Origin: Microthyrium microscopicum
Taxonomy: Eukaryota
Assembly: GCA_010405405.1 (NCBI GenBank)
Contig: MU004246.1
Coordinates: 372,001 to 436,000 of the forward strand
Length of the DNA stretch: 64,000 nt
Reading direction: 5' to 3'
Part shown: positions 1 through 64,000 of the stretch, in pieces
Position numbering within the stretch: the stretch's first letter is position 1
How the letters are laid out: the number at the start of each line of letters is the position of its first letter
The notes under the pieces: generated by a model
What the model was told of the DNA's origin: nothing
Database searches by the model: none
Seen by the model: only the letters and a program-made list of their open reading frames with translations
Position numbers and translations under genes: made by a program

Positions 1-413
1 CAGATGGATATCCAGCTGCAGTAGGCGACAACAGCAAGCCCAAAGGAACATGCGATGAATGTATCAGCGGAACAATTAAGATGTTCGGCAAAATGCACAC
101 CAAATGTCCTAAGGCCAATTTGATGTTCATGGGATATAGCCAAGGCGGCGCGATCATGAGCTCAGCGATTCCTCAACTCGCTCCTGATGTCAAGTCAAAG
201 GTTATTGGTGGAGTACTATTTGGATCGACTAGACAAACTATCTCTGGACTTACGAAAGACCAATTTGCTTCGTACTGCGGGAGCGAGGACAGCATTTGCA
301 ATCGTGTGGCGAAAAGTGGATCGACGGGATCACATTTGGCCTACTCTAAGAATGGGGATGTTGAAAAAGCGGTTGCGTTTCTCAGTTCGAAGATTGATGC
401 GGCTGGTAAATGA
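1..413 (+). CDS. Cutinase (CE5), 3' part; gene starts left of the window
   Basis: Frame is open from position 3 (DGYPAAVGDNSKPKGT...). It contains the nucleophile motif GYSQGG, VLFG, the C-x4-D-x2-C motif and catalytic His (GSHLAY); stop at 411-413. Confidence 0.9.
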   Translation, partial: DGYPAAVGDNSKPKGTCDECISGTIKMFGKMHTKCPKANLMFMGYSQGGAIMSSAIPQLAPDVKSKVIGGVLFGSTRQTISGLTKDQFASYCGSEDSICNRVAKSGSTGSHLAYSKNGDVEKAVAFLSSKIDAAGK

Positions 414-470
414 TCTCAGTCCGGTATAGACTTCGCCTAAAATATGAAACCCGAATGAACTTCTTAACCG

Positions 471-653
471 AATCCCACCATAAATGGCTACTGTTGCATG
501 CTTTTGTTAGATGATGCTATATTTTCCCATCCTTCCAAAGAACAACCATAATCTGATCGTCTTCAATGGCAATTTAAACCACCGATATCAGAGCATAGCA
601 GATGGGCGACATCAAAGACGCTAGGAGCACGCCATTCATCCTGCCATCCGTTG
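471..653. mobile_element. Degenerate copy of the ~210-bp MITE family, in tandem with the 659-869 copy
   Basis: 601-653 (gatgggcgacatcaaagacgctaggagcacgccattcatcctgccatccgttg) aligns by eye to the right TIR of the 659-869 element. The left end is eroded. Confidence 0.5.
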
Positions 654-658
654 AGGTC

Positions 659-869
659 CAACCGATAGACAACATAATGGCGTACGGCCATCAGCTTCAA
701 TGGCTCCCACGAACGCTACTGAACAAAAGATGCTAGTTTTCTATTGCGTTAGATAAACTGTGCCAATATCAACGCCCTTCATGGGAAATAACGTACTTGA
801 TAGCAAAGCGTGTCATATGGGAGCCATCGAACTCGATGGGAGCACGCCAGTTATTTTGTCTACCGGTTG
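659..869. mobile_element. MITE/foldback element, copy 1
   Basis: Imperfect TIRs of about 50 bp: caaccgatagacaacataatggcgtacggccatcagcttcaatggctccca versus the reverse complement of the right end, caaccggtagacaaaataactggcgtgctcccatcgagttcgatggctccca. Non-coding and homologous to 3501-3709 and 12106-12321. Confidence 0.8.
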
Positions 870-1068
870 AGGTTCCTTAGAACATGATATTCTACCAAAC
901 CGGTCTTTTGATCGTCTAATCCATATCCTGTAGCGGATATACTGTGATTAAATAATTGGCATTTATGCTGGGCAAGACCAGGCTGAACCTTTTGCTCAAA
1001 GTGTGCATTGTTAGACGACTAAAATATGTACAAATGATATGAAGGGGCTATGAAGACAATCTTGACTT

Positions 1069-2436
1069 CTAGTAAGCTACAACACTGCCAGAAATACCCA
1101 TCACCTCATCCAGCTCTCCCTTCTTATTCTTCATTCCTGGAAAGCGCTTGAAATCATAATTGGCGGCAATGTAAAGGGTATCACCCTTCTTCATGGGTCT
1201 TCCTTCCAAGAAATTGCAACCTTCTTGCTTTTTAATGTGATCGATATCGTCATTAGACTTCTCTCCGCCTTTAATTTGTCGCTTTCTCATACCACCCATT
1301 CCATGTCCGTCATGAGCATACGTTGGCGTCGAAGTGCAAATGAGTTTATCATTATGGAAGACTTGAAGATTGACGCCACCATCGTGCATATGACCTCCGG
1401 TGGCTAAAATCCAGCCATCACGAGGTGCTACCCAAGGAAGAGAGTGTTCGGAGAATACATCAAGCTTTGGTTGTTGAGCGAGAGTAAGATTGCTTGGTCC
1501 CCAGGGGCTCTTGACTGCGGCACCACCACATCGGATACCAATGGGCCCAATGGACATCCAAAGCATGCGACCATCTTTATAGTCCGGCTGGTGGCCATCC
1601 AAATACTCATATGAGATGGTGAGCCAGACCCACTGCTCCTTGTCTTGCATGTTCATAAGTTCAGTGGTCAAGACGAACGAGTCGTCTTTATGAATGCGGT
1701 ATCCGGATTTGATCTTCGCATTGGGTAGACTGTAACCGTTCATCGAGCGCTCATTACCGGACATGAACATATTGTCGATCTTGGAAGTTCCGCAGTTACC
1801 GTCCAAAACTTGCGGTCCGGTGTTCAACAAGACAGCGTGATGGAACCAAGCACCTTGTGAATTGCTGGCAGGTTTTCCGTCGGCGTATTCGATATCTCCA
1901 ACGAGTCCGAGTATAGTACACTCACCATCACAAGGTTTCTTAGCTCCGATTGCGAATGTGTCGGCCATACCCTTGATGTTCATGTATTCAGAAGCGAAGT
2001 TTTTCTCCTGAAGATTGATAATCAGCATAAAATCAAAAAGGGTAAAATTTGGCAGCACTAACTGAAGTTGGAGGAATGCGATAAGGTCCATAGCGGACTT
2101 TCCTTCTTTTAGCATCTTTCCATGCCTTTGCTGGTTCGTCTTGAACGTCTGGAACTGTTGACTTTGGTGCAACAGACTTGGTGGCGGGCGCATCTTGTCG
2201 TTTCTGTAGATCACTGCTCTTTGCTTGCAACATTCGATATGCTATGAATTTCGTTAGGGAAGCTGCTCATAGAAGACAGGAGAAGGTCTTTTCATACTAG
2301 TTGGAGGAACAAGATGTGGATTTTCTAGGATAGTAGCAATGATCTCCTCGTTGGACAAAGCGCCATCGGTATTCACTGCTGCACCAGCAGCAGTGTGGAC
2401 TGCAATAGCAGTAATGAACGCGGTGGAAAGCTTCAT
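1069..2436 (-). CDS. Secreted protein with PHM/DBH-like copper-ligand pattern (HH...GHMHDGG...EVM), paralog 1
   Basis: Signal peptide MKLSTAFITAIAVHTAAG; introns 2242-2297 and 2008-2062 restore one ORF. Kex2-like LQKR|Q site. HH at 1837-1842, HMH at 1384-1392, Met at 1099-1101. Confidence 0.8.
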
Positions 2437-3176
2437 CCTCGCTACAAGAAAAATATTTCTGCGTGCTAACAAGCCCTTTTTGAAGTAGTAAACACTGTTC
2501 TAGGTCGATACAGGTGCTTATATGTCTTTGGGAAGCGTAGAAATAGGTAGGCCAATCCATCCTGGTTAGTGATATTAGTTTCCGAACTGAATACCAGAGC
2601 TAGACAAGGCCAAATGAAATACGATTAGGCTTGTGGGGATGCTATTGTACTATAGAGTACAATATTCGATCCTTGACAGTATCTGATAGATTAATTGACA
2701 TCTTAGTGCGGCTCTTTTCACGAGTGGGACTTACAATATGAACATTGTTTACGCGCCAACTTTGATGCTTCTGACAACTCAAATTGATCAAATGGTCCAG
2801 TCGAACGTTACTTGAATATGACATGCCAGATTTGATGACCAAAGTCAGTAGAGGTTCGTTTCTATCAAAGATCACCTGGGCATACCACATCCTTGAGTGA
2901 CCATACGGCCGTTTTAGGGCCTAGTACATAGCACTCATCTTGGATTTTTCAAAGATGGAATGGAAGCTTACTTCCGAAAAAGAGCTTCGAGGTGAATGGG
3001 AATCAGCTGTCGTAATCAAATGACATGATCCTATTAACTTCTTTGACTGCCATCCACTGCATCCAATCACTGACTACTTCTCATTGCTCAGCGAGCACTA
3101 AGAAGAAGTTGTAGAGCATGTAACATGATTAGAACCATGGAGTAAGGTCTCTTCGTAAAATACTGCAACACTGTTC

Positions 3177-3234
3177 GAAGAAAGGAAAAAGATTTGGAAG
3201 ATGTGGATGGATCGAAAGCTTAAATACCCAAAAG
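3177..3234 (+). repeat. 58-bp segment A, perfect inverted copy at 4507-4564
   Basis: gaagaaaggaaaaagatttggaagatgtggatggatcgaaagcttaaatacccaaaag equals the reverse complement of 4507-4564. Confidence 0.9.
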
Positions 3235-3440
3235 AAAACACTCCCTTACCCAGTAGTAAGATGCCAGTCGTCGCATGCTCTCGGTTCTAGCCGAGAGCAT
3301 GATATGATGGGAGGCATCGTACTCGTTGGAATTCCATGGCTTTGAGTATTAGATATGGACATTGACTCAATGCTAAATCTGCGGCTACCAACGAGTTAAG
3401 CTAGCGAGCTTCTTTCGACTGCACGACATCTGCGGAACGA

Positions 3441-3478
3441 GGCCCCCGAAGGAGACTAAAAAAGCATTGACTTCGACG
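3441..3478 (+). repeat. 38-bp segment B, inverted copy at 4635-4672
   Basis: ggcccccgaaggagactaaaaaagcattgacttcgacg matches the reverse complement of 4635-4672 with 3 mismatches. Confidence 0.8.
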
Positions 3479-3500
3479 GTGAACATGTAAATACACCATC

Positions 3501-3709
3501 CAACAGCATAGCAAAATAAATGGCGTACTCCCATCAACTCTAATGGCTACCACCAGCGCTGCTAAAAAGTGCTTTGATTCCCATCGTATCTAATAAATAT
3601 TCCTAATCCAAACGCCTTCTATGGTAAATAAAGCACTTAATAGCAGAGCGTAGCGTCTGGGCGCCATCAGAGTTGATGGGAGTACGCCATTTATTTTGCC
3701 ATGTCGTTG
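3501..3709. mobile_element. MITE/foldback element, copy 2 (best-preserved TIRs)
   Basis: Left caacagcatagcaaaataaatggcgtactcccatcaactctaatggc versus reverse complement of the right end caacgacatggcaaaataaatggcgtactcccatcaactctgatggc. Flanked on both sides by ACCATC (3495-3500, 3710-3715). Confidence 0.85.
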
Positions 3710-4506
3710 ACCATCATCATCAGCTTGGAGCCTTGGACGTGCTATTCAATGCTTTAACATCGTGTAGCTCGACAAACTTGCCATCATTGGTAGGACAGAT
3801 GCTTGCTGGTTTTTGATGCGAGAAGTAGATCACCAACTACTCTTGCAGTCTCCGGATGCCGGAAATCCTGGATGCTTCATGCGCGAAATGTAAATCTGGG
3901 ATGAATTGAGGTGTCTAAAGTCTCATTTGAACAATTTAGCTGGCATGTATAATAGACGGTTTACTTGAATGAAGTACGATTTTATGGGCTGGACGAAATG
4001 GCGCTTGTGGTTTGAAAGATTAGTAGCTCATGAATTGATGTTTAATATTTTGATGCAGCTCATCGAGCGAGGTTGAGATGAGGTTGAAATGAAGTTTGGG
4101 AGCTTCAAGAATTGAGGAAGTCGCGTCGCGTGGAAAAGACGCTAAGCTCAACAGCTTGACTCTCATTGGTTGATGCTAGCTCAGCCAGTATCAAATTCGG
4201 GTTCTTACTGAATTGATTACCACGTATGCAAAGGATATTGGATTTGTATGAAAATTGAAAAGTTGTATTCTGGGGTTATGAATGTGCTTCTAATAGTTCA
4301 GTATCGGCGATAAATGGTCTGGTTTTGGAGATGGACCCGCTATCCCATCTCCCAAAGCGTCGAAGTTTCCAGATTTTCACCAGCTGAGCGCCACCAATAT
4401 AAAAGATCCAAGCTCAGTCACTGATTGCGGTTGCCTAGACGGCAATATGTTAATCCGAGCGGACCTATATTTTTCCTAGCGTCAAAGTCCGCCAAGCTTT
4501 GGAAAA

Positions 4507-4672
4507 CTTTTGGGTATTTAAGCTTTCGATCCATCCACATCTTCCAAATCTTTTTCCTTTCTTCATACTTACCTTCTTGAGTCGAACCGAGATCATAAAT
4601 TCGGACGACAGAGGTGTTTACCGACATGGCACAGCGTCGAAGTCAATGCTTCTTTAGTCTCATTCGTGGGCC
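4507..4672 (-). repeat. Inverted partners of segments A (4507-4564) and B (4635-4672)
   Basis: Direct comparison with 3177-3234 and 3441-3478. Confidence 0.8.
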
Positions 4673-5791
4673 TAATCGGGGCAATTTTTGCTGGTTTCTT
4701 ACGAGAACTTTTCAATGATATCTGGCTTTATGCTGGATCTTGTGGAAGAGATCATATGGCGATTTAGGACAACACAAAACCCATCTCAGACCAAAGAGGC
4801 ACGTTTTCGTATAGAAAATTTTGTCTGCTTTCTTTAGATATGCAAACAAGTGATTGCATCTGAAATATGAAGTGATGTTTATTGTCGCGTAAAACTGATA
4901 TTGGCAACTGGTGTTGCTACTGGAGGTTTGATGGCTTCTGAGGCTCTATCTGGACTATTTATCTACTATTATACGGACGGCGCATTATTGGACCTACAAT
5001 AATTCCTTTAAGCGACTATAATTCGCGGTTCAAATATAAATGGCACTGGAAAAGCTAAAGGCGTGAGTAGCCTTTCCTCACGATTGATGGGCTTTGGTGG
5101 TGGTGGTGGTGGTGGTGGATTTGATCGTGGTGGGCCTCACACGTCGCTCTTAACTGTTGGCATTGGTTCCATGGCATGCTCGTCGCCATATGCCACTTAC
5201 TCTAGAGTATATTTCACTGAAACCAGTGGTGTTTATATTTATAAACAGCCTACCGGTACATTGAGACGATGAAAATATGGCGCATTATCGGGTTAAATAG
5301 CTCTGGAGTTGACGGTGCTGTCGCATTGCTATACCTCACTTGCTTGCCAATACCATTTTTTCACGAGACTGACAGCACGTCACGTCCTTTTGATTCTAGA
5401 GCCTCGTGAATGAGGCGAGTTCTACTTACTACAAGAATTACCCTGCTGCTTTTTTGATAAAATATGTTCTGTACTGAGTGAAATGCGATGGCGGCCACCG
5501 CCCTTAATGGGAGCTGGTTCCTCCATCGTTCTATCGTGAAAATCGTCCTTCCCTCGCGGTTATTGCCAATTGAACAGCTTAAGCTGTATAAGAAGCAAGT
5601 ATAAAATGAAAATTATGTACTGATCTAACCTGCAAATAACAGAGTGACTCTTTCATGCAGCGCGGATTGTTGCTGATGCACCCGCGGCTCACCACCCAAA
5701 ACTCCGATATCCCTCTAATCTCTCATCAACATTATTATCTCGGTCATCGCTCTTGTCCACCTTCAGCAGGAAAGCCGCAACTCCCATCAAG

Positions 5792-7980
5792 TCATATCCG
5801 AGATTTCGAGTCCGCTGTCGCGCTTGACCGATAAACCTCAAATGGCGTCCCAACCACCTGAGATTTGATTTGCAACGCAAGAAACCGCGAAAAGAACCGC
5901 GCGATAGCAACATTCCCTCCCGTAAACCAGATACCAGGATCTATCTTACGTTAGCACTACTACATCGAGCAGAATTAAGAACTTACGGCCCATCGGCCTC
6001 CACGCGCCGCGAATCTCGCCCTCACAGTCAACTCCCCACCAATCCTCCAACTTCTCCGCAACATCCTTCTCCACCAGCTTCTCCGCCATATGCCGCATAT
6101 TCCCCTCAAAGCCCGTCGCAAACACCACAACATCCGTCTCCAGCTTCGAACCATCCTCAAACACTAAGCCGTTCTCGTAGAACCCACAAAGTCCCGCTCC
6201 AGGCGGCGCAGGCTTCATCTTAATCTCACCCGATATGATCTTCTTACTCACACCAACATCGATATAATGCCCACCAAACCGCTCATATAAACTCGAATAC
6301 ATATCCATATTCGCTTCAACCCGAAAGCCTACACGCTCCAACGCTTCATACCGCTCCGGATCCTGCGCCGCCATCTTCGATATGGCGCGCATGCTCATTA
6401 GCCGTGCTATGGAGGTTGGCGCCCACATGCTGAGTTGGTCGCTGAGTGCTATGTCGGCTTTGTCGTTGTAGATTGAATCGTATATGTTGCTATAGAATTC
6501 GACAGGCAGGACGGGTGTGCGCCCACGCTGTACCATTGTTACGGATGCTAGGCCGCTGGAGACCATGTCGTTGGCAATATCGTGGCCTGAATTTGCGGAA
6601 CCGACGACGGCGCCTTTTAGGCTTGTCCATGATCGCGCATGAGTGAAAGTGCCGGAGTGTTGGATTATACCTTTGTATTTGTCCCAGCCGGATAGATTTG
6701 ATGGGAAGCGTGGGCTGGTGCCGACTGTGCCAAGGGCGAAGACAACATGTTCGCAGCTTAGGGTGGATGATATGCCTTGATGGGTGATGTCGAGGGCCCA
6801 GGTTTGTGTTGATTTGCTGTATTGAGCGATCTTGAGCTCGGTGCTGAGTTGAAGATTGATGCCATACAAGTCCACGAATTTTTGGTAGCCAGTTCGCAGG
6901 TCCGCAGAGTCGAGATGATATGGCTTGTCAGCGCCCCAGATGCGGGTCTTGAAGGGGAATTGGCCGTGTTCTTTGCTAGTGTGCATTTTGACAGATTGAT
7001 AGCGCGAAGTCCAGATGTCGCCGACATTTTCGATCTTGTCTATCACGACATATGGCACACCTAGTGCTTGAAGTCGACCGGCGAGACAGAGTCCGCTGAA
7101 GCCAGCTCCCACGATGACACATGGGTAGTGTTTTGACCCGTCTGGACTTTCGCTAATGGTTCTTTCAGGTTTTGATGTCTCTGCGATGGGATCCAGATTG
7201 TCAACGTCGCCCCTGGAATTTGTTAGTATCAAGCTACGGTTTGGTCATTCGGATGACCAAAGCACACATCATGGAAACCATCGCATCAGGTGGGAACCAT
7301 AGCACTCGATCAGGATCGCATTTCATGGGAGCCATCGAATGCGCTAGCAGCTACCATTGATTTTGGGATCTCGAAGATTGCTAGACAACCTCGTCTGATA
7401 TGCGGGGTTCTTACCAATCTGGAACACCCTTGAGCATCGTCACAAGAGTCCATATCTTCCATTCAAAGGCATCCTTCGGTACGAGTCGCATCAAGCCTTC
7501 GCAGTTCATTTGTACACCATTATGCTCCATGGTGAACTGGAATCTTGCTTCGACCCATTGTGTCTTGGGACCAGGTCGAATCACTCTTGCGCCTGGAATG
7601 ATTCGAAAGTCGTGAGGCGAATAGAGTCGATTAAGCTTCTTCCAGGAGGCTATTATACGCTGTGCGCCAGCGAAAGTTCGAAGAGTTCCAGTGAATGCGC
7701 AAAGGTCCCGCCAGAGAGCATCATGAACAAGAAGATTCGAATCCAGATGTTGAAGATGGACCAGCGCAGTTCTTGCGACCAATGCAGCATCGACATCGTC
7801 GTCTATTGTGCATACTGGAAGAGAGCCTGGTAGTTTGTCTGCCGGGAATGCTGGTGTTCTCTGATATTCAGGGTCGGTGTCCATGACTTTTCGTCGCTGC
7901 AGTAGGCTGAAGTGGCGATAACAAAATGTGACGATCGAGACTCCAAACAGAGCGGCGACAGTGAAAGCGTTGAAAGCCAT
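5792..7980 (-). CDS. Flavin-containing monooxygenase (class B FMO-like) with N-terminal SnoaL/NTF2-like domain
   Basis: FAD motif VIVGAGFSG, IQHS, NADPH motif VVGSANSGHD, FATGF. N-terminal WRDLCAFTGTLRT...WKIWTLVT. Introns 7213-7414 and 5941-5986; last exon HPGIWFTGG...FLALQIKS. The start could also be the Met of MDTDPEY. Confidence 0.88.
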
Positions 7981-10402
7981 TTTATGTGATGTTTGCCGTG
8001 CAGATCAGATTTGAAAGCTGTAGAAGCTGCAAATCTTCGATCCCGTCTTACCGAAGCAATTGGTGATATTGAACTTTGGTTGTACGCCGATTGATACTGG
8101 CTCATCAACTAGAATGACCGGAATTGCGCTTGATAAAGAGAAGATACTTATCTTCCCACCGCAGTCGATGGTCGTTCACTCTTTTACGCACTTTATGGGA
8201 AAGACAGCACTTATACCTTTTCACAAAACTCTAAAGGCAAGTTTAAGATTCAGAAAAGTGTATTAGATGACAATAAGCGGCCAAGTAGACTGGGCCAACT
8301 TGTAGGCCAAGACGCCAGTTATCTTGCCTGGAACGTGAACAAATCTTCAGCCCAATCCGTGAGGCTGACCGAAGCCGCTTGGCCGGCTTACTGGGTGTTA
8401 CATTTATTGAAGCGGGCACAAATTTCTAAAGACAAAAAGAGCCCAGAGAAAATAATCCACGGACAAAAGAAAAAGCACCTGGCAGCTCTGATTCGCTTTG
8501 AATTGCAGATAAAAAGGGCACCATCGATCCTTCTTGCTGCACACATCCTTGAGAGTACAACTGCAGACCTCCGGTTTGAGGCGTCTGGTTCCATTGTTCC
8601 TCTTTTTGCATTCGTTGGGGCGAGGCCGCGAGATTGTCCCTTTTCATCAAGATTCGTTAACCAATCTGGCGGGTTCTTACGATGTGTGTTTTTTTTGGGG
8701 CCACACATGGCACAGTACATGTTCATCTCGTGGCCATCTACAGGTGCAGCTGGGCACCAGATGGTGGGTACAATTTAATTGCTTGGTCCAGTGCTGACTT
8801 GGTCTGACAATCCACACAGTCCATACAGAAAACAGGGTAAGCGAAGCTTGCTATGCTTGCTAAGTTGCTATGCGGCTAGTATCGAGAATTGCTCGGAATC
8901 TGACGTGATCTATCCTTGAGGGTATCCTCCTTGGTGTCTTGAGTGGGATTCATTGATCTTCAACCCCTCACCAGTTTGACGCTCAAGATTTTTCATTATC
9001 AACAACGGCGCAATGGATGGGAAGAATAAGCGGCACTTGTCCATCTACTCCGGTGGCCGCCATCGCCCCTTGTTCCAGTACCGAACTCCATAAAATGCAT
9101 GATGAAGCCACGTCTATAGAACCAGCGGCGTAGATACTATCATGTTACCAATATTTCAAGCAGTAGGTTTGGGGTCTGGGCCGCATCACAGATTCTCAAA
9201 TCTCCACCATTACAACCCTGCGTAACTTGCTTCTTTGTTCAATTTTCTTGGGTCTCAGGCTGAAGTGGGTCTTTTGGAAGAAACGAGCAGCTCGCAAGGT
9301 TTAGGTACCTCTGTAGGTATTGGTAGGTCTAGAGAGCTCTGGGTGATAGAGCGATCATTACCTCTAACGGGTTGAAGTGAAGTGTATTATGCAGCCCAAG
9401 CTATCGGGAAGGTTTAAGCTGACCCTTGTTACCTAGTGGAGGTTGGAAGCAGAAAGGGCTGAAGTCTTGTTGTTCTTCAAGCTTCAGCCCAAATTTATGG
9501 CACCTGTTTCTCACCTCCGAAAGAAATGTGGAGCCAATTATAACAATGAATACTATATACATCAATAATGTTCTCGGTCGCAGAGCCTCATGGGGGCGAG
9601 ATATTCGCCACATCATCTTTCATTTCATTCCTGATTCCGCTCTCTTATACCTGTATTGATGGCTGAATACTATACCGTAATTCACATCAAGCTTTTTGCT
9701 CGATCTGTTGTGCAACAGAAATTGTTTAGGAATCGATCTAGCTACCCCATTGAAGCTTCACAGAGACAATCTACAGGATCTATTTTTGTTCAACAGTTTA
9801 GCCTGGTGTCAGATCTTACCAACTTTGACCATTCTTGGTCAGAAATCGAGCGCGCACGGCACAGAATACATCAATAGTAGCCAGAAGCGTCTTGGACACC
9901 AGAATCATCTTCCAGCCAATGTACGAAAAGTTTTGCCGCCTTGTGAACCAGAAGCCAGCTGGAACAGTTTTGTTTGGAAACGCTGGCCGATTCTATAACC
10001 ACCTGCAGATTAGCCAACATCGGGTGTCGTCTTATTGTTACATCACGAACACTACCATGCCGCTTTCAATGTTATTTATATAGCCGACGGAATGATCTCA
10101 AATCTTGGCCTATCAGTTCAACCCTGAAGACTCTGAAGTATTGATTGTTGGGCCTGCGCCGTAAGTCTTTGAATTTTGATCAATCCTGTTAGTTGCTGGA
10201 TCATTGATGAGCCAAGATCATGTAGTCATCAATAAGTTGTAATTCACAATTCACAATCGGCGCGGCTACCCACTTCAAAGCAGTCTAAGGAGTGACGGAA
10301 ACGGCGCCTCGTTCCCATCGAATGCGCTGTCAGACATCGCCGTTGATAAGTAAAATGTACTAAACTTGCCATAGCACTCGATAATACTAAGTTATGTAGA
10401 CT

Positions 10403-11923
10403 CTATGGCTCAAACTCCGAACTTGCCTCGACCGCAAATGCCTTCTCATCATAACCTGGGATAGCTGGACAGTATTCATTGTGCGACGGGTCAAAATACA
10501 ACCAGAAGCAGTGGTCTAAATACTGTGATAGTGCTATATCACGATTCTCAACGTTGCTGTAGTGGTTCACTGGGTATAATTCGTCTTTGGCCTGCTCGTA
10601 AAATGATTTGCGAAACTTTTCCCACTGCTCTGAATTCGGCTCTCCCATTTGAAGTCTCACCTTAAATTTGTTAGTTTAATGTTATCATAGGATAGTAACG
10701 GCGTTCACTTGGGAGCCATCGAGTATTTTGGGGCTCTATGAAAGGGATCTTACCTTTAGCCAGAGTTGCTCATATCTCGCATTTAGTTCAAAGATACGTC
10801 GTTCCCTTGCTTTGAGCACATCGATAATATGATGTGGAGTATCTTTTGCATAAGTCTCTTCTGCAACTTGTCGACATGATTTGTCCGGGTATCTGGGGTG
10901 CAACTGGATGTGCTCTATCCAGCCAGTTCTGTCGTGAAGGACTTTCCCGCACTGCTCCTTTGGACATTTGATACCTCTTTCTAGACATACACGACTCGTG
11001 CAGCAAGCTTTGGAGTCCTTGTTGCCGAATACCAACAATCGCCGAGTGGCATATCGGACATGCGTCTCTTCCGTCAACATTTCTAGGCCACGTCGTTCCA
11101 GATTGCACATGTTTTCGGCACGGCACATCTTCTGGTAGTCCCCTAGTGCCCCTTTACGTCCCGGACACAGTTTCGGCAGTTCTACACGTCTCGGCATCCA
11201 CAGTTCGGCACGTTGCAATTGAACAGTGGCCTGCGATGTGTCCAGTTTCCAAGTGTTACTCCTTTGATAGAACCGGCCTCGATTGAAAGAAAGAATGGCT
11301 TCAATTCCAGGCGGTGTATTCTTCAAGAGACGAAGAACGTTTCTCTTAGATATGCCCTCCAATGTCACTCTCGTCATTCGCCAAGGAAAAGCACCGAGAA
11401 CCACTTTTTGTATCGACGGAAACAATAACCGCACATCCTGCCAAAACTCTTCAGCTTCTTTTTTCGCGAGTCTTGTTCCTTCAATCGGACCATAACGTCT
11501 AAAAACAGTGTCTGCGCTTCCGATGTCGATTTCAATCTGTACCAGATGCTGTAAGAATGGCGCGTAGAGTACACCAAAACTGGTCGGATCATCTTTTTCT
11601 GCGCCTCGCCAGCCTAAGGGTACTTGATACCATATGCTCGGATGTGTCCAGAAGAGGTTGGAAGTCAGGGATCGAAGCAGTCTGCTGGTTCGCATGAATT
11701 GAAAGAGCGTTCCAGGATCACAAAATTGGAAAACAGTTCCCAGGACTTCCAGTGGCAATTCAAGCAGCCTTGAAAAAGATTTGACCTCCGAACGGGTTTC
11801 CCGCTGTCTCTTTCTGGGGGCGACGAGCGAGGGAAAAGGCGAAGGGGGAATTGTGAAGCGGCAAGTACTCCATAGTTCATCTTCACCTTCAGTTGTCAAA
11901 AAAGCGGTGGCTCCGGACACCAT
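10403..11923 (-). CDS. F-box-like protein with a C2H2-like motif
   Basis: LLELPLEVLGTVFQFCD...LFQFMRTSRLLR (F-box-like) and CPKEQC...WIEHIQLH. Intron 10661-10753 joins the 395-aa and 85-aa ORFs in frame. Confidence 0.7.
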
Positions 11924-12105
11924 CTGATCGAAATTCGAAAGGGTTGATGATATGGAGATAATAACTAAGTGCCTAGGTAGGTAGTTGACATATTTATCAA
12001 ATCAAGTCGTTACATTGGTGTCTCGTTTAGGCAGCGGTTGACTGCGCCGCAATGCGTGACATGGCGTCTCCGCAACTTCATCTCATGTATGCATAATGCA
12101 GCTGC

Positions 12106-12321
12106 CAACCAATAGACAATGGCGTGTCCCCATCGACTTTGATGGCTCCTACATAACACGGTCTAGTATCGGGTGCTTTATTGACCATACAGGGCGCTCA
12201 GACTCGAATATCTTATCGAGTATAATTGAAATTACAACACGTTTTGATTAAAATGCGTTCGTGGGAGCCAGCGAAGTTGATGGGACTCTAGGAGAACGGT
12301 AGTTATTTTGTCAAGCGGTTG
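12106..12321. mobile_element. MITE/foldback element, copy 3 (reverse orientation to copy 1)
   Basis: Termini caacc...ggttg. gcgttcgtgggagcca (12255-12270) is the reverse complement of tggctcccacgaacgc in copy 1. Confidence 0.75.
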
Positions 12322-12556
12322 GCTCTTCAACTTCATGTCGCTGCTATCGACATTCTTCCTCTCAATCAATTTCTACCCTCCTTTAAATTAGTTGATAAAG
12401 CCCACCGTCCTCCAGAATGAGCCACGTACCCTAGAGGGTAGGAACACATCTGATGGGAAACAGAGCACCTGATGGGCAGGTCCCAGATGTTGCTTCGTCA
12501 GACACTGGAATTTTTGAAGATATTTGATTATCTTTGCTTTCTATTGATTAGATGGA

Positions 12557-13894
12557 TTATGCCTTTGGGTTCAAAGGAGCGACGTAGATGATCGATACCG
12601 CCATTTGTTCGGCCATACCATCACCACCTCCAAGCAGGCCACCTAGCATACCTCCCAACATACCTCCTCCATGGCCATGACCTGCCTCACGGCTAAAAGA
12701 AAGGTTAGTTATGTTCAACAGCACAAATTAGGACTCAAACTTACGCTGGATGTGCCAAGAGGTCATAGTTAGCCTGGATATCAATCTTATCACCCTTCTT
12801 GACCATGACACCTTCTGGACATGTTACCATAGCACCAATCGTTTCCCACGACTTTCCATCATGGGTCTTTCCGACATGACCAGGGCCACCATAGATAGCC
12901 TTGGAGTTACAGGCAACCTTGTCATTGATCTTTACTTCGATATTTGAACCACCATCATGCATGTGGCCTCGGAACATGAACATGAGGCTGTCCTCAGAAG
13001 CGATGATTGAGGTCGAATTGAGGGTAAACTTGTTCTGGCCCTTTGGTGTCATGACGATACCTGGAATGACCATTCCCTTGTCACAAGCCGAGACTGGAAC
13101 AAAGACAGGACTAGCATCGAGCATTCCCTCGGGCTTTCCTGGGATATATTCAATGTCTGCAGAGGCATAAACGTCAATGTCAGCCGGGTTGTAGTTGACA
13201 ACATCCAAGTTCATCAGAATGGGGGTATCCTTCTTCACGTAGTATCCTGTCTTCTTCATGGTAGGGGTTGCGTAATGAGCTTCAGCATCTTCGGCTGCGC
13301 CGCCTAATACTACAGTTCCTGGTATTGGTACATAGGAAATCGACTTTCCGTTCGCGCAGGTGAATGATGGCTTCTGAGGCTTCATGAGATCGTACACAAG
13401 GTAGTGGTGAGTATACACGTTTTGGTCAAGAGTGACTCTTTTAAAGTCCATGCCTTGAACCTCTACGACACCATCGAGGAGAGTGACGTCTGTTGGAAAG
13501 TCGGTGTCGACTAAAAAGTTATGACCAGTTCCGCCTGGATCCATGGACATTCCGCTGCCAACCTTGGTGGTGCTCTGCTTCCGTCAACATTGCGTATCTA
13601 CCTATCTTGGCATTATATCCATGTACTCACGTTTGCGCCTCTAAGCTTGAGAGGTCCCCATGTCATCCGGATGCGCTTTGCTGCAGGATTTCTGGGAGTA
13701 AGAGGCTCGATCTTGTAAGCCTTTGTAGCCATCCCCTTGGTCATTCCCTTGAGCATGTCCATCATGCCCGACTGCCGGGGCTCTAAACATCGTCAGCCAG
13801 ATCGCTTAGTGCCATAATTGACATTCATACCAAGCTGGACAGCGGCTCCATTGGCCAACACAGGCAATAGCAGAGACAAGATGCTGGTCTTCAT
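12557..13894 (-). CDS. Secreted protein with PHM/DBH-like copper-ligand pattern (HH...GHMHDGG...EQM), paralog 2
   Basis: Signal peptide MKTSILSLLLPVLANG; three GT-AG introns. AKRIRMTWGP matches AKRRKVRYGP of paralog 1. HH at 13404-13409, HMH at 12957-12965, Met at 12602-12604; last exon REAGHGHGGGMLGG...EQMAVSIIYVAPLNPKA*. Confidence 0.8.
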
Positions 13895-15440
13895 TTTTAA
13901 AATTCCTGTATCTTTTTTTTTGTGTAGGGTTGCTTTCCAAATCTACAGAAGGAACCTTTCCAATTATAATCTACTCCAACAGCTAAGTTCCTCCGGGCTT
14001 TCCTGTGCGAGACTCCCCCGGTGCCTATGTCAAGTAGTATAAACTTTGGGGTGTATTGAATGTGAAGAATGATATATATTAGAAAATTCATCTAAGCTAA
14101 TAAAATATGTTACTATAGTCACGTTTGAGCCCTGGAATACACATTTCTTATCCTCATGTTTCAGGAAATCGGTAGGCTCGGACTTGTTCTATATAAGATC
14201 GATGAGCTCTGCTCTCGTTCCATCTGATCGTCGAGCTTTCTTTCATCTTGAAGACAAAAGCACCAATACTGACCTTGGGAACAGTGGGAAGAGACAGTTC
14301 ATTTTGATATTATGAACCAATAATGGATGAGTCTCAACCAATTACTTCACCCTATATTACTTACCACTTTGATCCCCACACAACTTCGACGACATACATA
14401 CTACGGCACCCGTGGGAAGCCCTAACACGGATGGCTCCAGTGACTTTCTATCTGCTTAGTGGTGCATTGCTCAGGAAGTACTGTGGTTCTATTTTATGCT
14501 TTATATACCTCCGAGTCCCTGCAATCTATGCTTAAGAAGGATGTATGAAAGAATTGATCGCCACAAAAAGTCAAAATTGGGGGCAATTCCTTGTACTGGT
14601 CAGTTCGAGAGAATCTTGTACCGTGACCTAGGGACAGGTCTCTAGAAATAATTCGGCGCTCTGCTAAGCTTCCATGGACTGAGGTTTGTGATAAGGTAAC
14701 ATCCACATTCAAGCATGTGCTGTGGTACTTCATGGAACCTGTCTGAAATGGGCTGTTGACGGGCGGTATGAGAGAGGTAGGTTTGATGAAGAACATTAGT
14801 GGTTGCTTTCTCGTTCAAGAGACCCGACATACTTCATGCCCTTTACTCTCTCTGCACAGTAAAAGCAAATCGGCAAGCATATTTTCCTCGTGATCGTTCC
14901 TAACAGCAGCGCCACAGTGTATTTGACAGCCATCACGAAAATACTGATGGCTATCATTATTCCTAGATGCAGGTTGTAGGCCTCGCCAATTGAGCTGCTC
15001 ATGAACTCCTCACGAACCGAGATTTGTTTCGGTTATTATGCAGGTGTCAGATTCTGTGCAGCTCCATCTTGGCAGCTGAGAAAAGAATGTCATGAATTCC
15101 AGCTTGGCTGCTACGATTGCATATTTTAGCTCGAGTGGCACAACACCATGCTCGTGATAGGATACGGCACGAAGCCAAGAGCACGTCTTGACAAAGCCTG
15201 GATCGTGTTCGTACAGCGTCCAAAACCTGGCGCGACTCGTGTTCCTCAGTCCATTTACTTGCTGACCCATAATGAAAGACTTTTTCAATCAAGGCTGAGA
15301 AAAAGTTTGGAAGGAGATATTGGTCTTCGAAGTCGGACTGTTGCAATTTCGATTTGGCACAGCGCCGGATACTAACGAGCCATTGTGATAAGCTGGGCAG
15401 CCTCTCATCAACAGCCATAAAGACATCGAAGCCTCCCATC

Positions 15441-16574
15441 ATGAAGTTGCAATCAGTGTTGCTGACCACAATTGGTCTTGCATCAGCCCAAGATCTTCTG
15501 TCAGCCTTGTCCGGATATCCAGATACATCAACATTTGCAACATACATCCCTGAGATAGCAAACGACTTGAACACCACAGCCGGCCAAAAATACACTGTGC
15601 TCATACCCAGCAACGAAGCATTCACAAAATTCGCAGCTAGACACGGCGCCATCGATACTTTACCTGCCGATACCCGCAAAGCCTACCTTCGCTACCACGT
15701 CCTCGCCAGCTCTCTCACAAGCACAAACTTTTCCCAGCCACAAGGTCTCACTGTCCCCACTCTGCTCACAGACACCAAGTTCAACAATCGCAGCGCTGGT
15801 GATGCGCTCACCAAGATCTATGGCGAGCGCGCTGCCGGCCAGGTCCTCTATATTGCCAAAAACGTGAACGCAACTTCAGGTTACGCATATCGCGTGCGGA
15901 GACAAAGCAGCGGTAATACAGAAGTTCGCGGCGGCCTTGCAAGCGATAGCCAATTGACAGCCATCGACGGCACATGGTCTGGCGGGACTTTCCAGCTGAT
16001 TGACACCGTGCTTGAGCCACCGCTAGCATGCAGCAAAACCATCCGCAGCATTCCCGCCCTGGTTTCGTTAGACAACGCGCTGAATCGCAGCTCCATCTGG
16101 CCAGCACTAGATACTTCGCGCAATGTGACATGTCTCGCGCCAGACAAGCAGGCTTTCGCAGCAGCAGGCGACGCAGATGCGAATCTGAACAAAGCGAACC
16201 TCGTCAATGCGCTACTTTTTCACACGCTGCCTCTGCCGGTGTATAGCAGTTTTGCGAGCGATGGCATGGAGTTCAAAAGTTTGGGGAATTTGACGGTCCG
16301 TGTGACGGTTAATTTGACCGGAATGTGGTTTAATGATGCCAAGGTCAAGGAGATGAATGTGTTGACGAATAATTGGGTTATTCATGTGCTGGATAAAGTG
16401 ATGAGTCCGATCGACGGTGAGAAACTACCGAATACTGGGAATGGGACGGGTAATGGAACGAGTGTTGGATCGGGTGGTAAAACTGGTGAGGCGACGTCGA
16501 CTAGGAGTATGCTGGAGATCCAGTGGTATCTTGCGATGGTGATATGTCTCGCATTTGGCCTGTCTCTTATCTGA
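15441..16574 (+). CDS. Fasciclin (two FAS1 domains), probably GPI-anchored
   Basis: Signal peptide MKLQSVLLTTIGLASA. FAS1 motifs TVLIPSNEAF, YHVL, QLIDTVL, TCLAPDKQAF, FHTL, VIHVLDKV; G/T/N-rich linker and hydrophobic C-terminus. Confidence 0.88.
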   Translation: MKLQSVLLTTIGLASAQDLLSALSGYPDTSTFATYIPEIANDLNTTAGQKYTVLIPSNEAFTKFAARHGAIDTLPADTRKAYLRYHVLASSLTSTNFSQPQGLTVPTLLTDTKFNNRSAGDALTKIYGERAAGQVLYIAKNVNATSGYAYRVRRQSSGNTEVRGGLASDSQLTAIDGTWSGGTFQLIDTVLEPPLACSKTIRSIPALVSLDNALNRSSIWPALDTSRNVTCLAPDKQAFAAAGDADANLNKANLVNALLFHTLPLPVYSSFASDGMEFKSLGNLTVRVTVNLTGMWFNDAKVKEMNVLTNNWVIHVLDKVMSPIDGEKLPNTGNGTGNGTSVGSGGKTGEATSTRSMLEIQWYLAMVICLAFGLSLI

Positions 16575-16897
16575 AGTCACAATAGGATGTGGTGCTGCTA
16601 CGCTAGATTATGAAGTGCTCTCATTCGCCTCATACGCGTGAGAAGTCGGACTTTTTATCGAACGCTCTGCGAAATATCGCATCTATTCGTATATATAGTA
16701 TGATGGCTGATAGCGCAGTCGATGGAAATAAGCCGGTTATTTTGACTGTCCGCAAGTTGACCATTTATTGCATTTCGGAGCCTGAATAGATATTAAAGCT
16801 TATGAATTTGAACAGTTTTTAGTAATTACAGGAAGGGAGAAACAAGCACACTTGCCATAACAATGTGACCGTGGAACCATCGCAATGCGGTTTGATT

Positions 16898-18314
16898 CTA
16901 TGCCCTCATCGTCTTCTTCTTCTGAGATCTCCGCATCTCTAAAGTTCGCTCCTTTTCAAGGAATTTTCGTTGTTGCTCAGAGGTCATGTTCTTCAGCTGA
17001 GCATCACGTAGGTCTTTCTTGTCCTTGTCCGTCTTCAGTTTTCTCTCTTCCGCGAGCGCAACTTCATCCTCTTTCTTGATACGGCTAATTTCGGCTTCTC
17101 GAACTTGCTTAACCTTCTTCAAGACTTCAGGCCTGAAACGGGCATTTTGAACTAGCATATCAGGAAGGCGAAGGTAGTACGCAAATATGGGCATGCTTTG
17201 GATATAGCCTTCCTGAACGGATGGTAGGCGTAGGCAAAGCGAAATGCGCTTGCGTGGAATGGTCTCGTTAAGTCTAGAGTAGGTAGGTTAGAGTGGCGCT
17301 GGTCCCTTTTGAGCATAATGAACTTACTTAGATGGGCGATCTACTGGCTGGTCCGTAATGATCAATGTCTCAAAAAGGTCACCAGCGTCTGCAACTGCCT
17401 TAATAAGCTCCGGAGTGAGGATTTTCTCGGTAATTTCGGCACTTTCGCTCAACGTCGTGGCCCAATCGGGAAGCTTCGCATGATCTTTTGCAGAAGGAAG
17501 ACTCAGATCGTATCGGTCTTCTCGGATAGTCTTCAGCTGACGCTTGTGAATTACAGCAAATACGAATCCGTCATAGCCTGAATTGGAAGTTTGTGGTTCT
17601 GGAATGTCCTTCTTGCGTGGAACGAGAGCAGCCTCTCGATTGTCGAATGGGTAGGTAACGGCTTCCATGCGCTCTATTGTCGGCGTGATGCTATCGAATG
17701 CGAACCCCAATAGATGCTCTCCAAGCATAATCAGTGGGTTATAGCGCTTCATAAGGATGACCTTAATATCGACAAACGCGACATTGTTGCGTCCAGTCGC
17801 ATAGGTGATGAACTCATCGGCCTTTGACTCTTGTAATATGTCTTCTGGCTGAGTTGTTTCTTCCTCGGTTTTGCTGGCGACACCAACTTGAGCGAACTCG
17901 AATTGTAGCGCTGGGGCGTGGTGGCGAGCCCAATCGCTGGCCTTCTTGCGGTTCAATCGCATTCCAAACAGATGGATACCAAGAACGAGGATTATAAAAG
18001 GAGCAATGATCATTTCTTGATAGAAATCGGACAACTGCGTCCTCTCCCAGACGCGATACCATTTTGTGTAAGGAATTGAGGGCGTGAGCGTTGGAGCAGG
18101 GCCACCAGCACCAGCGGACGGTATACTGGACGAGATGGACGCGAACGAGACTGGCTCAGGTTCAGGTGCGTTGGCAAAGTCCGCGAAGCCTATTTTATTG
18201 CAATGTTAGCATGACTTCTGGTGTTTTGGTGGTTTGTGTACCTGTATCATCTGTGAGTGGCTTCTGAGCAGGTTTGCCATCGCCTCCCAGAATGTTTTTG
18301 AGGAAGCTAGCCAT
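16898..18314 (-). CDS. CCDC47: DUF1682 / PAT complex subunit CCDC47 homolog
   Basis: MASFLKNILGG...FADFA; introns 18190-18241 and 17274-17327. TM segment followed by NRKKA..W, YATGRNN, LIITDQP and a charged coiled-coil ending EQQRKFLEKE...KKTMRA. Confidence 0.85.
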
Positions 18315-19082
18315 TTTCAACGATCCTACGATGAGCTGTCAAGTTACTCAGGAGATGAAAAGTAGAAGATAGGAGCATCAACTGGTGAGAAGCAGTCTAA
18401 GCAGAGCTCCAAAAGCAACAACCTCAAGGATTGAACATTGAAGCTCCATTTTCGGGCCGTTATGGTGTTTCGGCATGCCGATGATTTGCCATCCTCTGAT
18501 CTATCATCTCCTTCAATCGCCGGCTCACATACACTATGTACGCTTTACATTCGCCGTCCTTCCCGTGCGCTCTCAGCCATCAAAGTCGTCGAACAAACTT
18601 CAATCTAGGTATCAAGTATGATGGGCAGAAGAGTTCTTTTCTTCTTAAAGAGGCGAGTGGGCCAAAGGTGGGGATGGAATCACGCGACTGGTTTTGCTCA
18701 GAGGCTGTCTCTCACTTCTCGTGACGGCGCGATTCAAACAGGTACGTACCGGACTATCTCATCAATTTTGATTTACGCATGTTGATCCAAGTACCAGTAA
18801 CAAAGTATAGATCGATAGTGCTGAACCATACAATCTTGCTTTTGCGGCCTTCGTATCTGAAAATGGCTATTTCGACTCCTCACCGGACCTTCATCCTCAT
18901 TCGTTGAACTTTAGTTGCATCACAGCCTCAGAAGTATCACCAATCACCATGTTCCATTAACACCGAGCATGCAGCTTACTGTTGTAGCCTATTGGCCATG
19001 TCCATAGCTTCTCCTTGAGTCTGAGGATATCCCACTTTCTCTTTTAGTATTCACTTTCCGGGTTGACAACGAAACATACGAG

Positions 19083-21146
19083 ATGTCCAAAAATATACTC
19101 CCGCCCGCTTCTGTCCACTACCCCGATCAGCTGGGGGCTGGCGAGATCCGTGTGCTTCGAATATGTAAAGAGCAGCCTATCGTGAAATATCAAGGTTTGA
19201 CGTTAGGCAGCTACATCCTAGAAAGAGTGCCATTAGGCAAGCAACTCAGAGGAGACTCTTCGCAAAGTTCAGCATCAACATCGAATGAGGATTTCCCAGA
19301 GGCCAGTCCAGATATAGACTTCACGGCTTTATCATACGTGTGGGGAAGCGAAGATGACAAGATGAAGATAGTCCTCAATGGCGCAATCTTTGAAATTACC
19401 CAAAACCTTCACGTTGCAATCATTCTCCTGAGGTCGGAGATCCTGAAGCAGCCTATATGGATTGATGCCATCTGCATCAACCAAACGAATTCTGTCGAAA
19501 AGGGATTTCAGTTGGCCCAGATGGCAGACGTATATCGCCAAGCTCGCAAAGTCATCGTATGGCTTGGTCCAAGCATTGGTGCGTCAGATACGGCCATGAG
19601 ACGGGCCTGTGTGATCGGCTGCAAAGCCTTGCAATACGGAGTCAGACCATCGAACGAACCGCAGGAGGCACTGGAATTGAAGCAGGATCCTCAGTCGGAA
19701 GAGTTGTTATCAGAGGTCTCAGAAATGGTTGCATCCAAAGACCCAACACAGCATTTCCCAGCTTACGATTTCGTGAAATTGACCTACAGGCCTTGGTTCT
19801 CGCGAGCATGGATTCTGCAAGAAGTCACGGTTGCCGAAGGAGAAGTATGGATAGCATGTGGAGATGTCGGACTACCCCTAGATGTATTTGCAGCAGCAGT
19901 AAAACTCGTGGCGCTTTGGCTTACTTCCGAGCTGCGCAAAGTAACACCTGCAGGCACCAGTACAGAGGAGCATAACCAGATATCGACTCTGATGGAACGT
20001 ATTGGGATGTCTAAGCTTGTAGACCCTTTCTTCTCTGCCTGGAGCCTCATCAGCCAATTTGGAGGCCCAACCAAGCAGGACAACCCTCTTCTCCCCGTGA
20101 ACCCTCAAGCATCGATGACGCTGGGCACACGTTGGAAGTACTGGAAGTTGAGAGATCAAGGGAACACCATGAGTTTGATGTCGCTGCTTACGCGCAACTT
20201 CACCCTAGACACGACAGAAGGTCTTCAATGTCGTGAGCCCAAAGACAAGATTTACGCGCTCGCGGGCATCTCGGGCGATATGGGGTTTCTCGGAGACCCG
20301 TCAAGATTCTGTGATCGTGCATGGCCGGCACATAATGTGTACATGGACACGGCCCGGCATCTGATAGGACTGGCCAACATTGATGTCCTCAGCCTGTGCC
20401 GTGAGCAGGATCCTAGCCTTCCATCGTGGGTTCCAGACTGGTCGAAGCGCATCCGGCAACCCTGGAGCCTATATCGTGACGATGGACTCTTTCACGCTTC
20501 AGGAGTATCAGAATCACGAACGAACACTTTTCTCTCAGAAGCAGGTGATGCATCGTCCAGGGTTCTGAACTTGAATGTCTACAGGGTCGACAGCGTGAAG
20601 ACGACTGGCCTGAAAGAATACGGCTCCATATGGGAAGCGGGACTGGACGATCCATTCGACTACAAGTCTGCTGGTGAAGTCTTTGATACAGTCAAGCATT
20701 TCCTTTCTCTCAGCAAGAGAGGTTACACAAAGGATGCGATATGGCGCATATCCGTAGGGGATAAGGAAACTGACAAGCAAGGTCAATTCAAACGTGCATC
20801 ACCAACCTTTGAGGAAGCATATGTCCAAATGGTAACCGAAATTCGGTCACATCATCCTGGAAAACGATATCTAGGACCGGCTTTCGCAGCATATCAGAAC
20901 ATGATGCTGTCTATGCATGGAAGCACTCCCTTTCTGTCTCAACAAGGCTATGTCGGCCTCTGTCCGGATACTACTGAGCATGATGATGTGATATGCATTC
21001 CGGTTGGCTCTCATGTTCCATATGTCTTTAGGAGAAGTGCTAATGGAACAACCTTTCGTTTGATTGGAGAAGCATACGTCCATGGTATCATGGATGGGGA
21101 ATGTATATTCGAAAGTTTGTCTACAGAACACATAATATTGGAATGA
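19083..21146 (+). CDS. HET-domain protein (HET-6-like heterokaryon incompatibility)
   Basis: FTALSYVWG, IWIDAICINQ, QMADVYRQARKVIVWLG, PWFSRAWILQE, DKIYAL, LPSWVPDWS and C-terminal LIGEAYVHGIMDGE. Confidence 0.92.
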   Translation: MSKNILPPASVHYPDQLGAGEIRVLRICKEQPIVKYQGLTLGSYILERVPLGKQLRGDSSQSSASTSNEDFPEASPDIDFTALSYVWGSEDDKMKIVLNGAIFEITQNLHVAIILLRSEILKQPIWIDAICINQTNSVEKGFQLAQMADVYRQARKVIVWLGPSIGASDTAMRRACVIGCKALQYGVRPSNEPQEALELKQDPQSEELLSEVSEMVASKDPTQHFPAYDFVKLTYRPWFSRAWILQEVTVAEGEVWIACGDVGLPLDVFAAAVKLVALWLTSELRKVTPAGTSTEEHNQISTLMERIGMSKLVDPFFSAWSLISQFGGPTKQDNPLLPVNPQASMTLGTRWKYWKLRDQGNTMSLMSLLTRNFTLDTTEGLQCREPKDKIYALAGISGDMGFLGDPSRFCDRAWPAHNVYMDTARHLIGLANIDVLSLCREQDPSLPSWVPDWSKRIRQPWSLYRDDGLFHASGVSESRTNTFLSEAGDASSRVLNLNVYRVDSVKTTGLKEYGSIWEAGLDDPFDYKSAGEVFDTVKHFLSLSKRGYTKDAIWRISVGDKETDKQGQFKRASPTFEEAYVQMVTEIRSHHPGKRYLGPAFAAYQNMMLSMHGSTPFLSQQGYVGLCPDTTEHDDVICIPVGSHVPYVFRRSANGTTFRLIGEAYVHGIMDGECIFESLSTEHIILE

Positions 21147-21780
21147 TGTATTACGATGCCAAAAGGCATGAACTGCCTATTTCTATGGACCATTCAAAAA
21201 ATTCCTGTCTACTTCCTGCCAACTTATTCATAGACCAGATCTAGAATCGTTTGAGATGACTCAAAAATGGACTATCACCCCAAATTCAATGCTAAGTCTC
21301 ATTGGTTAAAATCCCTGGTCTTTTCCCAGACCTCTATCATCCGCTGCTACAGAGACGCTGCCTCATTTCCCGTTGAAGACGTAAATGCTCGGTTACCTAT
21401 CGAATGTGCTTGAAATGAATGCATCTCTTCCTGGACTAATACGAGCTAGATAGGCACCCTCGTTGATGACAGCGCGCCACACAATCTGTCGCTCGGTTGC
21501 GTGCTTAGTAGAGTATCTCAAGGATTGTTTGTTATGCAAAGTATATCTACCTAGTAGATATAGTACTTGAAGCAAATCATATCATAATTTGGAAATTGTT
21601 GGGGCAGGAACCCCTGAACATCTCGTGTTGTCGCACGTGAGCCCCCTGTTATTCTTGTATATAAACATCTCGATCGATTATCGAAGAGTCTTTCGACCCC
21701 TCTTTCCCTTTCTTATTGTCTTTCAACGTTACCAGTACTACTGAAATCTATTGTTTCTGCCGTATTGACCCTATCACACT

Positions 21781-21814
21781 CACCTCTTAACCACACCTCT
21801 TAACCACACCTCTT
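21781..21814 (+). repeat. Short tandem repeat, 13-bp unit (cacctcttaacca), about 2.6 copies
   Basis: cacctcttaaccacacctcttaaccacacctctt, just upstream of the 21877 start. Confidence 0.7.
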
Positions 21815-21876
21815 GAACCCCAAAGCACTAAGCTTCGCACATTACCAACTAGAGATAAAAATTAAGAGATATCAAT

Positions 21877-23035
21877 ATGGTGATCACTTCAGAGGATCAT
21901 TTCGGCACGATGCAAAAACGTCTTACGTGGACGTTGTTCCACCATGCATCCACCAAGCCTTGGCCAACATGGCCCAATGGAACATTACCTCGAGAAGGTC
22001 AGAATCTAGATCCGTATTTCGAAGTCCTTTGCCACGTCCCGGGCGTAGAGAATGTACGAATTGGGCGTAAAGTAGAAGATGTTGACCAGGCTGCCTATAT
22101 AGTCTGTGAGTTTTGTTGTTTATCATGTTTATCGAAGTCTACCACACGTGCATTAACTTGTACCTATCTCGAAAGTGCAGTTGCATATACACGTGTGGAG
22201 GAGGCTAAAAGTCATTCTATTCACTCACCCAATACCTTCAAGTACTTCCTAAGTTCCTAGTACCTACTGTACCTAACAATTTCCTCATAATACAGTATGG
22301 AGCTCCGCCGACGCACTCGCCTCATTCCAAGCATCCGCACTCTTTCCTGATTTTCTCAGGCTCCTACCCATTGGAAACGAGCAATCAGAGGCATATGACA
22401 CATCTCTGTCACGTATTATCAGCCTACAATTTGACCACGGCTTCGACATGGACACTGAACTCTACGGCCGCGTGACCCTGAACAAATTCACTGGTCTCGC
22501 TGATTGGGAATCCTGGCACTGGGGCGTGCGCAAAGCATTCAACGGATTCTTCCCGCTCGGTTGCATGGACATTCATAGGAAGAGGCCGCCAATGTACCAC
22601 TATTGCGTCACCTGGGTGGACCAACAAGGCGGTGAACAGCAAGGAATGTGGGACTGGGACCCATCGAAAAGCCTTGAGGATAAGCCGGAGATCAAGAAAG
22701 TGATAGCACGAGGCGACGAGCATGTGCGCGAGCGCTGGGAATTCCTCCGGTGGAACCAGCCCATCTACTACGGAGCCACGCGAGAGCGCGAAGAAGAGAG
22801 CACAAAACAGCCAGGGGCCATGCAGCATTGGGAGAAAGCGATACAGCGGGCCATGCCTCCAATACAAACGTGGGTACAGGAGCGTTGGGATATCGAGAAA
22901 CCATACTTTCCTATCGCGCCCGACGAGGATGATGTCGATATAGACATGGAAGACCTGGAACTTGATGAGGAAGACGAGTTCTCCGCATGTGAAGAACTTG
23001 AAGAAGACGACAGTCTGCCAGTGAGCATTAGATAA
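21877..23035 (+). CDS. Hypothetical protein, dimeric alpha-beta barrel (ABM-like) pattern with acidic tail
   Basis: Intron 22106-22295 joins PGVENVRIGRKVEDVDQAAYIV to LWSSADALASFQAS and continues into the 195-aa ORF; D/E-rich C-terminus. Confidence 0.6.
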
Positions 23036-23185
23036 GAAAGTAAGGCTTGCGCAGCTAGCAACATTTATTTATGTTCCTCCTTTTCCTGGCAGACACGGCT
23101 ATCAATTGCACTCCTAACGTATTAAGCCTAAGCCTCATATTCCCATAGCTACTTATCGTTATCCATTTCCATACACGATGCATCT

Positions 23186-24403
23186 CTAGCGCTGCGCAGA
23201 ATCTGGCCTATTCGTAAAGTCCCAGTTCTCAGGGATCGCCGGAGCAGTGCCAAACAGATAATACATCGATGCTATGAAAAACACATAGTTCTCAGGGTTC
23301 GTTCGAAGGACCGACGCCGATTTCCTACGATTAATACATTCCGCCAAAGTATCTGGTAAAGAAACCATTATAATCAGTCGCATGTCGCAGAGCAAGATAT
23401 ATCGCATTTGTGGATACAGCATACCGATGGTAGGCAATGCGAAACGCTGCGTGATGGAGATAACTTACAGAATTCAGAACTGCCCTCCAGCATTCCATCT
23501 GGCGGCCCAACCCCGAATATAAGATGGAACGCCTCATGCAGCAGCGTCATACACTTGGGCAGTGCAGTCTGTAGCGAATGCCCCTGCCTTATCTGATTCG
23601 ACCCTGCAGGCCAAGTAGCGGGTTTATCGGGGTTGTCAAAGCTCCCAGGACAAAGCAGTATGGTCGAGTATACAGCGTGCTTCTTCGCCGCACCGTTGGG
23701 GTCGGCAACGTAAAGATCCAGGATGGCCGTGAGTCCGTCGCGTCCATCTGTATTGCAGTAGTTACCGCCGCTATCTGCAGCAGTGAAGTAGTACCCGTTG
23801 GCCGTGGTGTGTGTACCGGCCCACCAAGGAACATTTTGGCCTGTCAGCTTAGTCGCATAGGCAGTGGAGATAGGCACGTTCTGTCCGTTTTGCGTGATGC
23901 CGTTGCCCTGGTAGTCCTGAGCTTGATCAGTGACTGCATGTCTGACGAGAAATGAGCTATCGCAGAAGAGAAACGTTTCGTCTGGAGGTATTTCTGGAAA
24001 TCCTGTCGTGAACCACGTTCTGACATATTCGAGGTTGGCTATTCCAGGTTTTTAGTTTTCAATTTCGCTCGAAGTCGATCGACTATTTGAACATACTAGC
24101 GATCTTATCTCTACCATTTTGACCCCTTTGAATGGACGGAGAGATCTTGAAGAACGTGTCAAGCGCTCTGCGAACCTTTCTGCCATTGGCAGTATTTGCA
24201 CCTCCGTGGGTTCTGATAGCGTTAATGGCAACCTGGACGCTTTGCAAGCTCTCCGTTGCATATTGGTTTAGATCTGCAGTCCTTGCACCGCAACCGCCAT
24301 TCGTGGTGCCTGGTTGTATGGTGAGCAAATTTGCGAGATTCTGACCATGAACAACCAAAGCGCAAGAGAGAATGAAAACGACGAAACTTGGAAGCTGTGC
24401 CAT
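23186..24403 (-). CDS. Secreted HExxH zinc metalloprotease-like protein (aspzincin/M35-related)
   Basis: Signal peptide MAQLPSFVVFILSCALVVHG; introns 24039-24096 and 23353-23468. TILLCP, TLLHEAFH (HEAFH at 23524-23538), EFY...C...NPENYVFF. Confidence 0.8.
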
Positions 24404-24752
24404 GGTGCTAAGCTTCTCCAGCAACCAAAGAAACCTCCAGCGGGATGAAAGAGCTACAAAAGAGACGGTATTGTCGGTTGATCGAGTAACCCTTATTCTT
24501 CAATATAAGATAGGATTTTGGCACGTTCATTCACAATTTAGTTGTATTCGCCAAATCCAGTATACATCCGGTGCAGAGATGAATGGATGATGAGAGTAGG
24601 ATTCGCGGCCTCTAAAATTACTATAATAGATTACCCAAATCTTTATGACAACTACGCATGCTACATGGCCCAACACCCTCCACATACCATACACTCCCTC
24701 TAAAGCCCGCAAAGCGAGCAAGTTACAATCCTTGTCTTAGCCGCGAATTCCC

Positions 24753-25325
24753 TCAAGAGGGATTCGCAGCGACAATCTTGACCAAGATACCCGAAGGCTT
24801 GAAACCAGTTGGATACGTCGAAGCCGTATACGCCGGATTAGAAGCATTAACCAAAACACCAAGCGAACCACCACTAGTTCCACAGCTGATCAGAGCGGCG
24901 GCTTGCTGTTCGGGAGTCGCCTTGGCGCCACCGTCGATGGTATTCGCAATGTCAGCGAAGAGTACACTCGAGTTGACGCTATTGTCGATATGCTTGGCGG
25001 TAGCGACAGCAGAATTTCTGGCGTAGATAGTCCACTCGCCGCAATCGGGCGCATCGGCTCTTGCCATGTTGAAAAGGCGTCCGGCTTTGGTTTGCGCGCC
25101 GTAAGCACGCAGGTACGATGCTATGTAAGCTACATCAGTGAGGTTCACGTTTTGGGGAACGCCAGATGGAGAGTTGTAGCATAGGAGATTGGGTTTTTCG
25201 CTGTCGTAGCAGATCTGCGATGAGCGGGTACTGATAGCGAGAGGAAGACTTTCTGGTGGTGTTGCTGGGTGGGCAGTGCCCAGGGTAGCGAAGCAAGCAA
25301 GTTTGAAGATGGTTTGGGAAAGCAT
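24753..25325 (-). CDS. Small secreted protein (~190 aa, 4 mature-region Cys), effector/toxin-like
   Basis: Signal peptide MLSQTIFKLACFATLGTA; single exon. Motifs DCGEWTIY, SVLFADIANTIDGG, SCGTSGGSLGV. Divergent from the GH55 gene. Confidence 0.8.
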   Translation of the reverse strand: MLSQTIFKLACFATLGTAHPATPPESLPLAISTRSSQICYDSEKPNLLCYNSPSGVPQNVNLTDVAYIASYLRAYGAQTKAGRLFNMARADAPDCGEWTIYARNSAVATAKHIDNSVNSSVLFADIANTIDGGAKATPEQQAAALISCGTSGGSLGVLVNASNPAYTASTYPTGFKPSGILVKIVAANPS

Positions 25326-25661
25326 GATGGCAACAGACGGTTTGTAGAGGAATTGTTCAGAATAGACTGGTAGGCGATGGTGGTATCTTTGATCTCCTTG
25401 GTGAAGCGGTTCAAAATTTATATCTGGATGATGCGCAACAAAATTGTACAGGATGTAGACGGTGCCTATCCAGGAATGTACGTTGTATGAATCCATAGAG
25501 ACGGTAAGACATTCTCGATCCTACCGCTGCAACCTGTGATTCCGCCTAATTTGATCGAAATGGCAAGTGCTTAGTATTAATGTGAAAGGATTGAGGTTGA
25601 AGGATTGTAGTCCGCTACCGAGGCTGAAGGATTCTTCCAATATATGCTTAATCTCACGATA

Positions 25662-25687
25662 CGATGCGGCGATGCGGCGATGCGGCG
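25662..25687 (+). repeat. (CGATGCGG)x3 in the divergent promoter
   Basis: cgatgcggcgatgcggcgatgcggcg lies between the ATGs at 25325 (-) and 25820 (+). Confidence 0.75.
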
Positions 25688-25819
25688 TAGCAATGCTTGG
25701 GAACAGAGCTGGGAACAAATCAGTCAAGTTGCAAGTATGTACTTGATTGATGGAAGCAAACGTGGATCCTGCACATCCTAATCGCTGCCAGCATTCTTCG
25801 TGGACTTCGTGACTCCAGC

Positions 25820-28800
25820 ATGGCGTTTCTTACCAATTTCACTCCCTTTCTCGCTTTGCTGTGGATAACTACGCAATGTGGTGTCGTAACAGCATCCTGG
25901 CAGTACGCGAACTCACAACGGTATCCGCAAGTACCTGCTTATGGTCCACAGGTATGACCAACCGCAGATGCTTTTTTGTTCGTGGACGTAGAGTTGACCT
26001 GACTTTGAATGTTAGCCTGGCCCGTCGTATATGGTGGACAACCAGCACAATTATTTCCAAACAAGCCCCGATAAAGGTAGATACTGTCCTCAATTGAACG
26101 CTGCAAAATGATTTGGAGCTGATGTAGCTATACTAGGGAAACAGAGAGGTCCGCTATGGAAATACTCGGGCAGCCTTGATAACTACATATCGAATTTAAG
26201 AAACGGCACTGTGGTTCGCGGCGGCTACGATAATTTGAACGGCTCAACAACTACCAGGTTCACGCGCGCCAGCAAAACAACACTACGGGTAGCAGCGAAT
26301 GGCTACTGGCTGACCAAACTCGGGCCGCTTGGAGCAGTGAGTAAGAGTGCAACTTCGGGCAATGGAGGTACTGACTGGTTTTCCAGCAACCGTTGGCTGG
26401 GAATGGCTACCAGTTCTATCGCGATGTGACAGACTTTGGGGCAGACTCCAGCGGCAACAGTGACGCCACCGAGGCGATCAACGCGGCAATAAGTAGTTGG
26501 AACCATGACTCGGCGAAGGGCGGCACTCAGAGTCGCTGCGGTAAAGAATGCGGTAACACGTTCTCGCAGGGCGCCATAATATATTTCCCACGAGGCACAT
26601 ACAAGCTGTGCTCTCCAGTGATTCAGCTCTACTACACCCAATTCATTGGCGATGCCAATGACCCGCCTACGATCAAGGGATGCGACAAGTTCCAGGGCAT
26701 TGCGCTGTTCGACACGGATCCGTACATCCCTCTCGGATCCGGCGCACAGTGGTATGTGAACCAGAATCAGTTCTTTCGGCAGATTCGCAATTTCGTGTTT
26801 GACTTGAAGGACATGCCGCTGTCAACCCAAGATAATGACCAGCCACTTGTACCGACGGGAATCCACTGGCAGGTAGCTCAAGCGACGTCGCTCCAAAACC
26901 TCGTTTTCAACATGCCTTCAAGCGGAGGGACAGCTTCAGCCAATGCCACGAGAGCAGTCGGTATCTTTACAGAGAACGGTAGCGGAGGGTTCGTATCGGA
27001 CCTAACATTCAACGGCGGGAACATTGGGTGGCGGGCCGGGTCGCAGCAATTCACAGCGCGAAACCTGAAGTTCAACAACTGTCTGACAGCGGTTCAGATG
27101 GTGTGGGACTGGGGCTTTAACTGGCAGGGCATCGAAGTCAGCGGCGGCGCGATTGCTTGTGTGTAAAGACCCTCTTGTTCATGGGAATGATGCTGATAGA
27201 TGGCTCCGTACAGTTAACATTACAGGCTTCGGCGGCGATAAAGGTCAAGGCACGGCCAGTATATCACTCATCGACAGCTCGGTAAGCAACGTGCCGGTGG
27301 GCATCCTCACCCCTTCGCGAGTTACGGCGCCCAACATCGTGCTAGACAACACACAGTTCACGAACGTCGATCGCATCGTGCAGGTGGAGGGAGGGGAGAC
27401 GTTGCTGTCAGGCAACGAAGGGCTTTGGGCGACGGGCAAGCGGTATAACGGCTCAAGCGGATCAATGCAAACGGGTTCCGTAACAGCCCCGGCGAAGGGG
27501 AAAGCGCTGCTAGACAGCAATGGAAAGCTGTTTGTGCGCTCGCGACCCCAGTATGAGACTGTGGACGCGTCCGGCTTCCTGGTGGCCACAACGGATGGCA
27601 AATGCAACAACGATGGCTCGGGCGACCAGACGACGTGCATTAACAGCTTCTTGCAACAGGCAAAGGGACAAGGTAAGATTGCCTTCTTTCCAGCAGGCAT
27701 CTACGCGGTCGGCGGCACGGTATTCATCCCTACGAACTCCAAGCTGCAGGGCTCAAGCTGGTCGCAGATCCAGGGCGGCGGCTTTTATTTTGGCGATATG
27801 CAGGCGCCCAAGGTTATGGTGCAGGTGGGTAACAAAGGTGATGTCGGCAGCCTCGAGATTGTCGAGATGTTGTTTTCGGTAAAGGGCGCCACAGCCGGCG
27901 CCATTTTGATGGAGTGGAATGTTGCCGCTGCCGAAAATGGGGCCGTCGGCATGTGGGACTCGCATTTCCGCATTGGCGGTGCCAAGGGCTCTGACCTCGA
28001 CCTTCAACACTGTCCCAAGTTCAGCCAGAACGATGAGTGCATTGCCGCCTCGCTCATATTTCGCATCACGCCCCAGGCTTCGGGCTACTTCGAGAATGTC
28101 TGGGCTTGGCTGGCCGACCACGACAATGATGCCTCTGTCTTCAACCAGCCAGACTCAACCATCACCCAGGTCAGCGTCTTTGGCGCCCGTGGCATGCTGA
28201 TCGAGTCGCAAGGCCCTTCGTGGTTCTATGGCAGCGGCTCCGAGCACTCAGTCATGTACAACTACCTACTGAGCGGCGCCAAGGACGTCTACATGGGCCA
28301 CATCCAGACCGAGAGTCCTTATTTTCAGCCTGTGCCGGCTGCTCCAGCGCCCTTCGCGCAACAGAAACGCTTCCCCAACGACCCCGACTACTCAAAGTGC
28401 AATGTTACGGCCAACAGTGACAGTGAGCAGTGTCGATATGCCTGGGGCCTGCGTATCGTCGACTCGACTAATATCACCATCCACGGCGCCGGTCTTTACA
28501 GCTTCTTCAACGCCTTCTACCAGGACTGTATCAACACCAACAACTGCCAGGAGCGCATTCTCCAAGTGACAGGCTCAACTGGTGTTGTCATCTTCAACCT
28601 GTTCACCGTTGCAACCGTCCAAATTGCCAATGGCATAGACGGTTCTAAAGTCCTGCAAAGCGACTCCAACCAACGCGGCTTCACTACCGAAGTGAGTGTG
28701 TGGCTACCACTTCCGGGCAAAGACCACGCCAATGTCGTCTATGTCGGGCCTGAAATCTTCTCGAGCCCTACTGTGAGCTGCTCGCCAACTTGCGTCTTGG

Positions 28801-31008
28801 TCTTCCCCACCAGTCAACTCGACTCGCCCACGACCATAACACCGAGCCCCTATACCACCTCGCTCGAGTATGGTACCTTTGCGTTAACATCAATCAACGG
28901 TGCCCCGGTCACCGTGTTTGTGACTTCGACGACCATAGTTACCATTACTATCTCTCCTATCACCGTTTCCGGAATGCCCTACTCCAATTTCAATATCACA
29001 TCTAGTGGGCCCACATCTATCACTATGTTTCCCAGCGTTGAGATTTCTCCTGTTACTCTGCCCGTTCCCAACGGTCAGGGAGGCACAACATCTCGCGTCG
29101 TTTCTCTGCCACCCTGGCCATTAGTGAATCAAGGCCCAGGCGGAACAGGTGTTAACACAGACCCAGGTACTGAACCGAGCACCAACACCACAGGCAGCTT
29201 GACCAGCAGTACCACATATTACACTAGCATAACTTCCACCATCACCGCGTTCGGGCCCACAGTTACAACAGTAAGCTTTCCTCCTTCGATAGTCCCATTC
29301 ATCGTCACGTGTCCGGACGAGACAGGTTTGGCATTTGCCACGCCTTCGATTACAGTAACTACGAGATGCACAGACTCATCCACTCATCCACTGAACTTTG
29401 CATGTCCCACAACAAAAGTCATCTCCTTCCTAGGATCGAGCACAGCCGTCGTTCGGGTAGACTGCACTCTTGTCACGGCATGGAGCACAGGGAAGGATGC
29501 GTCCAGTACATCAAAATTGCCCGTATACGTCACTTGGCCCCATTTTGGTGTCATAGAGCCTGTTACAACCACACCCAGTGCACCTCAACCAACTGATGAC
29601 GGGGTGACGCTGCCCTGCACAGCGTGGTTCTTCTTCATCTGCATCTCCTGGGGCCAAATTCATGTCGGCGGCTGGCACTTGATCCTGCCCCCAGGTATTT
29701 ACCCACCTGGGCCACCACCACCCAATCTGATCAAATGGCCGCCTGGCTTCACGCTTAAAGGGACACTGCCCCCTTGGCCCAAATTCACCATTGGCAACGA
29801 TCATCAAATAACCACTGATAAAGAGCCCGAGTGTCAGACCAAGACTGCTGAAGCATGCACGTATTCAACCATTTTCTCCGTCACTACAACTAAACCAGGT
29901 TCAACAACGACTACAGGTACGTCCACCTCGAGTCACTGTGAAAAAATAAAAGGCTGCTCTGTGAGTGGCTCCGACCAAACCACAACATCAACGGACGTGC
30001 AAATCGGCACACAAACAATCGCACCTGTGGGCACATGGGAAGATGAAGCTTGGTTTACCGATGATGGCGCAGCCTTCAGCAGCTCTGTCTTTGCAGAGCT
30101 GTACGCCTCATTAGAGGCTGACGAGGCAAGCCAAGGTGGTTCCACCATTAGCTTCAAACCTGGTCCGTCTGCTACGCCCACATGCGCAAGCGGTACTGGG
30201 TGCGGTGGCCACCTTTGCTCGGGCTACTGGTGTGACCCTACTCCCACGGGCGCACCGCCAGGGTATCACGACCCCAAGGACCCGAGCTCGGATGGCTTCT
30301 CTGCAACGAAGACGACAAGTGGGGGCACGACGACGACTCCGTCGCCTACGGCGACCAAGACACCGCTTTCACGGGGACCCATCCACTGCTTTAGCGAGTC
30401 GGACTTCCCTGGTCATGCTGACATCCAAGCCGGGGACCAGGACGACTTCTCGACGGCTTTCAGCAACTTGCGATCCCAAGCGGGCGACGACGACACCCTT
30501 GGACCCAGTTCCCCAGTTGTAAGGCTGCGGAAAACAGACAAACACGGTGTCAATTATGATTACTCCTGCGGCTGGGTTCCTGGTTGTGAAACCGATGTTC
30601 CAAAGCAGAGCTTTGGTTTCCCACTCGGCTCGCCCAGTCTTATCACTGCATACCTACTTGTTCGAGAGGATTTTACCAAGTGTATGTATGGCCCGTCACA
30701 TGACCATATCTATCTCATTTCAAAGGTTGTGGAATGGAAACATTGAGCTAACCATTGCCTACTTTCTAGGCACAAATGGAGGCGTCGGCGGCTCGTGCCA
30801 GGTCGGATGCTTATTGTATACTTTTGAAGGCGGCCGAGGCGATCCACCAGCCGACTGCAAGGACGTCAACTGCAGCCAGTGCGGGACGCTATTCGATCCT
30901 CCTACCTGCCAGCAGTGTTGCAAAAGTCTGTTCCGCACTTTGCTGGCTATTGGTAATAGCAGCATAAATACTGGCGATACTATTGTTGACAATATAGTCT
31001 ATAATTAG
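25820..31008 (+). CDS. Large secreted GH55 beta-1,3-glucanase with Thr/Pro-rich stalk and Cys-rich C-terminal domains
   Basis: Signal peptide; introns 25952-26015, 26077-26136, 26337-26386, 27159-27213 and 30682-30769. GH55 motifs YRDVTDFGA, YFPRGTY, NQNQFFRQIRN, IHWQVAQATSL, MWDSHFRIGG, YFENVWAWLADHD, SEH, GHIQTESPYFQP. Confidence 0.9.
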
Positions 31009-32029
31009 GCAATGCTTGGGGGAATGCGATCTAGAATTGGCTTTACAGAACGAAGCATCAAGCTTATTGTTAGTTGTCCTACAACAAACTTGAGTACATC
31101 TTGGAGTTCTTCAAAGAAGACGTATATGCCTGGTAATCAACCAAGTGCTGAGAGGCTGCAGGATTTTGCTATCCACAAGACTTGTAATGCAGTGCGCCTT
31201 GATGCAGAAAATGGCTACTAGTACAGTCATGTTTCTCGTCGTAGGTTGCCCAAGGACGAGCCAAACTAGTAGCACTCTTCATTCTTTGCACTTGAGCTCG
31301 GTGATGCTGATGATGCTGATGATGCTTGTTCAACTGTCTACAATAAGACATAAAATATTCACGAATAACTTTTCTGTCTCCGCTTACGAATAGATTAGTG
31401 GAATAGCTTTAACTCTACTTGCTTACTGATTCTTTTATCTCTATCACTGATCATCCCGATCAGAAGCTTCCTCTTCTAGCTGATTGAAGCACGCTATTCA
31501 TCATGTCTACTCCATTCCCCTACCCGAAAAATAGATGTATTCCTAGTCGCCAACCTACTGCTCATCAATTTCTGGGTCCCAGCTTAGCAAAAACCCAATG
31601 TCGCGTGAAAATGCAACTTGGCATAATCATGGCATTTCTAGGACAATGACCTCACTAAAGAAAGAATTTGTTAGTAAGTTGGCAGAAGAAAATTCGATCA
31701 TAATTCAATAGTAGCGTTATAGTTTAGCTCATTTCAGCTCTGAGCTGAGCTCGGTAATGTTCAGAATAGAGGAACCAAACTCGTCTAAGCAGGATGTGTT
31801 GTACGTATACCTGGCTCAATAGGAGTAGACGTGACCACGTAGATGGCCTTGTTTCATAGCTTCATAGCCGACAGACAAGCTATCGTATCGAATGCCATAT
31901 GCTAAACACACATAACGGGTGACCTATATGCTTTGGCTGCTGGAACATTAATAGGTGGATCACATAATGACTAAGGAAATACGGAGCCAACGAGGACGAC
32001 GGATGGATCCGTGTGATTAATGAAGAGTA

Positions 32030-33580
32030 TTACTTGCTCAGGACGTAGTTTGCTCTCCTCCAAGCTTGGAACAGCCCGTACAGACCTCCCACGAGCCAGA
32101 AACCGAAAATAGCTTCCCATAAAGACGCCAGAAGGGATATAGGTATATCATTTCGGTCTGGCTGCTTGATCTTCTCATACACATCTGGTAGATTGGTTGC
32201 GGCGTACTTCACCCTCAAATTCTCATACTTACTTCGTTCGTAAATGTCCCAAAACTCGTCTTTTGTGTAGAAGGTTTGTGCATACAACCACTTCACACCT
32301 TTCAAATCTTTGACTTTTGATTCCAACGCAAGATTCGCGGCTTTGAACGATTTGTAGTTCTTGCTCCATGGTCCCCATACGCCAACATTGAGAAGCATGT
32401 CTGTGTTTTGAGGCAAGTGCTTGATTGTCAAGCCTGTTGGTCGGTACTTGATTGGACACAACCACAGTGGGTAGATACCAAAATCCTCCTCCAGATATTC
32501 CAAGAACGGGACTGTGTTGCTGAAGGGAACAGCAAGATCCTCAACAAGGTGGTGTTGTTGCATTTTACTTGCATGTAGTGCCGTGTACATTTCTCGTGTG
32601 TGAAAGAGTGAGTCTAAGAGCGTTCGGATAGTTTTCGTGAACGGAAGAAGAAAGTGTGCGCATCCGTACTTGCCCATCCAGAAAGCTCCTCGGTCGTAGC
32701 GAAATAGATAGTCCGCCAATGGCGCATAATCTACTGCTGGGGACGTTGTGGATGCATCCGAGTCCGATAATTCGCCATCGCTGGTCTTGGAATCCGTGAA
32801 TGGCCTGGTGTTATCCGATTGGATTGGGGTCGATATCATTTCTTCAACGTGCAGAAAGCACCATTCATCAGTTTTTCGACTGAACTGCGTGATCTTCCCA
32901 CCGCATGTTTCAGAAACCATTTTCCCCGTAACAATTGCTCCTTTCGTGGGCGAGAACATGATACCGTCCACAAAATCATTTCCTGATTTCGCGTCGATTG
33001 CAGCTTCGACAACTCTTTTCGCTTCTTGGAAATTGCACACCGGCAGATATGTCAGCGCTACGAATGGCTTTGCCTCAACCAATCTGATATCCAGTCTTGT
33101 CAGCACACCAATAGTGCCTAATGTTCCCGCCAGTGCATGAAATAACTCTTTCTCCTCCTCATCGCCATTTACCCCAACATCTCGTACAGTTCCGTCTCCT
33201 AGCACAACCTCAACTCTCTCGACAGTGCTGTCTAGAAATCCATACTTGAAACTACTGCTTTCAGCGGCAGAACCTGCAAACCCTCCGCCAACAGTGATGC
33301 CTGGAAATTCGGGAATTACTGGTGGAATTAGCCCATATTCGAGAGTCGCTCTGACTAGCGCATCCATAGGGACATTGGGCTCCACGGATGCGATTCGTAG
33401 ATCCTTATCTACGGAAAGTATGTTATTCAATGCACTGATGTTGACAGACGTCGCAGGATCTCGAATGACTGCTCGTGTCGAATTTGTCGATCCATGGTAG
33501 ATTCTGAAAGAGGTGCCAGCTTCGTGGAATGCGCGAACACGGGCCGAAATCGACAAAAGTGAATTTGCATGATTTTCCAT
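32030..33580 (-). CDS. FAD-binding (PCMH-type) oxidoreductase, delta24-sterol reductase/DHCR24-like
   Basis: VEPNVPMD, PEFPGITVGGGFAGSAAESSSFKYG, DYLFRYDRGAFW, YPLWLCP, KWLYAQTFY, LPDVYEK; C-terminal TM segment. Confidence 0.88.
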   Translation of the reverse strand: MENHANSLLSISARVRAFHEAGTSFRIYHGSTNSTRAVIRDPATSVNISALNNILSVDKDLRIASVEPNVPMDALVRATLEYGLIPPVIPEFPGITVGGGFAGSAAESSSFKYGFLDSTVERVEVVLGDGTVRDVGVNGDEEEKELFHALAGTLGTIGVLTRLDIRLVEAKPFVALTYLPVCNFQEAKRVVEAAIDAKSGNDFVDGIMFSPTKGAIVTGKMVSETCGGKITQFSRKTDEWCFLHVEEMISTPIQSDNTRPFTDSKTSDGELSDSDASTTSPAVDYAPLADYLFRYDRGAFWMGKYGCAHFLLPFTKTIRTLLDSLFHTREMYTALHASKMQQHHLVEDLAVPFSNTVPFLEYLEEDFGIYPLWLCPIKYRPTGLTIKHLPQNTDMLLNVGVWGPWSKNYKSFKAANLALESKVKDLKGVKWLYAQTFYTKDEFWDIYERSKYENLRVKYAATNLPDVYEKIKQPDRNDIPISLLASLWEAIFGFWLVGGLYGLFQAWRRANYVLSK

Positions 33581-34741
33581 GGAGGAACTTTTTTTGGGAG
33601 TGGCCCAAGGAAAGAGTGAAGTAGCTTCCAGATCCAAAGCTGCGCGGTATATTCAAGAGTCTGCAAGTGAGAATGAATTTGAAGTAAAGACTAAGTTCAA
33701 ATTACAGATGGAAAGAATACGCAAGGGAGGAGTAGGGACAGAGTACAGATGTAACCAAAGTCTTTCAGGGTGACCATGGCAAACAAGAAGGGATAGAGTG
33801 GTTTCCGTAGCGGCTGGTCACAGATAAAAACTTGATTTTTATCATCTCCTATTTACCCGCTAGGAAGCACGACGTTGGGCTACCGATAGAAAGCTCTGAT
33901 TTGATACAGATATAGAACAGAGACTACCCGTCATCGTGACTACTGACTAGAGCATCATTGATGTTGATCAACGCGTTCAGAAGACGCCAATGCAGTCGCT
34001 AGCCGTTGGACCGTTGGCAGGATCGAAAGCGGTGAAGCCACAGAAGGCCGTTCTGGCCAACATACGGGATCTCTCGACTGAGTCCACTCTCGAAATCAGG
34101 AATTGGTCAAAAGCTTGAATTATTCTGCAAAGTTCTTTTGCTAGCAGCTGAACTCGCGTGTTTACGTACCGTAGATCGGCTAGAACACGAAATCAAAGTC
34201 GCGACGCTAAATTTCAGCCCAAAGCAGGTTTTCTGAAGAGGCATAGCGTCTTTATTTCTAGGTTATGATTGGTTGAGCATTCCCAAGCGGCTCAGCCTAA
34301 ACCTTTTGCCGAGCAATATAAGGCTGTGCTAGCGCTACAAGTGGTTAGCAACTTACTTAGCAAGGAATTGTGCAGCTTTGCGATCTTTTCTTCCAGAACA
34401 TCTCCATGACTCCAATTTACGCCAAAAATCCAAGCCTTGGCTTGCATGATAAAAGAAAAGTCTCGCTACTAGAGCTGGAGAGATACGGTAACTATTTCTG
34501 GGAAAGTGTTCAGCTCGAAGAGCCATTTTCTGCGCACTATTCGACGCCTGCTGTCTCAGCTATCTCCCATAACGATGGCTTCCCTCGAGAGTAGAGGTCT
34601 TTTCTTGATCTCCTTTTGTTCATTCAATTCAGTTCCTGTACAATATTATCACCGCGGGGCATTGTGTAGAGCTCACCGGAGTCTTCTCAGCTGAAAACAT
34701 CTACACATTACTAATTGAGTCTGCTCGAAAATCTCCTGGAG

Positions 34742-37700
34742 ATGGAAACTAGAAGCCAAAATGAGCCAGCTCCACCAGGAATTTTAATGCGTGCAGTATC
34801 TCCTGTAGATGTGGCAGTTCGAAATGTCTCGGTTACTGCAGGTACAAGTTCACGTGGGCCCAGTATCTTCCAAACCATTCGCTCCAGAAAAGTACTACAG
34901 GAGGACGAGGAATCCGGCACAACATCAAGGCCACTCTTAAACAATGTGTCTGCCTACATGCCTCAAGGCAGTCTCACTGCAATCATTGGCGCCAGTGGAA
35001 GTGGAAAGACGACCTTGTAAGGTTAGTCAAGTGCAACGTGCGGGTATATCACTCACATCCGACAGGCTCAACGTGTTGGCTCAGCGGCTCGACGAGAGCA
35101 CCATGGAAATATCCGGCTCCACAACTTTCAATGGAGTATCCCAGCTTAGTTCTCAGTACGCCTACGTTATGCAGGATGACTGCTTGATCCCATCTCTGAC
35201 AGTTCGTGAGACTCTTCAATATAGCGGCGAACTTCGCCTTGATGATGTCTTAAGCGCGAAGGAGAGGAGCTTGATCGTCGAGCAGACGATATCAGAACTC
35301 TCCTTGAAGGAATGTGCATCTACGCGTGTTGGAACATCCTCTGCAAAAGGATGCAGCGGAGGTGAAAAACGACGGACCAGTATTGGCATTCAGGTATTCA
35401 ACCCCAAGTTACCCAATGATGTTGAGACTAAGCTGAAAGAAACAGCTACTACAAAATCCATCTGTTCTCTTTGCCGACGAGGTTACAAGCGGTCTGGACG
35501 CAACAAGCGCACATCAAGTTGTTCAGACGCTGAAAGATTTTGCGAAACGAGGTCGAACAATCGTCATGACAATCCATCAACCACGATCGGAGATCTGGGA
35601 TCTCTTCGACCGCGTCGTCGTCCTAGCTCACGGGTCTTGCGTGTACAGTGGCGAGGCTGAGCGCTGTCTACCTTACTTCAAGAGTATAGGATTTGAAGCT
35701 CCTCCATTTGTGAACCCTGCAGAGTTCTTGATTGATCTTGCTGCCATTGATAATCGTACACCGGAAAAGGAAAGAATTGATCTCATCAGATTCGATCGAC
35801 TAAGAACAAGCTGGGCCAAACACAACGATGAGGTTACAGATGCGAGGACAACGAGCGCCAATCTTTCTGTTGCCACGCGCTCTTCAAAAGTGTCAACTTG
35901 GAGGCAGTTCAGGATCATGACCAGGCGAAGCATGCTGGTTTCTTTCAGAGACCCCAAAGGCCTTCTTGGTACTATCGCGGAAGCAGTCGCGGTCGCATTC
36001 ATTCTCGGATGGGCTTTCTATAAACTTGACGATAATCTTCAAGGCATTCGATCTCGGCAAGGGGCGTTCTTCACCGCTGCTGCAGTCCAAGGCTACCTCA
36101 TGCTGGTGTATGAAATCCATCGTTGCACCGAAGACCTGCCAATTTTTGATCGGGAACACAGTGAGGGAGTTGTTCATGTGCTTCCTTATTTATTGTCGCG
36201 TCGAGCAGCTAAAGCTATCGAGGACATCCTGGTCAGTTTGAATATTGCAAGCTCGAGGTTATGAACTCACTTTGATAGATGTCCTTCCTCTACAGCGTAA
36301 TCTTCTACTTTATGGTAGGATTGAGGCCAGGCACGGAACACTTCTTTATCTTCTTTGCTACTGTACTTCTGATCCAACTTACTGCTGTATCGGTGGCCAT
36401 GTTTTCGGTTTCCATATTCCGAGACTTTCCCAGCGCAGCCATGATTGGGTTCGCGGTCTTTGGTTACAGCAATTTTTCAGGAGGCTGCTTCATTCCCGCA
36501 AACAAAATCCCGCCTTATGTAGGCTGGGTAAAGTGGATATCCTACATTGTATGATAGAACAACCCAAAGTGCGGTCCGAAAGTCTAACTCTTGCTAGTTC
36601 TACGCATATGGAGCTCTGATGAACAACGAATTCAGTGGGCGGATATTTTCATGCGACAAACCGGAAGGGGTCACCAGCTTCCACTGTGAACAGTTCTCTG
36701 GAGCATACCAACTCCGCGTTTCTGGTGTGTCGCTAAGTATATCACAAGGACTGGTAGCTCTTGCTGGATTGGTTGGAGGTTTCAATGTAGCCATCGGGCT
36801 TGTGTTGTACTTCTTCCCTGTCAAGATTCGGATGTCGAAAAAGCCTCAAGTCGATTTCAAACCAACAATCCATGTCGAGAGGGAGGGTCAGTCGTGGTCG
36901 GAAAAGCGACAAGAGGCGGTTATTTCTTTGATGCAGTACTCTCTCGATGTGCAGAAACGCAGGCCGTGGGGTGCTATACACAACCAAATTTCCATCCTTA
37001 AGCCTCTTTCAACCACTTTCCAACCGGGTAAACTGAATATCATCATGTATGTGCTTCGGTTCTGAGTGGAAGACTTGGGCTAAACGAATTTAGGGGACCA
37101 TCTGGCTCTGGGAAAACCTCACTGCTTTCAAGTTTAGCAGATCGATTAAGAAACTCTATGTTGACCAGCTACAAGACGCAGGGAGAGATCATGGTGAACG
37201 GCCACGTCGCAACGAACAGCCGATTAGGATCGATGATATCTCTAGTGACCCAGGACGATGACGGGCTGCTTCCTTCTCTGACTGTGCGAGAAACTCTCCG
37301 ATTTGCTGCTGCCCTGAGACTTCATGACTTGTCAGTTGACGCAAAGCATCAAAAGGCGGAAGAAATACTTCTCAGAATGGGGCTGAAAGACTGCGCAAAT
37401 ACTCTGATCGGAAACAACATGATCAAAGGTGTCTCAGGAGGAGAGAAGAGGCGCGTTACCATTGCTATCCAGCTTTTGACAGACCCGAAGGTACTTCTCT
37501 TGGACGAGCCCACAAGCGGCCTGGATGGTTACACAGCGCAAAACATTATCGAACTACTCACTGAGCTGGCAGCTGAGGGACGTACAGTCGTCCTAACGAT
37601 TCATCAAAACAGGTCGGATCTCTTCGCTACCAACGTCTTGCTTCTAGCTCGCGGCGGACAAGTGGGCTATTGCGGCCCAGGAAAAGATATGTTACCTCAT

Positions 37701-38768
37701 TTTCGAGATGCCGGATACGAATGCTCGGAGCAAACTAACCCAGGGGATTTTGTTCTTGATTTGATCACTGTCGACCTGCGAGATGATCGTCGAGAGGTCG
37801 AATCAAAGAAGAGAGTGGAAAGACTCTTGTCGATCTGGTCAGCCAAAGAGAAAGAGCATTCAGACAAGAAGTCAGCATCCGCGGAGGTATGGTCGATTTC
37901 AGACGATGCCAAAGTATTTGTGAAGTCACCAGCTTCTTTCACTATTGCCTTTCCAATCCTCTTCCACCGCTCAGCCCTAAATTTATGGCGAGAGAAAAAC
38001 GCAATGATCGCACGAATTATGAATGTCGTTCCTTATGGCCTCCTGATTGCATTGTTCTTTGCGCCATTACACACCGACTACCAGGCCATATTGACTCGAC
38101 TGGGCCTGATCCAACTCGTCTGCTTCATGTACTTCATGGGCACTCTCAACAACGCGGCACATTTTCCGATAGAGAAGCCTGTAATGAATCAAGAGGTTGA
38201 AGAAAGAGCATACACTGTCGTGCCTTTCTTCGTCTCGTTTTCATTACTAGAACTGCCGTTCACTTTGGTCGCATCGTGTCTTGCAGCAGTGGTTGCAGCC
38301 TTCCCAATCGGTGTTCGAAGCGCAGAGGTCTATTTTGCAATGTTCTTTAACATCTTCGCTATGCTCTCATGTGGAGAAAGTCTGGCACTAGCATTAAATT
38401 CAGTACTCTCGGATAGTGGGCTTACGCTCAGCGTTACCAACGTGCTAATATGCATAGCGCAGACAATGGCTGGAGTATTGAGCATCAATATGCCCAAATT
38501 TCTGAGGGATATCAATCGTATCAGTCCGATTACCTATGTTGCTGGCAATCTGGCCCCTTACTTCTTTCGCGGAGTGGTATTTGATTGCTCTCCAGAGAAG
38601 AAGCTGCCGGGAGAGAGCTGTATCCAGACAAAAGGTGATGATATTTTACAGTTGTACGGACTGGATCACAATCCACGGGTTCAATTGGCGATTCTGGCAG
38701 GTGTAATGCTAGGTTATCGTCTTTTCGCCTTCGTCGTTCTATATCTGCGAAAACGAACTTGGAAATAG
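34742..38768 (+). CDS. Full-size ABCG transporter (NBD-TMD)x2
   Basis: Walker A GASGSGKT and GPSGSGKT; signatures CSGGEKRR and VSGGEKRR; Walker B FADEVTSGLD and LLDEPTSGLD; two TM bundles. About five introns (e.g. 35017-35065, 35394-35445). Confidence 0.93.
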
Positions 38769-39754
38769 CGGGAAACGGTTGAGGCAAATTCACTCTTACT
38801 GTCTTTCTGTTTCTGTCTCGCATAAACAACGAAGTACTTAGGTTCATGTTTGGAAAAGAAAGAGCCTGATGCGGATGTGAAGAGCCTTTTACCTCCCTAA
38901 CCAAGACCATCGGGGGTATTACCTATCTCGATTAGCGTCGTTGGCTCTCGGCTCCCTTGAGCAGCAGATGGTGGACATCAGACATCATTGATGTGAACAC
39001 GATCGTCTTCATGTCTAGGTACTTGTTAGAAATTTGAATCATTAACTGCCAGCGAAAGGATTGCAATCGCTGATTCAGCCTGGTCACTAGGAAGAACTCT
39101 TGGAAGATCTTGAACAGCCCCCAAAAGCGGCTTGGGACTTGGGTAACTCAGCCGGGGTGGCGGTGCACAAGGAGCTCGGCAAAAGCATCTACGAAGTGAT
39201 TAGCAAAGACTTCGCGATCTTGGCGTGTTCAATGCAGCAGTATTTAAGTGTAATTCAGGACATTTACTCGTTCGTGTTCAGAAACTCAGGTACATGACGG
39301 AGAAACCAGCTCGGCCACTGGCAGCTGCAGCTTGCGAGAGGTATTGAAGCCTTTATGGGCCCATGGAAATCTAGAGATCAGGGTTCAGAATGCATTTTCA
39401 GCCGCATTGTATCCACATTTGGCGCCTGCAGGGCGGTAAAGAAAGGGTCGTTGGGGTCCAGACCTAAACAATTCTAGCAAGCCACAAACTCTTGGTCGGT
39501 CGCTTCCAGCGGGAGCTAAGCCTTTGTGCGAATTTGGGTGTGATAAGGGGAGTGTACCCCCTCCGACATCGTGCCAGGTTGATAACTGTTGTACCTTCAT
39601 TTTGTTGTATTGAACAGCTGCGAAATACTCCAAAGTACAGATAATTCTCGAGTTCTGATTCCTGAAGCTTGAAGGATTGATCGACAGTGAGCTCCCAGCA
39701 GCGCGGTCCGTCGCGCCCCTAGCCCCTGAACCCTACTAGCTTTCAGGAATCAAC

Positions 39755-42669
39755 ATGTCCTATTCCAGACTTGGTGCGTTGCCATTCTCCATCTACGTAT
39801 CGGGGTATACTCCGTAGTCGCGTTTTCTGACAGATTCTCTAGGTGGTCAAGGAAATGACAATGAAGAAGAATATCCTAGTAATCGTTATGGACGGGGCTC
39901 ACGGTCTCCTCAGCAAACGGCCATGCCAATGCCTGGAGACTTTGCTGGAGATCGAATGTCCTATGTAGACTCTAGAGATCGATTGGCGGCGCAGCCTTCA
40001 GTGAGTTGTTCAAACAGTAGTGGAACTCCAAAGCTAACGCGTGCAGTACTCGATAGAGAATCTTGCATATTCTTACGGGCAGGCAGAAGCCTATGAGCAC
40101 GCGTCCCATAACGAACCATACGTCCAGCAATCGTACGAACCTCATCCGGCAGAAGGCCCCGAGCCTACTTACTACGATGACGATACTAGGCCAATGCTTG
40201 GTCGAGAACATAGCCATGCCAGTGCTTCAATACATGAGCCTGAGAAGCCATCTGGTGGTTGGAGCACAATCAAGGAAGTGCCAGCCTTCCAAGGCAATTT
40301 GGTTCTGGACTGTCCGGTACCACAGAAATTGTTCAACGAATTATCTCCAGAGCAACAAGAGTTACGGGAAATGACTCGAATGAGATACTCGGCTGCAACG
40401 TGCGATCCAACAAAGTTTACCGAGGATCGTTTCACATTGCGCCAGAATCTATATCCAAAGCCCAGAGAGGTCGAGCTGTTCATTGTTGTTACCATGTACA
40501 ACGAAGGTGATGACCTGTTGGCAAGAACCTTGATGGGAGTGTTCCAGAACATCAATTACATGGAGAACCTAAACAAGGGGAACATGTGGGGCAAAGGCTC
40601 ATGGAGGAAGATCGTAGTATGCATTGTCAGCGACGGTGTTGAAAAGATCAACCCTCGAGCGCGCGCTCTCCTGGCTGGTCTGGGCGTGTATCAGGAAGGT
40701 ATTGCAAAGGACAAGATCAATGGAAAACCGACTGTTGCCCATGTTTACGAGGTTGGTTCCTGCCGCTGAGCTCAGAGCTTGACTAACCTTGGTAGTACAC
40801 CACACTCAAAGATCTATCCATGAAGGGGAATGTAGTTTCCATAAGAAAAGGAAACACGCCAGTGCAACTGCTTTTCTGCTTGAAGCAGGAAAATAAGCAG
40901 AAAATCAACTCCCATCGTTGGTTCTTTCAAGCATTTGGCCAATGTCTCCAACCAAAAATCTGCGTCTTACTCGACGCCGGAACCATGCCTGGAAAGCACT
41001 CTATATATCTGCTGTGGAATGCATTCGACAAGAACCCGAACTGTGCAGGCGCCTGTGGCGAGATCAAAGCCATGCTGGGCAAAGCTGGTATAAATGCTCT
41101 CAAGAACCCGCTTGTCGCGACCCAGAATTTTGAGTATAAAATGAGCAACATCCTCGACAAACCTTTGGAATCAGCATTCGGCTTCATCTCAGTTCTTCCC
41201 GGTGCATTCTCTGCTTACAGATTTGAAGCGCTCGAAGGCGAACCAATGAAGAAGTATTTTGCTGGAGAGTCCATGCACGAGGATGCCAGCTTTTTCACTG
41301 CCAACATGTATTTGGCCGAAGATCGCATTCTTTGCTATGAGCTCGTGGCAAAGAAAGGCTGCAAATGGGTGCTTCAATTTGTGAAGAACTCTACAGGAGA
41401 AACAGATGTGCCCACTGAAGTTGCGGATTTCATTTCTCAGCGTCGTCGCTGGCTGAATGGTAGTTTCTTTGCTGCTGTGTATACCGTGGCTCACTTCTGG
41501 AAGATTTGGTCATCTGGTCATAGTTTCGTTCGAAAGATCATGCTCATGATTGAGGTTTTCTACCAGATAATAAGCATGACATTTGCTTGGTTTGCATTGG
41601 TAACTACTACATCCATATTCCTCCCTCTATGAACCTATCGCTAACCAAATACAGGCCAATTTCTTCCTAGTGTTTCGAATCTTGATCAGCTCGCTAGCCG
41701 ATCCACTGCTTCTGGGCAAGGCTGGCCTAATTCTTTCGGTGATCTTCGAATGGTCATACGTTGTGTGCCTTATAGCCTGTTTTGTTCTCGCTCTTGGCAA
41801 TACTCCCAAAGGCACGCAAAAAGTCTACCTAGCGATGGTTTACTACTGGGCGATTGTTATGGTGTACGCTTGAAATCTTCGTCCTGATTTGGTAGTATAC
41901 TAACTTACGCTGATAGATATCTTATGTTCGCCTCTATTTTCATAACGGTAAAAGCCGTTCAGGCCGAACTGAAAAATGGATTCCACTGGCAAGAGCTGTT
42001 CCAGAACAAGACTTTTTCGACCCTGATTTTATCCATGGCGTCAACATACGTCCTCTGGTTCGTGGTATCCTTCCTTTTCTTCGACCCATGGCACATGTTC
42101 ACGTCATTCATTCAATACTTGCTTCTCACTCCAAGCTACATAAACATCCTCAATGTTTATGCACTTTGCAACACCCACGATCTGAGCTGGGGAACGAAAG
42201 GTGCCGGTGCTGGAGGTGGGGGCAAGGAAGCCGAAAAGGGAGAAGACGGCAAATTCATCATGGAAGTTCCTCATCCTGATATCCAATATGACAAGGAACT
42301 TAAAGTGCTTGAGGTAGAAGCGCCTGAAGAAAAATCCGTAGTCAAGCCGGAGGATAAGAAAAAGTACTACTACGCCAGTATACGCTCTGGAATTGTCATG
42401 GGATGGGTCTTCAGTAACTTGGCGCTTGTCACCCTCGTCTTGGAGGTTGGCAGTATTGGAATTATCAACAAAAACGCGTTGACGGTGGAGCAAGCCCAGA
42501 TCAAGAATTCTGGCATATACCTCTTTATTGTATTGTGGAGCGTGGCAGCACTCAGTGCTTTCAGATTCTTAGGCGCTATGTGGTTTTTGATACACAGAAA
42601 GGTAAGATATCATCTCCACTGACATTAGAGTTTGAAGATACTAACAACTCGTAGCTCGCAGGTGTTTGA
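39755..42669 (+). CDS. Chitin synthase (GT2), class I type
   Basis: MSYSRL start, RLAAQPSYSIENL, TMYNE, KKINSH-like [58 protein letters not shown]; final mini-exon LAGV*. Multiple introns. Confidence 0.95.
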
Positions 42670-43139
42670 TCGCAAACGACTCTTGCTTCAGTCCGCCTCA
42701 AAAGGATGTGAGCATGTTTACAAGCATACGCTTCCAATGGGTGTGCTAAACATCTTCGAAGTAGACGAGATGTCCCTATTGGCGCAACCAACATATCCAA
42801 AATCTAATGATTATTGATCTAGATCCCTGAAAACTTGGTGACATGAGTTGTGACATCTATTGACTTCTTCACAACCGCTCTGCATAGTACTGAGCAAACT
42901 ATGGGCATCGTCAGTTTGATGGGCGCCTCCAATCTGCTATATTGGAAGGATCCAAACCACGCATGACTTTTAATCTATTTCTTCTTTTAGCCACCTTACG
43001 TTGAGTTGAATGCCCATAGATTAATCCAATTAGCCGCACATTCGCTACAGGCTCTACTTCATGTTATTACATCAATGCGCCATCGATTATAGTTACTACA
43101 TTCTGCCAATACTGCCATGTGTTATACTCTCCAGATGAA

Positions 43140-45126
43140 ATGTGGAGAATATCATCATCAAGGTACGACTTCTCTCTCAGTCTACTACCACTACTAACGA
43201 TCAAGGGTTCTCGTTTCTTTTATGAAAAGTCTGGTGATCAATTTTTCATGAAAGGGTTACAATATCAAGATTTCAGCAACGACCTTAACAACACCAAGGC
43301 TATAATCGACCCGCTCGAAGATGGTGCAAGATGTGCGAGAGACATTCCATATTTCAAGAAATTAGGCATAAACACTCTCTACGTTCTCCACATTCGACCA
43401 CAGTCTTCTCATACCGATTGTATGTACAAACTGCGAGATGCCGGAATCTACGTATTGCTCAATCTTGGGAACAAAGCTGGAACAGAGAGCCGTACTTTTA
43501 GATGGGAATACCCGCTCGCAGACAGGTTCAAGACGATTGTCTCTGAATTTGCCACTTTTTCTAATGTCCTTGGCTTTCGAATAGTTGGATCCATACCCAA
43601 ATTCATCCCACTTACAAGAGCAGCAGTGCGAGACTTGAAAGATCATCTCAGGATAACAAAGCAGCGAGACGTACCCTTCGGATTTGATTCTTTCGAGGAA
43701 TTCCCAAGTGATCATCAGATCTATGAGCAACTCAGTTGTGGCGCACAGAATGCCGCGGTAGATTTCCTGTTTTGCTCTCCGAACTTTGAGGGCTGCTTGA
43801 ATGTATCCAGCCTTGAAGATGCAGTGAACCGAGTAGCATCTATTCAATCCCCGCTGCCAGTGGTCCTGGCTGGTACGGCATGCGACGAAGGGCCCGAGGC
43901 TGACAAAAAGCTGCTTATTTCGGCTTACAGTGGGAAGCAATTGGCAATTCACTCTGGCATTTCGCTTTTCAGCTATTTCGATAACGATTTTGCCCTCAAT
44001 AAAACTCGTTCCGGTAATATAGAATGTTGATCTGACGCAACTTCAACTGACTGAAGTCTTAGGATTGGTCGAGATCAAAAGCGGGCTGGTAATAAGTCGG
44101 CCTATATTCTCTGTCATTGCCAACGAATACGCCGAGCTTCAACCCTCTTCTATTCAAATATCAGATTACACCACTAGTACCATTATTCAACCTTCATGTA
44201 GTTCCATTCTCACTGTAGCCGATGTGTCCAAAGGAGATAATCCAGTGACAGCCACCACAACTCTACGCATAGCATCACAACTTCCGCCAACTCCGAACGG
44301 GAATCTTTGCAATTGTATGATGCAAAACATTGAGTGCGTCCAGAAGGAGAATGTAACACTAGAAGCGGATCCCGTCAACACGCCAAACTTCCTTATAACA
44401 GGCCTAGAACCAGAGGATGCAGCGCTCTATGGCAAAGTATGCAAGAATTCTACGTCGGACTCCAAGTGTGTTGGGTCAACTAGCGACACTTCAATCGGTC
44501 GATATGGAGCGTATAGTGTTTGCAACAAGGATCAAAGGATATCGTGGGTGCTAAATCAACACTACCTATCACAAAACAAGAACCGGTCAGATTGTTTATC
44601 ATTAGGAGGTAAGATACAGGATGTTCAAAAACAAACATCCAAGCAATGTCAAGGACTTTTACAACAAGCGGGAGCAAATGGCACTGGAACAGTACTTGAC
44701 GCCGCAGACGAAGTACTATCCACCGACATCTCAACCTCAAGGGGACTGAGTACTGCAGCCAAGGCAGGCATTAGTGTCGCAGCGATAATCATGGTCTTTA
44801 TCAGCATATCAGCATTTTTGCTTCTTCGAAAACGCAGGAAAAGATCATCAAATGCCAATACAGGAGAGCCGGAGACGTTCGAGAAAGCAGAATTGCCTCC
44901 GTATAACTTCGCAGCGTTAGAGAAGAAAAGTGTCCTTGAGCTTGATGGATCACTCATACATGAATCAGGGACTGATGACCTGGTTGAGGCTAGGGATGGA
45001 GAAATATTGGAGGCAAATAACGGAGAAATACTGGAAGCTAGTCATGGAGAGATAATGGAGCTACCAACGATTCACAATGGACCGTTTGAGCTCGAGAGCA
45101 CCGAGCCGCGCCTGAAAAAGGCTTGA
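43140..45126 (+). CDS. GH72 (Gas/Gel)-like + X8/CBM43 + TM + cytoplasmic tail; catalytic Glu residues absent; 5' end ambiguous
   Basis: KGSRFF, FFMKGLQYQ, DPL....CARDIPYFKKLGINT, GIYVLL; intron 44014-44062. X8 segment CNCMM...YGAYSVC...SWVLNQHY; TM segment AKAGISVAAIIMVFISISAFLLL followed by RKRRKR. Confidence 0.8.
44986..45057 (+). repeat. 24-bp coding tandem repeat x3 (EAxxGEI[L/M])
   Basis: gaggctagggatggagaaatattg / gaggcaaataacggagaaatactg / gaagctagtcatggagagataatg. Confidence 0.85.
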
Positions 45127-45375
45127 TTTCATAACGAGCAGATGAGCAAAATGCATTATCTTCTGCCATCAGCAGCGATGGCCACCATCGCCTCTTATGA
45201 AAAGAATTCCCAAATTGATAATCTTGTGGATACATTCAACACACAAGTTAGACAGAAAAGAGGGATGTTGCTGCACTCATGAACCTTAAAGCGCTTCATT
45301 ATCTACAATGATACCCCGAGCCTTCTAGCCTACTTTCAAGACTCCTTACCGCGAGCTATCAATCATCCAGCCACC

Positions 45376-45819
45376 TCAGTTTCTCATAGCCCGTCTCTCA
45401 TTATCTATTTGTTGCTGAGCCTCTCTAGCGAACGCTAACAATGCTACAAACAGCGCCGCAATGGCTTCCGGTACGTTGAATATGGAGATGCCTCGAACGC
45501 GAATCATGATGTATAGAAGTCGCACCATGATCCACAGCATGCGCAAGCCGCAGTAAATGACGGTAGCGAAGAGAAACACAACGAAGATATTATGTGCAAG
45601 TCGTAGTAGATATTGGCCCAAGGTCTCTTCGTAGCCAAAGTAGAGATCGCGAAGACCAATTTCAGGATAGGCTTCGGGTTCATTGTTTGTCAATCTGTTG
45701 AAATCGGGTTGGCCAAGAGTAGGATTTTCGGGTTTGAATTTGAACTCGTAGGGCGTGTCGCTGATGGGGGATCCAAATTTCGCGTCAAGACTTGATGTTG
45801 GTGATGGATGTGGTCTCAT
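45376..45819 (-). CDS. Hypothetical membrane protein
   Basis: 147-aa ATG ORF with two hydrophobic segments; no family recognised. Confidence 0.55.
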   Translation of the reverse strand: MRPHPSPTSSLDAKFGSPISDTPYEFKFKPENPTLGQPDFNRLTNNEPEAYPEIGLRDLYFGYEETLGQYLLRLAHNIFVVFLFATVIYCGLRMLWIMVRLLYIMIRVRGISIFNVPEAIAALFVALLAFAREAQQQIDNERRAMRN

Positions 45820-47854
45820 GATGCCGTAGTTGAAGAGTTGTGTGGTATTCGTGATTTTTCTGAGATGTAGTGGATGCAGGTTTGAGGAGCTGTGTAGAGT
45901 CTTGGAGAGAATTGATGGTGGGAGGTATTGGTAAGTAGGCGCAATCTAACAGTGACAAACAGCTCGCGGGTAGTTACTGCCAGATACATTTTTGACATGT
46001 CACTTCCCTCTTGATGCTATTGAGGTGCATGCTACTATGCGCCAGGAGCTAGGGGTGGCAGGAGATAGGACCGGACATGGCAGGCTTCTTTCTATCTACG
46101 ACTTTAATTGCGATTGACTACGATATTTGTAATGGGTGAGAGTATTCATTACTCTTCATACTAGCAAGCACCCTCTTACCCATCTTTTTTTCTGACGTTC
46201 TCGCGTTTGATTGCTTTCGGGCCTGAATACGCGTGAAAGCAGCCAACAGCCCTTGTATGAGCTCGCTCGATCCACGATTCATCTTGTCGCCCTTGTCAGC
46301 AAATTAGGCTTCGAGGTTTTGACTGATAACTTCACAAGCATTCTCGATAGCACGCTTCGGGCAGTGGAGCATTCGGTTGGTCATCTAGCCACTGTAGACA
46401 CCATGGTGGGACACGATCACTACTAGAGCTATTAGGTAGAGCTACACATGGCAGGCTCAAACTGTTGCGGACGATGAAGGCAATCGCCGATCGGTAGGCT
46501 CTAGACACGATCGATACTATTTGAAGTAATCATCTTCATCGCTCGTAGCTCTGCGGTTCTGGCTGGGCAATCAATTCTTGGGTTCGAACCTATGTGAAGC
46601 GTTCTGCTGCTCTGGCAAGTCGACTTTTGTGCAGTCATTACCGCCGGTTTGGTTAAATTGACAACCGACTCAATTTTGGCGTTTTCGGCGAGTTCATCCA
46701 TAATCAGATTTCGCAGAACGCATACGATGGTAGCCAGCGCACTCGATATTTCCGCCGCAGACTTGAGACTTTAATTCTGGACTAGTGGAGTAGGCAGCAA
46801 TGAAAGGTGCTGTGGATCAAAAAGGAAGGAATAGGAGAAGGAGAGGAAATGTGATCTAGCTGGGGAGAAGAAGATTTGCCATCTTGGGGAAGTGCTATGG
46901 CACAGTTTGTGGCTCCCTTTCTAAACTATTACAGCGGCGTTTTTTCTCCTTCTTGAATTCGTACTGCCGTCCAGGTCAAGGCAGGATCGAGTTTTGCTGT
47001 CAAGGGGGGCGGCCCTACGAGTCGGCTTCGCTCCAAGAGTCTTTTTGGTAATCAGCATACTTCGCAGTTACACTCGGTCTGGACTTTCTTGAGAAGTTTT
47101 CAATTATTTTCTTTGAACAATGTCATGTTTCCAGAGCATTTGATACACTCTCCAACGACCCAACGAGAGTGATGGGAGCTAAAGCGATCCAAGAAAAAGC
47201 ATAGTTGTCGTAATCAAAAAACCTGATGGGAGCATGCAGCGTGTCGTAGTGGACGATAATGTTAAAGAGCTGGTTGGAGGAGCTCAGCAAAGCGGGATCC
47301 TACATGATTACATCGACGCTTGCTATGGTTCCTTTCAAAGGGAGATTGCCGACGTCTTCAAGAGCCTTCAAAACCATGCTTTCCGCAATATCTTGGAATA
47401 AGTCGCGTAAGAGGTAGTTGGAAGACTGGAGAGGTTGGGAAATGAAGTTAAGAAGATAGCAGACCAGTACCAGTTGGGCTTAGCGTCGGCAGGCCACAAT
47501 CGGAGCTCATCACAGATGCCTCAAACTCCGCCAAAGACTTCGAGCTCTACTTCCTCTCCAGCTCCATTTCTCTCCCCAGTCAAGAGAAGCTTGTTTATGC
47601 TAGGTTTGAGACCACGACCTCAACTTAGAGCTCGACCCTCACTTCTTGACCTTCTTGATCACCACCGCGAAGCCCGCTCACGCCCATCCACCCCCACACC
47701 AACACCACTCCCCGCTATCACTACATCTTTGATAAAGCTTGTCGAGGAAGCTTCCAAAGTTCCTTTACCCGAGATCCCGGCTCAAGATAGTTACTTTGGA
47801 ATTCAGAAAGCTTCTGGTCCTTCAGAAAGTCGACATATACCTCAAAAACACAAC

Positions 47855-49836
47855 ATGCCTGCCAAAAAGCAAGAGGCCGCGGGGGAGGAGGAGAGCTTTG
47901 GATCGGTGTTTTCCGTTTCAGGTCCGGTTATCGTAGCAGAGAACATGCTGGGTGTTGCTATGTACGAGCTGGTAAGCTGAACCGGTTTTCCGACATTGAA
48001 CATATAATTGACTGGTTTAGTGTCGTGTGGGTCACGATAAGCTTGTCGGTGAAGTGATTCGAATCGATGCCGACAAATGTACAATTCAGGTCTACGAAGA
48101 AACGGGTATGCATACTTTCAAAGCAAGAAAGCAAAATTAATGGCGTCAATTAATATATTCCAGCTGGCGTCTGTGTCGGTGATCCTGTATCTCGATCAGG
48201 AAAACCACTCTCAGTCGAACTCGGTCCAGGTTTAATGGAAACCATTTACGACGGAATTCAACGACCCCTCAAGAAGATTGCCGAGGACTCCAAGTCCATC
48301 TATATTCCTCGTGGTATCAACGTACCGATTCTAGACCGGGTTAAGAAATGGGACTTTACACCTGGAAAACTCAAGGTCGGCGATCACATTACAGGTGGTG
48401 ACGTTTTTGGTACTGTGTTTGAGAACACACTACTCAACGATCACAAGATACTTTTACCACCTAGAGCACGAGGTACCATCACACGAATTGCTGAAAAGGG
48501 GTCATACACTGTCGACACGCCAATACTCGAATTAGAGTTCAATGGCAAGAAAACCGAGTACCCTATGTACCATTCTTGGCCAGTCAGAGTACCACGTCCG
48601 TCTGCTGATAGGCTGAGATCCGATCAACCTCTCATCGTTGGTCAGCGTGTCCTCGATGCCTTGTTCCCGACTGTACAAGGTGGTACTGTCTGCATTCCGG
48701 GCGCATTTGGCTGCGGAAAAACTGTCATTAGTCAAAGTTTGTCAAAGTTTTCCAACTCTGATATCATTGTTTACGTCGGATGTGGCGAGCGCGGTAATGA
48801 GATGGCCGAAGTTCTTATGGACTTCCCAGAAGTACTATGAGCCCTCCCTCACTTGCAGTCTCGTGCTAACTTTCAATAGCTAACTATCGACATTGATGGC
48901 CGTCAAGAGCCCATCATGAAACGTACCACTTTGATCGCCAACACCTCCAACATGCCCGTGGCTGCTCGAGAAGCTTCCATCTACACTGGTATCACTGTTG
49001 CCGAATACTTCCGTGATCAAGGCAAAGATGTTGCAATGATGGCAGACTCTTCTTCCCGCTGGGCCGAAGCTCTTCGTGAAATTTCAGGTCGTCTAGGAGA
49101 AATGCCTGCTGATCAAGGTTTCCCAGCTTACCTGTCTGCCAAACTCGCCTCTTTCTACGAGCGTGCCGGACGCGTAACTGCTCTAGGAAGTCCCGAACGT
49201 CAAGGCTCCGTCAGCATCGTTGGCGCTGTCAGTCCTCCAGGTGGTGACATGTCCGATCCTGTCACCCAGTCTACACTCGGTATCGTGCAAGTTTTCTGGG
49301 GCTTGGACAAGAAACTGGCTCAACGTAAACATTTCCCCTCCGTCAACACTGGTATCAGCTACAGCAAATACGTCACTGCTCTAAATAAATACTACAGCGA
49401 AAACAACCCTGACTTTCCACGCCTCCGTGACCGCATTAAGGAACTTCTCACCACTTCTGAAGACCTCGACCAAGTTGTACAACTCGTTGGAAAATCTGCG
49501 CTCGGCGACTCGGATAAAATTACGCTTGATGTTGCGACGCTCGTCAAGGAGGATTTCTTGCAGCAAAACGGATATTCGGACTATGATCAGTTTTGCCCAT
49601 TGTGGAAGACGGAATGGATGATGCGCGCGCTCATGGCATTCCATGATGAGAGCCAGAAGGCTGTGGCGCAGGGCCAGAGTTGGTCTAAGATTCGCGATGC
49701 TACCAGTGAGATTCAATCTGGCCTCCGCAATATGAAGTTTGAGGTTCCGGGTGATGGGGAGGAGAAGATTACGAAGAAGTATGAGGAGCTTTTGGCGAAG
49801 ATGATGGATAAGTTTGCAAGTGTTGTTGATGAGTAG
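47855..49836 (+). CDS. vma1: V-type H+-ATPase catalytic subunit A
   Basis: [11 protein letters not shown]-loop [37 protein letters not shown]. Introns 47972-48020, 48106-48163, 48832-48879; no intein. Confidence 0.98.
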
Positions 49837-50216
49837 TTGTGCGATTTACCTGCACGTTACTGGACTGTGTATAGGCTCGATAATCTCTTTGGCGGTTGGA
49901 CGGGAGGTATTTAGTGTTTGTGAAATGACTAATTTGATGTTTTTGATATTAATTTTGGGAGATGTCTTGCTGACAGTGACATCTAGTCCATCCGGGTCCC
50001 ATGACCACAACTGGAATACTCTGCTTATTGCTTCCTTAGCAATCGTTTGCTAAGTGCACTCCTGCCCGTCAAGTGCCCGTTCAAATCAAAGACTAATCGA
50101 TTGCTGAAAAAAGATAGACTTGCTCTCTTGGTATAAGATGATGGTACCTACCATAGTTGACGGCATTGTCCGGTTGCTTGAGTAGCAAAATAACAGCGTT
50201 CTTACCGCCGTCGAAT

Positions 50217-51494
50217 ATGTCCTCTTCTCGTACTGTCTCTGGATCATCCAGTAATAGAGTACAACTCGCAGAGCCAGAAGGAGGACCTTTGGTTCTCACC
50301 AACAGCCTCGAAGACCAAATTCGTATCTATGCTGGCCTTGGCCAAGACACCGCAAACCTCATATGCATGCTAGAATGGAACCTTATTGAATACTGTGTCG
50401 ACATTCTTCACCGTGACCAGAATGCTCACATCAAAACGCAGATGACTTATGTAGGAAAACCTACTCTCGCACAACGCATGTCGTTTGAGGCTTATGCGAA
50501 AATGGTCTGGCCAAAATATGGCTTGAAGATACTTGACTGTATTTTCCAATGTGTACGCCTGACCATTAACTGCGAAAAACACGCGCACCCGGATAGTGAT
50601 TCTTCCGATAAAGATGCCAAAATTGCCTCTGAGGGTACGTTCCTTGACATTGACTATCCTTTCGGAACTTCAAGCGGTGAGCTGACTGTTGGTGCTGCTA
50701 AGATCACGAGCGGACGTTCACTTTGAGACATGGGACAGAACAGGGATTAAAGTTCGGGATTACTTGCCATTGCATTGATAGTAAGCGGGCAGAAATTCAG
50801 CTCCAAGGTCTTGCTGCCGATGTCAATACTGCTGTTGAGGTGCTTGCCTGGGTAAGTGTTCCTTCCAGGCTCTTCAATGGGCTGGCTGTGTAGCACCACT
50901 CGTTGCTATAAATCCTCCGTGCCTTTGATATGACTCGCTGACTAGTAACAGGTGGCTGCCAGCTGCAGCAAGCGCTTAACGAGCGACGGCTTGACTGTCG
51001 CAAACGTCAAGATCACCGGCGTCTCTACAGACAAGCATACCTCAGGGGCCTCCCCAGACGACCCATTCCAAGCCAAATGGAGAATCACGGTAGACACAGC
51101 CTTAAGCGTCCATGCTCCCAGAGGATGGTACAATTTGTTCCCCGACGCGGTCCTAGCAGAGCAATTTCGAATCGCCAAAAGAGATGACGGCATGGACGGT
51201 CTCGAAGTAACACCTGGTACTCCTGGCTACCAAGAGCTCATAGAACCCGCCGGACCCGTGTCAGTGGGCCCATATTGGGACTCGTACGTCCATCGAGGCA
51301 AAGTCAAAAGTACCGGTTATCAATACACCTTGCACCCGAGTAGACTGGATTCTAGAGGCTTGCAGTGGCGCGTCCTTCCCTATGACTACCTTATTGTAGT
51401 CGCCGGTGAGACGTTTATCCGTGATAGGCGCGATACCGTGGAGGAGAAAGACATACTTGATGCGAAATTTACCTTTCGCAATTTTTTGTTATGA
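50217..51494 (+). CDS. Hypothetical protein (3 exons)
   Basis: Two GT-AG introns (from ~50635 and ~50852) give a continuous frame containing EVLAWVAASC...WYNLFPDAVLAEQFRIAKR...GLEV. No named family assigned. Confidence 0.55.
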
Positions 51495-51944
51495 TGCAGT
51501 CACTGGAGGCATTGTTGGGTGCGTTCCCAGCGGTGGCGATGGCTTCCACTAACGCTACTGATCAACGATCACTTTGTTTAGAATGTTATTCGATAGCCTC
51601 TCGAGGATTGAGCACTTTCCCCTGCGACTCAACTCCTCGATGATGAAGTGTGGCGGACTAAAGGCACCGTAATGTTTGAGAGCCTTTCATTGGCAAGCCG
51701 AAGGAAATGGTCGCAAAAGAATCATATGATCAAAGATTTCGGTGGACCATAAGAATTGAATCAAGTGGGCATGTCCACAGTGCAAATCATTTTTGAATTA
51801 GGGAATAGAAAAAGACATTAGGGATTTGTTTGCTTTTCAAATCGACCACGACTGTTGCCGGAGCCTCTTCTCCTGGCCTCATCCTATCACCAGCACAACA
51901 ACATCATTGGTTCATTAGCAAGTATTACTGATCATCGAACTTGC

Positions 51945-52908
51945 TCAGCAGCTCAGATCAAACAATGGTCGATCATTCCCATCCAGAATACTGAAATCAG
52001 GATCCGACCCCTGCTCCGAGTATGCGTAGTAGAACACATCAATCTGTGGGAAAGCAGGACAAGCAGTGTTCCTCCAAAAGGCTTGCGCATTTGGAATACT
52101 CGCAGTAGATGCCCCGAAAGACTTGCCAGCAACAGCCCAACCAGTTTCAGTGACCCATATTGGAGTATTTGGCTAACAAATGGTCAGTGACCGGCTGCAC
52201 GTTTCCATCGAATTACAACATACCTTGACATCTCTGACTCTGTTTCGCACAGCATCAACAGCCGCCCAGAACACCCCAGGCGCCTGTTGAATAGTAGCAC
52301 CTTGCCAGTAAGGATATTGATCAGTGCCAATCCAGTCGCAAGCCTTGATCACTTCTGTGTTGGCCGGATCGGTCCTACAATCTCAGCAAATGCATCAACA
52401 TCAGCAAACGATGAACTTACCAAGCATTCCAAGTATCAACATGTCCAACCCAGCTAGTCACGCCCTTTGACCTCAACATGCCTCGCACATCATAGATCTT
52501 GCTCGCAATCGAGCTAGCCGGCACTTCTTTACGGTACAGATCCTCAGATCCTACACTGACGCCAACCATCCAGTCAAGCCAGTTTGGATGAGCGGCGATG
52601 GCGTCGAGCATTGCTTGTTTCTCTCGTCCGTAGTGCGCGTCATCCTGGGTCCAGATGCCGGGGAGGAGTCTGACGCCGGCTTGAAGAGCTGCTGGGACGG
52701 CATTCAGGAGAGTGTTACAGTCGGAGGATGCAAAGAGGCGAGCTACGTTGAATTGCGGTGGGAGAGATTTCATGGTGTTGAAGGCGCGTAAGAAGTCGGC
52801 TTGGGAGCGACAGGCGCCATTCGGAAGGTTGCCTCCAATATTGAGGCCTTTGTACCAGGCTTGGGCAAGGCCGGCGAAGGCTAGAGTTGAAGCGATGGGG
52901 AATTTCAT
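51945..52908 (-). CDS. Secreted GH17 beta-1,3-glucanase (EglC-like, no GPI tail)
   Basis: Signal peptide MKFPIASTLAFAGLAQA; ARLFASSDC, SVGSEDLYR (acid/base), VGHVDTW, YPYWQ, WVTETGW (nucleophile); two introns; ends LFDLSC*. Confidence 0.92.
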
Positions 52909-54028
52909 CTTGGTGCGGCTTCTAGAATAGGTAATCCAGTGCTTGAAATGGGAGTTGGAATATGGCAAGATGATATACTGTAGACAAACCTGAACCTGGT
53001 CACTGATGGGGTAGACCAATTGAAGGTACCCAAAGGAATGAAATTAAACAGGAAGTAGCGATCTAAGTATGGGAAGTCTCTCATAATCAAGTCTGTCGAT
53101 CCTTCCAATCCAACTTTTCTAGGCAATTGTTACTCTCCAAAGAGGAAAGCCCAACCCAATTCTGCGGCACAGTCAATGGTACGAGAAGTCAATATCCGCA
53201 ATCCATGACCTTGAGGTCAACCCCAACGGGTGGACAAAACGAGTAGCGTGCTCCCGCCTGCTTAGATATCCGCCATCGACTGCGCTTTACACTATGTTTT
53301 CCAGGCACCTTGTTCAGATCATCTCGGATTATCGTTTACCATGCATGTCTAGGAATATCTGCTTCATACGTAAACCGTGCCGGCCTTCAAGCATGGCACT
53401 CGTTTAGATCCCATTGCTCTGGAACCTATGACGAGAACACAATATCAGTGCATCTTTACAAGCAAACATACGATGATGGTTCACAAGGCTATAATCAACC
53501 TAGCTTCCGCTCTCGTACCCATGATCCCACGGGTCTACGCAGCTATGTGGAAAACGAGTTTTTAAGACCTGTATCTGTCCACGCGTGGATTTCTTGACAC
53601 GAACTTTGTGATGCATTCCGGCTAAACAAACTTTGCTTTATGACGTCCTGTGGAACGTGAGAGGTATCTCTTGGGGTTAAAGATGAGGGAACGAACGGTC
53701 TGTGCTGAGCCGATATATTGAGGTTGCACAAGCATGGTTGAGAGAACTTTCTCACATATTGATCTTGTATTCTATGTACTCTATATAGCATTCAAGAGAT
53801 AGCTAAGAAAGTCACATGGTACATAATGCTCCCAGTTCAAGCTTAACGCTACTGAAAAGCCCATGTCGACTTGCAGCCACGTTCCGTGCCGTGGCAGGGA
53901 AACAGATAGTACATAGTAGTCGAGACCTGGATCGATGCTTTCTGAGAGCATTCAGCCGTCAAGGAGATTGAGACCTCTATGCTGTGTTGCAGTCCTGTTC
54001 AAAGATTGCTGGTAGAAATAAGACGCAG

Positions 54029-55165
54029 TCATCCCAAAGCCTTTTCAAACTCTGGAAATGTTTGGAACGAATCCTTCACCACCGTCAGAATTTGATCATG
54101 CATCGATTCATCTGCAATGACATTACCCCAGTTTGCGGCCAGTCTTCGTCCGAGGGTCAAATCAATCGCCGTTCCTCTGAGGTCTGTTACTTTGCAGCCT
54201 GCCTCTTCCACAATACAAATACCTCCTGCATGATCCCATATGAAAGAAGCTGGAGCCGATGGTAGTGGAGCCCGAACGCGAAATTGTCCAATATTCAGAG
54301 CAAGAGCAACATAGGTCATCGACGAGCTGTAAATGTTCATAGCCGGCAGCTTCGCTCCCAGTTTTTCGGCGAAATCGTTACGATTCGGGAACCGAGACTT
54401 CTCTGACATCATGCTGTCCAAAAAGATTGCGTCCTGATAAGTGGTTCTTGCTGGCCTTTTACTCACAGGAGTGGCAGGAAGTAGCGATCCCGTCGACATT
54501 GGTCGAGCATAGTTCCCATGTCCTCGCACTCCAGTCACTGTCCATCCAAGACCTTGCGTCGCAATAGCATCTTCGGACACTAATCCAGCATGCCAATCCA
54601 TCTTCGGACATCCAATAATCCCAAGCTGATCAACTCCATCAACCATAAGCGCAACGACAATCGCATACTGTGTACCAGCCAAGAACGTTTTCGTCCCATC
54701 AATCGGATCAATCACCCAAACCCTGCCCCTCGCACTATCATTCGTCTGACCACCAAGATCAATCATTTTACACATTTCCTCCATGCTTTTGGGTCGTCCC
54801 AGTAATTTCTCGCTCTCCTCATCTGCTAGCCGTGTCGAATTAACAAGATCCCAGACCTTTTTCATCAATTTTGAATCGGCGCGCAGGGCATCCGCATTCT
54901 CTTCCCCGATGATGAGATCGTTGGGAAATTCAGTGTGGATTGCGGAGACGAGTAGTGCTTGAGCTCCAAAATCGGCGAGAGATACAGGTGAAGCGTCGGC
55001 TTTTGATAGTTCGCCTTTGTCGACGAATGAGAGGACTTTTTCGGCGAGGATGCGGACTCGCTGGACGGCGAGTTCTACGATAAGCCGTTCCCTCTCGAAT
55101 GGTGCTTTGGTGGGGAAGTTTGATGTCGGCTCAGCCTGGGGCTTTGTCGTTGTGGTATCTCCCAT
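54029..55165 (-). CDS. 3'(2'),5'-bisphosphate nucleotidase-like (HAL2/MET22, inositol monophosphatase superfamily)
   Basis: KADASPVSLADFGAQA, IGEENA, WVIDPIDGTKTF, IWDHAGG, EEAGCKVTDLRG. Confidence 0.9.
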   Translation of the reverse strand: MGDTTTTKPQAEPTSNFPTKAPFERERLIVELAVQRVRILAEKVLSFVDKGELSKADASPVSLADFGAQALLVSAIHTEFPNDLIIGEENADALRADSKLMKKVWDLVNSTRLADEESEKLLGRPKSMEEMCKMIDLGGQTNDSARGRVWVIDPIDGTKTFLAGTQYAIVVALMVDGVDQLGIIGCPKMDWHAGLVSEDAIATQGLGWTVTGVRGHGNYARPMSTGSLLPATPVSKRPARTTYQDAIFLDSMMSEKSRFPNRNDFAEKLGAKLPAMNIYSSSMTYVALALNIGQFRVRAPLPSAPASFIWDHAGGICIVEEAGCKVTDLRGTAIDLTLGRRLAANWGNVIADESMHDQILTVVKDSFQTFPEFEKALG

Positions 55166-55740
55166 CTCGAAAAGTTGTGGAACGATGATAGAGAGTTTGG
55201 TTCTAAGGCGGCAGATGCTGAGATGATTGTCCAGATATCCAAAGGCTTCGACGAGTTTGACGAACGAAATGAGATCAGGATCAGGATTACACGGGTTTTA
55301 TTGGATCAGCTGAGCTATGAGTGTAAGAAGTTGCTTTGTTCAATATGGCAGGAGAAGTTTGTTAGTTTGTGAAGTGCTTGCCCCACCTAAAATAGAAGTT
55401 TGTGTGCATTGCCATGAGGCAAGCATGCCAAAATATTTGACTTTTTCTTGGATGTCTAAGCGAATTGAAGGCTTAGACTAGTTCTTTTATCAGTTACCGT
55501 GTCTGTCATGAAACTCCAAATGCAAGTACAGCCAGTCTTATACAGAAACTCTCTGGTAGCCAACAGATCAGTGGCAGATAAAGCACTCGAAAATATAGCG
55601 TAGCAGATAATAGACATCATACTTGATGGGGATAGCCCCTGGTATACTGGTATGCGCGAGTGTATTCAAACAGTCAATTATTAGCATTAATTCGTTACTT
55701 ATTACAAAATGATATAAACAAGCTCGCTTCTTGCGTGATC

Positions 55741-56880
55741 TCATTCAGATCCAATCGGAGCAAACTGCCTCTTAAGCATATCTGTATGGATTACATCAAA
55801 TAACGATTGCATGATCGAGTTTGTGACGCCTTCTTTCAGAAGCATCCCGTTTGCTCCATGGTGCCGAACAAACACTCCTTGACAATCGGCGCTACTCCCT
55901 TTGATAGCGCTTTCATCGCAAGGAAATTCCACTATGGTATCGGCATATCCATACCGTATGTACTCTGCGAATGCGCCCTTTTCGTTGGGTTCTTGGTTAG
56001 CAAACCTCTTGCATCCCGGATAGTCCTTTTCATCTGGACATTTTTGCCACGCTTCCAGAAGGCCAAATACTTGCTCGATCCTTCGTACAGTGACGAAGTC
56101 GGTGTTTCCAGCTAGCCGGCCTTGAGAGTCCTTGTTGTAGATCTTTTTGGAGGTTCCTTGCTTTGGAGAGCCCAGTGGCATTGCTACGGCAGTATCTTTA
56201 GTGATGTTCCATCTATTCATCAACCATTCATATGGCACATCCAGATATTGAAAGACGTAGTCTGGGTCCAAAGCAACAATGACATCGCAAGAGAACAACG
56301 ACGATGCCATACCAGCCACGCGGCCCCAGGATTCTGCTCTCCCTTCCAGTGGTGAAGTTCGGATGTAGTGATAGGTGTAGCCATGGATCATAGCATAGAG
56401 GTAGTGATTGAAGATTCCAGGGCTCATTCCTCCCATTGCTGAATAGTCTAGTCGGGTCCAACTAAATGCTTCATTTGGATAGTCCAGAGGTTTTGTGTCG
56501 AAATCAATGATGCATAATCTGTGTCCAATGGAATCTTGCCAGGTGGGATTTTCTGATATGCTGTATTGATTGCCATCGTAGTCCCGGAAAAATGGTTCGT
56601 TGACAGGGAGAACATGCGGGGAATATACATCCCGGATAAGGTCCGCCAGAAGGGTTTGTCGAAGAATGACTGGCATTGGACCAAGACTTGTGGCTGATTA
56701 GATACAATCAATTTCAATGGATTGGAATTATGCGTACTTTCTTGATTGTGTCCTTGATTGTGTTATCTTCTCATCATTCGATCTCCATCTCTTGAACCAC
56801 AAAAGTGACAAGATAAACAGGCTAGCTATCGTGAACAAGGTTGCCCTTCGAAAGCTGGCCCGCCCGGATGGTAACATCAT
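55741..56880 (-). CDS. Type II membrane glycosyltransferase, GT34/GMA12-MNN10-like
   Basis: N-terminal TM exon, intron 56687-56737; NHYLYAMIHGYTY, DxD motif (LDPD), EWLMNRWNIT, CQGVFVRHH. Confidence 0.75.
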
Positions 56881-57254
56881 AGCGATGGACAAGGAATGTA
56901 GCGCGGAAGTATGCCCTTCTTCTGCGCCATTTGAGGTTGTCAATTTTGAATAATATGATAACAGAAGATGATAAAAAGCTATGGATAGTCCGCGCGTCGG
57001 TGGCTGGATGATCGAAGGTTGGTACTTGGCCATCGAAGCTAACCCAAAATGGACTGGTGATGCCTTCTTTTTCGACTTCATCCCATCAGCGACGAAGTTA
57101 TCACCACGAGTTCACGACGCAAAGCATCAAAGACAAGGGCACCAACAAGCTTTTTGAAAAGATTTAAGAAGGCCACCAAATGTTCGTTGCATTTGATGGG
57201 ATTTTGACCTCATGATGACTCGCTTATTTCCAGCCTTGAGAACATCTCTCTATC

Positions 57255-57929
57255 TCAACGATATTCGTTGATATGATAATGTACTGCGCCATTCTTTGAG
57301 CGCCATGTACGTACGGATCCGTCGCTGGACTGCCAGAAAGTCCATTGCCGATCCCATCTACCATCTCCATCTCGGTCCTTCTTCGTCTTCGTGACGCCCG
57401 CCTTTCTTTTCAGGTTGTTCTTGATCTTCAGTTTTGGACAACTACGTTTCAGGTGTCCTTTTTCCTTGCAGTAGTAGCAAATCTGGGACTCTGTTTTCGG
57501 GCATTCGCGAGACATATGTCCAAGCTGCTGACAATTCCAACCTTAAATGGTTAGCCAAAAACTCAACTTCTGGATGGTAGAAAAACCTACATTTCATGGG
57601 AGGAGCAGTTGGAGTAGTAGCGGGGAGACCGTGGGTTTCGGGAGCGAGCGGTGGCTCAAGGGTGTTACGGACAGCAAGAGCGTCATTGCTTGCTGGAATC
57701 TGTTCAGGAGGAATGACGGGTTTGTTGTCGGTCTCGGTCTTGATCTGAGCTTCTCAAGAATCAGCATACTGCGACTGTCTACCAGAACGTGCGTAGATGA
57801 GGGCATCATACTTGCTGGAGCATGATTGAGTAACTTCTATTTACTTTCAATCTTGATCCGAGTTTCATCAGGCTCACTTTTGATGACTGAAAGCTCTGGT
57901 GCTTCTGGCTTGCTCTGTGGAACTGTCAT
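57255..57929 (-). CDS. Double CCHC zinc-knuckle protein
   Basis: Spliced model gives KCWNCQQLGHMSREC and ICYYCKEKGHLKRSC plus a basic NLS-like segment; two introns. Confidence 0.7.
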
Positions 57930-58227
57930 GGTGTTATCTCCCAGCGTTGCAAAGCCGCGGACATTCAATGGGATCGGGGCAGGAAATGAAGGTTGAAGGT
58001 TGTGAAAAGCTGGATTTAAATCTTGACTGGGAGTTTTGAGATATCCCTGCGTTGGAGCCTAGACCACCCCGTTTTGGAAAGTGCCGTCCCAAAATGGAAG
58101 CGACGATAGAGTGGGAGAGGCAGGTGCGACCGACGTTTTTCTCGTCGAGATCAAATGGTGAAAACAGCTTCAATTTCTTTCTTGCTCGTATTTCACAACA
58201 CTGGCTATCATCAAGCCGCGACGCTCC

Positions 58228-59574
58228 CTAGTACCCTGAGCCCCAACAATGCTTACCATCTGCCTCCGTCACATCATCGCCGTTTCCATGATACCAAAAC
58301 CAAGCAGAGATAGGTTCGAGCATTGTTTGCTCACGCTCCAAGTCTTCATCTCCAAGCACTACCTCAGCTTCCTCCAATGCTTCCTTGTAGCCCTTTGGCA
58401 TCCCTTTCTTGATACTATGGCCAAAGAGCCCTGCACGCCACTCCGTTGGTCCATCACATGGTGAATCAGCTGAAGTGAACGATCTAATAGTGGTATATGC
58501 GACAGGGAGGCTTGCTGGGTCGATTTTGAGGTACTTGAGTCTATTGGTAACGGCAAGTGTCGGCTCTTCGTTGTCCTCTGCGTCGTCTTCAGCTAGAAGG
58601 GGCAGTCGACGTCCTTTTGAGTCCCAGTACATGAAGGCAGTGATCCAGCCACTGAGAGGAGAACCAGGAGGTTCGCATACCATTCTGGTGCCTTCTGGTT
58701 TCAGCGAATTGCTCAGAATATTGCTCCAGAACTTGCGGATTATCGGGCTGTTTGAGTCCTTCCAAGTTTGTACGAAGCCGGAGAGAACTGGACGTAAATA
58801 TCGTCCATATTCGGCTACTTCTGCTCCAAATTCGACCAGGCGGTCTAGTTTCTGTAGCAGTTTCATCCAATCTTGTTCAGTACCCTTTAGAGTTATGGAG
58901 GGTATTGTGCATAGCGACAGTATGTACTGATTCTTGCTTTCAGTGTTCATACCTCTGATATTCCCAAAGAGTAACGCGTTTGCAGTGGCATTATCGTGAT
59001 TAGTCGTCGTACTAAACCTTCCCGACACCCAATTTGCCAACCAATTCGTTCTATCTTTTGACTTGATAAAAGACTCCATGATTACTGGTCCATAAGTATC
59101 AGTTGACCAACCACCCAGCCAAGCGTCGGTCCTATGTTTGCGCGTCGTGTTGATCATATTCTGAATTTGCGCCAGGTCTGAATGGCTGGAGACGTAGAAG
59201 CCAACTTGGACTAAGATTTGGTGCCATACTTGATCAGGGCGCAGAACTAGATGTTGCTGACGTGCTCCGGCGTCGATGATGACTTCTACCAGGCCATTTT
59301 GTGACCTGTATATCTTGTCAGGTCGGGCGTACCAAGTATTGTTTCCTCTTTGAACTTGGCTGGTGTTTTTGAAGCTATCTGACATGGGCGATCTTGCGGA
59401 ATGGTTGTTTGGTTGTGGTATGCCAGTGAGCAGCTCCCAGCTTGTTTGAACGGGCTTCGTTCCATGACTATCGTATGCCCTAGGAATGCCTGAAGTGAAA
59501 GGAATAACAGTAACAGCATGCGAAGAAGAGCATAAAGATAACCAGGTGAGGATCAATCCTACTAAAAACATCAT
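58228..59574 (-). CDS. DUF4419 family protein with signal peptide
   Basis: NGLV...HLVLRPDQVWHQILVQVGFYV, FSTTT, CTIPSITLKGTEQDW, FWSNI, SGWITAF; hydrophobic N-terminus. Confidence 0.8.
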   Translation of the reverse strand: MMFLVGLILTWLSLCSSSHAVTVIPFTSGIPRAYDSHGTKPVQTSWELLTGIPQPNNHSARSPMSDSFKNTSQVQRGNNTWYARPDKIYRSQNGLVEVIIDAGARQQHLVLRPDQVWHQILVQVGFYVSSHSDLAQIQNMINTTRKHRTDAWLGGWSTDTYGPVIMESFIKSKDRTNWLANWVSGRFSTTTNHDNATANALLFGNIRGMNTESKNQYILSLCTIPSITLKGTEQDWMKLLQKLDRLVEFGAEVAEYGRYLRPVLSGFVQTWKDSNSPIIRKFWSNILSNSLKPEGTRMVCEPPGSPLSGWITAFMYWDSKGRRLPLLAEDDAEDNEEPTLAVTNRLKYLKIDPASLPVAYTTIRSFTSADSPCDGPTEWRAGLFGHSIKKGMPKGYKEALEEAEVVLGDEDLEREQTMLEPISAWFWYHGNGDDVTEADGKHCWGSGY

Positions 59575-60240
59575 GAGAAACCTGATTCTGAATTTCTTGT
59601 CAGAGTTAGAAATGTAGGATAAACCTAGTTCCTGTCATGTACCAAGAATTGTTACGCTAGAGAGTTGTATATGTCCTTATAAACAATCAAAACAGGTTAT
59701 GGGGCCAAATCCTTTCACGATAGTGTCTACCCCGACATTACTTTCGATGCAAGATTCAATACGAAGTCCTTAATAAAAATCCTGGACTTAAAACTGCTGG
59801 ATGGTTCTCACGATAGTAGAGTAACTTTTGAATTCAAATTTACTTGCTTTATACCTGCCCTCGTAATAGAATCCATCCTGGTTCTCGGACCAGCCGTTCA
59901 CTGCTACTACTACTTTGAGCAACTTTGATATACAAATGATTTCGTACCTCATATTGCTGAACCTTTCTCAATGCATTCCTTATACCAACGCTGGATACAG
60001 TACTGATACACCCCGATTTATGTCTTTAAGGTCATTGAAGTTTAATCCTGAGAGTTGCACTTGAAAAGGAATATATTGAGGTTGTTTTTTCATGATTCAG
60101 TGAGCCAAGTAGAGAGATGTTCCTTGAGACCGCGATTTTTGCTGCAAACCTCTCAACATGATAGAGGCTGTGATTCTCACCGCATTCGATGGAAACAAGA
60201 GCACCAAATACTCTCAATGGGAATGGAAGCAGCCGCTTCT

Positions 60241-60984
60241 TTAATCGAGAACATAAAATGCCCCAGGTTCATATCTTTCCCAACCCTCAGACCCAGATCT
60301 GGCAAGGGCCAACATGTTAGGCTCAATCTCAGTTCTCGCAAACTCAAGCATAAGCGGAGACTTGTCAGTCATATAGAAGTTGATGGACTGTATGACACCT
60401 TTTAGACTGTGTTTATTGAGAATCTCCTCCCAACCTTGGGGATTTTCAACACTGATCTTGGGAAATCTGTGTCGATAGCGCATGATTTGTCGCATATAGA
60501 ATTTGACGACAATATCAAATTTGTCCGCATATGGCCACGCCGGCGGGCAGATCTCGAAACAAACGGTGAGATAGCGAAGGGATGGTAGGTTCTTGACGAC
60601 TTCGATGGCGGGAAACTGAATATCTTCACCTTCTCTAAGGTCAGGTGGTGGGTTGTTTTCATTTGCAATGGCTTGAGAAAGTAGTACTCGTTCTATTAGG
60701 CGGCGGTAGGTGTGATCAGTGACGCATTTTGCGTTACATTCGCCCCCTGGGATGAATACGTTTTGAGAATAGAGAACTTTTGACGCTTCAAGATGGATTT
60801 GTCGGTTTGTACGTAGAAGAGCAATGAAGTGACCAATATGCTTCCTATCCTCCCCAGAGTGCTTGCAGCCCAAAGGCAGCGGAAGTTCGCTGACAAGAGT
60901 CAGATTGTACACCATGAAGCGGATTTCGGTAGGCAATCGTAGGAACGGAGAGTAGAGGTCGTTCAGAAGATTTGAATGAGCCAT
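60241..60984 (-). CDS. F-box-like fungal protein
   Basis: SPFLRLPTEIRFMVYNLTL...ALLRTNRQIHLEASKVLYSQNVF. Confidence 0.7.
   Translation of the reverse strand: MAHSNLLNDLYSPFLRLPTEIRFMVYNLTLVSELPLPLGCKHSGEDRKHIGHFIALLRTNRQIHLEASKVLYSQNVFIPGGECNAKCVTDHTYRRLIERVLLSQAIANENNPPPDLREGEDIQFPAIEVVKNLPSLRYLTVCFEICPPAWPYADKFDIVVKFYMRQIMRYRHRFPKISVENPQGWEEILNKHSLKGVIQSINFYMTDKSPLMLEFARTEIEPNMLALARSGSEGWERYEPGAFYVLD

Positions 60985-64000: not shown

What the first reader, a model, noticed from the sequence alone, without database searches (positions are those of the whole stretch)
23186..31008. Candidate GH55-based secreted antagonism (killer-toxin-like) module
Seen: three adjacent secreted-protein genes. 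A ~1600-aa GH55 glucanase is head-to-head (494 bp between ATGs) with a small Cys-containing protein, which is followed on the same strand by an HExxH metalloprotease. Known: subgroup C GH18 chitinases are often paired head-to-head with LysM genes and resemble the Kluyveromyces zymocin system, where a wall hydrolase helps deliver a toxin. Inference: this is an analogous system that uses a beta-1,3-glucanase as the carrier, with the small protein as partner or toxin and the protease as a processing or accessory factor.
Basis: partly seen in the sequence, partly recalled or inferred. Interest (0 to 1): 0.75.

Follow-up and report, generated by a model that had tools for sequence, protein, structure and literature searches.

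The report
Glucanase carrier paired with KP4-like protein
Three real neighbouring fungal genes, a giant beta-1,3-glucanase with a long tail, a small protein shaped like a known killer toxin, and a zinc protease, stay together in many distantly related fungi and probably form a secreted weapon against other fungi that has not been described in this form.

Summary
Window 23186-31008 carries a 1623-aa GH55 glucanase gene (+), a divergent 190-aa secreted 4-Cys protein (-) with 494 bp between the ATGs, and downstream a 347-aa HEAFH zinc protease (-).

The linkage is not chance. 32 of 120 listed small-protein relatives share a contig or consecutive locus tags with a GH55-long relative, across four classes of Pezizomycotina. 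Environmental contigs show the same head-to-head layout. The protease joins the pair in only a subset of genomes.

- **Small protein:** it has no Pfam match, but a confident model has the KP4/Zt-KP4 killer-protein fold.
- **GH55 protein:** its ~730-aa C-terminal extension is modular. It shares stretches with 'killer toxin alpha/beta' GH18 chitinases, GH71 and S8 proteins, and it ends in interchangeable tails.

It does not meet zymocin criteria (no GH18/LysM, no dibasic site in the extension, no free or C-terminal Cys in the partner). Binding, toxicity and co-regulation remain untested. RNA contigs show antisense spliced transcripts over parts of the locus. I found no published description of this pairing.

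The parts
25820..31008 (+). GH55-long gene: 6 exons (25820-25951, 26016-26076, 26137-26336, 26387-27158, 27214-30681, 30770-31008 with stop), 1623 aa, hydrophobic N-terminus
   Evidence: Gene model with GT..AG introns. Colinear matches to relatives of 1432-1735 aa. Last intron 30682-30769 is seen as a GT..AG joint in an RNA contig.
26396..28718 (+). GH55 catalytic head (two beta-helix domains; one intron at 27159-27213), about residues 135-890
   Evidence: PF12708, E 5.4e-70. Solved GH55 enzymes 5m5z and 3eqn. The SEH motif aligns with chain residue 616 of 3eqn. That this residue is the catalytic acid Glu633 is recalled, not taken from a call.
28722..29168 (+). Extension module A (residues ~892-1040)
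   Evidence: 49% identical over 140 residues to P0248, 'Killer toxin subunits alpha/beta 6' (GH18+LysM+S8), E 1e-28. Also found in GH71 proteins P0253 and P0256 and in S8 protein P0255.
29484..30029 (+). Extension modules B/C (residues ~1146-1327), including the hydrophobic stretch WFFFICISW...PPGIYPPGPPPP
   Evidence: Shared with GH55+S8 P0212, GH18 types P0248 and P0245, and with P0250, P0254 and P0255. Several residues are nearly invariant in alignment A4.
30138..30296 (+). Extension module D (residues ~1364-1416; CASGTGCGGHLCSGYWC...DPKDP). In S8-bearing relatives the protease domain sits just before it.
30363..31005 (+). C-terminal tail of type E (residues ~1439-1623, Cys-rich end; intron 30682-30769)
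   Evidence: 61-62% identical to the tails of GH71 proteins P0253 and P0256. It is one of at least five unrelated tail groups behind module D. It has no named family. The fold model was unusable, pLDDT 45.
25326..25819 (.). 494-bp divergent intergenic region between the two ATGs (putative shared promoter)
   Evidence: Read from the sequence. The head-to-head layout recurs in metagenome loci L002, L007, L009 and L011. Promoter function was not tested.
24753..25325 (-). Small secreted protein, 190 aa, one exon; invariant C39, C49, C95, C148 and E43; KP4-like fold from about residue 44
23186..24403 (-). Zinc metalloprotease, 347 aa, 3 exons (24403-24097, 24038-23469, 23352-23186); HEAFH plus an invariant Glu 17 residues after the second His
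   Evidence: Weak Aspzincin_M35 matches occur in 3 of 8 full-length relatives.

Best explanation
This is a conserved, co-inherited secreted module of filamentous ascomycetes, most likely used against the cell walls of other fungi.

Its core is a divergently transcribed pair.
1. A GH55 exo-beta-1,3-glucanase head is fused to a ~730-aa modular stalk. The same stalk modules occur behind other wall-degrading heads (GH18+LysM 'killer toxin alpha/beta' chitinases, GH71), and the stalk ends in an interchangeable tail.
2. A strongly conserved 150-residue partner has the KP4 / Zt-KP4 killer-protein fold.

In some lineages, including this one, an M35/HRXXH-like zinc protease gene follows the partner gene.

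Proposed working: the glucanase head digests the beta-1,3-glucan layer of a target wall. The KP4-fold partner then acts at the exposed wall or membrane, either free or held by the large protein. The protease is a lineage-restricted accessory, for processing or as an added effector.

Shown here: gene structures, family assignments, conserved linkage, shared modules and the fold. Inferred: secretion, joint expression, any physical complex, antifungal action and the protease's role.
For: Linkage from database tables:
- 31 of the 120 small-protein relatives listed share a contig with a carrier listed. One more pair has consecutive locus tags.
- Eight genomes have consecutive locus tags: Kalmusia, Pestalotiopsis fici, Xylaria grammica, Pyricularia sp., Apiospora hydei, Hypoxylon texense, Rosellinia necatrix and Cadophora gregata.
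- These genomes span Dothideomycetes, Sordariomycetes and Leotiomycetes. Eurotiomycete relatives of both proteins are also listed.

Linkage from DNA: of 19 metagenome loci, 15 have at least 1.5 kb upstream of the small gene.
- 4 carry a full GH55-long gene divergently, close by.
- 4 carry a remnant of one.
- 5 carry a more distant GH55 2.8-5.2 kb upstream on the opposite strand.
- 2 carry none.

Protease: 9 of its 15 relatives share a contig with the pair. It lies downstream on the same strand in L002, L007 and L015.

Partner and carrier type: partners of S8-type carriers cluster on the partner tree, needing 2 changes where 500 shuffles average 5.7 and none is as low. This fits paired duplication.

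Fold: the model has pLDDT 83. Foldseek's best hits are Zt-KP4 8acx, probability 0.97-0.99 for the top three chains. The independent VIA search gives 8acx Z 8.4 (102 of 112 residues), Y3 lectin 6.5, UmV KP4 1kpt 6.1, 4nds lectin 5.6 and DUF26 4.7, then unrelated rows. Zt-KP4-1 and UmV-KP4 inhibit fungal growth (PMC12382754, passages read).

Shared modules with 'killer toxin alpha/beta' proteins.

GH55 head: the acid-residue motif is conserved.
Against: - The partner is far more conserved (mean column identity 54% across classes) than the toxins of the known zymocin-like clusters, which are reported as highly diverse. Such conservation also fits a structural or sugar-binding role.
- Three of the fold hits are lectins or sugar-binding domains (Y3, 4nds, Gnk2).
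- No Pfam KP4 or Hce2 match was found in 32 family members scanned, nor in the window ORF.
- No immunity-like gene was identified.
- The one transcriptome-like run available shows spliced transcripts antisense to the GH55 5' part and to the protease 3' part. In the contigs shown it confirms only one sense intron. Joint sense expression is therefore not shown.
- The protease is absent from most loci that could be assessed (3 of about 12 with enough downstream sequence).
Confidence: 0.42

Rival explanations
1. The pair is an enzyme with a non-toxic helper. The KP4-fold protein would be a lectin-like wall or beta-glucan binder, or an inhibitor or guard that targets the glucanase or protects the producer's own wall. 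This would parallel the LysM proteins encoded head-to-head with subgroup C chitinases. The module would serve wall remodelling, feeding on fungal biomass or self-protection, not toxin delivery.
For: - The fold family includes sugar-binding proteins: Y3 Z 6.5, 4nds Z 5.6, Gnk2 with mannose Z 3.6, DUF26 Z 4.7.
- The partner is very conserved and keeps pace with the carrier. For example, 69% against 77% identity for Kalmusia, and 59% against 62% for P. fici.
- The partner is conserved whatever tail the carrier has.
- One relative (P0339) carries a sub-threshold chitin-binding module in front of the domain.
Against: - The closest structural match is a protein shown to inhibit fungal growth (8acx; PMC12382754).
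- The carrier's stalk is shared with proteins of killer-toxin-like clusters.
- No sugar-binding motif was tested.
Confidence: 0.3
2. The large protein is itself the toxin: a polymorphic-toxin-like carrier whose interchangeable C-terminal tail is the active payload. The small conserved protein would be a general maturation, secretion or protection factor for the carrier.
For: - Behind the conserved module D the tails fall into at least five unrelated groups (17, 15, 6, 2 and 2 members, plus singletons). This count covers 47 carrier tails plus the window's; 47 of the 49 carriers of 120 in which my pattern found module D had a tail long enough to compare.
- The same tail type E sits behind both GH55 and GH71 heads.
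- The partner does not co-vary with the tail.
Against: - No tail matches a known toxin family (no named cluster; the precomputed Pfam column shows no tail domain).
- The tail model was unusable.
- Some tail differences may be gene-model errors. Many database models stop at the conserved last intron.
- No immunity gene that varies with the tail was seen.
Confidence: 0.15
3. It is a true zymocin-type system. The small protein would be an intracellular nuclease-like gamma-toxin, disulfide-linked to the processed C-terminal part of the large protein and carried into the victim cell.
For: - Stalk modules are shared with C-II-type 'killer toxin alpha/beta' proteins.
- The partner has an invariant Glu close to the start of its folded part. 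It is E43, four residues after the first Cys, and at position 4-6 of the mature protein in short-leader relatives (read by eye). The preprint stresses a Glu at position 8 of gamma-toxins.
- Loci with a GH71 or xylanase gene instead of a chitinase beside a toxin candidate are mentioned in the preprint.
Against: - The fold is KP4-like, and the solved yeast toxin was not among the VIA rows (absence is inconclusive).
- The partner has four invariant Cys, the last at residue 148 of 190, and none near the C-terminus.
- No KR/RR site lies in the extension.
- Its high conservation contrasts with the diversity reported for gamma-toxins.
Confidence: 0.08
4. The three genes are unrelated neighbours with no joint function.
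For: No direct evidence of co-expression or binding was obtained. The flanking genes are unrelated: a HET-domain gene and an FAD oxidase.
Against: Adjacency and orientation are conserved across classes and in environmental contigs.
Confidence: 0.03

Closest known systems
[quoted passage not shown]
   Same: - A large secreted wall hydrolase gene lies next to a gene for a small secreted protein.
- The large protein here shares three stretches (E 1e-28, 1e-10, 5e-7) with a GH18+LysM+S8 protein named 'Killer toxin subunits alpha/beta'.
- The genes contain introns and lie in the nuclear genome.
   Different: - The head is GH55, not GH18+LysM.
- The partner has a KP4-like fold, four Cys and high conservation.
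- No dibasic site lies in the extension, and no immunity homologue was identified.
- The preprint reports no clusters in Dothideomycetes or Leotiomycetes. It does not mention GH55 (0 occurrences). It notes only one GH71 locus and one xylanase locus.
KP4 structural superfamily: UmV-KP4, Zt-KP4-1 / ECP2 (Hce2) effectors (PMC12382754, passages read)
   Same: The alpha/beta-sandwich fold matches (8acx Z 8.4; 1kpt Z 6.1). The protein is small, secreted and Cys-stabilised. Four relatives are named 'Ecp2 effector protein domain-containing' by a source.
   Different: It matches neither Pfam Hce2 nor Pfam KP4. It is about 40 residues longer. It is much more conserved, and it is tied to a GH55 gene. The paper describes KP4-fold groups without Pfam domains, to which this family may belong; that was not checked.
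Hce2 domains fused to C-II chitinases (e.g. A. nidulans ChiC2-2, T. virens TVC3), as described in the same preprint
   Same: A KP4/ECP2-fold unit is combined with a killer-toxin-like wall hydrolase.
   Different: Here the unit is a separate, divergently transcribed gene and the hydrolase is GH55. No fused form appeared among the best 150 of 216 profile hits; the longest was 472 aa.
GH55 exo-beta-1,3-glucanases (Chaetomium thermophilum 5m5z, Phanerochaete chrysosporium Lam55A 3eqn)
   Same: The head aligns over the solved enzymes, with E 7.5e-102 and 3.3e-80 for the second half. The SEH motif is kept.
   Different: The solved enzymes have about 750 residues. This protein has about 730 more residues behind the head, and about 100 residues precede the catalytic head (part of them conserved; whether the solved enzymes lack that part was not tested).
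Head-to-head LysM / subgroup C chitinase gene pairs (Gruber et al., as cited in the preprint; not read by me)
   Same: A divergent pair of a wall hydrolase gene and a small secreted binding-type protein gene.
   Different: Different hydrolase family and different partner fold.
Aspzincin (M35) / HRXXH fungal zinc peptidases
   Same: HExxH is present. The C-terminal part gives weak Aspzincin_M35 matches in 3 of 8 relatives (E about 4e-4, below cut-off). Language-model features score 0.96 to Ascomycota 'Lysine-specific metallo-endopeptidase' clusters.
   Different: Neither the window protein nor a family profile matches a solved structure by sequence. The GTxDxxYG-type Asp is not conserved; an invariant Glu follows instead.

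Membership tests
GH55 (CAZy) beta-1,3-glucanase | Sequence similarity to characterised GH55 enzymes over both beta-helix domains | tested here: met
   PF12708, E 5.4e-70, on exon 4. 5m5z E 7.5e-102 and 3eqn E 3.3e-80 on exon 5.
GH55 (CAZy) beta-1,3-glucanase | Catalytic acid (Glu633 of PcLam55A; residue identity recalled) | tested here: met
   GSGSEHS aligns with GTASEHH of 3eqn at chain residue 616. The Glu is invariant in 33 carriers (E731 of A4).
Zymocin-like killer toxin cluster | Alpha/beta precursor is a C-II GH18 chitinase with LysM | tested here: not met
   Only PF12708 was found on the large protein. The head is GH55.
Zymocin-like killer toxin cluster | Region behind the hydrolase head homologous to that of killer-toxin-like chitinases | tested here: met
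   P0248 and P0245 (LysM+GH18+CBM18+S8) match modules A, B/C and D. Homology to the K. lactis beta subunit itself was not tested because no sequence was at hand.
Zymocin-like killer toxin cluster | Gamma-toxin: small secreted protein with Glu near position 8 of the mature chain and a Cys near the C-terminus for a disulfide to the beta subunit (criteria from the preprint) | tested here: not met
   Four invariant Cys, the last at 148 of 190, and none near the C-terminus. An invariant Glu (E43) lies near the start of the fold, but its mature position depends on an unverified cleavage site.
Zymocin-like killer toxin cluster | Dibasic (Kex-type) processing site between alpha and beta parts | tested here: not met
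   KR/RR occurs only at residues 464 and 773, inside the GH55 head.
Zymocin-like killer toxin cluster | Immunity gene homologue nearby | not tested
   No immunity protein sequence was available to search with. The flanking ORFs gave HET, FAD_binding_4 or no Pfam family.
KP4 / Hce2 killer-protein superfamily | KP4-type alpha/beta sandwich fold | tested here: met
   Model pLDDT 83. 8acx probability 0.97-0.99 for the top three chains. Z 8.4 (8acx) and 6.1 (1kpt), with the related lectin and DUF26 folds next and unrelated rows below Z 4.
KP4 / Hce2 killer-protein superfamily | Match to Pfam KP4 (PF09044) or Hce2 (PF14856) | tested here: not met
   No such hit at E up to 10 in 8 proteins, nor at E up to 0.1 in 24 more distant members.
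KP4 / Hce2 killer-protein superfamily | Antifungal activity | not testable with these tools
   Needs purified protein.
Aspzincin (M35) metallopeptidase | HExxH plus Asp in a GTxDxxYG motif | tested here: inconclusive
   HEAFH is invariant. The Asp-bearing stretch is gapped in most relatives, and an invariant Glu lies 17 residues after the second His. Aspzincin_M35 scores 21 bits against a cut-off of 30 in 3 of 8 relatives. Atlas feature score 0.96.
Polymorphic toxin (concept) | Conserved delivery part with interchangeable C-terminal domains and a co-varying immunity gene | tested here: inconclusive
   Interchangeable tails are seen. No toxin domain was recognised. The neighbouring small protein does not co-vary with the tail.

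The most novel reading that the evidence does not exclude
Filamentous ascomycetes have a second, undescribed branch of binary killer systems alongside the zymocin-type chitinase clusters. In it, a beta-1,3-glucanase-headed carrier with swappable C-terminal tails works with a dedicated, highly conserved KP4-fold subunit, sometimes with its own protease. The pair has been inherited, and duplicated as a pair, since before the split of Dothideomycetes, Sordariomycetes, Leotiomycetes and Eurotiomycetes. The stalk modules would then be a common delivery scaffold onto which different wall-degrading heads (GH18, GH55, GH71, S8) and different tails have been shuffled.
Probability: 0.3. Interest if true: 0.8.

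Novelty: new variant of a known kind. Interest (0 to 1): 0.62.

Why it matters
Killer-toxin-like systems of filamentous fungi are so far tied to subgroup C-II chitinases. The survey that defined them found none in Dothideomycetes or Leotiomycetes.

A conserved GH55-headed relative with a KP4-fold partner would widen that picture. It would give a genomic context, and so a testable function, to a Pfam-less branch of the KP4 superfamily. It would also point to a shared modular scaffold behind several fungal wall hydrolases.

The pair occurs in biocontrol genera (Trichoderma, Clonostachys), in plant pathogens and in dimorphic human pathogens. Its role in fungus-fungus competition or in wall biology is therefore of practical interest.

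Tried and rejected
- **Complex prediction:** GH55 head of the Kalmusia carrier (residues 45-885) with its cognate small protein (33-185). No verdict, score 0.00, controls not run. This says nothing for or against binding. The stalk and tail were not tried because only one job was allowed.
- **Fold of the type-E tail:** 13-row alignment, mean pLDDT 45, unusable, so no fold search was made.
- **Atlas search with the tail of P0165:** only unnamed Ascomycota clusters.
- **Sequence searches against solved structures:** nothing for the small protein or the protease, as a single sequence or as a profile.
- **Pfam Hce2/KP4:** no hit.
- **Fused forms of the small protein:** none among the best 150 profile hits. 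The few longer rows carry unrelated domains and look like gene-model artefacts.
- **Whole genome of the window:** not held, so no paralogue or immunity-gene search was possible.
- **Earlier findings of this scan:** nothing returned.
- **RNA:** no listed holder is on record as RNA. The single run laid is a guess at RNA and is kept as contigs, so it gives no levels, no strands beyond splice sites and no absence. GH55 introns 1-4 and both protease introns were not seen in the contigs shown.
- **Single-linkage clustering of the tails without low-complexity filtering:** it lumped everything and was replaced.
- **Literature:** these searches (GH55 + killer toxin/Hce2; GH55 + KP4; zymocin + Pezizomycotina + glucanase; polymorphic toxin + fungi + secreted + chitinase; zymocin-like + filamentous fungi + gene clusters) found no description of a GH55/KP4-like gene pair. 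The preprint's supplementary tables, which list its toxin groups, could not be seen. One of its groups could therefore overlap this family.
Full report
**What is there.** The window is fungal. The best hits of two of the three proteins come from Dothideomycetes, and the protease exon matches a Microthyrium microscopicum protein at 98%. The window's own GH55 protein was not among the rows.

On the + strand a GH55 gene starts at 25820 and ends with the stop at 31008. The model has six exons (25820-25951, 26016-26076, 26137-26336, 26387-27158, 27214-30681, 30770-31008), five GT..AG introns of 50-88 bases and 1623 codons. Full-length relatives align colinearly with it. An RNA-derived contig skips exactly 30682-30769.

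On the - strand, 494 bases from that ATG, a single-exon gene (25325-24753) encodes a 190-aa protein with a hydrophobic N-terminus. A further 349 bases downstream on the same strand lies a three-exon gene (24403-24097, 24038-23469, 23352-23186). It encodes a 347-aa protein with HEAFH, identical in structure to database protein P0121.

Secretion signals were read by eye only. The database copy of the small protein (P0001, 247 aa) starts at an upstream ATG. The 183-190-aa relatives support the ATG at 25325.

**The large protein.** Exon 4 matches PF12708 (E 5.4e-70). Exon 5 matches solved GH55 beta-1,3-glucanases: 5m5z at E 7.5e-102 and 3eqn at E 3.3e-80. The SEH motif aligns with the residue I recall as the catalytic acid of the Phanerochaete enzyme, and it is invariant in 33 relatives.

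The solved enzymes end near residue 890 of this protein. About 730 further residues follow with no Pfam family. Searching with that part alone gave 131 proteins. Pairwise and BLAST comparisons show that it is modular.
- Module A (~892-1040) is shared with GH18+LysM+S8 proteins, one of them named 'Killer toxin subunits alpha/beta 6' (49% identity over 140 residues, E 1e-28). It is also shared with GH71 proteins and with an S8-only protein.
- Modules B/C (~1146-1327) include a hydrophobic, proline-rich stretch. They are shared with the same GH18 proteins, with GH55+S8 proteins of about 2100 aa, and with S8 and other architectures.
- Module D (~1364-1416) is a small Cys motif. In the S8-bearing relatives the protease domain sits just before it.

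Behind module D the sequences diverge. My pattern found module D in 49 of the 120 carriers. Of these, 47 carrier tails plus the window's were long enough to compare. They fall into groups of 17 (including the window's), 15, 6, 2 and 2, plus singletons. The window's tail (type E) is 61-62% identical to the tails of two GH71 proteins.

Some tail differences may be gene-model errors, because many database models stop at the conserved last intron. The groups nevertheless recur across species. No KR/RR site lies in the extension.

**The small protein.** It has at least 144 relatives at E 1e-3 in the word-indexed search. A profile search found 216 cluster representatives, almost all stand-alone proteins of 100-220 aa, and no long fused form among the best 150.

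It is unusually conserved: 53-87% identity to the listed relatives, and mean column identity of 54% in a 30-row alignment spanning four classes. C39, C49, C95, C148 and E43 are invariant.

It matches no Pfam family, including Hce2 and KP4. A source names four relatives 'Ecp2 effector protein domain-containing'.

An AlphaFold model (pLDDT 83, folded part from about residue 44) is most like the Zymoseptoria effector Zt-KP4, 8acx. Foldseek gives probability 0.97-0.99 for the top three chains, E 0.014. An independent all-against-all structural search gives 8acx Z 8.4, the Y3 lectin 6.5, the Ustilago KP4 toxin 6.1, a mushroom lectin 5.6 and DUF26 domains 4.1-4.7. Gnk2 follows at 3.6 just below one unrelated chain at 3.8, and the remaining rows are at 2.6 or less.

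These hits are all versions of the KP4-type alpha/beta sandwich. The paper on Zt-KP4-1 (passages read) reports three things. Zt-KP4-1 carries the Hce2 domain. It and UmV-KP4 inhibit fungal growth. The structural superfamily contains groups without any Pfam domain.

**The protease.** HEAFH and a Glu 17 residues further on are invariant. The family is small: 16 relatives besides an unrelated esterase row. It has no sequence match among solved structures. Three of eight full-length relatives give sub-threshold Aspzincin_M35 matches. Language-model features place it with Ascomycota 'Lysine-specific metallo-endopeptidase' clusters at 0.96.

**Linkage.** Of the 120 small-protein relatives listed, 31 share a contig length, and the organism name where one is given, with a carrier listed. 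One more pair (Cadophora) has consecutive locus tags. Eight genomes in all have consecutive tags for the two genes. Both lists are capped at 120 rows and clustered at 90% identity, so a missing mate means nothing.

In Kalmusia the tags 002092, 002093 and 002094 are carrier, small protein and protease. In Xylaria flabelliformis the carrier and the protease are two tags apart. Nine of the 15 protease relatives share a contig with the small protein or the carrier.

I then fetched DNA. A scan of metagenome contigs with the small-protein alignment gave 19 loci, which I mapped with tblastn. Fifteen have at least 1.5 kb upstream of the small gene.
- Four (L002, L007, L009, L011) carry a full or contig-cut GH55-long gene on the opposite strand close by.
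- Four (L003-L006, two distinct sequences) carry only the end of the head, with or without the stalk. L006 shows a stop just upstream and altered motifs, so these look like decayed copies.
- Five (L010, L013, L014, L017, L018), with small proteins only 38-42% identical, carry a more distant GH55 2.8-5.2 kb upstream on the opposite strand.
- Two (L008, L012) carry none. L012 has a LysM ORF there instead.

The protease lies downstream on the same strand in L002, L007 and L015. It is absent from the roughly nine other loci with enough downstream sequence.

On a tree of 31 small proteins with known mates, the six whose mates carry an S8 domain need 2 changes of label. Shuffles average 5.7, and 0 of 500 are as low. 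The same orders hold both kinds, which fits duplication of the pair as a unit. Relatedness alone can produce such clustering, so this is supporting evidence only.

**Transcripts.** One public run (coded X1, guessed to be RNA, kept as contigs) holds 90% of the sampled words. Its contigs cover the locus and contain five intron-like skips.
- One skip is the last GH55 intron in the sense direction.
- Three (26328-26375, 25999-26048, 25709-25833) have GT..AG ends only on the - strand. They belong to a transcript antisense to the GH55 5' part that runs towards the small gene.
- One (23430-23477) is a + strand intron antisense to the protease.

GH55 introns 1-4 and the protease introns are not skipped in the contigs shown. 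Contigs keep only the commonest path and give no levels. This shows that antisense spliced RNAs exist. It does not show that the sense mRNAs are absent, and it gives no evidence of co-regulation.

**How it most likely works.** The strongest facts are these.
- The pair is conserved across hundreds of millions of years.
- The glucanase head looks active.
- The stalk is shared with killer-toxin-like chitinases and other wall hydrolases.
- The partner has a killer-protein fold.

I therefore read the locus as a secreted wall-attack module. The GH55 head strips beta-1,3-glucan, and the KP4-fold partner acts on what is exposed, free or attached. The protease is an optional accessory. I put this at about 0.4.

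The main rival, at about 0.3, is a non-toxic helper: a lectin-like targeting or self-protection factor. The partner's high conservation and the sugar-binding relatives of the fold favour it.

A third reading, at about 0.15, takes the interchangeable tails as the payload and the small protein as a general helper.

A strict zymocin mechanism is unlikely, at about 0.08. Its defining features were tested and mostly not met: no GH18/LysM, no dibasic site in the extension, no C-terminal Cys in the partner, and a different fold and conservation pattern.

Chance adjacency is essentially excluded.

**Comparison with what is known, and novelty.** The preprint of Heneghan, Salzberg and Wolfe (Results parts 1-2 read) describes clusters of C-II chitinase, gamma-toxin and immunity genes. 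It found none in Dothideomycetes or Leotiomycetes. It notes single loci with GH71 or a xylanase in place of the chitinase, and it does not mention GH55. Their 2026 perspective (first part read) adds nothing on glucanases in the part I read.

Five further full-text searches found no paper on a GH55/KP4-like pair. I could not see the preprint's supplementary tables, so an overlap between this family and one of its toxin groups is not excluded.

I rate the finding as a new variant of a known kind: a GH55-headed sibling of killer-toxin-like systems with a partner of a different, KP4-type fold.

**Verdict.**
- Observation: confirmed.
- Interpretation: partly supported.
- Interest: 0.62.

Noticed in passing
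window 25709-26375 (- strand introns 26328-26375, 25999-26048, 25709-25833) and 23430-23477 (+ strand intron): Contigs of a transcriptome-like run carry canonical introns on the strand opposite to the GH55 5' part and to the protease 3' part. The antisense RNA over GH55 runs towards the small gene. It could be a long spliced leader of that gene or a separate non-coding RNA.
   Followed up: partly
window 19083-21146 (+): The upstream neighbour is a 687-aa ORF with a HET (heterokaryon incompatibility) domain, E 1.4e-28. Between it and the protease lies an acidic ORF pair (21859-23035, +) with no family.
   Followed up: no
window 32030-33652 (-): The downstream neighbour is an FAD_binding_4 oxidoreductase-like ORF, E 1.3e-17. 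One RNA contig runs from the GH55 3' half across the spacer into this gene.
   Followed up: no
window 24753-25496 (-): The database copy of the small protein (P0001, 247 aa) starts at an upstream ATG (25496). Relatives of 183-190 aa and the signal-like N-terminus indicate the ATG at 25325, so the deposited model is probably too long.
   Followed up: partly
L003 136-1584 and L006 5-1723 (- strand); L004 5620-5881; L005 1724-1985: Environmental loci in which the small gene is kept but the neighbouring carrier has lost most or all of its GH55 head. In L006 there is a stop just upstream and a Cys of the module D motif is replaced. These are probably decaying copies.
   Followed up: partly
L012 1764-2474 (-), small gene at 4390-4836: A distant member of the small family (41-42% identity) has no GH55 upstream. 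Instead a LysM-domain ORF lies on the opposite strand. This hints that the family can also pair with chitin-type partners.
   Followed up: partly
proteins P0250, P0253, P0254, P0255, P0256: The stalk modules also occur behind GH71 heads, in S8-only proteins, and in a protein with TcdB-type, VCBS and GDSL-lipase Pfam entries plus S8. This suggests wide shuffling of heads on one scaffold.
   Followed up: partly
alignment A4, residues 49-94 of P0144 (window exons 2-3, 26016-26336): A nearly invariant stretch (YMVDNQHNY...GPxWxYSGSL...RGGY) precedes the GH55 catalytic domain in the long carriers. I did not test whether ordinary GH55 enzymes have it.
   Followed up: no
protein P0339: One relative of the small protein has a sub-threshold chitin-binding (CBM18) module in front of the KP4-like domain.
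   Followed up: no
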